Below are positions 1 through 25,809 of a stretch of DNA of 25,809 nt, one piece after another (position 1 is the stretch's first letter; every line of letters starts with the position of its first letter). The notes below the pieces were generated by a model. It ran no database searches. It was not told where the DNA came from and saw nothing but the letters and a program-made list of their open reading frames with translations. This stretch comes from a virus. The translations under genes were made by a program, and so were the position numbers. Location: positions 76,476 through 102,284 of the IMG/VR virus record IMGVR_UViG_3300002131_000176. One strand, 5' to 3'.

Positions 1-242
1 TGAAAAATTCTATTGCAACTAACCTACTTATTCTAGATGAAACATTTGACTCGAGCCTTGATATTGACGGGGTGGAAAATCTACTTAAAATTTTATATAC
101 TCTCCCTGACGATTCGAATATTTTTGTCATCTCTCACAAGGGGGAGATTCTAGACGGCAAGTTTGAAAACAAGATTGAATTTTATAAAGATAAGAACTTC
201 AGTAAAATAAAAGGTTTACAAGAAGTCGAAACCGTGGTATAA
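1..242 (+). CDS. 46: Recombination endonuclease subunit gp46 (Rad50/SbcC-like ATPase), 3' end only
   Basis: Frame 3 reads KNSIATNLLILDETFDSSLDIDG...FVISHKG...V* (Walker B LILDE, D-loop SSLD, H-loop ISH); directly upstream of gp45 as in T4-like phages. Confidence 0.92.
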   Translation, partial: KNSIATNLLILDETFDSSLDIDGVENLLKILYTLPDDSNIFVISHKGEILDGKFENKIEFYKDKNFSKIKGLQEVETVV

Positions 243-243
243 T
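215..243 (+). promoter_or_regulatory. T4 early-type sigma70 promoter
   Basis: GTTTACA(-35, TTTACA 215-220)-17 nt-TATAAT(238-243) with TG extended -10. Confidence 0.8.
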
Positions 244-275
244 ACACCATACACATTTTTTATGAGGAACCTATT

Positions 276-953
276 ATGGAACTAAGCGACAGTACTCTTA
301 CGATTCTCAAGAACTTCTCTGGTATTAACCAGAATATAATGGTTCGAGAAGGCAACACACTTAAGACAATGTCTGAGGCACGTAACATCATGGCATCAGC
401 AGATGTCACGGAATCTTTTCCACAAGCATTTGGTGTCTATGACCTGAATGAATTCATCAGCGTCCTTGACCTGGTTGATAAGCCACAACTCAACTTTAAT
501 GAAGGTTATGTTGTAGTCGGCGATACCGCTGGTAGATCTAAAGTTAAATACTTCTTCTCGCCTGAGGAAACCCTTACATCACCAAGTAAGGATATTAAAA
601 TGCCAGCGGCTGAAGTAACATTTGAACTTACTACTGACACACTTACAAAGCTAAAGCGAGCAGCATCGGCATTGGGGCACAGCGATGTTTCAATTACCGG
701 TAAGAATGGTGTATTAAACTTTGCAGTAGTTGATAATGCTAATTCAACATCGAATACATATTCAATTGATGTTGATGGTACCTTTGACGCTGAAAAATCT
801 TTTAACTTTATTATGGGTATCAGCAATCTTAAAATCGTGCCTGGCGATTATGATGTTTCGATCTCTTCTAAACTTATTTCGCACTTTCAACACAAAAAAC
901 TTAATGTGCAGTACTGGATTGCACTAGAAAAATCATCTACATTTGGAGCTTAA
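276..953 (+). CDS. 45: Sliding clamp gp45
   Basis: MELSDSTLTILKNFSGINQNI...FGVYDLNEFI...YWIALE typical of gp45; GAGG RBS; synteny 46-45-44. Confidence 0.95.
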   Translation: MELSDSTLTILKNFSGINQNIMVREGNTLKTMSEARNIMASADVTESFPQAFGVYDLNEFISVLDLVDKPQLNFNEGYVVVGDTAGRSKVKYFFSPEETLTSPSKDIKMPAAEVTFELTTDTLTKLKRAASALGHSDVSITGKNGVLNFAVVDNANSTSNTYSIDVDGTFDAEKSFNFIMGISNLKIVPGDYDVSISSKLISHFQHKKLNVQYWIALEKSSTFGA

Positions 954-954
954 C

Positions 955-1158
955 ATGACAGAAAAAACAACTCAAGAACAAATCAACGAAATTTCAAACC
1001 GTATCGGCCGTAGTACAGTTGCTGTGGTTGATGCTATCACTTCACGCGGTGGATTTAAAGGTGAAGAGCTATCGACTATCGGTCAACTGCGGGATCAATG
1101 CGTTCAGGTTATTCAACTGGTTGAACAACTTCAGCAAGACAAGGCCATGAATAGTTAA
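955..1158 (+). CDS. Small hypothetical protein
   Basis: ATG 955 after GGAG (track starts at 943); helical 67 aa with RGGFKGEELSTIGQLRD. Confidence 0.7.
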   Translation: MTEKTTQEQINEISNRIGRSTVAVVDAITSRGGFKGEELSTIGQLRDQCVQVIQLVEQLQQDKAMNS

Positions 1159-1221
1159 TGTGTCAGATAATTGATCGAGTTAGTGTGAATAAATTTATTA
1201 AAGTATGGAGTAACTTGTCAA

Positions 1222-2160
1222 ATGTCTAATGAATTTCTATGGTGCGAAAAGTATCGGCCTAAAAAAATTAATGATACTATTCTGCCGCAACAGCTAAAGG
1301 ACACCTTCAATGCAATTGTCGCTAAAGGGGATTTACCTAATATGCTTTTTACTGGCACTGCTGGGCTGGGTAAAACCACTGTTGCTCGTGCTTTGTGCCA
1401 GTCTCTTGACCTTGATTTTATTGTTATTAATGGCTCTGAAGATGGAAACATAGATACCTTACGAGGTAAAATCAAGCAGTTTGCATCCACTATTTCTCTG
1501 CAAGGTGGATACAAGGTTGTAATTCTTGATGAGGCTGATTACTTGAATCCTCAATCTACTCAACCAGCACTTCGCGGGTTCATTGAAGAGTTCAGCCAGA
1601 ATTGTAGGTTTATTCTTACTTGTAATTTTAAAAACCGAATCATTGAGCCTTTGCATTCTCGCTGCGGTGTTTATGAATTTAATACAACTAAGAAAGACCT
1701 AGCACAACTTGCGGCTCAGTTTATGAAACGCATGAAGTTTATCCTTGAGGAAGAAGGCGTAAGCTATGAAGAAATGGCAGTTGCAGACTTAATCATGAAG
1801 TTTGCTCCAGACTGGCGTCGTGTTATTAATGAGTGCCAACGGTATTCGTTGTCTGGTTTTATTGATTCTGGTGTCACTAAAAACTTAACTAATGATAACT
1901 ATGATACTTTGTTAAAGCTTATAAAGGATAAGGACTTTAAAAAAATGCGTTCGTGGGTTGCCAATAATATTGACACCGATGCTTCTGTTATTTTTAGAGC
2001 CATTTACGACAGAGCTACTGCCCGCGTGAAACCGGAATCATTGCCCCAGTTAATTTTAATTCTGGCCGACTATCAATATAAAAATTCCTTTGTAGCTGAC
2101 CATGAACTAAACGTAGTTGCGTGTATGACAGAAATCATGGCCAACGTTGAGTTTATCTAG
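1222..2160 (+). CDS. 44: Clamp loader large subunit gp44 (AAA+)
   Basis: LWCEKYRP, Walker A GTAGLGKTT, Walker B ILDEAD, SRC motif (LHSRC). Confidence 0.97.
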   Translation: MSNEFLWCEKYRPKKINDTILPQQLKDTFNAIVAKGDLPNMLFTGTAGLGKTTVARALCQSLDLDFIVINGSEDGNIDTLRGKIKQFASTISLQGGYKVVILDEADYLNPQSTQPALRGFIEEFSQNCRFILTCNFKNRIIEPLHSRCGVYEFNTTKKDLAQLAAQFMKRMKFILEEEGVSYEEMAVADLIMKFAPDWRRVINECQRYSLSGFIDSGVTKNLTNDNYDTLLKLIKDKDFKKMRSWVANNIDTDASVIFRAIYDRATARVKPESLPQLILILADYQYKNSFVADHELNVVACMTEIMANVEFI

Positions 2161-2192
2161 CGTGCCAAAACGTTTTATATTATAGATATATC

Positions 2193-2618
2193 ATGACTGA
2201 AAAACAACCTAAATACTATTACGTACAGTTACCTGACGTAATAGCAAAAAAACAATTCTCTAACCATACTAGATTGCTTGCAGCTAATCTAATGGATAAT
2301 CCGTATATGAGTGTTGGTAACTATCTTACCAACCTATCAGATGTTGATTTGGATTATATGTCAGGACTTACTGAAGTAGTAGACACTGATCCAAAATTGC
2401 AAGAGCTGATTATTATAACTCTTATGCTATTGCAAGCAGAAGGCACTATTGTGACGTGTGAAGATGATGTGATTGACCACTTGTCATCATTTAAAATGAT
2501 GATTGCTGGCGCAGCGTTAGGACGAAAAGGATATATAAAGGTTAACTATGAAAATTTATCATTTAATGATGACATGTCAGATTTGATAGTATTTGAAAAA
2601 CTTAATGAGGAAGATTAA
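2193..2618 (+). CDS. Hypothetical acidic protein
   Basis: 141-aa ORF filling the gap after gp44; no recognised motif. Confidence 0.65.
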   Translation: MTEKQPKYYYVQLPDVIAKKQFSNHTRLLAANLMDNPYMSVGNYLTNLSDVDLDYMSGLTEVVDTDPKLQELIIITLMLLQAEGTIVTCEDDVIDHLSSFKMMIAGAALGRKGYIKVNYENLSFNDDMSDLIVFEKLNEED

Positions 2619-2619
2619 A

Positions 2620-3003
2620 ATGTTTAAACAACTAAAAGCACTATGGAACTCACTTTTCGGTAAAGACACTGAGACCGATTACAGTAAGGAAGCACCATAT
2701 AAACTTGAGCCAACCGGTGAGGTTGTGGCAGAAACCCCTGCTGAGGAACCGGTTATAGTTCAACCGCCTCCACTTCCAACAGACCCAGTTAGTTATTGGC
2801 CCTTTCCCAGCGCACCACCACACGAAGCTAATAAGCCTATTAAGGAAAGAAAGAAACGTAACCCACCAAAGGTTGCCGCTGTTACCACACCAAAGGTCCC
2901 AGCTGAATCTGTAAAGAAAACACCCAAGGAAATTGCGGCAGAACGACGTAAAGCCGCGGCAGCCGCTGATCGTAATAGAGCTAAAGGTAAGAAAACAAAA
3001 TAA
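2620..3003 (+). CDS. Hypothetical Pro/Lys/Ala-rich low-complexity protein
   Basis: ATG 2620 after GAGG; acidic/Pro-rich middle (PPPLPTDP, WPFP) and basic tail. Confidence 0.7.
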   Translation: MFKQLKALWNSLFGKDTETDYSKEAPYKLEPTGEVVAETPAEEPVIVQPPPLPTDPVSYWPFPSAPPHEANKPIKERKKRNPPKVAAVTTPKVPAESVKKTPKEIAAERRKAAAAADRNRAKGKKTK

Positions 3004-3013
3004 AAACTATATT

Positions 3014-3439
3014 ATGAAAATTGGTCTTACTGCATCTACATTTGACTTACTTCACGCCGGTCATATTGCTATGCTGAGAGAAGCTAAATCTACTTGTGAT
3101 TACTTAATATGTGCATTGCAGGTAGATCCTAGCTTGGATCGTACAGAGAAAAATGCTCCGGTTCAAAGCATTGTTGAGCGCCAAGTCCAACTTGATGCTG
3201 TTAAATATGTAGACGAAGTAGTAGTATATTGTACAGAATCAGATTTACTTGATATAATAAACATGTATCCTATTAATGTACGGATACTTGGAGAAGAATA
3301 CCGCCAAAAAGATTTCACGGGTAAAGATGAATGTCGTAACCGTGGCATCGAACTATATTTTAATAAACGTGACCACCGATTTTCATCTAGTGACTTGCGC
3401 AAACGCGTCGCTACCAAAGAATTGGAAAATAAATTATGA
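3014..3439 (+). CDS. Cytidylyltransferase (TagD/glycerol-3-phosphate cytidylyltransferase-like)
   Basis: STFDLLHAGH (HxGH), ER..QLDAVKYVDEV, C-terminal RDHRFSSSDLR; start ATG 3014 rather than 2933. Confidence 0.9.
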   Translation: MKIGLTASTFDLLHAGHIAMLREAKSTCDYLICALQVDPSLDRTEKNAPVQSIVERQVQLDAVKYVDEVVVYCTESDLLDIINMYPINVRILGEEYRQKDFTGKDECRNRGIELYFNKRDHRFSSSDLRKRVATKELENKL

Positions 3440-3813
3440 ATCCATTTGAGTTTGTAAATGCTATTAACTATAGCAAAGAAAACCTAATAACAGATAATAT
3501 AACTGAGAAAGCTTATAATGGTTATATGATCAATAGGTCATTATCTTACTTTCCAGACACCGTCCTTGCTGCTAATGAAATGAATGTCAATCACCAGCTT
3601 GACAAAAAAATGCAATTTGATTTTTTGATAAATATCATTAGAAAACGAAAGCGCTTTTCAAAATGGGAAAAGAAAAAAGCTGACGGTGATGTGGATGTTA
3701 TCAAAGAGTATTATGGTTATAACGATTTAAAAGCTCGTCAAGTACTTAGCCTTCTATCACCTGAACAATTAGAACAACTATATAAAAAGGTGAACAAAGG
3801 TGGAAGAAAGTAA
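3436..3813 (+). CDS. 62: Clamp loader small subunit gp62
   Basis: YNGYMINRSLSYFPDT..ANEMN, QFDFLIN.IRKRKRFSKW, KEYYGY; directly upstream of regA. Confidence 0.93.
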   Translation: MNPFEFVNAINYSKENLITDNITEKAYNGYMINRSLSYFPDTVLAANEMNVNHQLDKKMQFDFLINIIRKRKRFSKWEKKKADGDVDVIKEYYGYNDLKARQVLSLLSPEQLEQLYKKVNKGGRK

Positions 3814-4216
3814 TTTGATTGAATGGACACCCAACTCAATGTTGGAGGTTGCCTTGAATGAGCCAGATGATTTTTTAAAGATCCGGGAAACCCTAACTCG
3901 TATAGGCGTAGCATCTCGTAAAGACAAGAAATTGTATCAGTCTTGTCACATCTTACACAAACAAGGACGATATTTTATTGTACACTTTAAAGAGTTGTTT
4001 TTGCTTGACGGTAAAAAATCAAATCTTGAAGAAAACGATATTGCTAGGCGTAATACGGTAGCAGTATTAATGAGCGATTGGGGCCTTCTTAGCATTGATA
4101 ACGTGGCTAATGCGCACCCTACGGCGCCAATGCGCCAGATTAAGATTATTCCTTATAAAGAAAAAAATGATTGGGAACTTTGCCCGAAATATAATATCGG
4201 TAATAAGATGCCATAA
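3800..4216 (+). CDS. regA: Translational repressor RegA
   Basis: PDDFLKIRETLTRIGVAS, LYQSCHILHKQGRYFIVHFKELF, W.L.PKY.IG; GTG start. Confidence 0.97.
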   Translation: MEESNLIEWTPNSMLEVALNEPDDFLKIRETLTRIGVASRKDKKLYQSCHILHKQGRYFIVHFKELFLLDGKKSNLEENDIARRNTVAVLMSDWGLLSIDNVANAHPTAPMRQIKIIPYKEKNDWELCPKYNIGNKMP

Positions 4217-4220
4217 TGAT

Positions 4221-4312
4221 CCCACCTTAGGGCCGTTGTAATGCAAACGGTAAAAAAGCATTCGAACAATTGGACTGGCACTCGTTAGTTGTCCCTGTAT
4301 AAAGTAAGCAGG
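4221..4312 (+). ncRNA. Candidate structured RNA (H-type pseudoknot plus hairpins) between regA and hsp20
   Basis: GCCGTT(4232-37)/AACGGT(4246-51) stem; loop AATGC(4240-44) pairs with GCATT(4258-62) across an A6 linker; further stems GGAC/GTCC and CCTG/CAGG. Confidence 0.5.
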
Positions 4313-4313
4313 A

Positions 4314-4321
4314 TATAAATA
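4314..4321 (+). promoter_or_regulatory. T4 late (gp55-type) promoter for hsp20
   Basis: Exact TATAAATA about 65 nt before the hsp20 ATG. Confidence 0.65.
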
Positions 4322-4325
4322 GAAT

Positions 4326-4387
4326 TGGATGCCGAATACTCGGGTCCATAACTACAACCTTGCTTTTATTAGGAGGTCATAATCATG
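4326..4387 (+). promoter_or_regulatory. ROSE-like RNA thermometer in the hsp20 5' UTR
   Basis: 5' hairpin TGGAT-G-CCGA/TCGG-GTCCA; 3' hairpin ACCTTGCT(4357-64)/AGGAGGT(4371-77) with the ROSE U(U/C)GCU motif and a bulged G opposite the SD. Confidence 0.7.
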
Positions 4388-4870
4388 ACACATTTTAAGT
4401 TGCCGCGCTCAGCGTTTATTGGCTTTGATAACATCTTTGATGAGTTGGATAAATTATCCAATCAATCAACGGGTGATAATTATCCGCCACATAATATCCT
4501 TAAACTTACCGATAACAAATATGCAATTGAACTTGCTGTTGTAGGGTTCAAAGAGAGCGATCTCGAGCTCAATCAACAGGATGGTATTTTGCACGTCACA
4601 GGTGATAAGTCCAGTAAATATTTACCGACTGATTACTTGCATCGGGGAATTTCAGGAAGATCCTTCAAGCGTTCCTTTCGACTGTCTGAACACGTAGAAG
4701 TAAAAGGAGCTAATCTAAGGGACGGACTGCTTGTCATTGAACTAGAAAGAGTCATCCCAGTCGAAAAGCGTCCACGTACGATTCCTATTAATCAATTCGT
4801 GGAGAACACACATGACACAAATCAAAAAAATCCTCAGTTTCTTTCAGAAAATGGGACTCAGCATGCTTGA
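4385..4870 (+). CDS. Small heat shock protein (Hsp20/IbpA-like)
   Basis: YPPHNI, IELAVVGF, YLHRGISGRSFKRSFRL, A.LRDGLL.IELER alpha-crystallin motifs. Confidence 0.95.
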   Translation: MTHFKLPRSAFIGFDNIFDELDKLSNQSTGDNYPPHNILKLTDNKYAIELAVVGFKESDLELNQQDGILHVTGDKSSKYLPTDYLHRGISGRSFKRSFRLSEHVEVKGANLRDGLLVIELERVIPVEKRPRTIPINQFVENTHDTNQKNPQFLSENGTQHA

Positions 4871-4994
4871 CAGCATGATTAAAGCCCGCCAACGACAGGT
4901 CGAAGCCTATTTGGCCCGCTCTGTTGATCTGGCTGACTTGGAGAGACGTCAGAGAGAAATTCAAAAAGCCGGTGTCGGCCAATTGAAGTATTAA
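4812..4994 (+). CDS. Small protein, DUF3563-like
   Basis: GGAG RBS at 4801; EAYLARSVDLADLERRQREI resembles the DUF3563 core (recalled from memory). Confidence 0.6.
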   Translation: MTQIKKILSFFQKMGLSMLDSMIKARQRQVEAYLARSVDLADLERRQREIQKAGVGQLKY

Positions 4995-5004
4995 TATATA
5001 ATAT

Positions 5005-5042
5005 TATGAGTTGAGGAGCATCTCATACAAAACAAAAGCTCC
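5005..5042 (+). promoter_or_regulatory. H-type pseudoknot in 5' leader
   Basis: TATGAG(5005-10)/CTCATA(5022-27); GGAGC(5015-19)/GCTCC(5038-42); A-rich linker CAAAACAAAA. Confidence 0.55.
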
Positions 5043-5079
5043 GCCGTTCACTTAACACAACACACATAGGAGAACTAAT

Positions 5080-5295
5080 ATGTTCACACCCAACTTTTAC
5101 ATCGATCAGTTTCAAGCAACAAAGAAAATTGTTGCAGATCAAATCTTCAAAGACCAACCTGAGTTACAAGAAGTAGCAGTCAAGTTTATTGATACACAAA
5201 CAGCGTTTGCCAAAATGCTTGTCGATAACACCGTTACCGTTAACAAATTGTTTTGGGACAAGGCAACTGCTTTGTCTCCTGCCAAAGTTAAATAA
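5080..5295 (+). CDS. Small hypothetical protein (possibly phasin-like amphipathic helix)
   Basis: AGGAG RBS; 71-aa helical pattern FIDTQTAFAKML. Confidence 0.7.
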   Translation: MFTPNFYIDQFQATKKIVADQIFKDQPELQEVAVKFIDTQTAFAKMLVDNTVTVNKLFWDKATALSPAKVK

Positions 5296-5528
5296 TGGAG
5301 AATATTATGAGTAATAAAAACCCCTTCGAGATTCGTACAGAAATGCTTCAAATGGCAAAAGATTATATGGACAAACAATGGGAGATGAATTATTTTTTCA
5401 CTCAACAAATGTTTGATCAAGGTAAGAAATCTGCCGAAGAGATGCAAGCAGCATTGACCCTATATTCAACTGAAGACTTAATGAAGAAGGCAGCAGAAAT
5501 GTATACCTTCGTCTCTAAAAAAGATTAA
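5295..5528 (+). CDS. Conserved T4-like phage hypothetical protein
   Basis: NPFEIRTEMLQMAKDY...LMKKAAEMYTFVS; true start may be the second Met (MSNKNPF) after GGAG. Confidence 0.75.
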   Translation: MENIMSNKNPFEIRTEMLQMAKDYMDKQWEMNYFFTQQMFDQGKKSAEEMQAALTLYSTEDLMKKAAEMYTFVSKKD

Positions 5529-5534
5529 GCACAA

Positions 5535-5554
5535 AGGGCCTTCGGGCCCTATTT
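5535..5554 (+). terminator. Rho-independent terminator or UUCG hairpin
   Basis: AGGGCC-TTCG-GGCCCT followed by ATTT (weak U tract). Confidence 0.7.
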
Positions 5555-5580
5555 ACATTATATTGTTTTTGTGATATAAT
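5552..5580 (+). promoter_or_regulatory. Early-type promoter
   Basis: TTTACA-17-TATAAT with TG extended -10. Confidence 0.75.
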
Positions 5581-5606
5581 ATACAATTAAATTATAGAGT
5601 GAAAAA

Positions 5607-5891
5607 ATGTCAAATATTCAAATCGTTCGTCTAACCTCAGGCGAAGAACTCATTGCAGATGCCGCCATACAGACAGACGGATACCTTCTATCCGATATTG
5701 CAGTCTTAATCCCAACCCAACAAAATCAACTAGGCCTTGCCCCATTCATGGCGTATGGTGTACCTAAGGATGGTATCTTTTTTAAGAATGAGCATATCAT
5801 GTTTCTTATAGAACCCGTCGACGGTCTTCGTCAACAATATCAAACTATGTTTGGAAAAGTAATCACACCTACTACTAGCATTATTTCGTGA
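5607..5891 (+). CDS. Conserved hypothetical protein (Sm-like fold suspected)
   Basis: IQIVRLTSGEELIA...LAPFM pattern common upstream of gp43 in T4-like phages. Confidence 0.75.
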   Translation: MSNIQIVRLTSGEELIADAAIQTDGYLLSDIAVLIPTQQNQLGLAPFMAYGVPKDGIFFKNEHIMFLIEPVDGLRQQYQTMFGKVITPTTSIIS

Positions 5892-5920
5892 TATACAACT
5901 CTTGTATTTTGTGTTATAAT
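5892..5920 (+). promoter_or_regulatory. Early-type promoter for gp43
   Basis: TATACA-17-TATAAT with TG extended -10; AAGGAG RBS follows. Confidence 0.7.
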
Positions 5921-5940
5921 GGTAGAAAATAAGGAGTAAG

Positions 5941-8448
5941 ATGTCTTTTTACACGTCAGTTTTTCGTTATGGTAACAATATCCTATTCCGTGGATATGAT
6001 GACCAAGGCCGTCGCTACCAGCGTAAAGAACCATTCCAACCCACGTACTATGTGCCCTCACAGAAAGACGTAGGTTGGCGTGGGCTTGATGGCGCCGTGA
6101 TTGGTCCTGTCAAGATGGATAGCATGCGTGAAGGTAAAGAATGGATGGAGAAATACAAAGATGTTTCTGGTTTTAACATCTATGGTAACCCTAACCAAAT
6201 CCATCAATTTATATCAGAGAAATTTCCAGGCGATATCAAGTTTGACCGTGACCGTATTAACGTAACCACAATCGATATTGAAACTGCTTATGACGATGGC
6301 TTTCCCGAGCCAAGTAAAGCAGAGAACGAAGTGTTGGCTATTACTATCAAAAATAATATTGATGGGATGTATTATGTCTGGGGTTACGGTGATTACGACA
6401 CAGAAAAGGCTTTAATTAAACCTGTAAGGTACATCAAGTGCTCATCTGAGGCCGAGTTGTTTAAGTCGTTCCTTACACACTGGCAAGCACCGCAGTTCTC
6501 ACCTGATGTGATTACTGGTTGGAATGTACGATTCTTCGATATGCCTTATTTGGTCAATCGCGTCACTAAAATATTAGGCGAAGATTGGGCCAAGAAATTC
6601 TCGCCATGGGGTATGCTGAATTACCGCCAGGTCACTCGGTTAAACAGAGTTAATGATACCTATAATATCGAAGGCATACAAACCTTAGACTATCTAGAGC
6701 TCTTTCAGAAGTTTGGTTACTCCTACGGTAATCAAGAGTCCTACAAACTAAATCACATCGCCTATGTTGTACTTGGTGATACTAAGCTTTCGTTCGAGGA
6801 ATCAGGTTCTCTTAAAAATCTCTACAAGGATGATTACCAAAAGTACATTGACTATAACATGAAGGACGTGGAACTTGTAGATCGGCTTGAGGATAAGATG
6901 GGTCTTATTACCCTTGCCATGACCATGGCGTATAAGGGTGGTGTGAATTACCAGGACACATTTGGTGTTACGGCGATTTGGGAATCAATTATCTACCGTA
7001 AACTTAAGTCTCAGAAAACAATGCCACCGATTGGCAATGATACCAATCATAAGACTGCATTTGCGGGTGGTTATGTTAAAGATCCTAAAGTTGGACTTCA
7101 CAATTGGGTTGTATCTTTTGACTTGAATTCGCTTTATCCAAATATCATTGTGCAGAATAACATGTCGCCAGAGACCGTGACTGATAAGTTTGTTAAGTCT
7201 GGCGTAGATTATTATCTTGATGGCAATAAAGCAGATGTTGATGAATATGCTGCAGCTGCAAATGGTTCCACATATCGTAAAGATATTGATGGCGTAGTTC
7301 CTGGTATTATTATAGATTACTATGACGAACGCTCTGCTACTAAAAAGGCTATGCTTGCATCGCAGAGCGCGTATGAAAAAAACAAGACGTTTGAACTTGA
7401 GAAAGAAATCAACCGCCTTGAGAATACTCAAATGGCCCTTAAGATTCTGCTTAACTCACTTTATGGTGCGCTTGGTAATGCTTACTTCAGATACTTTGAT
7501 ATTCGTCTAGCCGAAGGTGTAACACTTACTGGCCAGTTAGCAATTCAATGGGCTGAAAAAGCAATGAATGAATCCATGAATAAAATCCTTAAAACTAAAA
7601 ATAAGGATTATGTTATTGCGATTGATACTGATTCGTTGTATGTAAACTTTGGCCCGCTGGTCGATACTATGAAATGGAAACCTGATGATGGCACAGATGC
7701 AAAGGTGGCATTCTTAGATAAGGTATGTAGTCAACACTTTGAGCCTGTGCTAGCACGAGCTTATGAAGAGTTATTCAAGAACATGAACGGCCATAAAAAT
7801 CGAATGGTCATGAAACGCGAAGTGATCGCTGACCGTGGTATCTGGACTGCTAAGAAGCGCTATATATTAAATGTACATAATAGCGAAGGTGTGCAATACG
7901 CAGAACCAAAGCTTAAGATTATGGGCATTGAAGCTATTAAATCATCGACGCCAGCAGTAGTGCGTGATAAGTTTAAAGAAATATTTAAAATTATTATCAA
8001 AGGCAGTGAAGAAGAAACCAGGCAGTTTATTAATAAGTTCAGAGAAGAGTTTAAAAAACTGCCTCCAGAAGCGGTTGCCTTTCCTCGTGGCGTAAGTAAT
8101 ATCACTGAGTGGAAAAATAATCAGACCATTTATAAGAAAGGCACTCCCATCCACGTCCGCGGATCGCTTATGTATAATAAAGCAGTAAAGGATCTCAGCC
8201 TTGATTCAAAGTATGAGCTTATTCGTAATGGTGATAAAATAAAGTTTGCGTATCTACGGATGCCAAACCGTATCAAAGAAAATGTAATTTCATTTCCAGA
8301 CCATTTGCCTAATGAGCTTGGTTTGCATCGTTATATTAACTATGACTTACAGTTTAATAAAACGTTCATCGATCCGCTTATGTTCATTCTTGATGCGGTA
8401 AAGTGGTCGCTTGAAGATAAGCAGACACTTGAAGACTTTTTTGCTTAA
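5941..8448 (+). CDS. 43: DNA polymerase gp43 (family B)
   Basis: Exo I DIET, Exo II GWNVRFFDMPY, Exo III YNMKD; SFDLNSLYP, KILLNSLYG, DTDS, KKRY; C-terminal TLEDFF clamp-binding motif. Confidence 0.98.
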   Translation: MSFYTSVFRYGNNILFRGYDDQGRRYQRKEPFQPTYYVPSQKDVGWRGLDGAVIGPVKMDSMREGKEWMEKYKDVSGFNIYGNPNQIHQFISEKFPGDIKFDRDRINVTTIDIETAYDDGFPEPSKAENEVLAITIKNNIDGMYYVWGYGDYDTEKALIKPVRYIKCSSEAELFKSFLTHWQAPQFSPDVITGWNVRFFDMPYLVNRVTKILGEDWAKKFSPWGMLNYRQVTRLNRVNDTYNIEGIQTLDYLELFQKFGYSYGNQESYKLNHIAYVVLGDTKLSFEESGSLKNLYKDDYQKYIDYNMKDVELVDRLEDKMGLITLAMTMAYKGGVNYQDTFGVTAIWESIIYRKLKSQKTMPPIGNDTNHKTAFAGGYVKDPKVGLHNWVVSFDLNSLYPNIIVQNNMSPETVTDKFVKSGVDYYLDGNKADVDEYAAAANGSTYRKDIDGVVPGIIIDYYDERSATKKAMLASQSAYEKNKTFELEKEINRLENTQMALKILLNSLYGALGNAYFRYFDIRLAEGVTLTGQLAIQWAEKAMNESMNKILKTKNKDYVIAIDTDSLYVNFGPLVDTMKWKPDDGTDAKVAFLDKVCSQHFEPVLARAYEELFKNMNGHKNRMVMKREVIADRGIWTAKKRYILNVHNSEGVQYAEPKLKIMGIEAIKSSTPAVVRDKFKEIFKIIIKGSEEETRQFINKFREEFKKLPPEAVAFPRGVSNITEWKNNQTIYKKGTPIHVRGSLMYNKAVKDLSLDSKYELIRNGDKIKFAYLRMPNRIKENVISFPDHLPNELGLHRYINYDLQFNKTFIDPLMFILDAVKWSLEDKQTLEDFFA

Positions 8449-8455
8449 TAAGATA

Positions 8456-8484
8456 TGTACATCAGCGTGTATATATGGTATAAT
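8456..8484 (+). promoter_or_regulatory. Early-type promoter
   Basis: TGTACA-17-TATAAT with TGG extended -10. Confidence 0.75.
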
Positions 8485-8517
8485 GACTATGTTAGTTAAA
8501 ATTAAAAGGTATATTTT

Positions 8518-8931
8518 ATGAAATCTTGGTTTACAGATATGAAAGAAATGCACGCACATTATGGCGTGCCAGAATGGATGAGCAAAACCCGCGAAGCTGA
8601 TCCAGAAAAAGTTAATAAGTTTCTTGAGTTTCGTATGAATTTCTTGAAAGAAGAATACGATGAAACACAAAAGGCATATAAAGAAAAAGATGCCGAAGAA
8701 GTAATTGATGGCTTGATTGACTTATGTGTTATTGCTATTGGTACACTTGAAGCGTTTGGCATTGATGCTGATAAAGCATGGAATGAAGTACTCAAAGCTA
8801 ACATGAGCAAAAATGTCGGTGTAAAACCTGAGCGTCCAAATCCATTAGGAATGCCTGACTTGATAAAACCTGAAGGATGGACTGCCCCAAGCCATAAGGA
8901 CAATCATGGTTATTTGCCTGACGCGCTTTAA
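8518..8931 (+). CDS. MazG-like/PRA-PH family all-alpha dNTP pyrophosphatase
   Basis: FLKEEYDET...EEVIDGLIDL, EVLKANMSK, KPEGW.AP motifs. Confidence 0.85.
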   Translation: MKSWFTDMKEMHAHYGVPEWMSKTREADPEKVNKFLEFRMNFLKEEYDETQKAYKEKDAEEVIDGLIDLCVIAIGTLEAFGIDADKAWNEVLKANMSKNVGVKPERPNPLGMPDLIKPEGWTAPSHKDNHGYLPDAL

Positions 8932-9838
8932 AAGTATTTTTGATAATAAGACTCATAACTCATTAGAGTTTAAGACTTTTGCACAGTTTGAGATGGCACT
9001 TAAGGCTTTATCTCAAAAACCAGTGCAATCAAAAAAAGATGCTTATCTTATATCTCCTGCAAATTATGTTGAAGGCGCTACGCGTTCTAATAAAAGCGTA
9101 ATTGAATGGGGAGGTTGGGCTGCGGTTGACGTTGATGATCATGAATTTGAAGGAGATTTAGAAAATGCTTTACGAAATAGGTTTGGTAAGTGGCATTATA
9201 TTTGTTATAGTACTGCAAGCAGCACTGTTGCACGGCCGAAGTTCAGGCTCGTCTTCCCACTTACAACATCTGTACCAAATGAGAAGATCCGACATTTCTG
9301 GTTCGCACTCAATAGTGAACTTGAATCAATCGGAGATAGACAAACTAAAGACCTCAGCAGAATGTATTACATCCCTGCGACGTATGCTGGCGCTAACAAT
9401 TTTTTCTTTGTTAACAACGGTGAGTATATTGATGTGGACTTTCTTTGTGCCAAATGGCCATATAACGATAGGGCCAATAACGCCAACAGTTTCATGGATC
9501 GATTGCCCGACGAATGGCAAAAACAAATTATTGAACACCGAAAGTCTCAACTAGAAAACACTAGTATCAAATGGACAGGTTATAGAGATTGCCCATTCTG
9601 GCCTAAGAAACTTGCATCAGAATATCAAGTCATTAGCAGTACTGGATGGTATCACAAAATGTATCAGATTATGGTTGCTGTTGCTGGTAATGCTATTAAG
9701 AGCGAGTACCCTATCACGGTACAAGAAATTTCCCAAATGTGCAGGCAATTTGATGCCGAAACCGGTAACTGGTATGCTTCTCGGCCTTTAGATAAAGAAG
9801 CAGATCGGGCTTTAGAATATGTGTATAGGAATTTTTAA
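8906..9838 (+). CDS. Primase-polymerase-like (AEP-fold) protein
   Basis: AAVDVDD (DxD), YSTASS..PKFRLVFPL, D..TKDLSRMYY.P, helical PriCT-like C-terminus. Confidence 0.65.
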   Translation: MVICLTRFKSIFDNKTHNSLEFKTFAQFEMALKALSQKPVQSKKDAYLISPANYVEGATRSNKSVIEWGGWAAVDVDDHEFEGDLENALRNRFGKWHYICYSTASSTVARPKFRLVFPLTTSVPNEKIRHFWFALNSELESIGDRQTKDLSRMYYIPATYAGANNFFFVNNGEYIDVDFLCAKWPYNDRANNANSFMDRLPDEWQKQIIEHRKSQLENTSIKWTGYRDCPFWPKKLASEYQVISSTGWYHKMYQIMVAVAGNAIKSEYPITVQEISQMCRQFDAETGNWYASRPLDKEADRALEYVYRNF

Positions 9839-10284
9839 TGTTGTGGAATATTGAAGTTGGTGATACTTTTGTCGATAGCGATATTGACTTAGATCAATTA
9901 GAAAAGCATTTGGCTGAAGAATACCGAGATGGATATTCAAGTTATGAAAACACTCGTAACGGTCTAATCGCTGAACATTTTCTTATTGAAAAATGTGGTT
10001 ATAGTAACGATGTCACGCCTTATAAAGATTTATTTAATCCAGAAGGGGTTTCTGTTGAAGTAAAAACATTCGGCGTTCATCGTGATCCTGATGCATGGAT
10101 GGAAGAAGTACTGCATGGTGGTAAACATAGTTTACGTAAAAGAAAAGTGTTATGGAAAAAAGATATATCTAACCATATAATCTTTTTCCAACGAGATGAG
10201 AATAGGTATATTTGTTATGCAAAATGGGTATTTGGCGAAAAAGGCCGATATATATGTGTACATAAGCTCGAATCTATGGTATAA
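9838..10284 (+). CDS. Putative PD-(D/E)xK endonuclease
   Basis: GLIAEHFL...YKDLFNPEGVSVEVKT (E...D...ExK). Confidence 0.5.
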   Translation: MLWNIEVGDTFVDSDIDLDQLEKHLAEEYRDGYSSYENTRNGLIAEHFLIEKCGYSNDVTPYKDLFNPEGVSVEVKTFGVHRDPDAWMEEVLHGGKHSLRKRKVLWKKDISNHIIFFQRDENRYICYAKWVFGEKGRYICVHKLESMV

Positions 10285-10285
10285 T
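10257..10285 (+). promoter_or_regulatory. Early-type promoter
   Basis: GTGTACA-17-TATAAT with TGG; the -10 box contains the upstream stop codon. Confidence 0.75.
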
Positions 10286-10304
10286 ATAATTTTTAGGAGT
10301 TGCT

Positions 10305-10652
10305 ATGCGTGAATCAATTAAAGTCTTACAAGAGTGTGCAGAAATCCAAGATCGAAAGTCTCGTGATTATCAAAATGAAAAGTCACGAATCCGTCAAGCA
10401 GACTACTACCCTCGTGGTGTGATGTCTATTATGGAACTAATCAATACTAAAACAATCCGTTTGTGGTCAGTACTAGAAGCCATGGAAAACGATCCTAACT
10501 ACGAACCTAACTTCGAATCAGTCGAAGACTCACTTAAAGATCTGATCAACTATGCTTCTTTTGCCGTGTCATATTCACGCGGTAAGATCGACGGTCAAGA
10601 TCCATCGCGTGATTTTTTAAACCGCAAAACAAAAGAATACCCGGTATTGTAA
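10305..10652 (+). CDS. Nucleotide-modification-associated domain 1 (Nmad1/DUF1599-like) protein
   Basis: QDRKSRDY...K..RL...ESVEDSLKDLINYA. Confidence 0.75.
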   Translation: MRESIKVLQECAEIQDRKSRDYQNEKSRIRQADYYPRGVMSIMELINTKTIRLWSVLEAMENDPNYEPNFESVEDSLKDLINYASFAVSYSRGKIDGQDPSRDFLNRKTKEYPVL

Positions 10653-11459
10653 ATGCACTTTAAAATTGCAATCATTGGCCATGGATTTGTTGGTAAAGCT
10701 GTTGACTATGGATTTACCAATCCAAAAGTAATAAAGCAAACTATTGATCCAAAGTATAACAATAATGTTAACCATATCGATATTAGCACCGACTTAATAT
10801 TTGTGTGTGTTCCTACACCTATGGGTGATTTTAGTATTATCCGTAATACGATGGAGCAGTTAAAGCTACGTGGTTTTTTAAATCATAGTATGGTAGTAAT
10901 TAAATCTACAGTACCGCCAGATGTGTTAAAGGAATTTGCAACAAGCAGTGTGGTGTATAACCCTGAGTTTTTAACTGAAAAGTCGGCTTCTGAACAATTT
11001 ATTAATCCACCGTTTCACATTTTTGGTGGAGATACCCGGGCTTCAGACACGCTTGAAAGATATTATCAGCAATATAGCCTATGCAATATTTGTCCTTCGT
11101 ATAAATTGACTATTGAAGAAGCTTCAGTTGTAAAATATACTATTAATTCTTTCCTTGCAACCAAGGTAGCTTTCTTTAATCAACTTTATAGTATGTGCGC
11201 TGATAATGGTTATAATTTTAATCAAATTATTCAAGCTGTAGGTGCTGATTCTCGTATTGGACACAGCCACACCAAAGTGCCGGGGTTTGATGGAAAACTA
11301 GGGTTTGGCGGAGCGTGTTTTCCTAAAGATACCCAAGCTTTTGTTAACTTTAGTGATAAATTATCAGTATTAGAAGCTGTTATAAGTGCCAATAATACGA
11401 TGCGTGCTGAATACGAGTTAGATGACCGTGAAAAAGAACAAAAAATTATGTACAAATAA
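10653..11459 (+). CDS. UDP-glucose/GDP-mannose 6-dehydrogenase family (short form)
   Basis: GHGFVG, CVPTP, KSTVPP, NPEFL, KYTINSFLATKVAFFN, GFGGACFPKD (catalytic Cys). Confidence 0.9.
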   Translation: MHFKIAIIGHGFVGKAVDYGFTNPKVIKQTIDPKYNNNVNHIDISTDLIFVCVPTPMGDFSIIRNTMEQLKLRGFLNHSMVVIKSTVPPDVLKEFATSSVVYNPEFLTEKSASEQFINPPFHIFGGDTRASDTLERYYQQYSLCNICPSYKLTIEEASVVKYTINSFLATKVAFFNQLYSMCADNGYNFNQIIQAVGADSRIGHSHTKVPGFDGKLGFGGACFPKDTQAFVNFSDKLSVLEAVISANNTMRAEYELDDREKEQKIMYK

Positions 11460-11477
11460 CAGATTCTGTTGTATAAT
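11449..11477 (+). promoter_or_regulatory. Early-type promoter for the gp42 operon
   Basis: TGTACA-17-TATAAT; AGGAG RBS follows. Confidence 0.75.
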
Positions 11478-11500
11478 GTTAAATCAACTCAGGAGTAATA

Positions 11501-12148
11501 ATGTTAAAGGTATCTGATATACGCACTCTTTTTGTCAAAGCTTTGGCAGATGAGCGTTTTACCACAGATCGTAATGGATCAAAAACCATTGAGATCCTTG
11601 GTGCATCATTCGTAGCTGATGAGCCAGCTATCTTTGGCGAACCAAGCTATGAATATATCCAGCGTGAATTTCGATGGTACAATTCAATGTCTAGCAACGT
11701 CAATGATATTGAAGGTACTGTACCTGCTGCCTGGAAAATGACTGGAAACAAGCACGGCGAGATTAATTCAAACTATGGCTTATTAGTTTACTCAGATAAA
11801 TTTTATAATCAATTTAAAAGAGTCGTGGAAGAATTACAAACTAATCCGGATTCTCGCCGTGCGTCTATGATCTACACTCGTCCATCGATTTGGAATGAGT
11901 ACAATGAGAATGGCAAAAACGACTTCATCTGTACCAATTCAGTCACATACTACATTCGTGATAGTAAGTTGCATTGTGTAGTTCAGATGCGTTCCAACGA
12001 TGTCGTCTATGGCTATAAGAATGATTATGCCTGGCAGCTGCATCTTTTACACCAAGTAGCAAATACTTTAAATGTTGAAACCGGTACTATTACATGGCAA
12101 GTTCAGAATTTGCACGTGTACGAACGCCATTTTAATCTTGTAAGCTAA
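11501..12148 (+). CDS. 42: dCMP hydroxymethyltransferase (T4 gp42-like)
   Basis: KTIEILGASFVADEP, YIQRE..WY, GEINSNYG, NPDSRR..MIYTRPS, DFICTN, MRSNDVVYGYKNDYAWQ (Asp175 = cytosine-specifying residue), LHVYERHF; closely parallels T4 gp42. Confidence 0.92.
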   Translation: MLKVSDIRTLFVKALADERFTTDRNGSKTIEILGASFVADEPAIFGEPSYEYIQREFRWYNSMSSNVNDIEGTVPAAWKMTGNKHGEINSNYGLLVYSDKFYNQFKRVVEELQTNPDSRRASMIYTRPSIWNEYNENGKNDFICTNSVTYYIRDSKLHCVVQMRSNDVVYGYKNDYAWQLHLLHQVANTLNVETGTITWQVQNLHVYERHFNLVS

Positions 12149-13104
12149 TGAACGTAATCACTAATCCAATATCAAACATTCCAAAGAATGAGAAGTCGCA
12201 TGTGCTTGGTTGGTCTTTGTTATGGAAAGATCAACTCAAAGCATCTATAGATCATAAATGCACTCCGTACATTAAGAATGCTGATGTAGTATATATTGAG
12301 CATGGCGCTAATTTTGGTGGCACCCTTAATTTGTTTGGTGGTGCAAATAAGGAAGTATTTGATAAAATCAACCTTGTAATGTCTTGCACTAACATCGTGT
12401 CTTTAGATTGGGATATGCCAGATTACGGCGCTATGCTAAAGAAACGGCTCGATGCTCCTACTACATATAAAGGCATTACTGAGAAATGGTGCGACCTTGT
12501 ATCAAAACGGATACAAAGTATTTCCTCACTCAAACAGAAAGACCTGTTGACTGATGGTGTCACAATCGGTGATTCGCATACCATAGCGTTTAGCGGCGTA
12601 GGCGATCGGGTGTATCGCGCTGATGGTAAAACCCTTTTTGGAACTTTAAAAAAAGGATTACGTCAGGATTTTGGCGAACTTGTTGGTAAAGCTACCTTTT
12701 GTATGGGGTCAATTGATATTAGGCACCACATCTTACGCTATCCTGATTTTTCTTTAAAAGATACTATTAAGGACTATGTAAGCCAGGCCAAAGAATTAGC
12801 TGATGATGTATGGTTTGCTGCTCCAGTTCCAGTAGAGTTTGAAGGAAGACGCATTCCTAAATCTGGATTTTATAAGAAGACTCCTTTTTTTGGTTCTTGG
12901 AAAGACCGACAAGAGCTTACCAATAACTTTATTGATATGCTATATACTGAGTCAAAAGGTAAAGTTGTAATGCCACCAAAAGAATGGTACACTATGGATC
13001 CTGAGAAATACGCAAATACGTTTATGGAACATGGTTCGTCTTTTCACATTGCACCGCCATTTCATTTTAGAAAAAACTGGGGAGTAACAGCACTTGCCGC
13101 ATAA
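12148..13104 (+). CDS. Uncharacterised protein, C-terminal SGNH/GDSL-like domain
   Basis: IGDSH, GKTL, GSIDIRHH, SSFH blocks; translationally coupled to gp42 (TAATG). Confidence 0.55.
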   Translation: MNVITNPISNIPKNEKSHVLGWSLLWKDQLKASIDHKCTPYIKNADVVYIEHGANFGGTLNLFGGANKEVFDKINLVMSCTNIVSLDWDMPDYGAMLKKRLDAPTTYKGITEKWCDLVSKRIQSISSLKQKDLLTDGVTIGDSHTIAFSGVGDRVYRADGKTLFGTLKKGLRQDFGELVGKATFCMGSIDIRHHILRYPDFSLKDTIKDYVSQAKELADDVWFAAPVPVEFEGRRIPKSGFYKKTPFFGSWKDRQELTNNFIDMLYTESKGKVVMPPKEWYTMDPEKYANTFMEHGSSFHIAPPFHFRKNWGVTALAA

Positions 13105-13990
13105 TAACCATGTAATTGACGGGGTCAACCGAGACATAAATCCGTTTTATGGCGATCCAAAAGAATATTATTTAGAGATGGCAAAGGATTGGGAAGATCC
13201 TTATGGAATGCCAGAAATTGTGACACATGACGGAATCAGGGTGGTGCGGGATGATTTTCTTGTAGGATCAAAAGTACGTGGTGGAGATTGTTTGATATCA
13301 TCGCTGCCTGAGCATATCGATACCATTGTGTATGTTCAGCCTAGGACTGGTTTAGCAGGTGTATCAATCCTTGATGTAGCAAAGCGCCATAATAAGAAGG
13401 TGCGACTGTTCATGCCTTCTTCTCAGAAGATTTCAGTGCATCAAGCCTGTTGTATCGAACGTGGGGCTGATGTATCTTTTCATCGTATTGCTGCAATGCC
13501 TAATCTAAATTTGATTGCAAAGAAATGGGCTAGTGAACATTCGAATGCATTCTTTGTTCCTCTTGGATTAAAGCATGAACGTGTGACAGCAGGTATTGTA
13601 AAGTCTGCTTCACGCATACCAGCGCCTGATGTCGTGTATACTGCCACGTCCACGGGCGTGCTCACCCGCGCGCTTCAGATTGCTTGGCCAGATGCTGAAT
13701 TTGTATCTGTCTGTGTATCACGTAATATGAAAGCGGGTGAACTTGGTAAAGCTAAGCCCATTTCTGAAAACCTTGCATTTACTTCAAGCGAGAAAAAAGA
13801 GAACTTACCACCATTTCCTAACATAGATACCTACGACGGAAAGGTATGGAAATTTATACCTAAGAATAGTGATAAAGATATTCTATTTTGGAACGTAGGC
13901 CGTGAGCCAGAGCTTATTAACAAATCGATTATTGATCAAACAGACTCATATCGCGATTGGGAAAAGAATGTCAAACAAATGGCTGAATGA
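13094..13990 (+). CDS. PLP-dependent enzyme (fold type II/PALP-like)
   Basis: VVRDDFLVGSKVRG (putative PLP Lys), TATSTGVL phosphate loop, YDGKVW, LFWNVG; TTG start with GGAG RBS. Confidence 0.8.
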   Translation: MPHNNHVIDGVNRDINPFYGDPKEYYLEMAKDWEDPYGMPEIVTHDGIRVVRDDFLVGSKVRGGDCLISSLPEHIDTIVYVQPRTGLAGVSILDVAKRHNKKVRLFMPSSQKISVHQACCIERGADVSFHRIAAMPNLNLIAKKWASEHSNAFFVPLGLKHERVTAGIVKSASRIPAPDVVYTATSTGVLTRALQIAWPDAEFVSVCVSRNMKAGELGKAKPISENLAFTSSEKKENLPPFPNIDTYDGKVWKFIPKNSDKDILFWNVGREPELINKSIIDQTDSYRDWEKNVKQMAE

Positions 13991-15023
13991 AGAAGCTCTG
14001 GATGTATTAGTTAACTACTATTACCCACGCGCAAAATGGTTACAAGATAATTGCAACTGGGGCGATATATCTTATCTAGGATCAGAAGCTGATAAAGCAG
14101 TCAATGATCCATTAATGCAATATATTGACATTTACGATTGTTACACACGCGATGCGGCTGGTTTTTCGAATGTATTACAGGACTTAAAGTTTCGTGTTAA
14201 CACACCCAAGAGACACCATCAAATTAAAAACTCAGCTCTCGGCCAAAAACACTGGGATCTTGTCGATAGTTATATTACTGAAAGTTGGGATACCAAGACT
14301 TGGTTCTATACTTACTTTGTTCATCGTATTACAGGTTCTGGCGCATCGTTCACGCGTGACCACGGCTATCGCAATAATGTAGTTCAACATTTTGGTAAGC
14401 TGCGTGATATCAAAGATATGAAAGCTTTCATGATTGAGAAAAAGCAATCTGGAAAGCCTTTATTTACTTCGATTGGCAACCAGCCACCGTCACCCCGTAA
14501 AGGCGTTACGTGTCTTGATTTTATGGTAAACGAACTTGAACCTTTAGTTGATCGTTTTATGGAATGGTTGCCAAAGGAAGGCCGTAAAAGGACTCATAAA
14601 GAAGTAGTTGATTATTTGAATGAGTATAACATAGAACAAGGTCACAAGCGATTTAACTTTGTGTATGCTGCATTCTCATATGATATGGGTGACTACCACA
14701 AAGATTTAGTTGATGATATGTCGCATGGCTACTTTGGTAATAACGCGATACGATGCATGAAGCTCTTATCAAACGGGTATACTACGGACGAATTCATGGA
14801 TCTTCTCTGTGAGCGCATGGGAGGCGCACCACGTGATAACGAAGACGTAATGTGTGACTTTGTTCGCTTTGGCCAAAACTATGTACCACGCAGCGATAAC
14901 ACCTTTGATCATGTGCCATCCGATATAAGTAATAAATCTGGATGGGAGTCTGGGTGGGAACAAAGACAAGGCCAACCGAATATTGCAAAAAACGATTTAC
15001 AACTTGATGCTTTCATGGTATAA
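13968..15023 (+). CDS. Divergent amino acid:DNA transferase / aGPT-PPlase-like protein
   Basis: N-terminal DPLMQYIDIYDCYTR and C-terminal EDVMCDFVRF resemble the DPIL..Y.F.N..R and E..LCE..KY motifs; adjacent to the PLP enzyme; start ATG 13968. Confidence 0.55.
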   Translation: MSNKWLNEEALDVLVNYYYPRAKWLQDNCNWGDISYLGSEADKAVNDPLMQYIDIYDCYTRDAAGFSNVLQDLKFRVNTPKRHHQIKNSALGQKHWDLVDSYITESWDTKTWFYTYFVHRITGSGASFTRDHGYRNNVVQHFGKLRDIKDMKAFMIEKKQSGKPLFTSIGNQPPSPRKGVTCLDFMVNELEPLVDRFMEWLPKEGRKRTHKEVVDYLNEYNIEQGHKRFNFVYAAFSYDMGDYHKDLVDDMSHGYFGNNAIRCMKLLSNGYTTDEFMDLLCERMGGAPRDNEDVMCDFVRFGQNYVPRSDNTFDHVPSDISNKSGWESGWEQRQGQPNIAKNDLQLDAFMV

Positions 15024-15024
15024 T
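14996..15024 (+). promoter_or_regulatory. Early-type promoter
   Basis: TTTACA-17-TATAAT with TGG; overlaps the upstream stop codon. Confidence 0.75.
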
Positions 15025-15035
15025 AGACGTATATT

Positions 15036-15668
15036 ATGAGCAATGATTTAAAAGACTTAATTTCTACTCCATTAGATCTACCATTAATTGAGCCTACAAG
15101 CTGGGATGATTGGTGGGATTTGTGGAACAAGGAATCTGCATATACGCCTAAAGTAATAAAAACACATAACAATGTGAGTTCTCCATGGAAAGGCCTTGAG
15201 ATATGGTCTAGGCCTGGTATAAATTCAAGGAGTATAGTGACATATGATGCGAAAAATGTCAATCGGCCTGACTTATTTCCATCGATTTTTGATAACCTAG
15301 ATAAATTTCCTATTAAAATCGATATAGTTAGAGTTGTTTCAAATTTTGTAACAGTTATACCACACAGTGATGCACTTCCAGATAAAAAAATATTAAGTGT
15401 GCGATCTATGCTTTATAACACTAATATTGAACCAACGTTTAATTACAGATTGAATGGCCAAAAAGTATACCAAACACTTCCTAAAGATACAAACACATGG
15501 ATGTATTGGGATCATAAAACTAAACATGCTGCTGATTTTCATCATGGGTATACTAAACATTTAATAACTATATATGGCCGTCAAAAGGCTAATTATAATG
15601 AGTATATTGAAAAAAGTGCTAACATGTATAAGGACCATGCTATTTTTAACACAAAAACAATGGAATAA
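15036..15668 (+). CDS. Putative 2OG-Fe(II) oxygenase/cupin-like protein
   Basis: PHSD (HxD)...KHAAD distal His...basic residue then hydrophobic strand. Confidence 0.5.
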   Translation: MSNDLKDLISTPLDLPLIEPTSWDDWWDLWNKESAYTPKVIKTHNNVSSPWKGLEIWSRPGINSRSIVTYDAKNVNRPDLFPSIFDNLDKFPIKIDIVRVVSNFVTVIPHSDALPDKKILSVRSMLYNTNIEPTFNYRLNGQKVYQTLPKDTNTWMYWDHKTKHAADFHHGYTKHLITIYGRQKANYNEYIEKSANMYKDHAIFNTKTME

Positions 15669-15673
15669 AAATT

Positions 15674-15871
15674 ATGACAGAACCCAAGAAACGACTTAAC
15701 GACGTTACGCCTGAGGAATGGAACAAAGCTCACGATAAATGGGCTAATGAATCTACGCTAGTTCACTCAGAACATTACTACGACTCTGACCGCAACAAAC
15801 CATTAAATGATGAAAAAAATGATACAAACTCCGACTGGGACAACTGGAAACCATCAAAAACATTTGTCTAA
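15674..15871 (+). CDS. Small hypothetical protein
   Basis: 65-aa ORF, LNDVTPEEW motif. Confidence 0.55.
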   Translation: MTEPKKRLNDVTPEEWNKAHDKWANESTLVHSEHYYDSDRNKPLNDEKNDTNSDWDNWKPSKTFV

Positions 15872-16316
15872 CGAGCATAACAGCTGGGACCATGTATTTT
15901 TACGACTTGCTAAAGAAGTAGCATCATGGTCTAAAGACCCCTCAACCAAGGTAGGCGCAATTGCTGTCGGCCCTAAACGCAATGTTTTGGCTCAAGGCTA
16001 TAACGGTTTTCCTAGAGGTATTTTTGATTATGCCGAAAGATATGATGATAAACCTACTAAGTACATGTATGTCGTCCATGCAGAGATGAATGTCATTTAT
16101 AATGCTACGTATAATGGTGTTTCACTTGATGGTGCATCACTTTATATTCATGGATTGCCGCCGTGCTCTGAGTGCGCCAAAGGCATTATACAAGTTGGCA
16201 TTAAAGAAATTATAACTGAAACCGCTGGCATTCCTAAAAAATGGCAAGATTCATGGGAATTTTCTAAGAGTATGTTTGATGAAGTAGGTATCACTGTTCG
16301 AACTATCGAAAGATAA
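15807..16316 (+). CDS. cd: dCMP deaminase
   Basis: SKDPSTKVGA, GYNGFPRG, HAEMN, PCSECAKGIIQVGI; start may be TTG 15864. Confidence 0.95.
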   Translation: MMKKMIQTPTGTTGNHQKHLSNEHNSWDHVFLRLAKEVASWSKDPSTKVGAIAVGPKRNVLAQGYNGFPRGIFDYAERYDDKPTKYMYVVHAEMNVIYNATYNGVSLDGASLYIHGLPPCSECAKGIIQVGIKEIITETAGIPKKWQDSWEFSKSMFDEVGITVRTIER

Positions 16317-16317
16317 A

Positions 16318-17274
16318 ATGGCAAATATTTTAATAACCGGCTGTGCAGGCTTTATTGGATATCACACAGCAATAAAGCTCCACGGTGAAGGCCACCGCGT
16401 GACTGGCATTGATAATTTTAATAATTACTATGATGCTAATTTAAAGATTGCTCGCAGCTCTTTATTAGAAAAAAATGGTATCATGGTTATTAGAGGTGAT
16501 ATTACTAATACGGTTGATGTTGAATATGCAGTTACTTCAGCTGCACCTGATGTCGTGGTGCACTTGGCTGCGTATGCCGGTGTTCGACATTCGTTAAATA
16601 ATCCACAGCTGTATATCGATAATAATATTACTGCCACTAATAATTTAATTCAGATTTGTGAGCAACGTGGAGTGGATAGAGTAATTTATGCTTCCACCTC
16701 TGCTGTCATGGTAGGTAATGAACTGCCTTGGAATGAAACCGAAAAATTAGGTTATCAGCTAAATGCATACGCATACTCTAAGGCTGCTAATGAATCTCAG
16801 TTCATGTCAAGCAAATTGCCAGTTGCCATTGGCCTTCGATTCTTTACTGTCTACGGTCCATGGGGTCGCCCAGACATGGCGCTGTTTAGCTTTACTAAGT
16901 CAATCATAGATGGTACACCAATTAAATTATTTAATTATGGTGATATGATTCGTGACTTTACTTACATTGACGATATTATCCAAGGCATTAATATTGTTAT
17001 CAGTCACGCAAATAATACACCAGTCCCGCTAAAAACAGTGTATAATATAGGTTATGGCAAACAAGTTCAACTCATGGACTTTGTGAGTGAAATCGAAAAG
17101 AACGTTGGTAAGGAGGCAATTAAAGAATTGGTTGAAAAACACCCGGCTGATGCACAAACTACCTGGTCAGACACTACCAAACTTCAAGCGCTTGGTTATA
17201 AACCAACAACATCAGTAGAAGTTGGTGTTGCTAAATTTGTTGAGTGGTACAAAGAGTACTACAATATCGTATAA
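16318..17274 (+). CDS. NAD-dependent epimerase (UDP-glucuronate 4-epimerase/WcaG-like)
   Basis: TGCAGFIG, HLAAYAGVRHS, YAYSK, LRFFTVYGPWGRPDMA, RDFTYIDD. Confidence 0.92.
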   Translation: MANILITGCAGFIGYHTAIKLHGEGHRVTGIDNFNNYYDANLKIARSSLLEKNGIMVIRGDITNTVDVEYAVTSAAPDVVVHLAAYAGVRHSLNNPQLYIDNNITATNNLIQICEQRGVDRVIYASTSAVMVGNELPWNETEKLGYQLNAYAYSKAANESQFMSSKLPVAIGLRFFTVYGPWGRPDMALFSFTKSIIDGTPIKLFNYGDMIRDFTYIDDIIQGINIVISHANNTPVPLKTVYNIGYGKQVQLMDFVSEIEKNVGKEAIKELVEKHPADAQTTWSDTTKLQALGYKPTTSVEVGVAKFVEWYKEYYNIV

Positions 17275-17286
17275 GGAAATTATATT

Positions 17287-18324
17287 ATGTCCATTATGGA
17301 TAAACTAAAAAAGAACAGTAAGTTAGATCATACTGAAATTTTGTCGGAGTCTAAATTTTTTACTGAAAAAGATATGGTTGCGACTGACGTACCGATGATT
17401 AACGTTGCACTGTCTGGTAAAGTTGATGGTGGTTTGTCACCAGGCCTGACTGTATTGGCTGGTCCATCAAAGCATTTTAAAACATCATTTGCTCTTATTA
17501 TGGCTAGTGCATATCTGAAGGCATATCCAGATGCAGTTATGCTATTCTATGATTCAGAGTTTGGTTCACCTCAGTCTTATTTTGAGCAATTTGATATTGA
17601 CCCATCGCGTGTGTTGCACACACCAATCACTAACGTAGAAGAGCTTAAATTTGACTTAATCGGTCAACTCGAAGGATTAACACGTGGCGATAAGGTATGC
17701 GTTGTTATTGACTCTGTCGGTAACCTAGCATCAAAGAAAGAGTTAGATGATGCTATGAATGAAAAATCAGTAGCTGATATGTCTCGTGCCAAAGCTCTCA
17801 AAGGTCTCTTCCGTATGTGCACACCATACTTGAATATGAAAAATATTCCACTGATTGCTGTTAACCACACATATAAAGAAATCGGTCTGTTCCCTAAAGA
17901 TATTGTATCTGGCGGCACAGGCATTTATTATTCGGCCGATAACATCTGGATTCTTGGCCGTCAACAAGATAAAGTCGGCACTGAAATTCAAGGTTACCAC
18001 TTTATCATTAACGTAGAAAAATCACGATATGTCAGAGAAAAATCAAAAATTCCTATCTCAGTTTCTTGGGAAGGTGGTGTCCAGCGTTGGTCAGGTTTGT
18101 TGGACGTTGCTCTTGCTGGTGGATATGTTATTAAGCCTAGTAATGGATGGTATCAAAAAGTTGATAAGTCTAGTGGAGAAGTGCTGGAGGGTAAGTACCG
18201 AGAAAAAGAGACACTGAACGAAGAGTTCTGGAAACCAGTATTTGACACTACAGACTTTGCTGCACATTTAGCTAAGACTTACATGATTAGGAGAGAGGTA
18301 TATGCAGACGCCGACGGAGAATGA
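17287..18324 (+). CDS. uvsX: RecA-like recombinase UvsX
   Basis: AGPSKHFKT, FYDSEFG, IDSVGNLASKKE, GGTGIYYSAD, KSRYVREKSK. Confidence 0.97.
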   Translation: MSIMDKLKKNSKLDHTEILSESKFFTEKDMVATDVPMINVALSGKVDGGLSPGLTVLAGPSKHFKTSFALIMASAYLKAYPDAVMLFYDSEFGSPQSYFEQFDIDPSRVLHTPITNVEELKFDLIGQLEGLTRGDKVCVVIDSVGNLASKKELDDAMNEKSVADMSRAKALKGLFRMCTPYLNMKNIPLIAVNHTYKEIGLFPKDIVSGGTGIYYSADNIWILGRQQDKVGTEIQGYHFIINVEKSRYVREKSKIPISVSWEGGVQRWSGLLDVALAGGYVIKPSNGWYQKVDKSSGEVLEGKYREKETLNEEFWKPVFDTTDFAAHLAKTYMIRREVYADADGE

Positions 18325-18634
18325 ATTTAAAGAAAATGTTGATTATGTATTAGTGCCCTTGCAAGACAATGAAGATGCTTGGGGTGTTAGGTTTATGACC
18401 GGTGATTATGTTGAAACGGTGTTGCAGTATAATGCAATTGCGTTTAATGAAATACAAGATCATATGACATTTAATTTTAGAATTGTATCATCGCCTGATA
18501 ATGATCTAAGTGAAACAACAACTGGCCTTCAAGAACACGCGGCTTTAATACTAGAGGCCATTATTGAATTAGGCCTTACTGATGGTAGTGTAACGATGAA
18601 GGAAAGAGAGGCTGAGGTTGCAAGTAAATCTTGA
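18302..18634 (+). CDS. Hypothetical protein (occupies the T4 gp40 position)
   Basis: 110-aa acidic ORF overlapping both uvsX and gp41; function suggested by synteny only. Confidence 0.6.
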   Translation: MQTPTENEFKENVDYVLVPLQDNEDAWGVRFMTGDYVETVLQYNAIAFNEIQDHMTFNFRIVSSPDNDLSETTTGLQEHAALILEAIIELGLTDGSVTMKEREAEVASKS

Positions 18635-19991
18635 GCAAACAATTTTACGCAATATTCTTACTGATGAGAAATATATGCGTAAAGTGTTACCATTTATTAA
18701 ACCTGAGTACTTTGAGGGTATCTATCGAACTCTGTTTAAAGAGACTGGTAAGTTTGTTGCCAAATATAATAAATTGCCAACATCAACTAGTTTTAAAATT
18801 GAGTTAGATCAAACCGATAAGTTAACCAGTGAACAACATAATATGGCAATGGATGTGTTGCCCTATATTTTCTCTGACGAGCAAGTTGATGAGCAGTGGT
18901 TGTTGGATACTACTGAAAAGTGGTGCCAAGACCGAGCAGTGTATAATGCGATTATGGAATCCATTTCCATTATTGATGGCAAACATGAATCACTTACCAA
19001 GAACGCACTGCCTGATATTCTGACTAAAGCACTTGGTGTTGGTTTCGACACTAACGTTGGTCATGATTATATTGAAAACGTTGAACGACGATATGATTTC
19101 TATCATACTGAAGAGCAACGCGTACCATTTGACTTGGATTACTTTAATAAAATCACCAAGGGCGGTTTGCCAAATAAAACACTAAACATTGCACTTGCAG
19201 GAACTGGTGTGGGTAAATCATTATTCATGTGTCATATGGCGGCATCAGCCTTGACTCAGAACTTAAATGTGCTTTATATCACATTAGAGATGTCTGAGGA
19301 GCGTATTGCTGAACGTATCGATGCTAACTTGTTGAATGTACCTATTGACCAGATTGATAAAATGTCTAAGGATATGTTTACCACTAAGGTATCAAACATA
19401 TCTAAACAGACTACAGGCAAGTTGATTATTAAGGAATACCCTACGGGTTCTGCACACACTGGCCATTACCGTGGCTTGTTGAATGAACTCAAACTTAAGA
19501 AACAATTCACACCTCAGATCATTTTTATTGATTACTTGAATATTTGCTCCTCATCACGAATGAAAGGAATGGGCGGTGCCATTAACTCCTATAACTACAT
19601 TAAGGCCATTGCCGAAGAAATACGTGGCCTTGCTGTCGAATTTGACGTACCAATCGTATCTGCAACTCAGACAACAAGAAGCGGATATGGAAACTCAGAC
19701 GTCGGACTTGAGGACACCTCCGAGTCTTTTGGACTCCCAGCAACAGCCGATTTTATGTTCGCCCTTATCTCAACAGAAGAGTTAGAGCAACAAGGTCAGA
19801 TGATGGTCAAGCAATTAAAGAATAGATACAATGATCCAACATATCATAAAAGATTCGTTATCGGTGTTGACCGTTCAAAAATGCGCCTTTATGATGTAGA
19901 GGAAACTCAACAAACATTGACCGATGATACCCCAATGTATGATAAGTCACAAGCAGTGAAACGACAGAAGTTTGAAGGATTTAAATTATGA
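18618..19991 (+). CDS. 41: Replicative helicase gp41 (DnaB-like)
   Basis: AGTGVGKS, LEMSEE, IKEYPT, IDYLNI, SATQTTR, SESFGLPATAD, KQLKNRY; TTG start. Confidence 0.97.
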   Translation: MQVNLEQTILRNILTDEKYMRKVLPFIKPEYFEGIYRTLFKETGKFVAKYNKLPTSTSFKIELDQTDKLTSEQHNMAMDVLPYIFSDEQVDEQWLLDTTEKWCQDRAVYNAIMESISIIDGKHESLTKNALPDILTKALGVGFDTNVGHDYIENVERRYDFYHTEEQRVPFDLDYFNKITKGGLPNKTLNIALAGTGVGKSLFMCHMAASALTQNLNVLYITLEMSEERIAERIDANLLNVPIDQIDKMSKDMFTTKVSNISKQTTGKLIIKEYPTGSAHTGHYRGLLNELKLKKQFTPQIIFIDYLNICSSSRMKGMGGAINSYNYIKAIAEEIRGLAVEFDVPIVSATQTTRSGYGNSDVGLEDTSESFGLPATADFMFALISTEELEQQGQMMVKQLKNRYNDPTYHKRFVIGVDRSKMRLYDVEETQQTLTDDTPMYDKSQAVKRQKFEGFKL

Positions 19992-20170
19992 GTGATTTTG
20001 AAACACATGAAAGAGGCACAGCCAAGGAACTTAGATTATCCAGAGCATTGGCCAATGTAGTTAATGACCACTTTAATAAGATGCCAAACGATATTAAAGA
20101 TGCGTATATGGAACTACTAGTACATTATAACTATAATGTCATGGGTGAAAATTTTGAATGGAATGAATAA
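19988..20170 (+). CDS. Small hypothetical protein
   Basis: ATGA overlap with the gp41 stop. Confidence 0.6.
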   Translation: MSDFETHERGTAKELRLSRALANVVNDHFNKMPNDIKDAYMELLVHYNYNVMGENFEWNE

Positions 20171-20328
20171 TGATTGATGTAATTGATTATAACGAAGATT
20201 CAGATGAAGGTCCTGCAACGATGCGGGTATTGCTTGATGCTAAGGCCAAAAAGAATCTAATTGAACTTGGGTTTATTGCATCACTTAAAAGATCCATAGA
20301 AGAATATGAAGAAAGTCTAAAGAAATGA
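20170..20328 (+). CDS. Small hypothetical protein (52 aa, not in ORF track)
   Basis: MIDVIDYNEDSDEGPATMRVLLDAKAKKNLIELGFIASLKRSIEEYEESLKK; coupled at both ends (TAATG, ATGA). Confidence 0.7.
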   Translation: MIDVIDYNEDSDEGPATMRVLLDAKAKKNLIELGFIASLKRSIEEYEESLKK

Positions 20329-21014
20329 AAGCAACATTAATAAGTTTTTCCAAACCTACGAGGCAATTATATGATCAAGGGTTATATGACGCGCAGGACC
20401 TTATTGCATACTGCGCCAGAGTTAGCAATCCAGCCAACCAGTTTAATACAGCGACTGCTGAAAAACTGCTCGGATATCTGGCCAAGCACAAACACTGGTC
20501 CCCATTTGAAATGGTCTCAGCCTGTATCGAAGTTGAAACAACCAGAGACATCGGCCGTCAGTTACTACGACACCGCTCGTTCTCCTTTCAAGAGTTCTCA
20601 CAAAGGTACGCAGATCCAACTAAAGATTTGGAAATGGTACTTCGCGAACCACGCCTTCAGGACGAGAAAAATAGACAGAATAGTGTAGAGCTTGATATGA
20701 CCACTGATGATGGTCGGCGACTTGCTTGGATGTGGGAAGCACAACAGATTAAGGTCCGTGATGCTGCTCGTGAAGCATACAGTTGGGCTATTGATAATGG
20801 TATTGCCAAAGAACAGGCCAGAGCCGTACTACCAGAAGGTCTCATGATGTCCAGGCTACAGGTCAATGGTACCATTAGGTCATGGATCCACTACATCGAA
20901 CTACGGTCAGGCAATGGTACCCAAAAGGAACACATCCAGATCGCTCAGGCGTGCGCTCAAGCGATTACTCAAGCCTTCCCTATGATATCATCATATGTAG
21001 AAAGTAGTACTTAA
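20325..21014 (+). CDS. thyX: Flavin-dependent thymidylate synthase ThyX
   Basis: HWSPFE, RQLLRHRSFSFQEFSQRY, EQARAVLP, LR...TQKEH. Confidence 0.97.
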   Translation: MKATLISFSKPTRQLYDQGLYDAQDLIAYCARVSNPANQFNTATAEKLLGYLAKHKHWSPFEMVSACIEVETTRDIGRQLLRHRSFSFQEFSQRYADPTKDLEMVLREPRLQDEKNRQNSVELDMTTDDGRRLAWMWEAQQIKVRDAAREAYSWAIDNGIAKEQARAVLPEGLMMSRLQVNGTIRSWIHYIELRSGNGTQKEHIQIAQACAQAITQAFPMISSYVESST

Positions 21015-21017
21015 GTA

Positions 21018-21025
21018 TATAAATA
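21018..21025 (+). promoter_or_regulatory. Possible late promoter
   Basis: Intergenic TATAAATA. Confidence 0.45.
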
Positions 21026-21049
21026 CGCATCGGCACTAAAAAATAGAAA

Positions 21050-21096
21050 AAAGTATTACAAAAATAGTGTACAAACTCAGGGTTTCTTGATATAAT
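21050..21096 (+). promoter_or_regulatory. Early promoter with duplicated upstream box (copy 1)
   Basis: AAAGTATTACAAAAATAG-TGTACA-17-TATAAT. Confidence 0.8.
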
Positions 21097-21123
21097 AAAC
21101 TCATACAAATAAAGGAAACCAAA

Positions 21124-21216
21124 ATGACTAAGTTCTTTCTCGACCTCTTCGGTGCCGCTGTTATCGCAACCATCCTGTTCTTCCCATTCGGTCTGTATTT
21201 TGCATTCTTTATGTAA
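21124..21216 (+). CDS. 30-aa hydrophobic membrane peptide (paralog 1)
   Basis: MTKFFLDLFGAAVIATILFFPFGLYFAFFM; AAGGA RBS; directly after a promoter. Confidence 0.75.
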   Translation: MTKFFLDLFGAAVIATILFFPFGLYFAFFM

Positions 21217-21233
21217 ATTTGAATCTAAAGTAG

Positions 21234-21443
21234 ATGGATGGTGGGAATAGAAGTATGAACAACGATGAAAGCAACTTACCCATAAGTGAGCAGAGTTTGG
21301 TGTATCGTTTGAGAAAACGAGCAGAAATTCGTCGACAGATTCCTAGTCGTAAAAGTGTAGAAGAAGGCAAGTCGGATCGTATTGCAGATCTTTTGGAAGA
21401 AGCTGCTGATGAAATCGATCGATTATGGCATATAAGTACTTAA
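21234..21443 (+). CDS. Small hypothetical protein
   Basis: SLVYRLRKRAEIRRQI..RKSV.EG..DRIADLLEEAA; start may be the second Met. Confidence 0.7.
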   Translation: MDGGNRSMNNDESNLPISEQSLVYRLRKRAEIRRQIPSRKSVEEGKSDRIADLLEEAADEIDRLWHIST

Positions 21444-21472
21444 TAAACCATATAGATTATCAAGGAAGCTAA

Positions 21473-22096
21473 ATGCTAGAAACAATATGTGAAGTAATGG
21501 TCGACGCGTATAAGCGCAATTGGATCACCAGCCGTGATGGTAATGTAAGTATCCGTCACCATGATCGCGATCATTTTTATATCACGCCGAGCGGTGTTCG
21601 TAAACAGACACTACAGCCAGATCAATTTAAAAAGATTAAGATTGTAAACAGTTTTGAATACCGTCAGTTAGAGTACACAGACATCAGCGCCAAACTAACA
21701 CCTAGTGGAGAGATTCCTCTACACTTTGGTTTACAAAGAGCAATGGGACAACATGCTGGAGATGTCCGTGTTGTAGTCCATGTGCATCCCACATATTGTA
21801 TTGCTGCTATGCATGCTGGTATTGATCTAAGCACAATCAGTGATGCCTTTCCAGAACTGAATCGGTATACTCGAGTTGCTCCTAATGTTGGAGATGTACC
21901 TCCTATCAGTCAAGAACTTGCTGATCAGTGTCATGAAAATCTGCAACTAGACAAAAATGGTAATATTGCTTATGACATTGTGGGTATTAAAGGTCATGGA
22001 GTTGTTGCTATTGATACATCGCCGTGGCGTGCATACGAACATATCGAACGCTTAGAACATATTTGTAAGATTGTGCTTGCAAGCGGAAAATATTAA
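21473..22096 (+). CDS. Class II aldolase/adducin family protein
   Basis: DGNVS, ITPSG, PSGEIPLH, VVHVHP, GHGVV metal ligands. Confidence 0.92.
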   Translation: MLETICEVMVDAYKRNWITSRDGNVSIRHHDRDHFYITPSGVRKQTLQPDQFKKIKIVNSFEYRQLEYTDISAKLTPSGEIPLHFGLQRAMGQHAGDVRVVVHVHPTYCIAAMHAGIDLSTISDAFPELNRYTRVAPNVGDVPPISQELADQCHENLQLDKNGNIAYDIVGIKGHGVVAIDTSPWRAYEHIERLEHICKIVLASGKY

Positions 22097-22101
22097 AAAT
22101 A

Positions 22102-23286
22102 ATGACTAAAAAAACAGTTGCGGTAGTAGGTGCAGGGATATCTGGTGTATGCGCAGCGTATTACCTTGCTCGAGCAGGATATGCGGTAACAGTGTATGAC
22201 GCAGAGCGCTATCCCGCCATGCGAACTAGTTTTGCCAATGGCGGACAAGTGAGTGTCAGTAACAGCGAGGTGTGGAATACCTGGAGTAATGTATTTAAGG
22301 GTATTAAGTGGATGTTTCGCAAGGATGCTCCTTTGCTTATCAAACCCAGTTTTGAATGGGCTCGTATCAAGTGGATAAGCAAGTTTTTGTGGACAACTAT
22401 GCGAGGTCGTGCAGATGCAAACACTGCGGAGACTATTCGCATGGGACTAGAAGCCCGAGCATTGTACAAAGACATCATTGCAGAAGAGAGTCTAGAGTTC
22501 GATCAATCAAACAGTGGCATCCTACACTTCTATAAGAATCCAGAATATCTACAAAACGCACACAATGTAAAAGAATTGTATAACGCAAATGGGTGTTCTT
22601 GGGATATGCTAGGCGAAATGCAAACCAAATCAATGGATCCTGCACTAACACAAATTAGTGGCATTGTAGGTGGTGCATGGACTGGTGAAGACTGGACTGG
22701 TGACATACACAAGTTCTGTACTGAATTATGTAAGGTGTTAGAGTCAAAGTATGGCGTGGAATTTAAGTTTGGAATGGAAGTAAATGGTAAGCTATTAGGA
22801 TATGATGCTGTAGTTATTGCTAACGGCGTAGGTAGTACGCGATTAGCAAATACTATTGGTGATACTTTAGATGTTTATCCAGTTAAGGGATATAGTATTA
22901 CTATCAACGTCAGTGATGATAATATGAAGTATGTACCAAAGGTTAGTCTATTAGATGACGAGGCAAAGATTGTTACCAGCACACTAGGAAACCGATTCCG
23001 TGTTGCAGGTACAGCCGAACTTGCCGGAGAAGACTACGATATCAGACGTGATCGCATTGAACCCTTGTTGAATTGGGTACACACTAACTTTCCCAATATA
23101 AATACCAGTGACTACACACAATGGGCATGTTTGCGTCCTATGGCACCAGACATGATGCCTATTGTCAAACAAAGTAAGGTTGATAGCAGAGTATTTTACC
23201 ATACTGGACACGGACACTTGGGTTGGACACTAAGCCCGGCAACTGCTAAAAAATTAACAAATGCGGTGTTAAATGCGCATTTTTAG
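22102..23286 (+). CDS. dadA: FAD-dependent D-amino acid dehydrogenase (DadA-like)
   Basis: GAGISG, TSFANGGQ, YPVKGYSIT, RVAGTAE, WACLRP, GHGHLGWTLS. Confidence 0.88.
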   Translation: MTKKTVAVVGAGISGVCAAYYLARAGYAVTVYDAERYPAMRTSFANGGQVSVSNSEVWNTWSNVFKGIKWMFRKDAPLLIKPSFEWARIKWISKFLWTTMRGRADANTAETIRMGLEARALYKDIIAEESLEFDQSNSGILHFYKNPEYLQNAHNVKELYNANGCSWDMLGEMQTKSMDPALTQISGIVGGAWTGEDWTGDIHKFCTELCKVLESKYGVEFKFGMEVNGKLLGYDAVVIANGVGSTRLANTIGDTLDVYPVKGYSITINVSDDNMKYVPKVSLLDDEAKIVTSTLGNRFRVAGTAELAGEDYDIRRDRIEPLLNWVHTNFPNINTSDYTQWACLRPMAPDMMPIVKQSKVDSRVFYHTGHGHLGWTLSPATAKKLTNAVLNAHF

Positions 23287-23289
23287 ACG

Positions 23290-23336
23290 AAAGTATTACA
23301 AAATACTGTGTACATTTCTACCGGTTATGGTATAAT
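23290..23336 (+). promoter_or_regulatory. Early promoter with duplicated upstream box (copy 2)
   Basis: AAAGTATTACAAAATACTG-TGTACA-16-TATAAT with TGG. Confidence 0.75.
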
Positions 23337-23367
23337 GGTACCATGCCAACCAAACGGGAATACTAAA

Positions 23368-23457
23368 ATGAAATCAGTACTCAAAGACGTCTATGCAGCA
23401 GCTGTATGTGCTTTAATTATTACTTCGCCACTGGCTATGCTTTTCTTTATTAGTTAA
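23368..23457 (+). CDS. 29-aa hydrophobic membrane peptide (paralog 2)
   Basis: MKSVLKDVYAAAVCALIITSPLAMLFFIS; aligns without gaps to 21124-21216. Confidence 0.7.
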   Translation: MKSVLKDVYAAAVCALIITSPLAMLFFIS

Positions 23458-23466
23458 GGTGATTAT

Positions 23467-24207
23467 ATGTCTAGTGATATTTTAGATATTTTATACACGC
23501 CTATCGATACTCCTCCTGTTCCTGATTATAATAGGCTCGAGCTAGATAAATGGTGCGCTAAAAATGCACCTAATCAGCACGTTGTAAATAGGCGAGATGG
23601 TTCGAAAGAAGCGCGTATTCAAGATACTGGAATGCATTTTTCCAAGGTATATCCGTGGGACATAGTTTATGCAAGAAACAACTATGCGTGGCTTGACGAT
23701 TTCGATATTAAGTTTTCACAATTATCAACTTACTTTTGTTCAATTTTTTCATTGGAACCAGAAGTCATTTCTTCTATAGTATTCCTTCCTGTAAAAACAA
23801 ATTATACAGGAACAACGTATTGGCATGCAGATCCTGATGAAATTGGTTTAAGACTGTATATTGAAAATAATGAAACTGATGGGGACTTTTTATTAATAAA
23901 ACCAACAGTAGAAAAATATCAGTCACGGTCAGAATGGGGATTCATTCCTCCAGTAGATGGCATTTCACCTAAGATACAAAATGTGATGCACTCAGCAAAA
24001 GTAACAAAACCGCAACAAGCTTTTTATATTAATAATGTGAGAGCTGTACACGCAGTAAATGTTAACGTTCCTAATCTTCGTAGGTTGGCTGTCTTAGTTC
24101 TTACAAAAAGAACCGCGGCAACTACTACAGAAGAAACAAAAAAGCTGATATTAAGTTCAGCTGAAAAATATCCAGATCATGCAATTAAATGGTCGCAACA
24201 GAGGTGA
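23467..24207 (+). CDS. Putative 2OG-Fe(II) oxygenase/cupin-like protein
   Basis: WHAD (HxD)...AVHAVN...RRLAVLV; N-terminal YTPIDTP resembles STPLDLP of 15036. Confidence 0.5.
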   Translation: MSSDILDILYTPIDTPPVPDYNRLELDKWCAKNAPNQHVVNRRDGSKEARIQDTGMHFSKVYPWDIVYARNNYAWLDDFDIKFSQLSTYFCSIFSLEPEVISSIVFLPVKTNYTGTTYWHADPDEIGLRLYIENNETDGDFLLIKPTVEKYQSRSEWGFIPPVDGISPKIQNVMHSAKVTKPQQAFYINNVRAVHAVNVNVPNLRRLAVLVLTKRTAATTTEETKKLILSSAEKYPDHAIKWSQQR

Positions 24208-24211
24208 TACC

Positions 24212-24439
24212 ATGAGCTTAGAAAAATATATAGAATCAGTTGAGATATCCCCAGAAGGTTATCCTATTACTAAATATCGATATGTTGAACCCAAAGAACG
24301 TACGTTCCTTGGTATTGTCGGTGGTAAGTACACAATTGCTAATTTAGGGTACCAGCGCGCGAATGCCACTGGAGTATCTGTCGATCACATTGGTGACACT
24401 CCACGTAAAAGAAGTGTGTACAAACCAAAAGAAACATAG
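24212..24439 (+). CDS. Small hypothetical protein
   Basis: ATG 24212 after GAGGTG. Confidence 0.65.
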   Translation: MSLEKYIESVEISPEGYPITKYRYVEPKERTFLGIVGGKYTIANLGYQRANATGVSVDHIGDTPRKRSVYKPKET

Positions 24440-24445
24440 TATAAT
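24417..24445 (+). promoter_or_regulatory. Early-type promoter
   Basis: GTGTACA-17-TATAAT. Confidence 0.75.
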
Positions 24446-24456
24446 AGTAGTTACAC

Positions 24457-24501
24457 GCAAGAAAGGATTCGTCCCACCCTTTCTTGTATTTGAAACGGGG
24501 C
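24457..24501 (+). promoter_or_regulatory. 5' leader hairpin / possible pseudoknot
   Basis: GCAAGAAAGG(24457-66)/CCTTTCTTGT(24478-87); loop GTCCC(24471-75)/GGGGC(24497-501). Confidence 0.5.
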
Positions 24502-24521
24502 AATTGTATAATGGAGATATT

Positions 24522-24767
24522 ATGTCTAAAATCGCTAAACTCGAATCTTACCTGCAAACTGGTGCAGCTGTAACCGCTAAGCAAATCAAGTCAATGTTTA
24601 AATTGGCTAGCCCGACTGCCGCTGTAAGCGAGTTGCGCCGTAAAGGTGTTTGTATTTACTCTAATGAAGCAACACTGTATACTGGTGCCAAAACTACCAA
24701 GTACCGTGTCGGCCGTCCTTCAAAGGCTATGGTCGCCGCTGCTTTCCAGGCCGGTTTTACTGCCTAA
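24522..24767 (+). CDS. Small basic winged-HTH-like DNA-binding protein
   Basis: ATG 24522 after GGAG; VTAKQIKSMF...PTAAVSELRRKG..IYSN...KYRVG.PS. Confidence 0.75.
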   Translation: MSKIAKLESYLQTGAAVTAKQIKSMFKLASPTAAVSELRRKGVCIYSNEATLYTGAKTTKYRVGRPSKAMVAAAFQAGFTA

Positions 24768-24878
24768 TAGTAAAGAGAGGGACTACAGTTCAATGACACA
24801 AGTTGCCGGACTACATCCTAATAAAGATGAAGGATTATTTGAAAAAATTGCATCTGATTCGGTCCCCTTTTTTACTAT
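24767..24878 (+). other. Long-range 17-bp stem enclosing 78 nt (terminator-like or ncRNA)
   Basis: ATAGTAAAGAGAGGGAC(24767-83)/GTCCCCTTTTTTACTAT(24862-78), 16 of 17 paired including GU. Confidence 0.55.
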
Positions 24879-24888
24879 GCCTAAAGCT

Positions 24889-24896
24889 TATAAATA
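24889..24896 (+). promoter_or_regulatory. T4 late-type promoter
   Basis: TATAAATA upstream of the DUF3310-like and M15A peptidase genes. Confidence 0.6.
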
Positions 24897-24915
24897 TAAC
24901 GGGATTGCTCTTACC

Positions 24916-25218
24916 ATGACTGAAATAGTAGATTACAAATTCAATGAAGGTCAACTGATTGAAGAATTTAGACGATACATCGATTCTACATACGGTGGCC
25001 ATTATTCAGTGAATAAGTTTCAGGCAACTGAATTTGTGATTGATGGTGGCCACGGCACTGGATTTTGTATCGGTAACGTGATGAAATATGCACAGCGTTA
25101 TGGTAAAAAGGGCACATATATTGATGCTCGTAAAGACCTAATGAAAGTACTTCATTACGCTTTGATTCAATTATACATTCACGATAACTTACCGAAGGAA
25201 ACAAATGAAACTAAGTAA
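24916..25218 (+). CDS. DUF3310-like protein (conserved in T4-like phages)
   Basis: YKFNE, YIDSTY..HY, GFCIGNVMKYAQRYGKKG, DLMKVLHYA; start ATG 24916. Confidence 0.8.
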   Translation: MTEIVDYKFNEGQLIEEFRRYIDSTYGGHYSVNKFQATEFVIDGGHGTGFCIGNVMKYAQRYGKKGTYIDARKDLMKVLHYALIQLYIHDNLPKETNETK

Positions 25219-25669
25219 AAACTTCTCAATGGCCGAGTTCACCAAGTCACAAACTGCTGAACGCAAGGGTATCGACAACACACCACAGGGTGAGCATTTG
25301 GAAGCCGCAACGGCTCTATTTGAAAATGTCGTACAGAAGGTACGTGACCATTTTGGAACTACCACAATTAATAGTGGTTACCGTTCACCAGAACTAAATT
25401 CTGCTGTGGGTGGTTCAGCTACCTCACAACATTGTCACGGTGAAGCCGCAGACATTGAAGTTCCTGGTGTAGCCAATGGTGACCTTGCTAATTGGATTGT
25501 AGAGAACACTGACTTTGATCAGGTGATTCTAGAGTTCTACACACCCGGTATTCCTGACTCCGGATGGGTTCATGTCTCCTATAAGGCAGATGGTAGCAAT
25601 AGAGGTAAGGCATTGACCGCATCTCGAGTAGATGGTAAAACCGTCTATTCGGTAGGTATTAACGCTTAA
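25205..25669 (+). CDS. Peptidase M15A family protein (probable endolysin)
   Basis: LSKNFS..EF.KS.TA, SGYRS..LN.AVGG, SQH..GEAAD, WVHVS zinc-peptidase motifs. Confidence 0.9.
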   Translation: MKLSKNFSMAEFTKSQTAERKGIDNTPQGEHLEAATALFENVVQKVRDHFGTTTINSGYRSPELNSAVGGSATSQHCHGEAADIEVPGVANGDLANWIVENTDFDQVILEFYTPGIPDSGWVHVSYKADGSNRGKALTASRVDGKTVYSVGINA

Positions 25670-25671
25670 AG

Positions 25672-25697
25672 AAAAAGGACCTTTCGGTCCTTTTTTT
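25672..25697. terminator. Bidirectional Rho-independent terminator
   Basis: AAAAA-GGACC-TTTC-GGTCC-TTTTTTT between convergent genes. Confidence 0.9.
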
Positions 25698-25809
25698 AAT
25701 TTGCCAATGGGTTATCCAGAGCTCTTTGAAGCTTCTTGTTTAACCTATCCTCAACATCTTTGATCTTTTGGTCAGTTGCATCTCTCAATGCACTGGCCTT
25801 TTGATCATA
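25696..25809 (-). CDS. 3' end of a convergent coiled-coil protein
   Basis: Minus strand reads YDQKASALRDATDQKIKDVEDRLNKKLQRALDNPLAN*, ending at the terminator. Confidence 0.7.
   Translation of the reverse strand, partial: YDQKASALRDATDQKIKDVEDRLNKKLQRALDNPLAN

What the first reader, a model, noticed from the sequence alone, without database searches (positions are those of the whole stretch)
11449..15023. Candidate new cytosine hypermodification pathway: dCMP hydroxymethylase operon carrying thymine-hypermodification-type enzymes
Seen: one promoter drives four overlapping or coupled ORFs: gp42-like, SGNH-like, PLP enzyme, aGPT-PPlase-like. The gp42-like protein has RSNDVVYGYKND with Asp175 (codon 12023-25). 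Established: Asp at this position (T4 gp42 D179 versus ThyA N177) selects dCMP. Amino acid:DNA transferases with PLP decarboxylases are known from 5-hmU thymine hypermodification (ViI, M6, phiW-14-type phages), where a 5-hmU DNA kinase activates the base. Here dTMP is supplied separately by ThyX, and no such kinase or canonical T4 alpha/beta glucosyltransferase is recognisable in the window. Inference: hmC is elaborated with an amino-acid-derived and/or acyl or sugar group by an uncharacterised route.
Basis: partly seen in the sequence, partly recalled or inferred. Interest (0 to 1): 0.92.

Follow-up and report, generated by a model that had tools for sequence, protein, structure and literature searches.

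The report
Kinase-free hydroxymethylcytosine hypermodification cassette
An uncultured marine T4-like phage makes T4's base 5-hydroxymethylcytosine but, instead of T4's sugar-adding enzymes, carries a conserved trio of enzymes related to those that hang amino acids on thymine in other phages, so its DNA probably holds a decorated cytosine that nobody has yet described chemically.

Summary
One promoter-like site (11449-11477) precedes four overlapping genes. (1) A true gp42 dCMP hydroxymethylase with catalytic Cys144 and the cytosine-selecting Asp175. (2) A two-domain protein whose C-terminal half has the SGNH esterase/acyltransferase fold, with an invariant GDSH motif. (3) A PLP enzyme homologous to M6 gp52, the decarboxylase of thymidine hypermodification; its Lys60 aligns with gp52 Lys36. 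(4) An all-helical protein whose best solved match is PaMx11 gp46, the amino acid:DNA transferase (AADT).

New here: genes 2 and 4 are fused into one protein in other phages. In the three of four fusion loci that show the downstream DNA, a gene-3 homolog follows directly. Gene 4 ends in the same C-terminal peptide as the phage's clamp clients gp43 and gp55. Where gene 4 lacks that tail, gene 2 carries it. No P-loop base kinase, T4 glucosyltransferase or radical SAM gene was found in the 102-kb record, which is 61% complete.

Most likely the trio acts on 5-hmC in DNA behind the replication fork and adds an amino-acid-derived group by a kinase-free route. The product is unknown and nothing is tested experimentally. 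Earlier notes of this scan reported the same cassette on other genomes. I found no paper describing it.

The parts
11449..11477 (+). sigma-70-type promoter-like site (TGTACA-17-TATAAT) in front of the four-gene unit
   Evidence: 10 of 12 consensus positions. This is a consensus match only, and the number of such sites in the region is not above shuffles.
11501..12148 (+). gp42-type dCMP hydroxymethylase (215 aa); Cys144 nucleophile, Asp175 specificity residue (codon 12023-12025)
   Evidence: phmmer to T4 gp42 1b49 E 6.9e-69, with FICTN and KNDYAW aligned to T4 C148 and D179; PF00303; Asp in 51/51 homologs of related loci
12148..13104 (+). ORF2 (318 aa): N-terminal alpha/beta domain of unknown fold (about 1-130) plus C-terminal SGNH-fold domain (about 130-313) with invariant G141-D-S143-H144, D190, H194, S298, H300
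   Evidence: AF2 pLDDT 90.9. VIA-align top 47 rows are all SGNH proteins, Z 8-11.3, including the O-acetyltransferases OatA and PatB. Invariant residues. No Pfam or NCBIfam hit; phrog_13881, function unknown.
13094..13990 (+). ORF3 (298 aa): fold-type-II PLP enzyme of the M6 gp52 / PHROG 7093 family; Lys60 is the predicted Schiff-base lysine
   Evidence: hhalign versus M6 gp52: probability 96.6%, E 4.9e-10, 209 columns, with SK60VRG aligned to gp52 SK36IRG and a shared PPFP..YD.K.W..FWN.G tail; phrog_7093 E 2.7e-34; weak PALP hit; tblastn with gp52 hits this gene
13968..15023 (+). ORF4 (351 aa): all-helical HhH-glycosylase/aGPT-PPlase-superfamily protein, the candidate base-flipping transferase subunit
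   Evidence: AF2 pLDDT 92. [quoted passage not shown] VIA-align top hit 8z2m_A PaMx11 gp46/PUGT, Z 9.3, followed by AGOG/OGG/AlkA/EndoIII.
15000..15020 (+). C-terminal peptide QLDAFMV of ORF4: sliding-clamp-binding-like tail
   Evidence: Only 4 of 126 ORFs of the record end this way: gp43 (TLEDFFA), gp55 (DLSDFLE; identified by phmmer to 7d7c_F, E 1.2e-13), ORF4 and one unknown protein. The tail is present in 74 of 79 ORF4 homologs; the other five loci carry it on ORF2 where that C-terminus is on the contig. It is present in 0/73 ORF3 and 0/51 gp42 homologs.
8518..8931 (+). PRA-PH/MazG-like all-alpha NTP pyrophosphohydrolase: candidate dCTP-clearing enzyme (accessory; inferred)
   Evidence: PF01503 E 3.2e-11; the role is inferred by analogy with T4 gp56
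15807..16316 (+). dCMP deaminase, usually placed between gp42 and ORF2 in related phages (accessory)
   Evidence: PF00383 E 4.3e-20; present in 55 of 80 related loci
10653..11459 (+). truncated UDP-glucose-dehydrogenase-like protein (268 aa, lacks the C-terminal domain); variable neighbour of the cassette
   Evidence: PF00984 and PF03721 only; TIGR03026 below its cut-off; adjacent in 25 of 80 loci
16318..17274 (+). SDR-type NAD-dependent epimerase/dehydratase; variable neighbour of the cassette
   Evidence: PF01370 E 3.2e-46; adjacent in 20 of 80 loci

Best explanation
The four genes form a cassette that replaces cytosine with a hypermodified 5-hydroxymethylcytosine.

Step 1 rests on strong homology. 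The gp42 homolog makes hm-dCMP from dCMP, and ThyX supplies dTMP separately. After phosphorylation the nucleotide is built into DNA by gp43, as in T4.

Step 2 is inferred. On newly made DNA, ORF4 flips 5-hmC into its pocket. ORF4 is a base-flipping helical protein of the AADT/HhH-glycosylase superfamily and appears to be tethered to the gp45 sliding clamp by its C-terminal tail. It works together with ORF2, its fusion partner in other phages. ORF2's SGNH domain (Ser143, His300) takes the place of the P-loop 5-hmU DNA kinase. Either it activates the 5-CH2OH group as an ester, or it directly transfers an acyl or aminoacyl group, so that an amino acid or amine becomes attached at the 5-methylene.

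Step 3 is inferred from homology to M6 gp52 and ViI gp226. ORF3 (PLP, Lys60) processes the appended amino acid, most likely by decarboxylation. No radical SAM isomerase is present. A PLP enzyme needs a free primary amine, so an O-linked or side-chain-linked amino acid is the simplest guess. An example would be a serine-derived 5-(2-aminoethoxy)methylcytosine, the cytosine analogue of ViI's base.

The likely biological role is protection of phage DNA from host nucleases.
For: - gp42: E 6.9e-69 to T4 gp42, with Cys and Asp conserved. Asp is present in 51/51 neighbours.
- ORF3: homologous to the biochemically characterised M6 gp52 (PMC8989533). An ORF3-like PALP domain is fused to an N6/N4 DNA methylase in Erythrobacter phage R6L gp1.
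- ORF4: PaMx11 gp46/PUGT is the top solved match (Z 9.3, 202 residues). The next 14 rows are queuine-salvage DUF2419 proteins and HhH DNA glycosylases. BFVD matches are AADT, Pplase1 and HMUDK-helical proteins.
- ORF2: SGNH fold with an invariant GDSH motif.
- Fusion: seven natural fusion proteins carry an ORF2-like N-terminal half and an ORF4-like C-terminal half. In L084, L086 and L087 the fusion gene is followed directly by an ORF3 homolog of 45-47% identity.
- Neighbourhood: ORF4 homologs occur with ORF3 in 74, ORF2 in 61 and gp42 in 51 of 80 IMG/VR loci. Many of these loci are truncated. Gene order is permuted in several, which argues for selection on the gene set rather than mere inheritance.
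- Clamp tail: shared with gp43 and gp55, and swapped between ORF4 and ORF2 across clades.
- Missing genes: no homolog of M6 gp54 or PaMx11 gp49 kinase, gp53 rSAM, gp47 FAD lyase or gp48 acetyltransferase in G000 or any related locus. No PF18723, PF13671 kinase, PF04055, PF09198 or PF11440 in G000.
Against: - No experiment exists, so the product is unknown.
- ORF4 has no sequence-profile similarity to clade-2 AADTs. Pfam ADDT hits only 1 of 53 family members, at E 1e-3.
- Z 9.3 for an all-helical protein lies in the range where fold matches can reflect a common arrangement only (note).
- The SGNH block III Asn is replaced by an invariant Ile, and block V is S-x-H rather than D-x-x-H. Catalytic competence and the direction of the reaction (hydrolase or transferase) are therefore uncertain.
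- The record is only 61% complete, so a kinase or glycosyltransferase could lie elsewhere in the genome.
- Nucleotide-sugar-type genes often flank the cassette, so a sugar-derived group is not excluded.
Confidence: 0.62

Rival explanations
1. ORF2 itself makes the final product. In this reading an SGNH O-acyltransferase, targeted to flipped-out 5-hmC by ORF4 acting as a non-catalytic DNA-binding subunit, esterifies the hydroxymethyl group to give a 5-acyloxymethyl- or aminoacyl-oxymethyl-cytosine. ORF3 would then tailor or supply the acyl donor rather than act on DNA.
For: SGNH-fold O-acetyltransferases (OatA 6vjp, Z 10.1; PatB 7tjb, Z 9.7) are among ORF2's structural matches. ORF2 and ORF4 are fused in other phages, much as the kinase and helical domains are fused in 5-HMUDK. 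Cultured Aeromonas phages carry gp42 plus an ORF2-like fusion but no ORF3. A precedent for an O-linked carbonyl adduct on hmC exists: 5-carbamoyloxymethylcytosine (PMC8670742).
Against: ORF4 keeps many invariant polar residues (R61, R120, N136, D239, E292; near-invariant C296, D297). That pattern fits an enzyme better than a passive adaptor. ORF3 belongs to a family shown to act on DNA-borne amino acids (PMC8989533), and 74 of 80 loci keep it next to ORF4.
Confidence: 0.17
2. The adduct is sugar-derived. The flanking cytidylyltransferase-like, truncated UGDH-like and SDR genes would make an activated (uronic) sugar, and the ORF2 N-domain or ORF4 would transfer it to 5-hmC. This would be a new glycosyl-hmC system.
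For: UGDH-like, SDR and CTP_transf_like genes adjoin the cassette in 25, 20 and 22 of 80 loci. They bracket it in the window. The ORF2 N-domain is an alpha/beta domain of unknown function. One fusion protein has a weak MGDG_synth hit (E 8e-4).
Against: The sugar genes are absent from most loci, whereas ORF2, ORF3 and ORF4 are constant. No glycosyltransferase family matches ORF2 or ORF4. A PLP enzyme of the gp52 family has no obvious role in glycosylation.
Confidence: 0.1
3. The enzymes act before replication on free nucleotides or metabolites (for example on hm-dCMP), or are unrelated to base modification. In the second case ORF4 would be a DNA or nucleotide glycosylase used for repair or host-DNA attack, ORF2 an esterase, and ORF3 a metabolic auxiliary gene.
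For: ORF4's structural neighbours include real glycosylases and the queuosine-nucleotide hydrolase DUF2419 (Z 8.3). No activity has been measured.
Against: The clamp-client-type C-terminal tail on ORF4 or ORF2 points to action on DNA at the fork. The link to gp42 is tight and conserved. ORF2 and ORF4 are fused, with ORF3 adjacent, in distant phages. ORF3's nearest characterised relative works on DNA.
Confidence: 0.08

Closest known systems
Thymidine hypermodification pathways of phages M6, ViI, PaMx11, PhiW-14 and SP10 (dUMP hydroxymethylase, P-loop 5-HMUDK kinase, aGPT-Pplase2/AADT, PLP decarboxylase, with or without rSAM isomerase, FAD lyase or acetyltransferase; PMC8989533, PMC11472151)
   Same: A hydroxymethylpyrimidine is made at the nucleotide level by a thymidylate-synthase-family enzyme. 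The PLP enzyme is homologous to M6 gp52. A helical protein has the PaMx11 gp46/PUGT fold. The genes are clustered, and fusions between the activating domain and the helical domain occur in both systems.
   Different: The base is cytosine (gp42 with Asp175), not uracil. No P-loop kinase is present; an SGNH-fold protein sits in its place and is the fusion partner of the helical domain. ORF4 is not detectable by the Pfam ADDT or HMUDK_hel models or by hhalign against clade-2 AADTs. No rSAM, FAD-lyase or acetyltransferase homologs are present. ORF4 or ORF2 carries a clamp-binding-like tail.
T4 glucosyl-hmC system (gp42, gp56, gp1, alpha- and beta-glucosyltransferase)
   Same: It has a gp42 ortholog (about 55% identity to those of T4-like phages) and a T4-like replication module (gp43, 44, 45, 62, 41, UvsX, gp55). 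The cassette lies between gp43 and uvsX.
   Different: No PF09198 or PF11440 glucosyltransferase was found in the 102-kb record. Amino-acid-type tailoring enzymes are present instead.
5-hydroxymethylcytosine carbamoyltransferase / 5-carbamoyloxymethylcytosine (MetaGPA study, PMC8670742)
   Same: It is a non-sugar elaboration of phage 5-hmC, found in environmental phage contigs next to a dCMP hydroxymethylase.
   Different: That system is a single carbamoyltransferase of an unrelated family. It has no SGNH, AADT-like or PLP genes.
ORF233c of Aeromonas T4-like phages 44RR2.8t, 31 and 25 (795 aa, hypothetical)
   Same: Its N-terminal 330 aa are homologous to ORF2 (32% identity, E 1e-38). The same phage encodes a gp42 homolog (48% identity; also stated in PMC2771037). 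The protein ends in SLDGLFAI, a clamp-type tail.
   Different: Its C-terminal 460 aa are not detectably ORF4-like, with only a sub-threshold HMUDK_hel hit (E 0.0036). No ORF3 homolog occurs in these phages. The gene lies beside a Na+/solute symporter gene, not beside gp42.

Membership tests
gp42 dCMP hydroxymethylase (thymidylate synthase superfamily) | Full-length sequence homology to T4 gp42 | tested here: met
   phmmer to 1b49, E 6.9e-69, query residues 3-214 aligned to gp42 residues 7-225; PF00303 E 3.3e-22
gp42 dCMP hydroxymethylase (thymidylate synthase superfamily) | Catalytic Cys (T4 C148) and cytosine-selecting Asp (T4 D179; Asn in ThyA) | tested here: met
   FIC144TN and KND175YAW align with T4 MC148TN and RND179YAW
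gp42 dCMP hydroxymethylase (thymidylate synthase superfamily) | Hydroxymethylation of dCMP rather than dUMP | not testable with these tools
   needs an enzyme assay
Amino acid:DNA transferase (aGPT-Pplase clade 2; Pfam ADDT PF18724) | Match to the family's sequence model or to a profile of characterised members | tested here: not met
   No Pfam hit for ORF4 even at E 10. Only 1 of 53 family members hits ADDT, at E 1e-3. hhalign of A1 against M6 gp51 and against the 8-member AADT alignment A5 gives probability below 2%.
Amino acid:DNA transferase (aGPT-Pplase clade 2; Pfam ADDT PF18724) | Two-helical-bundle, HhH-glycosylase-like fold of PaMx11 gp46/PUGT | tested here: met
   8z2m_A is the top row among 48,161 chains: Z 9.3, rmsd 3.8 A, 202 residues. 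The following rows are DUF2419 queuine-salvage proteins and HhH glycosylases. BFVD matches are AADT, Pplase1 and HMUDK_hel proteins. Caveat: this Z lies in the grey zone for helical proteins.
Amino acid:DNA transferase (aGPT-Pplase clade 2; Pfam ADDT PF18724) | Conserved catalytic-site residues of PUGT (D22/D24, R93/R94/R97, K150, E243, C247) | tested here: inconclusive
   ORF4 has invariant E292 and near-invariant C296 with the same E-x3-C spacing as E243/C247, and a DPL motif. No alignment places these residues opposite each other.
Amino acid:DNA transferase (aGPT-Pplase clade 2; Pfam ADDT PF18724) | Co-occurrence with a P-loop 5-hydroxymethyl-base DNA kinase | tested here: not met
   No homolog of M6 gp54 or PaMx11 gp49 in G000 or 85 related loci. 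No PF18723 or PF13671 kinase. The only Walker-A ORFs identified are gp44 and gp41; the others (assigned by position, or unassigned) lie outside the cassette and showed no kinase match. The record is 61% complete.
PLP-dependent decarboxylase of thymidine hypermodification (M6 gp52 / ViI gp226; PHROG 7093; fold type II) | Homology to a characterised member | tested here: met
   hhalign of A4 against M6 gp52: probability 96.6%, E 4.9e-10, 209 columns; phrog_7093 E 2.7e-34; tblastn with gp52 hits ORF3, E 1e-3
PLP-dependent decarboxylase of thymidine hypermodification (M6 gp52 / ViI gp226; PHROG 7093; fold type II) | Schiff-base lysine (gp52 K36) and phosphate-binding S/T-G loop | tested here: met
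   Invariant K60 in SKVRG aligns with gp52 SK36IRG. S186-T-G188 aligns with gp52 SSGT. K36 is named in PMC8989533.
PLP-dependent decarboxylase of thymidine hypermodification (M6 gp52 / ViI gp226; PHROG 7093; fold type II) | Decarboxylation of a DNA-borne amino acid | not testable with these tools
   needs biochemistry
SGNH/GDSL hydrolase-acyltransferase superfamily | Three-layer alpha/beta/alpha SGNH fold | tested here: met
   ORF2 residues 129-313 match: the top 47 representative chains are all SGNH, Z 8.1-11.3; 133 chains at Z of 8 or more in the second look; Foldseek 3mil E 9e-4
SGNH/GDSL hydrolase-acyltransferase superfamily | Block I GDS with the nucleophilic Ser directly after the first strand | tested here: met
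   Invariant G141-D142-S143-H144 follows strand 137-141
SGNH/GDSL hydrolase-acyltransferase superfamily | Block III GxND oxyanion-hole Asn and block V DxxH | tested here: not met
   Block III reads G187-S-I189-D190 with an invariant Ile. The C-terminal motif is S298-F-H300 with invariant E294, not DxxH. The geometry of the triad could not be inspected.
T4-type glucosyl-hmC system | Alpha- or beta-glucosyltransferase (PF11440, PF09198) | tested here: inconclusive
   No match at E of 1 or less in the 102-kb record, but the record is only 61% complete

The most novel reading that the evidence does not exclude
Marine T4-like phages make a natural DNA base not yet described: an amino-acid-derived (probably decarboxylated) substituent on the 5-methylene of cytosine. 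It would be installed on DNA by a clamp-tethered two-component enzyme, in which an SGNH acyl-enzyme domain replaces the ATP-dependent nucleobase kinase of the thymidine pathways. That would be new activation chemistry for a DNA base.
Probability: 0.45. Interest if true: 0.9.

Novelty: new variant of a known kind. Interest (0 to 1): 0.8.

Why it matters
All known amino-acid-type DNA hypermodifications sit on thymine and start with an ATP-dependent nucleobase kinase. Known elaborations of phage hmC are sugars or a carbamoyl group. This cassette would carry the amino-acid chemistry over to cytosine and do so without the kinase.

It is not a curiosity. ORF4 relatives occur on at least 375 IMG/VR contigs, and ORF4 and ORF2 have 232 and 617 protein clusters respectively in ocean and other metagenomes. 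A large share of marine T4-like phage DNA may therefore carry an unknown base. That has consequences for restriction and CRISPR evasion, for sequencing and library bias in viromics, and for the supply of new DNA-modifying enzymes as tools.

The clamp-tail observation also gives a testable model of how a base-modifying enzyme is coupled to the replication fork.

Tried and rejected
- Complex prediction for ORF2+ORF4 gave no verdict (score 0.00). It counts neither for nor against binding.
The contexts of the most distant ORF4 relatives could therefore only be sampled with the search for related loci (L084-L087).
- The 'atlas' fold library was not available. The protein-atlas search on the ORF2 N-domain gave nothing.
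PF09198 has no match in the record. phmmer of residues 1-135 against PDB gave only noise. No GT rows appeared in the fold searches. The N-domain was not folded on its own, so its fold is still open.
- hhalign of the ORF4 family against the C-terminal part of Aeromonas ORF233c found nothing. BLASTP also found nothing.
- The window's DAO-type FAD oxidoreductase (22102-23286) shares only the dinucleotide-binding motif with the PaMx11 gp47 FAD lyase. It is absent from the 80 related loci, so I did not count it as part of the cassette.
- Megablast of the region and tblastn of ORF4 against 50,697 deposited phage genomes found no match.
- Profile searches of the ORF2 and ORF4 families against PDB sequences found nothing meaningful.
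- Iyer et al. 2013 (the original aGPT-Pplase paper) is not in the held library. What I say about it comes from PMC8989533's account and from memory.

Full report
**Setting**

The window is the last 25.8 kb of a 102,284-bp IMG/VR virus record that CheckV rates 61% complete. It holds a T4-type replication module:
- gp45, gp44, gp62, RegA, gp43, a primase-like protein, UvsX and gp41;
- gp55 just upstream of the window, identified by phmmer, followed by two ORFs in the positions of T4 gp47 and gp46 (assigned by position only).

The closest deposited polymerases are 'Phage C48C1' (54% identity) and T4-like cyanophages (48%). This is an uncultured marine T4-like myovirus with an unknown host.

**Observation**

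The four ORFs are real and tightly coupled. They lie at 11501-12148, 12148-13104, 13094-13990 and 13968-15023 and overlap by 1, 11 and 23 nt.
- The TTG start of ORF3 is supported because its N-terminus (MPHNNHVIDG) is conserved in homologs.
- The ATG at 13968 is the likely start of ORF4.
- The two best + strand promoter-like matches of the region flank the unit, at 11449-11477 and 14996-15024. No terminator-like site lies inside it on the + strand. The overall count of promoter-like sites is no higher than in shuffles, so I treat the promoter as plausible only.

**gp42**

The first protein matches T4 gp42 at E 6.9e-69 over its whole length. The catalytic Cys (C144, equivalent to T4 C148) and the Asp that selects cytosine (D175, equivalent to T4 D179; codon 12023-12025) are both conserved. 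All 51 gp42 homologs on the related contigs have Asp at that position. ThyX (PF02511) at 20325-21014 provides dTMP. A PRA-PH/MazG-like NTP pyrophosphohydrolase (8518-8931) and a dCMP deaminase (15807-16316) fit a T4-like hmC nucleotide economy. Their roles are inferred.

**ORF3**

Pfam gives only a sub-threshold PALP hit, but PHROG 7093 matches at E 2.7e-34. A profile of 19 homologs aligns with M6 gp52 at 96.6% probability (E 4.9e-10, 209 columns). M6 gp52 is the PLP-dependent decarboxylase shown to act on amino-acid-nucleobase conjugates in DNA (PMC8989533).
- The invariant Lys60 (SKVRG) falls on gp52 Lys36, the residue that paper names as the Schiff-base lysine.
- The S-T-G phosphate loop and a distinctive C-terminal PPFP..YD.K.W..FWN.G signature are shared.
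- An ORF3-like PALP domain (above Pfam's threshold) is fused to an N6/N4 DNA methylase in Erythrobacter phage R6L gp1. This independently ties the subfamily to DNA modification.

**ORF4**

ORF4 has no Pfam, PHROG or NCBIfam match. The library of cluster representatives gave 123 relatives. With 53 of these and closer homologs, AlphaFold2 gave a confident all-helical model (pLDDT 92).
[quoted passage not shown] They are followed by aGPT-Pplase1 proteins and 5-hmdU DNA kinase helical domains of phiRSL1, SP10 and PhiW-14.
- Against 48,161 solved chains, the best match is PaMx11 gp46/PUGT, the only AADT with a structure (Z 9.3, rmsd 3.8 A, 202 residues). It is followed by DUF2419, AGOG, OGG, AlkA and EndoIII. 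This is the superfamily relationship proposed for aGPT-Pplases.
- At the sequence level ORF4 is not a member of the described clades. hhalign against M6 gp51 and against an 8-member AADT alignment is null. Pfam ADDT touches 1 of 53 members.
- I therefore file ORF4 as a new family within the superfamily. It works like an AADT or HMUDK-helical domain, but it is not an AADT by membership.

**ORF2**

ORF2 also lacks any named family. It matches only phrog_13881, whose function is unknown. The model (pLDDT 90.9) has two domains.
- Residues 129-313 have the SGNH fold. Every one of the top 47 representative chains is an SGNH protein (Z 8.1-11.3), including the peptidoglycan O-acetyltransferases OatA and PatB.
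- Block I is an invariant GDSH directly after the first strand.
- Block III lacks the usual Asn (GSID).
- Block V is S298-x-H300 rather than DxxH.
- The N-terminal 130 residues (invariant S17, H18, N61, G64, G65, R100) matched nothing.

**What links the genes**

1. Neighbourhood. Among the 80 best of 375 IMG/VR contigs that encode an ORF4 relative, ORF3 is present on 74, ORF2 on 61 and gp42 on 51. Many contigs are cut at the cassette. Gene order varies: ORF3-ORF2-ORF4 in some, gp42-ORF4-ORF3-ORF2 in others.
2. Fusion. Seven metagenomic proteins of 639-790 aa consist of an ORF2-like N-terminal half and an ORF4-like C-terminal half. On three of four viral contigs with such a fusion, an ORF3 homolog (45-47% identity) follows immediately. 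One of these contigs, L086, also has a TS-like gene that reads RSSDAWLGWVYDVF. By eye this places Asp at the specificity position.
3. A shared tail. ORF4 ends in QLDAFMV. In the whole record only four of 126 ORFs end in L-x-x-[FM]-[FML]: gp43 (TLEDFFA), gp55 (DLSDFLE), ORF4 and one unknown protein. T4 gp43 and gp55 are established clients of the gp45 clamp through their C-terminal tails (established knowledge).
   - The tail is kept in 74 of 79 ORF4 homologs.
   - In the five without it (L076-L079, L081), ORF2 carries it instead wherever its C-terminus is on the contig.
   - In all 60 loci with both C-termini, at least one partner has the tail.
   - ORF3 (0/73) and gp42 (0/51) never have it.
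   - The idea of a clamp motif came from an earlier first-reader note. The counts and the swap are my own tests.

**What is missing**

- No homolog of the P-loop kinases M6 gp54 or PaMx11 gp49, nor of the rSAM isomerase, FAD lyase, acetyltransferase or clade-2 AADT, occurs in the record or in any related locus.
- There is no PF18723, PF13671 kinase, PF04055, PF09198 or PF11440.
- The Walker-A ORFs I could identify are the clamp loader gp44 and the helicase gp41. The rest lie outside the cassette in the structural or recombination regions; some are assigned only by position and some have no family match.
- The record is incomplete, so 'kinase-free' is a strong suggestion, not a proof.

**Mechanism**

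I propose the following steps.
1. hmC is made and incorporated as in T4.
2. ORF4, riding on the clamp, flips out hmC.
3. ORF2's SGNH domain supplies the activating or transferring chemistry that the kinase supplies for hmU.
4. An amino acid or amine ends up on the 5-methylene.
5. ORF3 decarboxylates or otherwise tailors it.

No rSAM isomerase is present, and a PLP enzyme needs a free primary amine. An O- or side-chain-linked amino acid (the ViI logic, serine to aminoethoxymethyl) is therefore the most economical guess. Every step after incorporation is inference.

Three rivals are scored separately:
- ORF2 makes a final ester adduct and ORF4 is only the targeting subunit.
- The adduct is sugar-derived and uses the variably adjacent cytidylyltransferase-like, truncated UGDH-like and SDR genes.
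- The enzymes act on nucleotides, or on something unrelated to base modification.

**Known versus new**

I found no paper describing this gene set. The nearest precedents are the thymidine pathways (PMC8989533, PMC11472151), T4 glucosylation, and the hmC carbamoyltransferase found by MetaGPA (PMC8670742).

Earlier AI notes of this scan describe the same cassette on other genomes and reach the same reading. They are not independent evidence.

Cultured Aeromonas T4-like phages (44RR2.8t, 31, 25) carry gp42 (48% identity; PMC2771037) and a 795-aa protein with an ORF2-like N-terminal domain and a clamp-type tail. They lack ORF3, and that protein's C-terminal part is not detectably ORF4-like. They offer the cheapest wet-lab entry point.

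**Verdict**

This is a new variant of a known kind of system, hydroxymethylpyrimidine-based DNA hypermodification. It is widespread in the ocean, and there is a realistic chance that both the product and the activation chemistry are new.

Noticed in passing
window 15036-15668: A 210-aa ORF with no family match sits directly after ORF4, behind the best promoter-like site of the region (14996-15024, TTTACA-17-TATAAT with TG). It is absent from 99%-identical contigs L002-L004, where ORF4 is followed at once by the 65-aa ORF. It is probably a recent insertion or moron.
   Followed up: partly
window 21473-22096; L016, L025, L026, L027, L030: A class II aldolase/adducin-family gene lies 6.5 kb downstream in the window, next to a DAO-type FAD oxidoreductase. 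Its homolog is inserted between ORF3 and ORF4 in five related contigs, which hints at a role in making the donor or tailoring the adduct.
   Followed up: partly
window 10653-11459: The UDP-glucose-dehydrogenase-like protein is truncated: 268 aa, with the NAD-binding and central domains only and no C-terminal UDP-binding domain. It lies immediately upstream of the cassette promoter. Such a two-step alcohol-to-acid oxidase without a UDP-sugar domain might act on another primary alcohol.
   Followed up: no
L088:6300-7019 (- strand; same virus record, outside the window): An unknown 239-aa protein ends in LEGLEDFF. It is the fourth ORF of the record with the clamp-client-type tail shared by gp43, gp55 and ORF4. 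It has no PDB sequence match.
   Followed up: partly
L082:4813-7233 (Erythrobacter phage vB_EliS_R6L gp1): An 807-aa protein annotated as a DNA methylase is a fusion of an N6/N4 DNA methyltransferase domain and an ORF3-like PALP domain. Similar matches occur in Erythrobacter phage ZS04 and Microcystis phage Mae-JY30. This may be another uncharacterised DNA hypermodification enzyme.
   Followed up: partly
L001:5995-8382 (Aeromonas phage 44RR2.8t ORF233c): A 795-aa hypothetical protein has an ORF2-like N-terminal domain, a sub-threshold HMUDK_hel hit near its C-terminus and a clamp-type tail (SLDGLFAI). It is encoded next to a Na+/solute symporter gene, and the same phage has a gp42 homolog.
   Followed up: partly
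L090:11793-13786 and L090:15432-16013 (same virus record): Three tandem paralogs of about 220 aa, each with a Gly_rich_2 domain, lie in the structural region. A small 2OG-Fe(II) oxygenase gene follows.
   Followed up: no
window 2933-3439: A cytidylyltransferase-like protein (PF01467; PHROG 'heptose 1-phosphate adenylyltransferase') is encoded among the clamp-loader genes. Its homologs sit directly upstream of gp42 in 22 of 80 related loci.
   Followed up: partly

Follow-up and report, generated by a model that had tools for sequence, protein, structure and literature searches.

On a contig from a T4-like phage (102 kb, estimated to be 61% complete), within the replication region, the gene for a gp42-type dCMP hydroxymethylase is followed by an ORF encoding 318 amino acids, here named Q. 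This arrangement raises the question of what is done to 5-hydroxymethylcytosine (hmC) in such a phage, and by what kind of enzyme. A preliminary description of this DNA had proposed that Q is a chimera, in which a domain resembling the N-terminal domain of T4 beta-glucosyltransferase (BGT) is fused to an SGNH domain. We analyzed Q together with its relatives and with the 25,809-nucleotide stretch of DNA that contains it (positions 76,476–102,284 of IMG/VR record IMGVR_UViG_3300002131_000176; hereafter, the window). Gene neighborhoods were compared across 73 Q loci with at least 2.5 kb of flanking sequence on each side; these loci are related to one another, their counts are not independent, and most of the contigs are incomplete.

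Gene Q and its genomic setting

Q is tightly packed between its neighbors. Its ATG overlaps the stop codon of the upstream gene (TAATG, 12146–12150), and its 3′ end overlaps the start of a gene for a PLP-dependent enzyme. The main features around Q are as follows.

10305–11459, plus strand: DUF1599-like gene and UDP-glucose dehydrogenase gene; variable members (40 and 22 of the 73 loci, respectively)
11449–11477, plus strand: promoter-like site, TGTACA-17-TATAAT, 5′ of the gp42–Q–PLP–transferase run; consensus match only
11501–12148, plus strand: gp42-type dCMP hydroxymethylase; 51% identity to T4 gp42; makes hm-dCMP, by homology
12148–13104, plus strand: Q, 318 amino acids; BGT-like N-domain and SGNH-fold C-domain; PHROG 13881/17781
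13094–13990, plus strand: PLP-dependent enzyme, related to M6 gp52; its start overlaps the end of Q
13968–15023, plus strand: x13902, a putative aGPT-Pplase-type DNA transferase (EDxxC motif, ESM features, fusions to Q)
15807–16316, plus strand: dCMP deaminase; in relatives, mostly between gp42 and Q
16318–17274, plus strand: NAD-dependent epimerase; variable member (17 of the 73 loci)

Sites similar to the promoter-like sequence were found at 10257–10285 and 14996–15024; the three best sites are located at gene boundaries, and the overall count equals chance. The UDP-glucose dehydrogenase (10653–11459) and NAD epimerase (16318–17274) genes flank the cassette, also in loci lacking the PLP gene (L072, L075, and L082–L085), and no glycosyltransferase gene was identified near them. 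Further downstream, at 21473–23286, the window encodes a class II aldolase-like protein and then an FAD-dependent D-amino acid oxidase-like protein; the same aldolase family occurs inside the cassette elsewhere. Two other ORFs of the window (15036–15668, 210 amino acids; 23467–24207, 246 amino acids) had no significant family match, and no relatives of the former were seen in related loci.

Q is matched by PHROGs 13881 and 17781, both of which are annotated as of unknown function. It has no Pfam family, and sequence searches of Pfam and the PDB with Q and its profiles yielded nothing significant; PF09198, the family of T4 BGT, was matched by one of 148 Q family members (E = 0.024). We collected 617 relatives at 90% clustering, or 383 at 50% clustering, and the atlas clusters of Q were 99–100% viral. 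The matches in bacterial genomes were to MAG contigs, most of them with phage genes around the match, and were read as mis-binned phage DNA. The family is large, uncharacterized, and apparently restricted to viruses. Among 50,697 phage records, 43 contained a match to Q, none of them from the ViI or M6 groups, and 40 belonged to phages of the 44RR/31/25 type, which are the main cultured carriers.

The AlphaFold2 model of full-length Q had a pLDDT of 96. The motifs quoted in the preliminary description were all found in Q (NLFGG at residues 61–65, SLDWDMP at 85–91, GDSH at 141–144, GSID at 187–190, and SSFH at 297–300), and, as judged from the alignment of 148 relatives, they are not a chance resemblance. 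Nine residues (G141, S143, H144, D190, R192, H194, R234, R254, and H300) were invariant in this alignment.

The N-terminal domain is probably related to that of T4 BGT

The N-terminal part of Q comprises the following features.

12148–12546, plus strand: N-domain, residues 1–133; related to the N-terminal acceptor/DNA-facing domain of T4 BGT
12328–12342, plus strand: NLFGG, N61–G65; aligned by hhalign to N70-F71-F72-G73-G74 of BGT
12406–12447, plus strand: D87 to R100; D87 aligned to BGT D100 and R100 to BGT R115

Residues 1–134 folded alone gave a pLDDT of 96.5. In the structure comparison that the preliminary description had suggested for this region, VIA ranked T4 BGT first among 48,161 chains (1c3j residues 2–163; Z = 6.2, rmsd 3.3, 102 aligned) and T4 AGT second (1y6f; Z = 5.1), followed by unrelated folds at Z ≤ 5.0, with TIR domains at 4.6–5.0. 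A Z of 6.2 is modest and not decisive alone, because values in this range are common among unrelated alpha/beta domains. Foldseek returned TIR/flavodoxin-like folds, and BGT was not ranked and was also absent from its top 1000. In the comparison of profiles with hhalign, the N-domain was matched along 100 columns to an alignment of six BGT sequences (P = 91%, E = 1e-6, score 46.5). This score exceeded those of all controls: none of 60 block shuffles scored above 25.7 and none of eight other families above 17, and reversed BGT and the C-domain of BGT reached 13.6 and 13.7, respectively.

The residues paired in this alignment were N61 with N70, F63 with F72, G64 with G73, and G65 with G74 of BGT, and N61, F63, and R100 were conserved in 147, 124, and 137 of the 148 relatives, respectively. 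The BGT residues N70, F72, and R115 are those that we take to contact the DNA at the flipped base. D87 of Q aligns, across a two-residue gap, with D100, the catalytic base of BGT (10.1101/2023.12.21.572611); this position is Asp in 107 relatives (72%) and Glu in 11 (7%). On the basis of these conserved positions, the N-domain may flip hmC out of the DNA. With moderate to good confidence, given that the evidence is of moderate strength and Foldseek is silent, we consider the N-domain of Q to be homologous to the N-terminal, Rossmann-like acceptor domain of BGT. The chimeric architecture is supported to the same degree by the top matches to T4 BGT and AGT, the profile score above all controls, and the SGNH fold of the C-domain.

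The C-terminal domain is an atypical SGNH domain

The remainder of Q comprises the following features.

12547–13086, plus strand: SGNH-fold C-domain, residues 134–313; matched to 1yzf by VIA and to 3mil by Foldseek
12568–12579, plus strand: block I GDSH with the putative nucleophile Ser143; invariant in 148 sequences
12706–12729, plus strand: block III-like G(S/N)IDIRHH; Ile/Val at the usual oxyanion Asn position
13027–13047, plus strand: E294 to H300; invariant block V His without the DxxH Asp; E294 is a candidate third triad residue

For this half of Q, the SGNH fold anticipated in the preliminary description was recovered by both methods: VIA aligned residues 134–313 with 1yzf (Z = 11.4, rmsd 3.2, 151 aligned) and Foldseek matched the domain to 3mil (E = 2.5e-4). 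There were 49 chains at Z ≥ 8, and almost all of the 50 best VIA matches listed were SGNH/GDSL proteins. The fold matches include the SGNH transferases OatA and PatB, and most of the top matches are esterases. Ser143 and His300 are invariant in the 148 sequences, down to approximately 27% identity, and the candidate block II Gly, G160, assigned by motif, is present in 135 of them at the expected spacing. The block III Asn (of GxND) and the block V Asp (of DxxH) are missing: residue 189 is Ile or Val, residue 188 is Ser or Asn, and residue 297 is variable. Q is therefore an atypical member of the superfamily. Other active SGNH members also lack the block III Asn and block V Asp, namely SASA, PatB1, and CE2 (PMC9487903). 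In Q, Glu294, which is retained in 147 of the 148 sequences, may take the place of the block V Asp, and the invariant residues H144, D190, R192, H194, R234, and R254 suggest an anionic substrate or donor.

The upstream gene encodes a dCMP hydroxymethylase

In the window, Q does lie directly downstream of gp42, as the preliminary description stated; in relatives, the two are mostly separated by a dCMP deaminase gene. The upstream gene retains the positions of Cys148 and Asp179 of T4 gp42. In all 90 thymidylate-synthase-like genes examined in Q loci, the cytosine-type Asp was present, whereas the dUMP enzyme of M6, used as a control, has Asn. The idea of hmU as the product of the upstream gene was discarded on the basis of this Asp and of the 51% identity to T4 gp42.

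Q is paired with or fused to transferase-like partners

A gene for an aGPT-Pplase-type DNA transferase-like protein was located beside Q, or fused to it, in 72 of the 73 loci. In 65 of these 72, the partner was of the window type (x13902), and 57 of the 65 also encoded the PLP enzyme; the other seven had a PF18723-type partner, six of them with myo-inositol-1-phosphate synthase and none with the PLP enzyme. Fusions of Q to x13902-type partners were found in at least 12 proteins, and all seven x13902-family hits of at least 752 amino acids were such fusions. Fusions to PF18723-type partners were represented by 44RR ORF233 and P0217 (45 bits, above the cut-off). In the latter (L117:1331–4276), three parts are joined: an FkbM-type methyltransferase, a PF18723 domain, and Q.

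The EDxxC motif is invariant in the x13902 family, and the ESM features of x13902 scored 0.91–0.95 to the HMUDK_hel/ADDT clusters. Sequence comparisons were not significant: 66 x13902 members had no Pfam match, including to PF18724 (AADT); the hhalign comparisons with M6 gp51 and gp55 were weak (P under 2%), and the comparison with the PF18723-type partners also yielded no significant match. A profile score between x13902 and a paralog was inflated by shared members and was left out of the evidence. In the amino acid:DNA transferases, Glu and Cys are essential (PMC8989533). We infer that x13902 is an aGPT-Pplase-type transferase, whose EDxxC motif recalls the Glu/Cys of AADT, although the sequence link is weak. 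A paralog-like gene of approximately 325 amino acids with an EDKxC motif occurs in the cassette of 19 of the 73 loci (L065:3511–4494, L053:7034–8029, and L105:5377–6264), which recalls the paired aGPT-Pplases.

The PLP gene matched PALP below the cut-off (E = 5e-4) and phrog_7093 (E = 2.7e-34), and its product was 24% identical to M6 gp52 (pairwise E = 5e-7), a decarboxylase of amino acid-base adducts (PMC8989533). Within supported clades of the Q tree, loci with the PLP module alternate with loci carrying the inositol module, so the step performed by Q is independent of the final group. In distant loci (L136, L138, L140–L142, L144–L146, L117, and L126), the PLP module is replaced by genes for myo-inositol-1-phosphate synthase, a short HAD-like protein, and a PF18723-type protein. 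Several inositol-type loci have a C5-cytosine methyltransferase-like gene immediately after Q, which is odd for an hmC phage. Serine hydroxymethyltransferase or class II aldolase genes are sometimes inserted in the cassette (L036:6215–7351, L042:1271–2470, L021:9822–10433, and L120:3335–3949) and hint at substrates derived from serine/glycine or sugars.

In the thymidine pathway, a kinase must activate the hydroxymethyl group, by creating a leaving group, before transfer (PMC8989533). A kinase resembling M6 gp54 was found in none of the 73 Q loci. The PF18748 profile detected M6 gp54 as a control; the complete genomes of 44RR, 25, and PTm1 gave no match to it, and neither did seven partial contigs. 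The contig of the window itself is an estimated 61% complete, so that a kinase gene may lie beyond it. A divergent kinase could be missed in these searches; PF18751 was not usable as a kinase test, given that it did not match M6, and the phmmer search with gp54 lacked a positive control.

Q in cultured phages

[quoted passage not shown] The uncharacterized ORF233c of 44RR, ORF233c of 31, and ORF225c of 25 are full-length homologs of Q (26–32% identity, TM 0.88). Unlike in the window, Q of 44RR and 31 is fused to a PF18723-like domain and located beside a sodium:solute symporter gene. In 44RR (L001:6402–10382), the symporter gene is directly 5′ of the fusion gene, and the symporter may import the nucleophile, perhaps inositol, rather than its being synthesized.

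Phage 25 has a stand-alone Q with intact catalytic residues, on a branch of the Q tree three times longer than that of its sister. Here, Q is paired with, and preceded by, genes for a UDP-galactopyranose mutase and a glycosyltransferase-like protein (L002:5770–9041), making a galactofuranosyl modification a candidate in this phage. In the Tenacibaculum phage PTm1, a divergent Q lies amid the genes for ribonucleotide reductase (L151:6965–7984), and a TS-like gene, likewise divergent, is located elsewhere (L153:1183–1860); as judged from the motif register, its specificity position is occupied by Asp. An aGPT gene was detected neither in phage 25 nor in PTm1.

A proposed role for Q and its alternatives

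We consider it very probable that Q acts on hmC in phage DNA, within an as yet undescribed pathway of cytosine hypermodification. In the scheme that we propose, gp42 would make hm-dCMP, as its homology indicates, for incorporation into the DNA, and Q would act post-replicatively on the DNA-borne hmC. Its BGT-like N-domain, in which the fold and residues are retained, would bind the DNA and present the hydroxyl of the flipped hmC; the SGNH domain, which replaces the UDP-glucose domain of BGT, would move a group, probably acyl, from a putative donor onto this hydroxyl via Ser143/His300. The ester on hmC would be the leaving group, to be displaced by a nucleophile that the aGPT-Pplase-type partner would bring in by means of its Glu/Cys motif. 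In the window, this nucleophile might be an amino acid, then trimmed by the PLP enzyme; in other lineages, it might be an inositol-type polyol. The role of Q for hmC would then correspond to that of the P-loop 5-hmU DNA kinase for hmU in ViI and M6.

That Q performs the activating step, in which esterification would turn the hydroxymethyl of hmC into a leaving group and take over from the kinase used in thymidine hypermodification, is the likeliest interpretation, to which we attach somewhat less than an even chance, the chemistry being putative. It is favored because this step would be common to different end products and an activator is otherwise missing. The near-constant pairing or fusion with aGPT-Pplase-type proteins, which the preliminary description had overlooked, likewise favors an activating step in a multi-enzyme pathway over the stand-alone DNA-base O-acyltransferase or esterase it had envisaged, which we regard as less likely. 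Several points count against activation by Q, however: the weak sequence link between x13902 and AADT, the retention of Q without a detected aGPT gene in phage 25 and PTm1, the absence of the block III Asn and block V Asp, and the presence of Asp in only 72% of relatives at D87. Furthermore, the PF18723 clade is not known to act as a transferase, and M6 gp55 was dispensable (PMC8989533).

Q might instead be a terminal or independent O-acyltransferase, leaving a lasting acyl or aminoacyl group on hmC, or on an amino acid, inositol, or sugar attached by the partner. The OatA and PatB transferases among its fold matches would suit such a role, as would its occurrence without an aGPT partner in PTm1 and, beside a glycosyltransferase-like gene, in phage 25, and the base of PaMx11 is completed by an acetyltransferase (PMC8989533). 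We regard this as unlikely while deserving consideration, because the aGPT-type partner would be left without an activator, no kinase having been found, the products to be acylated by a single enzyme would differ greatly, and a BGT-type N-domain fits a bare hydroxymethyl group. Activation of hmC by a non-acyl group (phosphoryl, nucleotidyl, carbamoyl, or other) via H144, R192, H194, R234, and R254 is quite unlikely: the many invariant basic residues speak for it, as do the missing oxyanion Asn and triad Asp, and phosphate is the leaving group of known transferases (PMC8989533), but no SGNH protein with such chemistry was among the matches listed, and the basic residues may instead bind DNA or the phosphates of CoA. 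A hydrolase that removes acyl groups or trims intermediates on DNA, as in editing or deprotection, is a decidedly improbable explanation. The top SGNH matches are mostly esterases, and the fold alone cannot separate hydrolases from transferases; nevertheless, an acyl-adding gene was never a constant neighbor in the 73 loci, and the problem of the activator would persist.

The substrate would be hmU, with thymine positions modified, if the adjacent dCMP deaminase (61 of 73 loci) turned hm-dCMP into hm-dUMP, and the partners of Q do resemble thymidine-hypermodification enzymes. We judge this very improbable, considering that thyX occurs nearby (at 20325 in the window; 28 of 73 loci), that the N-domain of Q resembles those of hmC enzymes, and that denB and alc in 44RR, 31, and 25 imply the replacement of cytosine (PMC2993671). 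We give least credence to the idea that Q is a non-catalytic DNA-binding adaptor delivering hmC to the transferase, or that its likeness to BGT reflects a common alpha/beta fold. The modest Z of 6.2, against 4.6–5.0 for TIR domains, and the silence of Foldseek on BGT point in this direction, whereas the profile match to BGT beats all controls and Ser143 and His300 are invariant across 148 sequences as distant as approximately 27% identity.

If Q does activate hmC in this way, it would be the first enzyme of the SGNH fold with a DNA base as its substrate, in which a base-presenting domain derived from BGT is coupled to a Ser-His transferase, so that hmC would be activated without a kinase. It would also form the constant center of a widespread pathway by which amino-acid-derived or inositol groups are added to cytosine in marine T4-like and Aeromonas phages. 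We hold this proposal as a serious possibility, just short of an even one. A literature search, with subscription journals mostly outside its coverage, found no description of an SGNH member acting on a DNA base, of SGNH-dependent phage DNA modification, or of inositol hypermodification. If true, the proposal would add a novel enzyme architecture, the hypermodification of bases without a kinase, and non-sugar decorations of cytosine in abundant marine phages, with relevance to the evasion of restriction and CRISPR, and possibly a tool for hmC labeling. The DNA modification of 44RR, 31, and 25, open since 2010, is directly testable in these growable phages.

Comparison with known systems

T4 BGT (PF09198, 1c3j) and AGT (1y6f) share with Q the fold of the N-domain; N70/F72/G73/G74 and R115 of BGT have counterparts in Q, and D87 is a candidate counterpart of D100. 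The BGT gene, like Q, adjoins gene 42, and its product acts on hmC-DNA, the probable substrate of Q. Unlike Q, BGT has a UDP-glucose C-domain; Q has the SGNH domain in its place, with no match to the BGT C-domain. Because the UDP-sugar donor domain is absent and the C-domain is of the SGNH type, Q is not a GT-B glycosyltransferase. With the SGNH/GDSL superfamily (1yzf, 3mil, the OatA C-domain 6vjp, and PatB 7tjb), residues 134–313 of Q share the fold, the block I Ser, a candidate block II Gly (G160, by motif), and the block V His. Q differs from the usual members in its extra invariant His and Arg residues, its Lys-rich insert, its fusion to a DNA-facing domain, and its lack of the block III Asn and block V Asp.

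The thymidine clusters of ViI, M6, and PaMx11 (PF18748, PF18724, PF18723, and PLP decarboxylase; PMC8989533) resemble the Q cluster in combining a TS-family hydroxymethylase, a related PLP enzyme, and an aGPT-Pplase-type gene with a Glu/Cys motif, the last being putative in the Q cluster. In contrast to ViI and M6, the Q cluster has a cytosine-type hydroxymethylase, Q in place of a kinase, none of which was detected, a far-diverged transferase-like gene, and an inositol variant. From this comparison, the Q cluster is not a thymidine cluster of the ViI/M6 type, although it probably works in a similar way.
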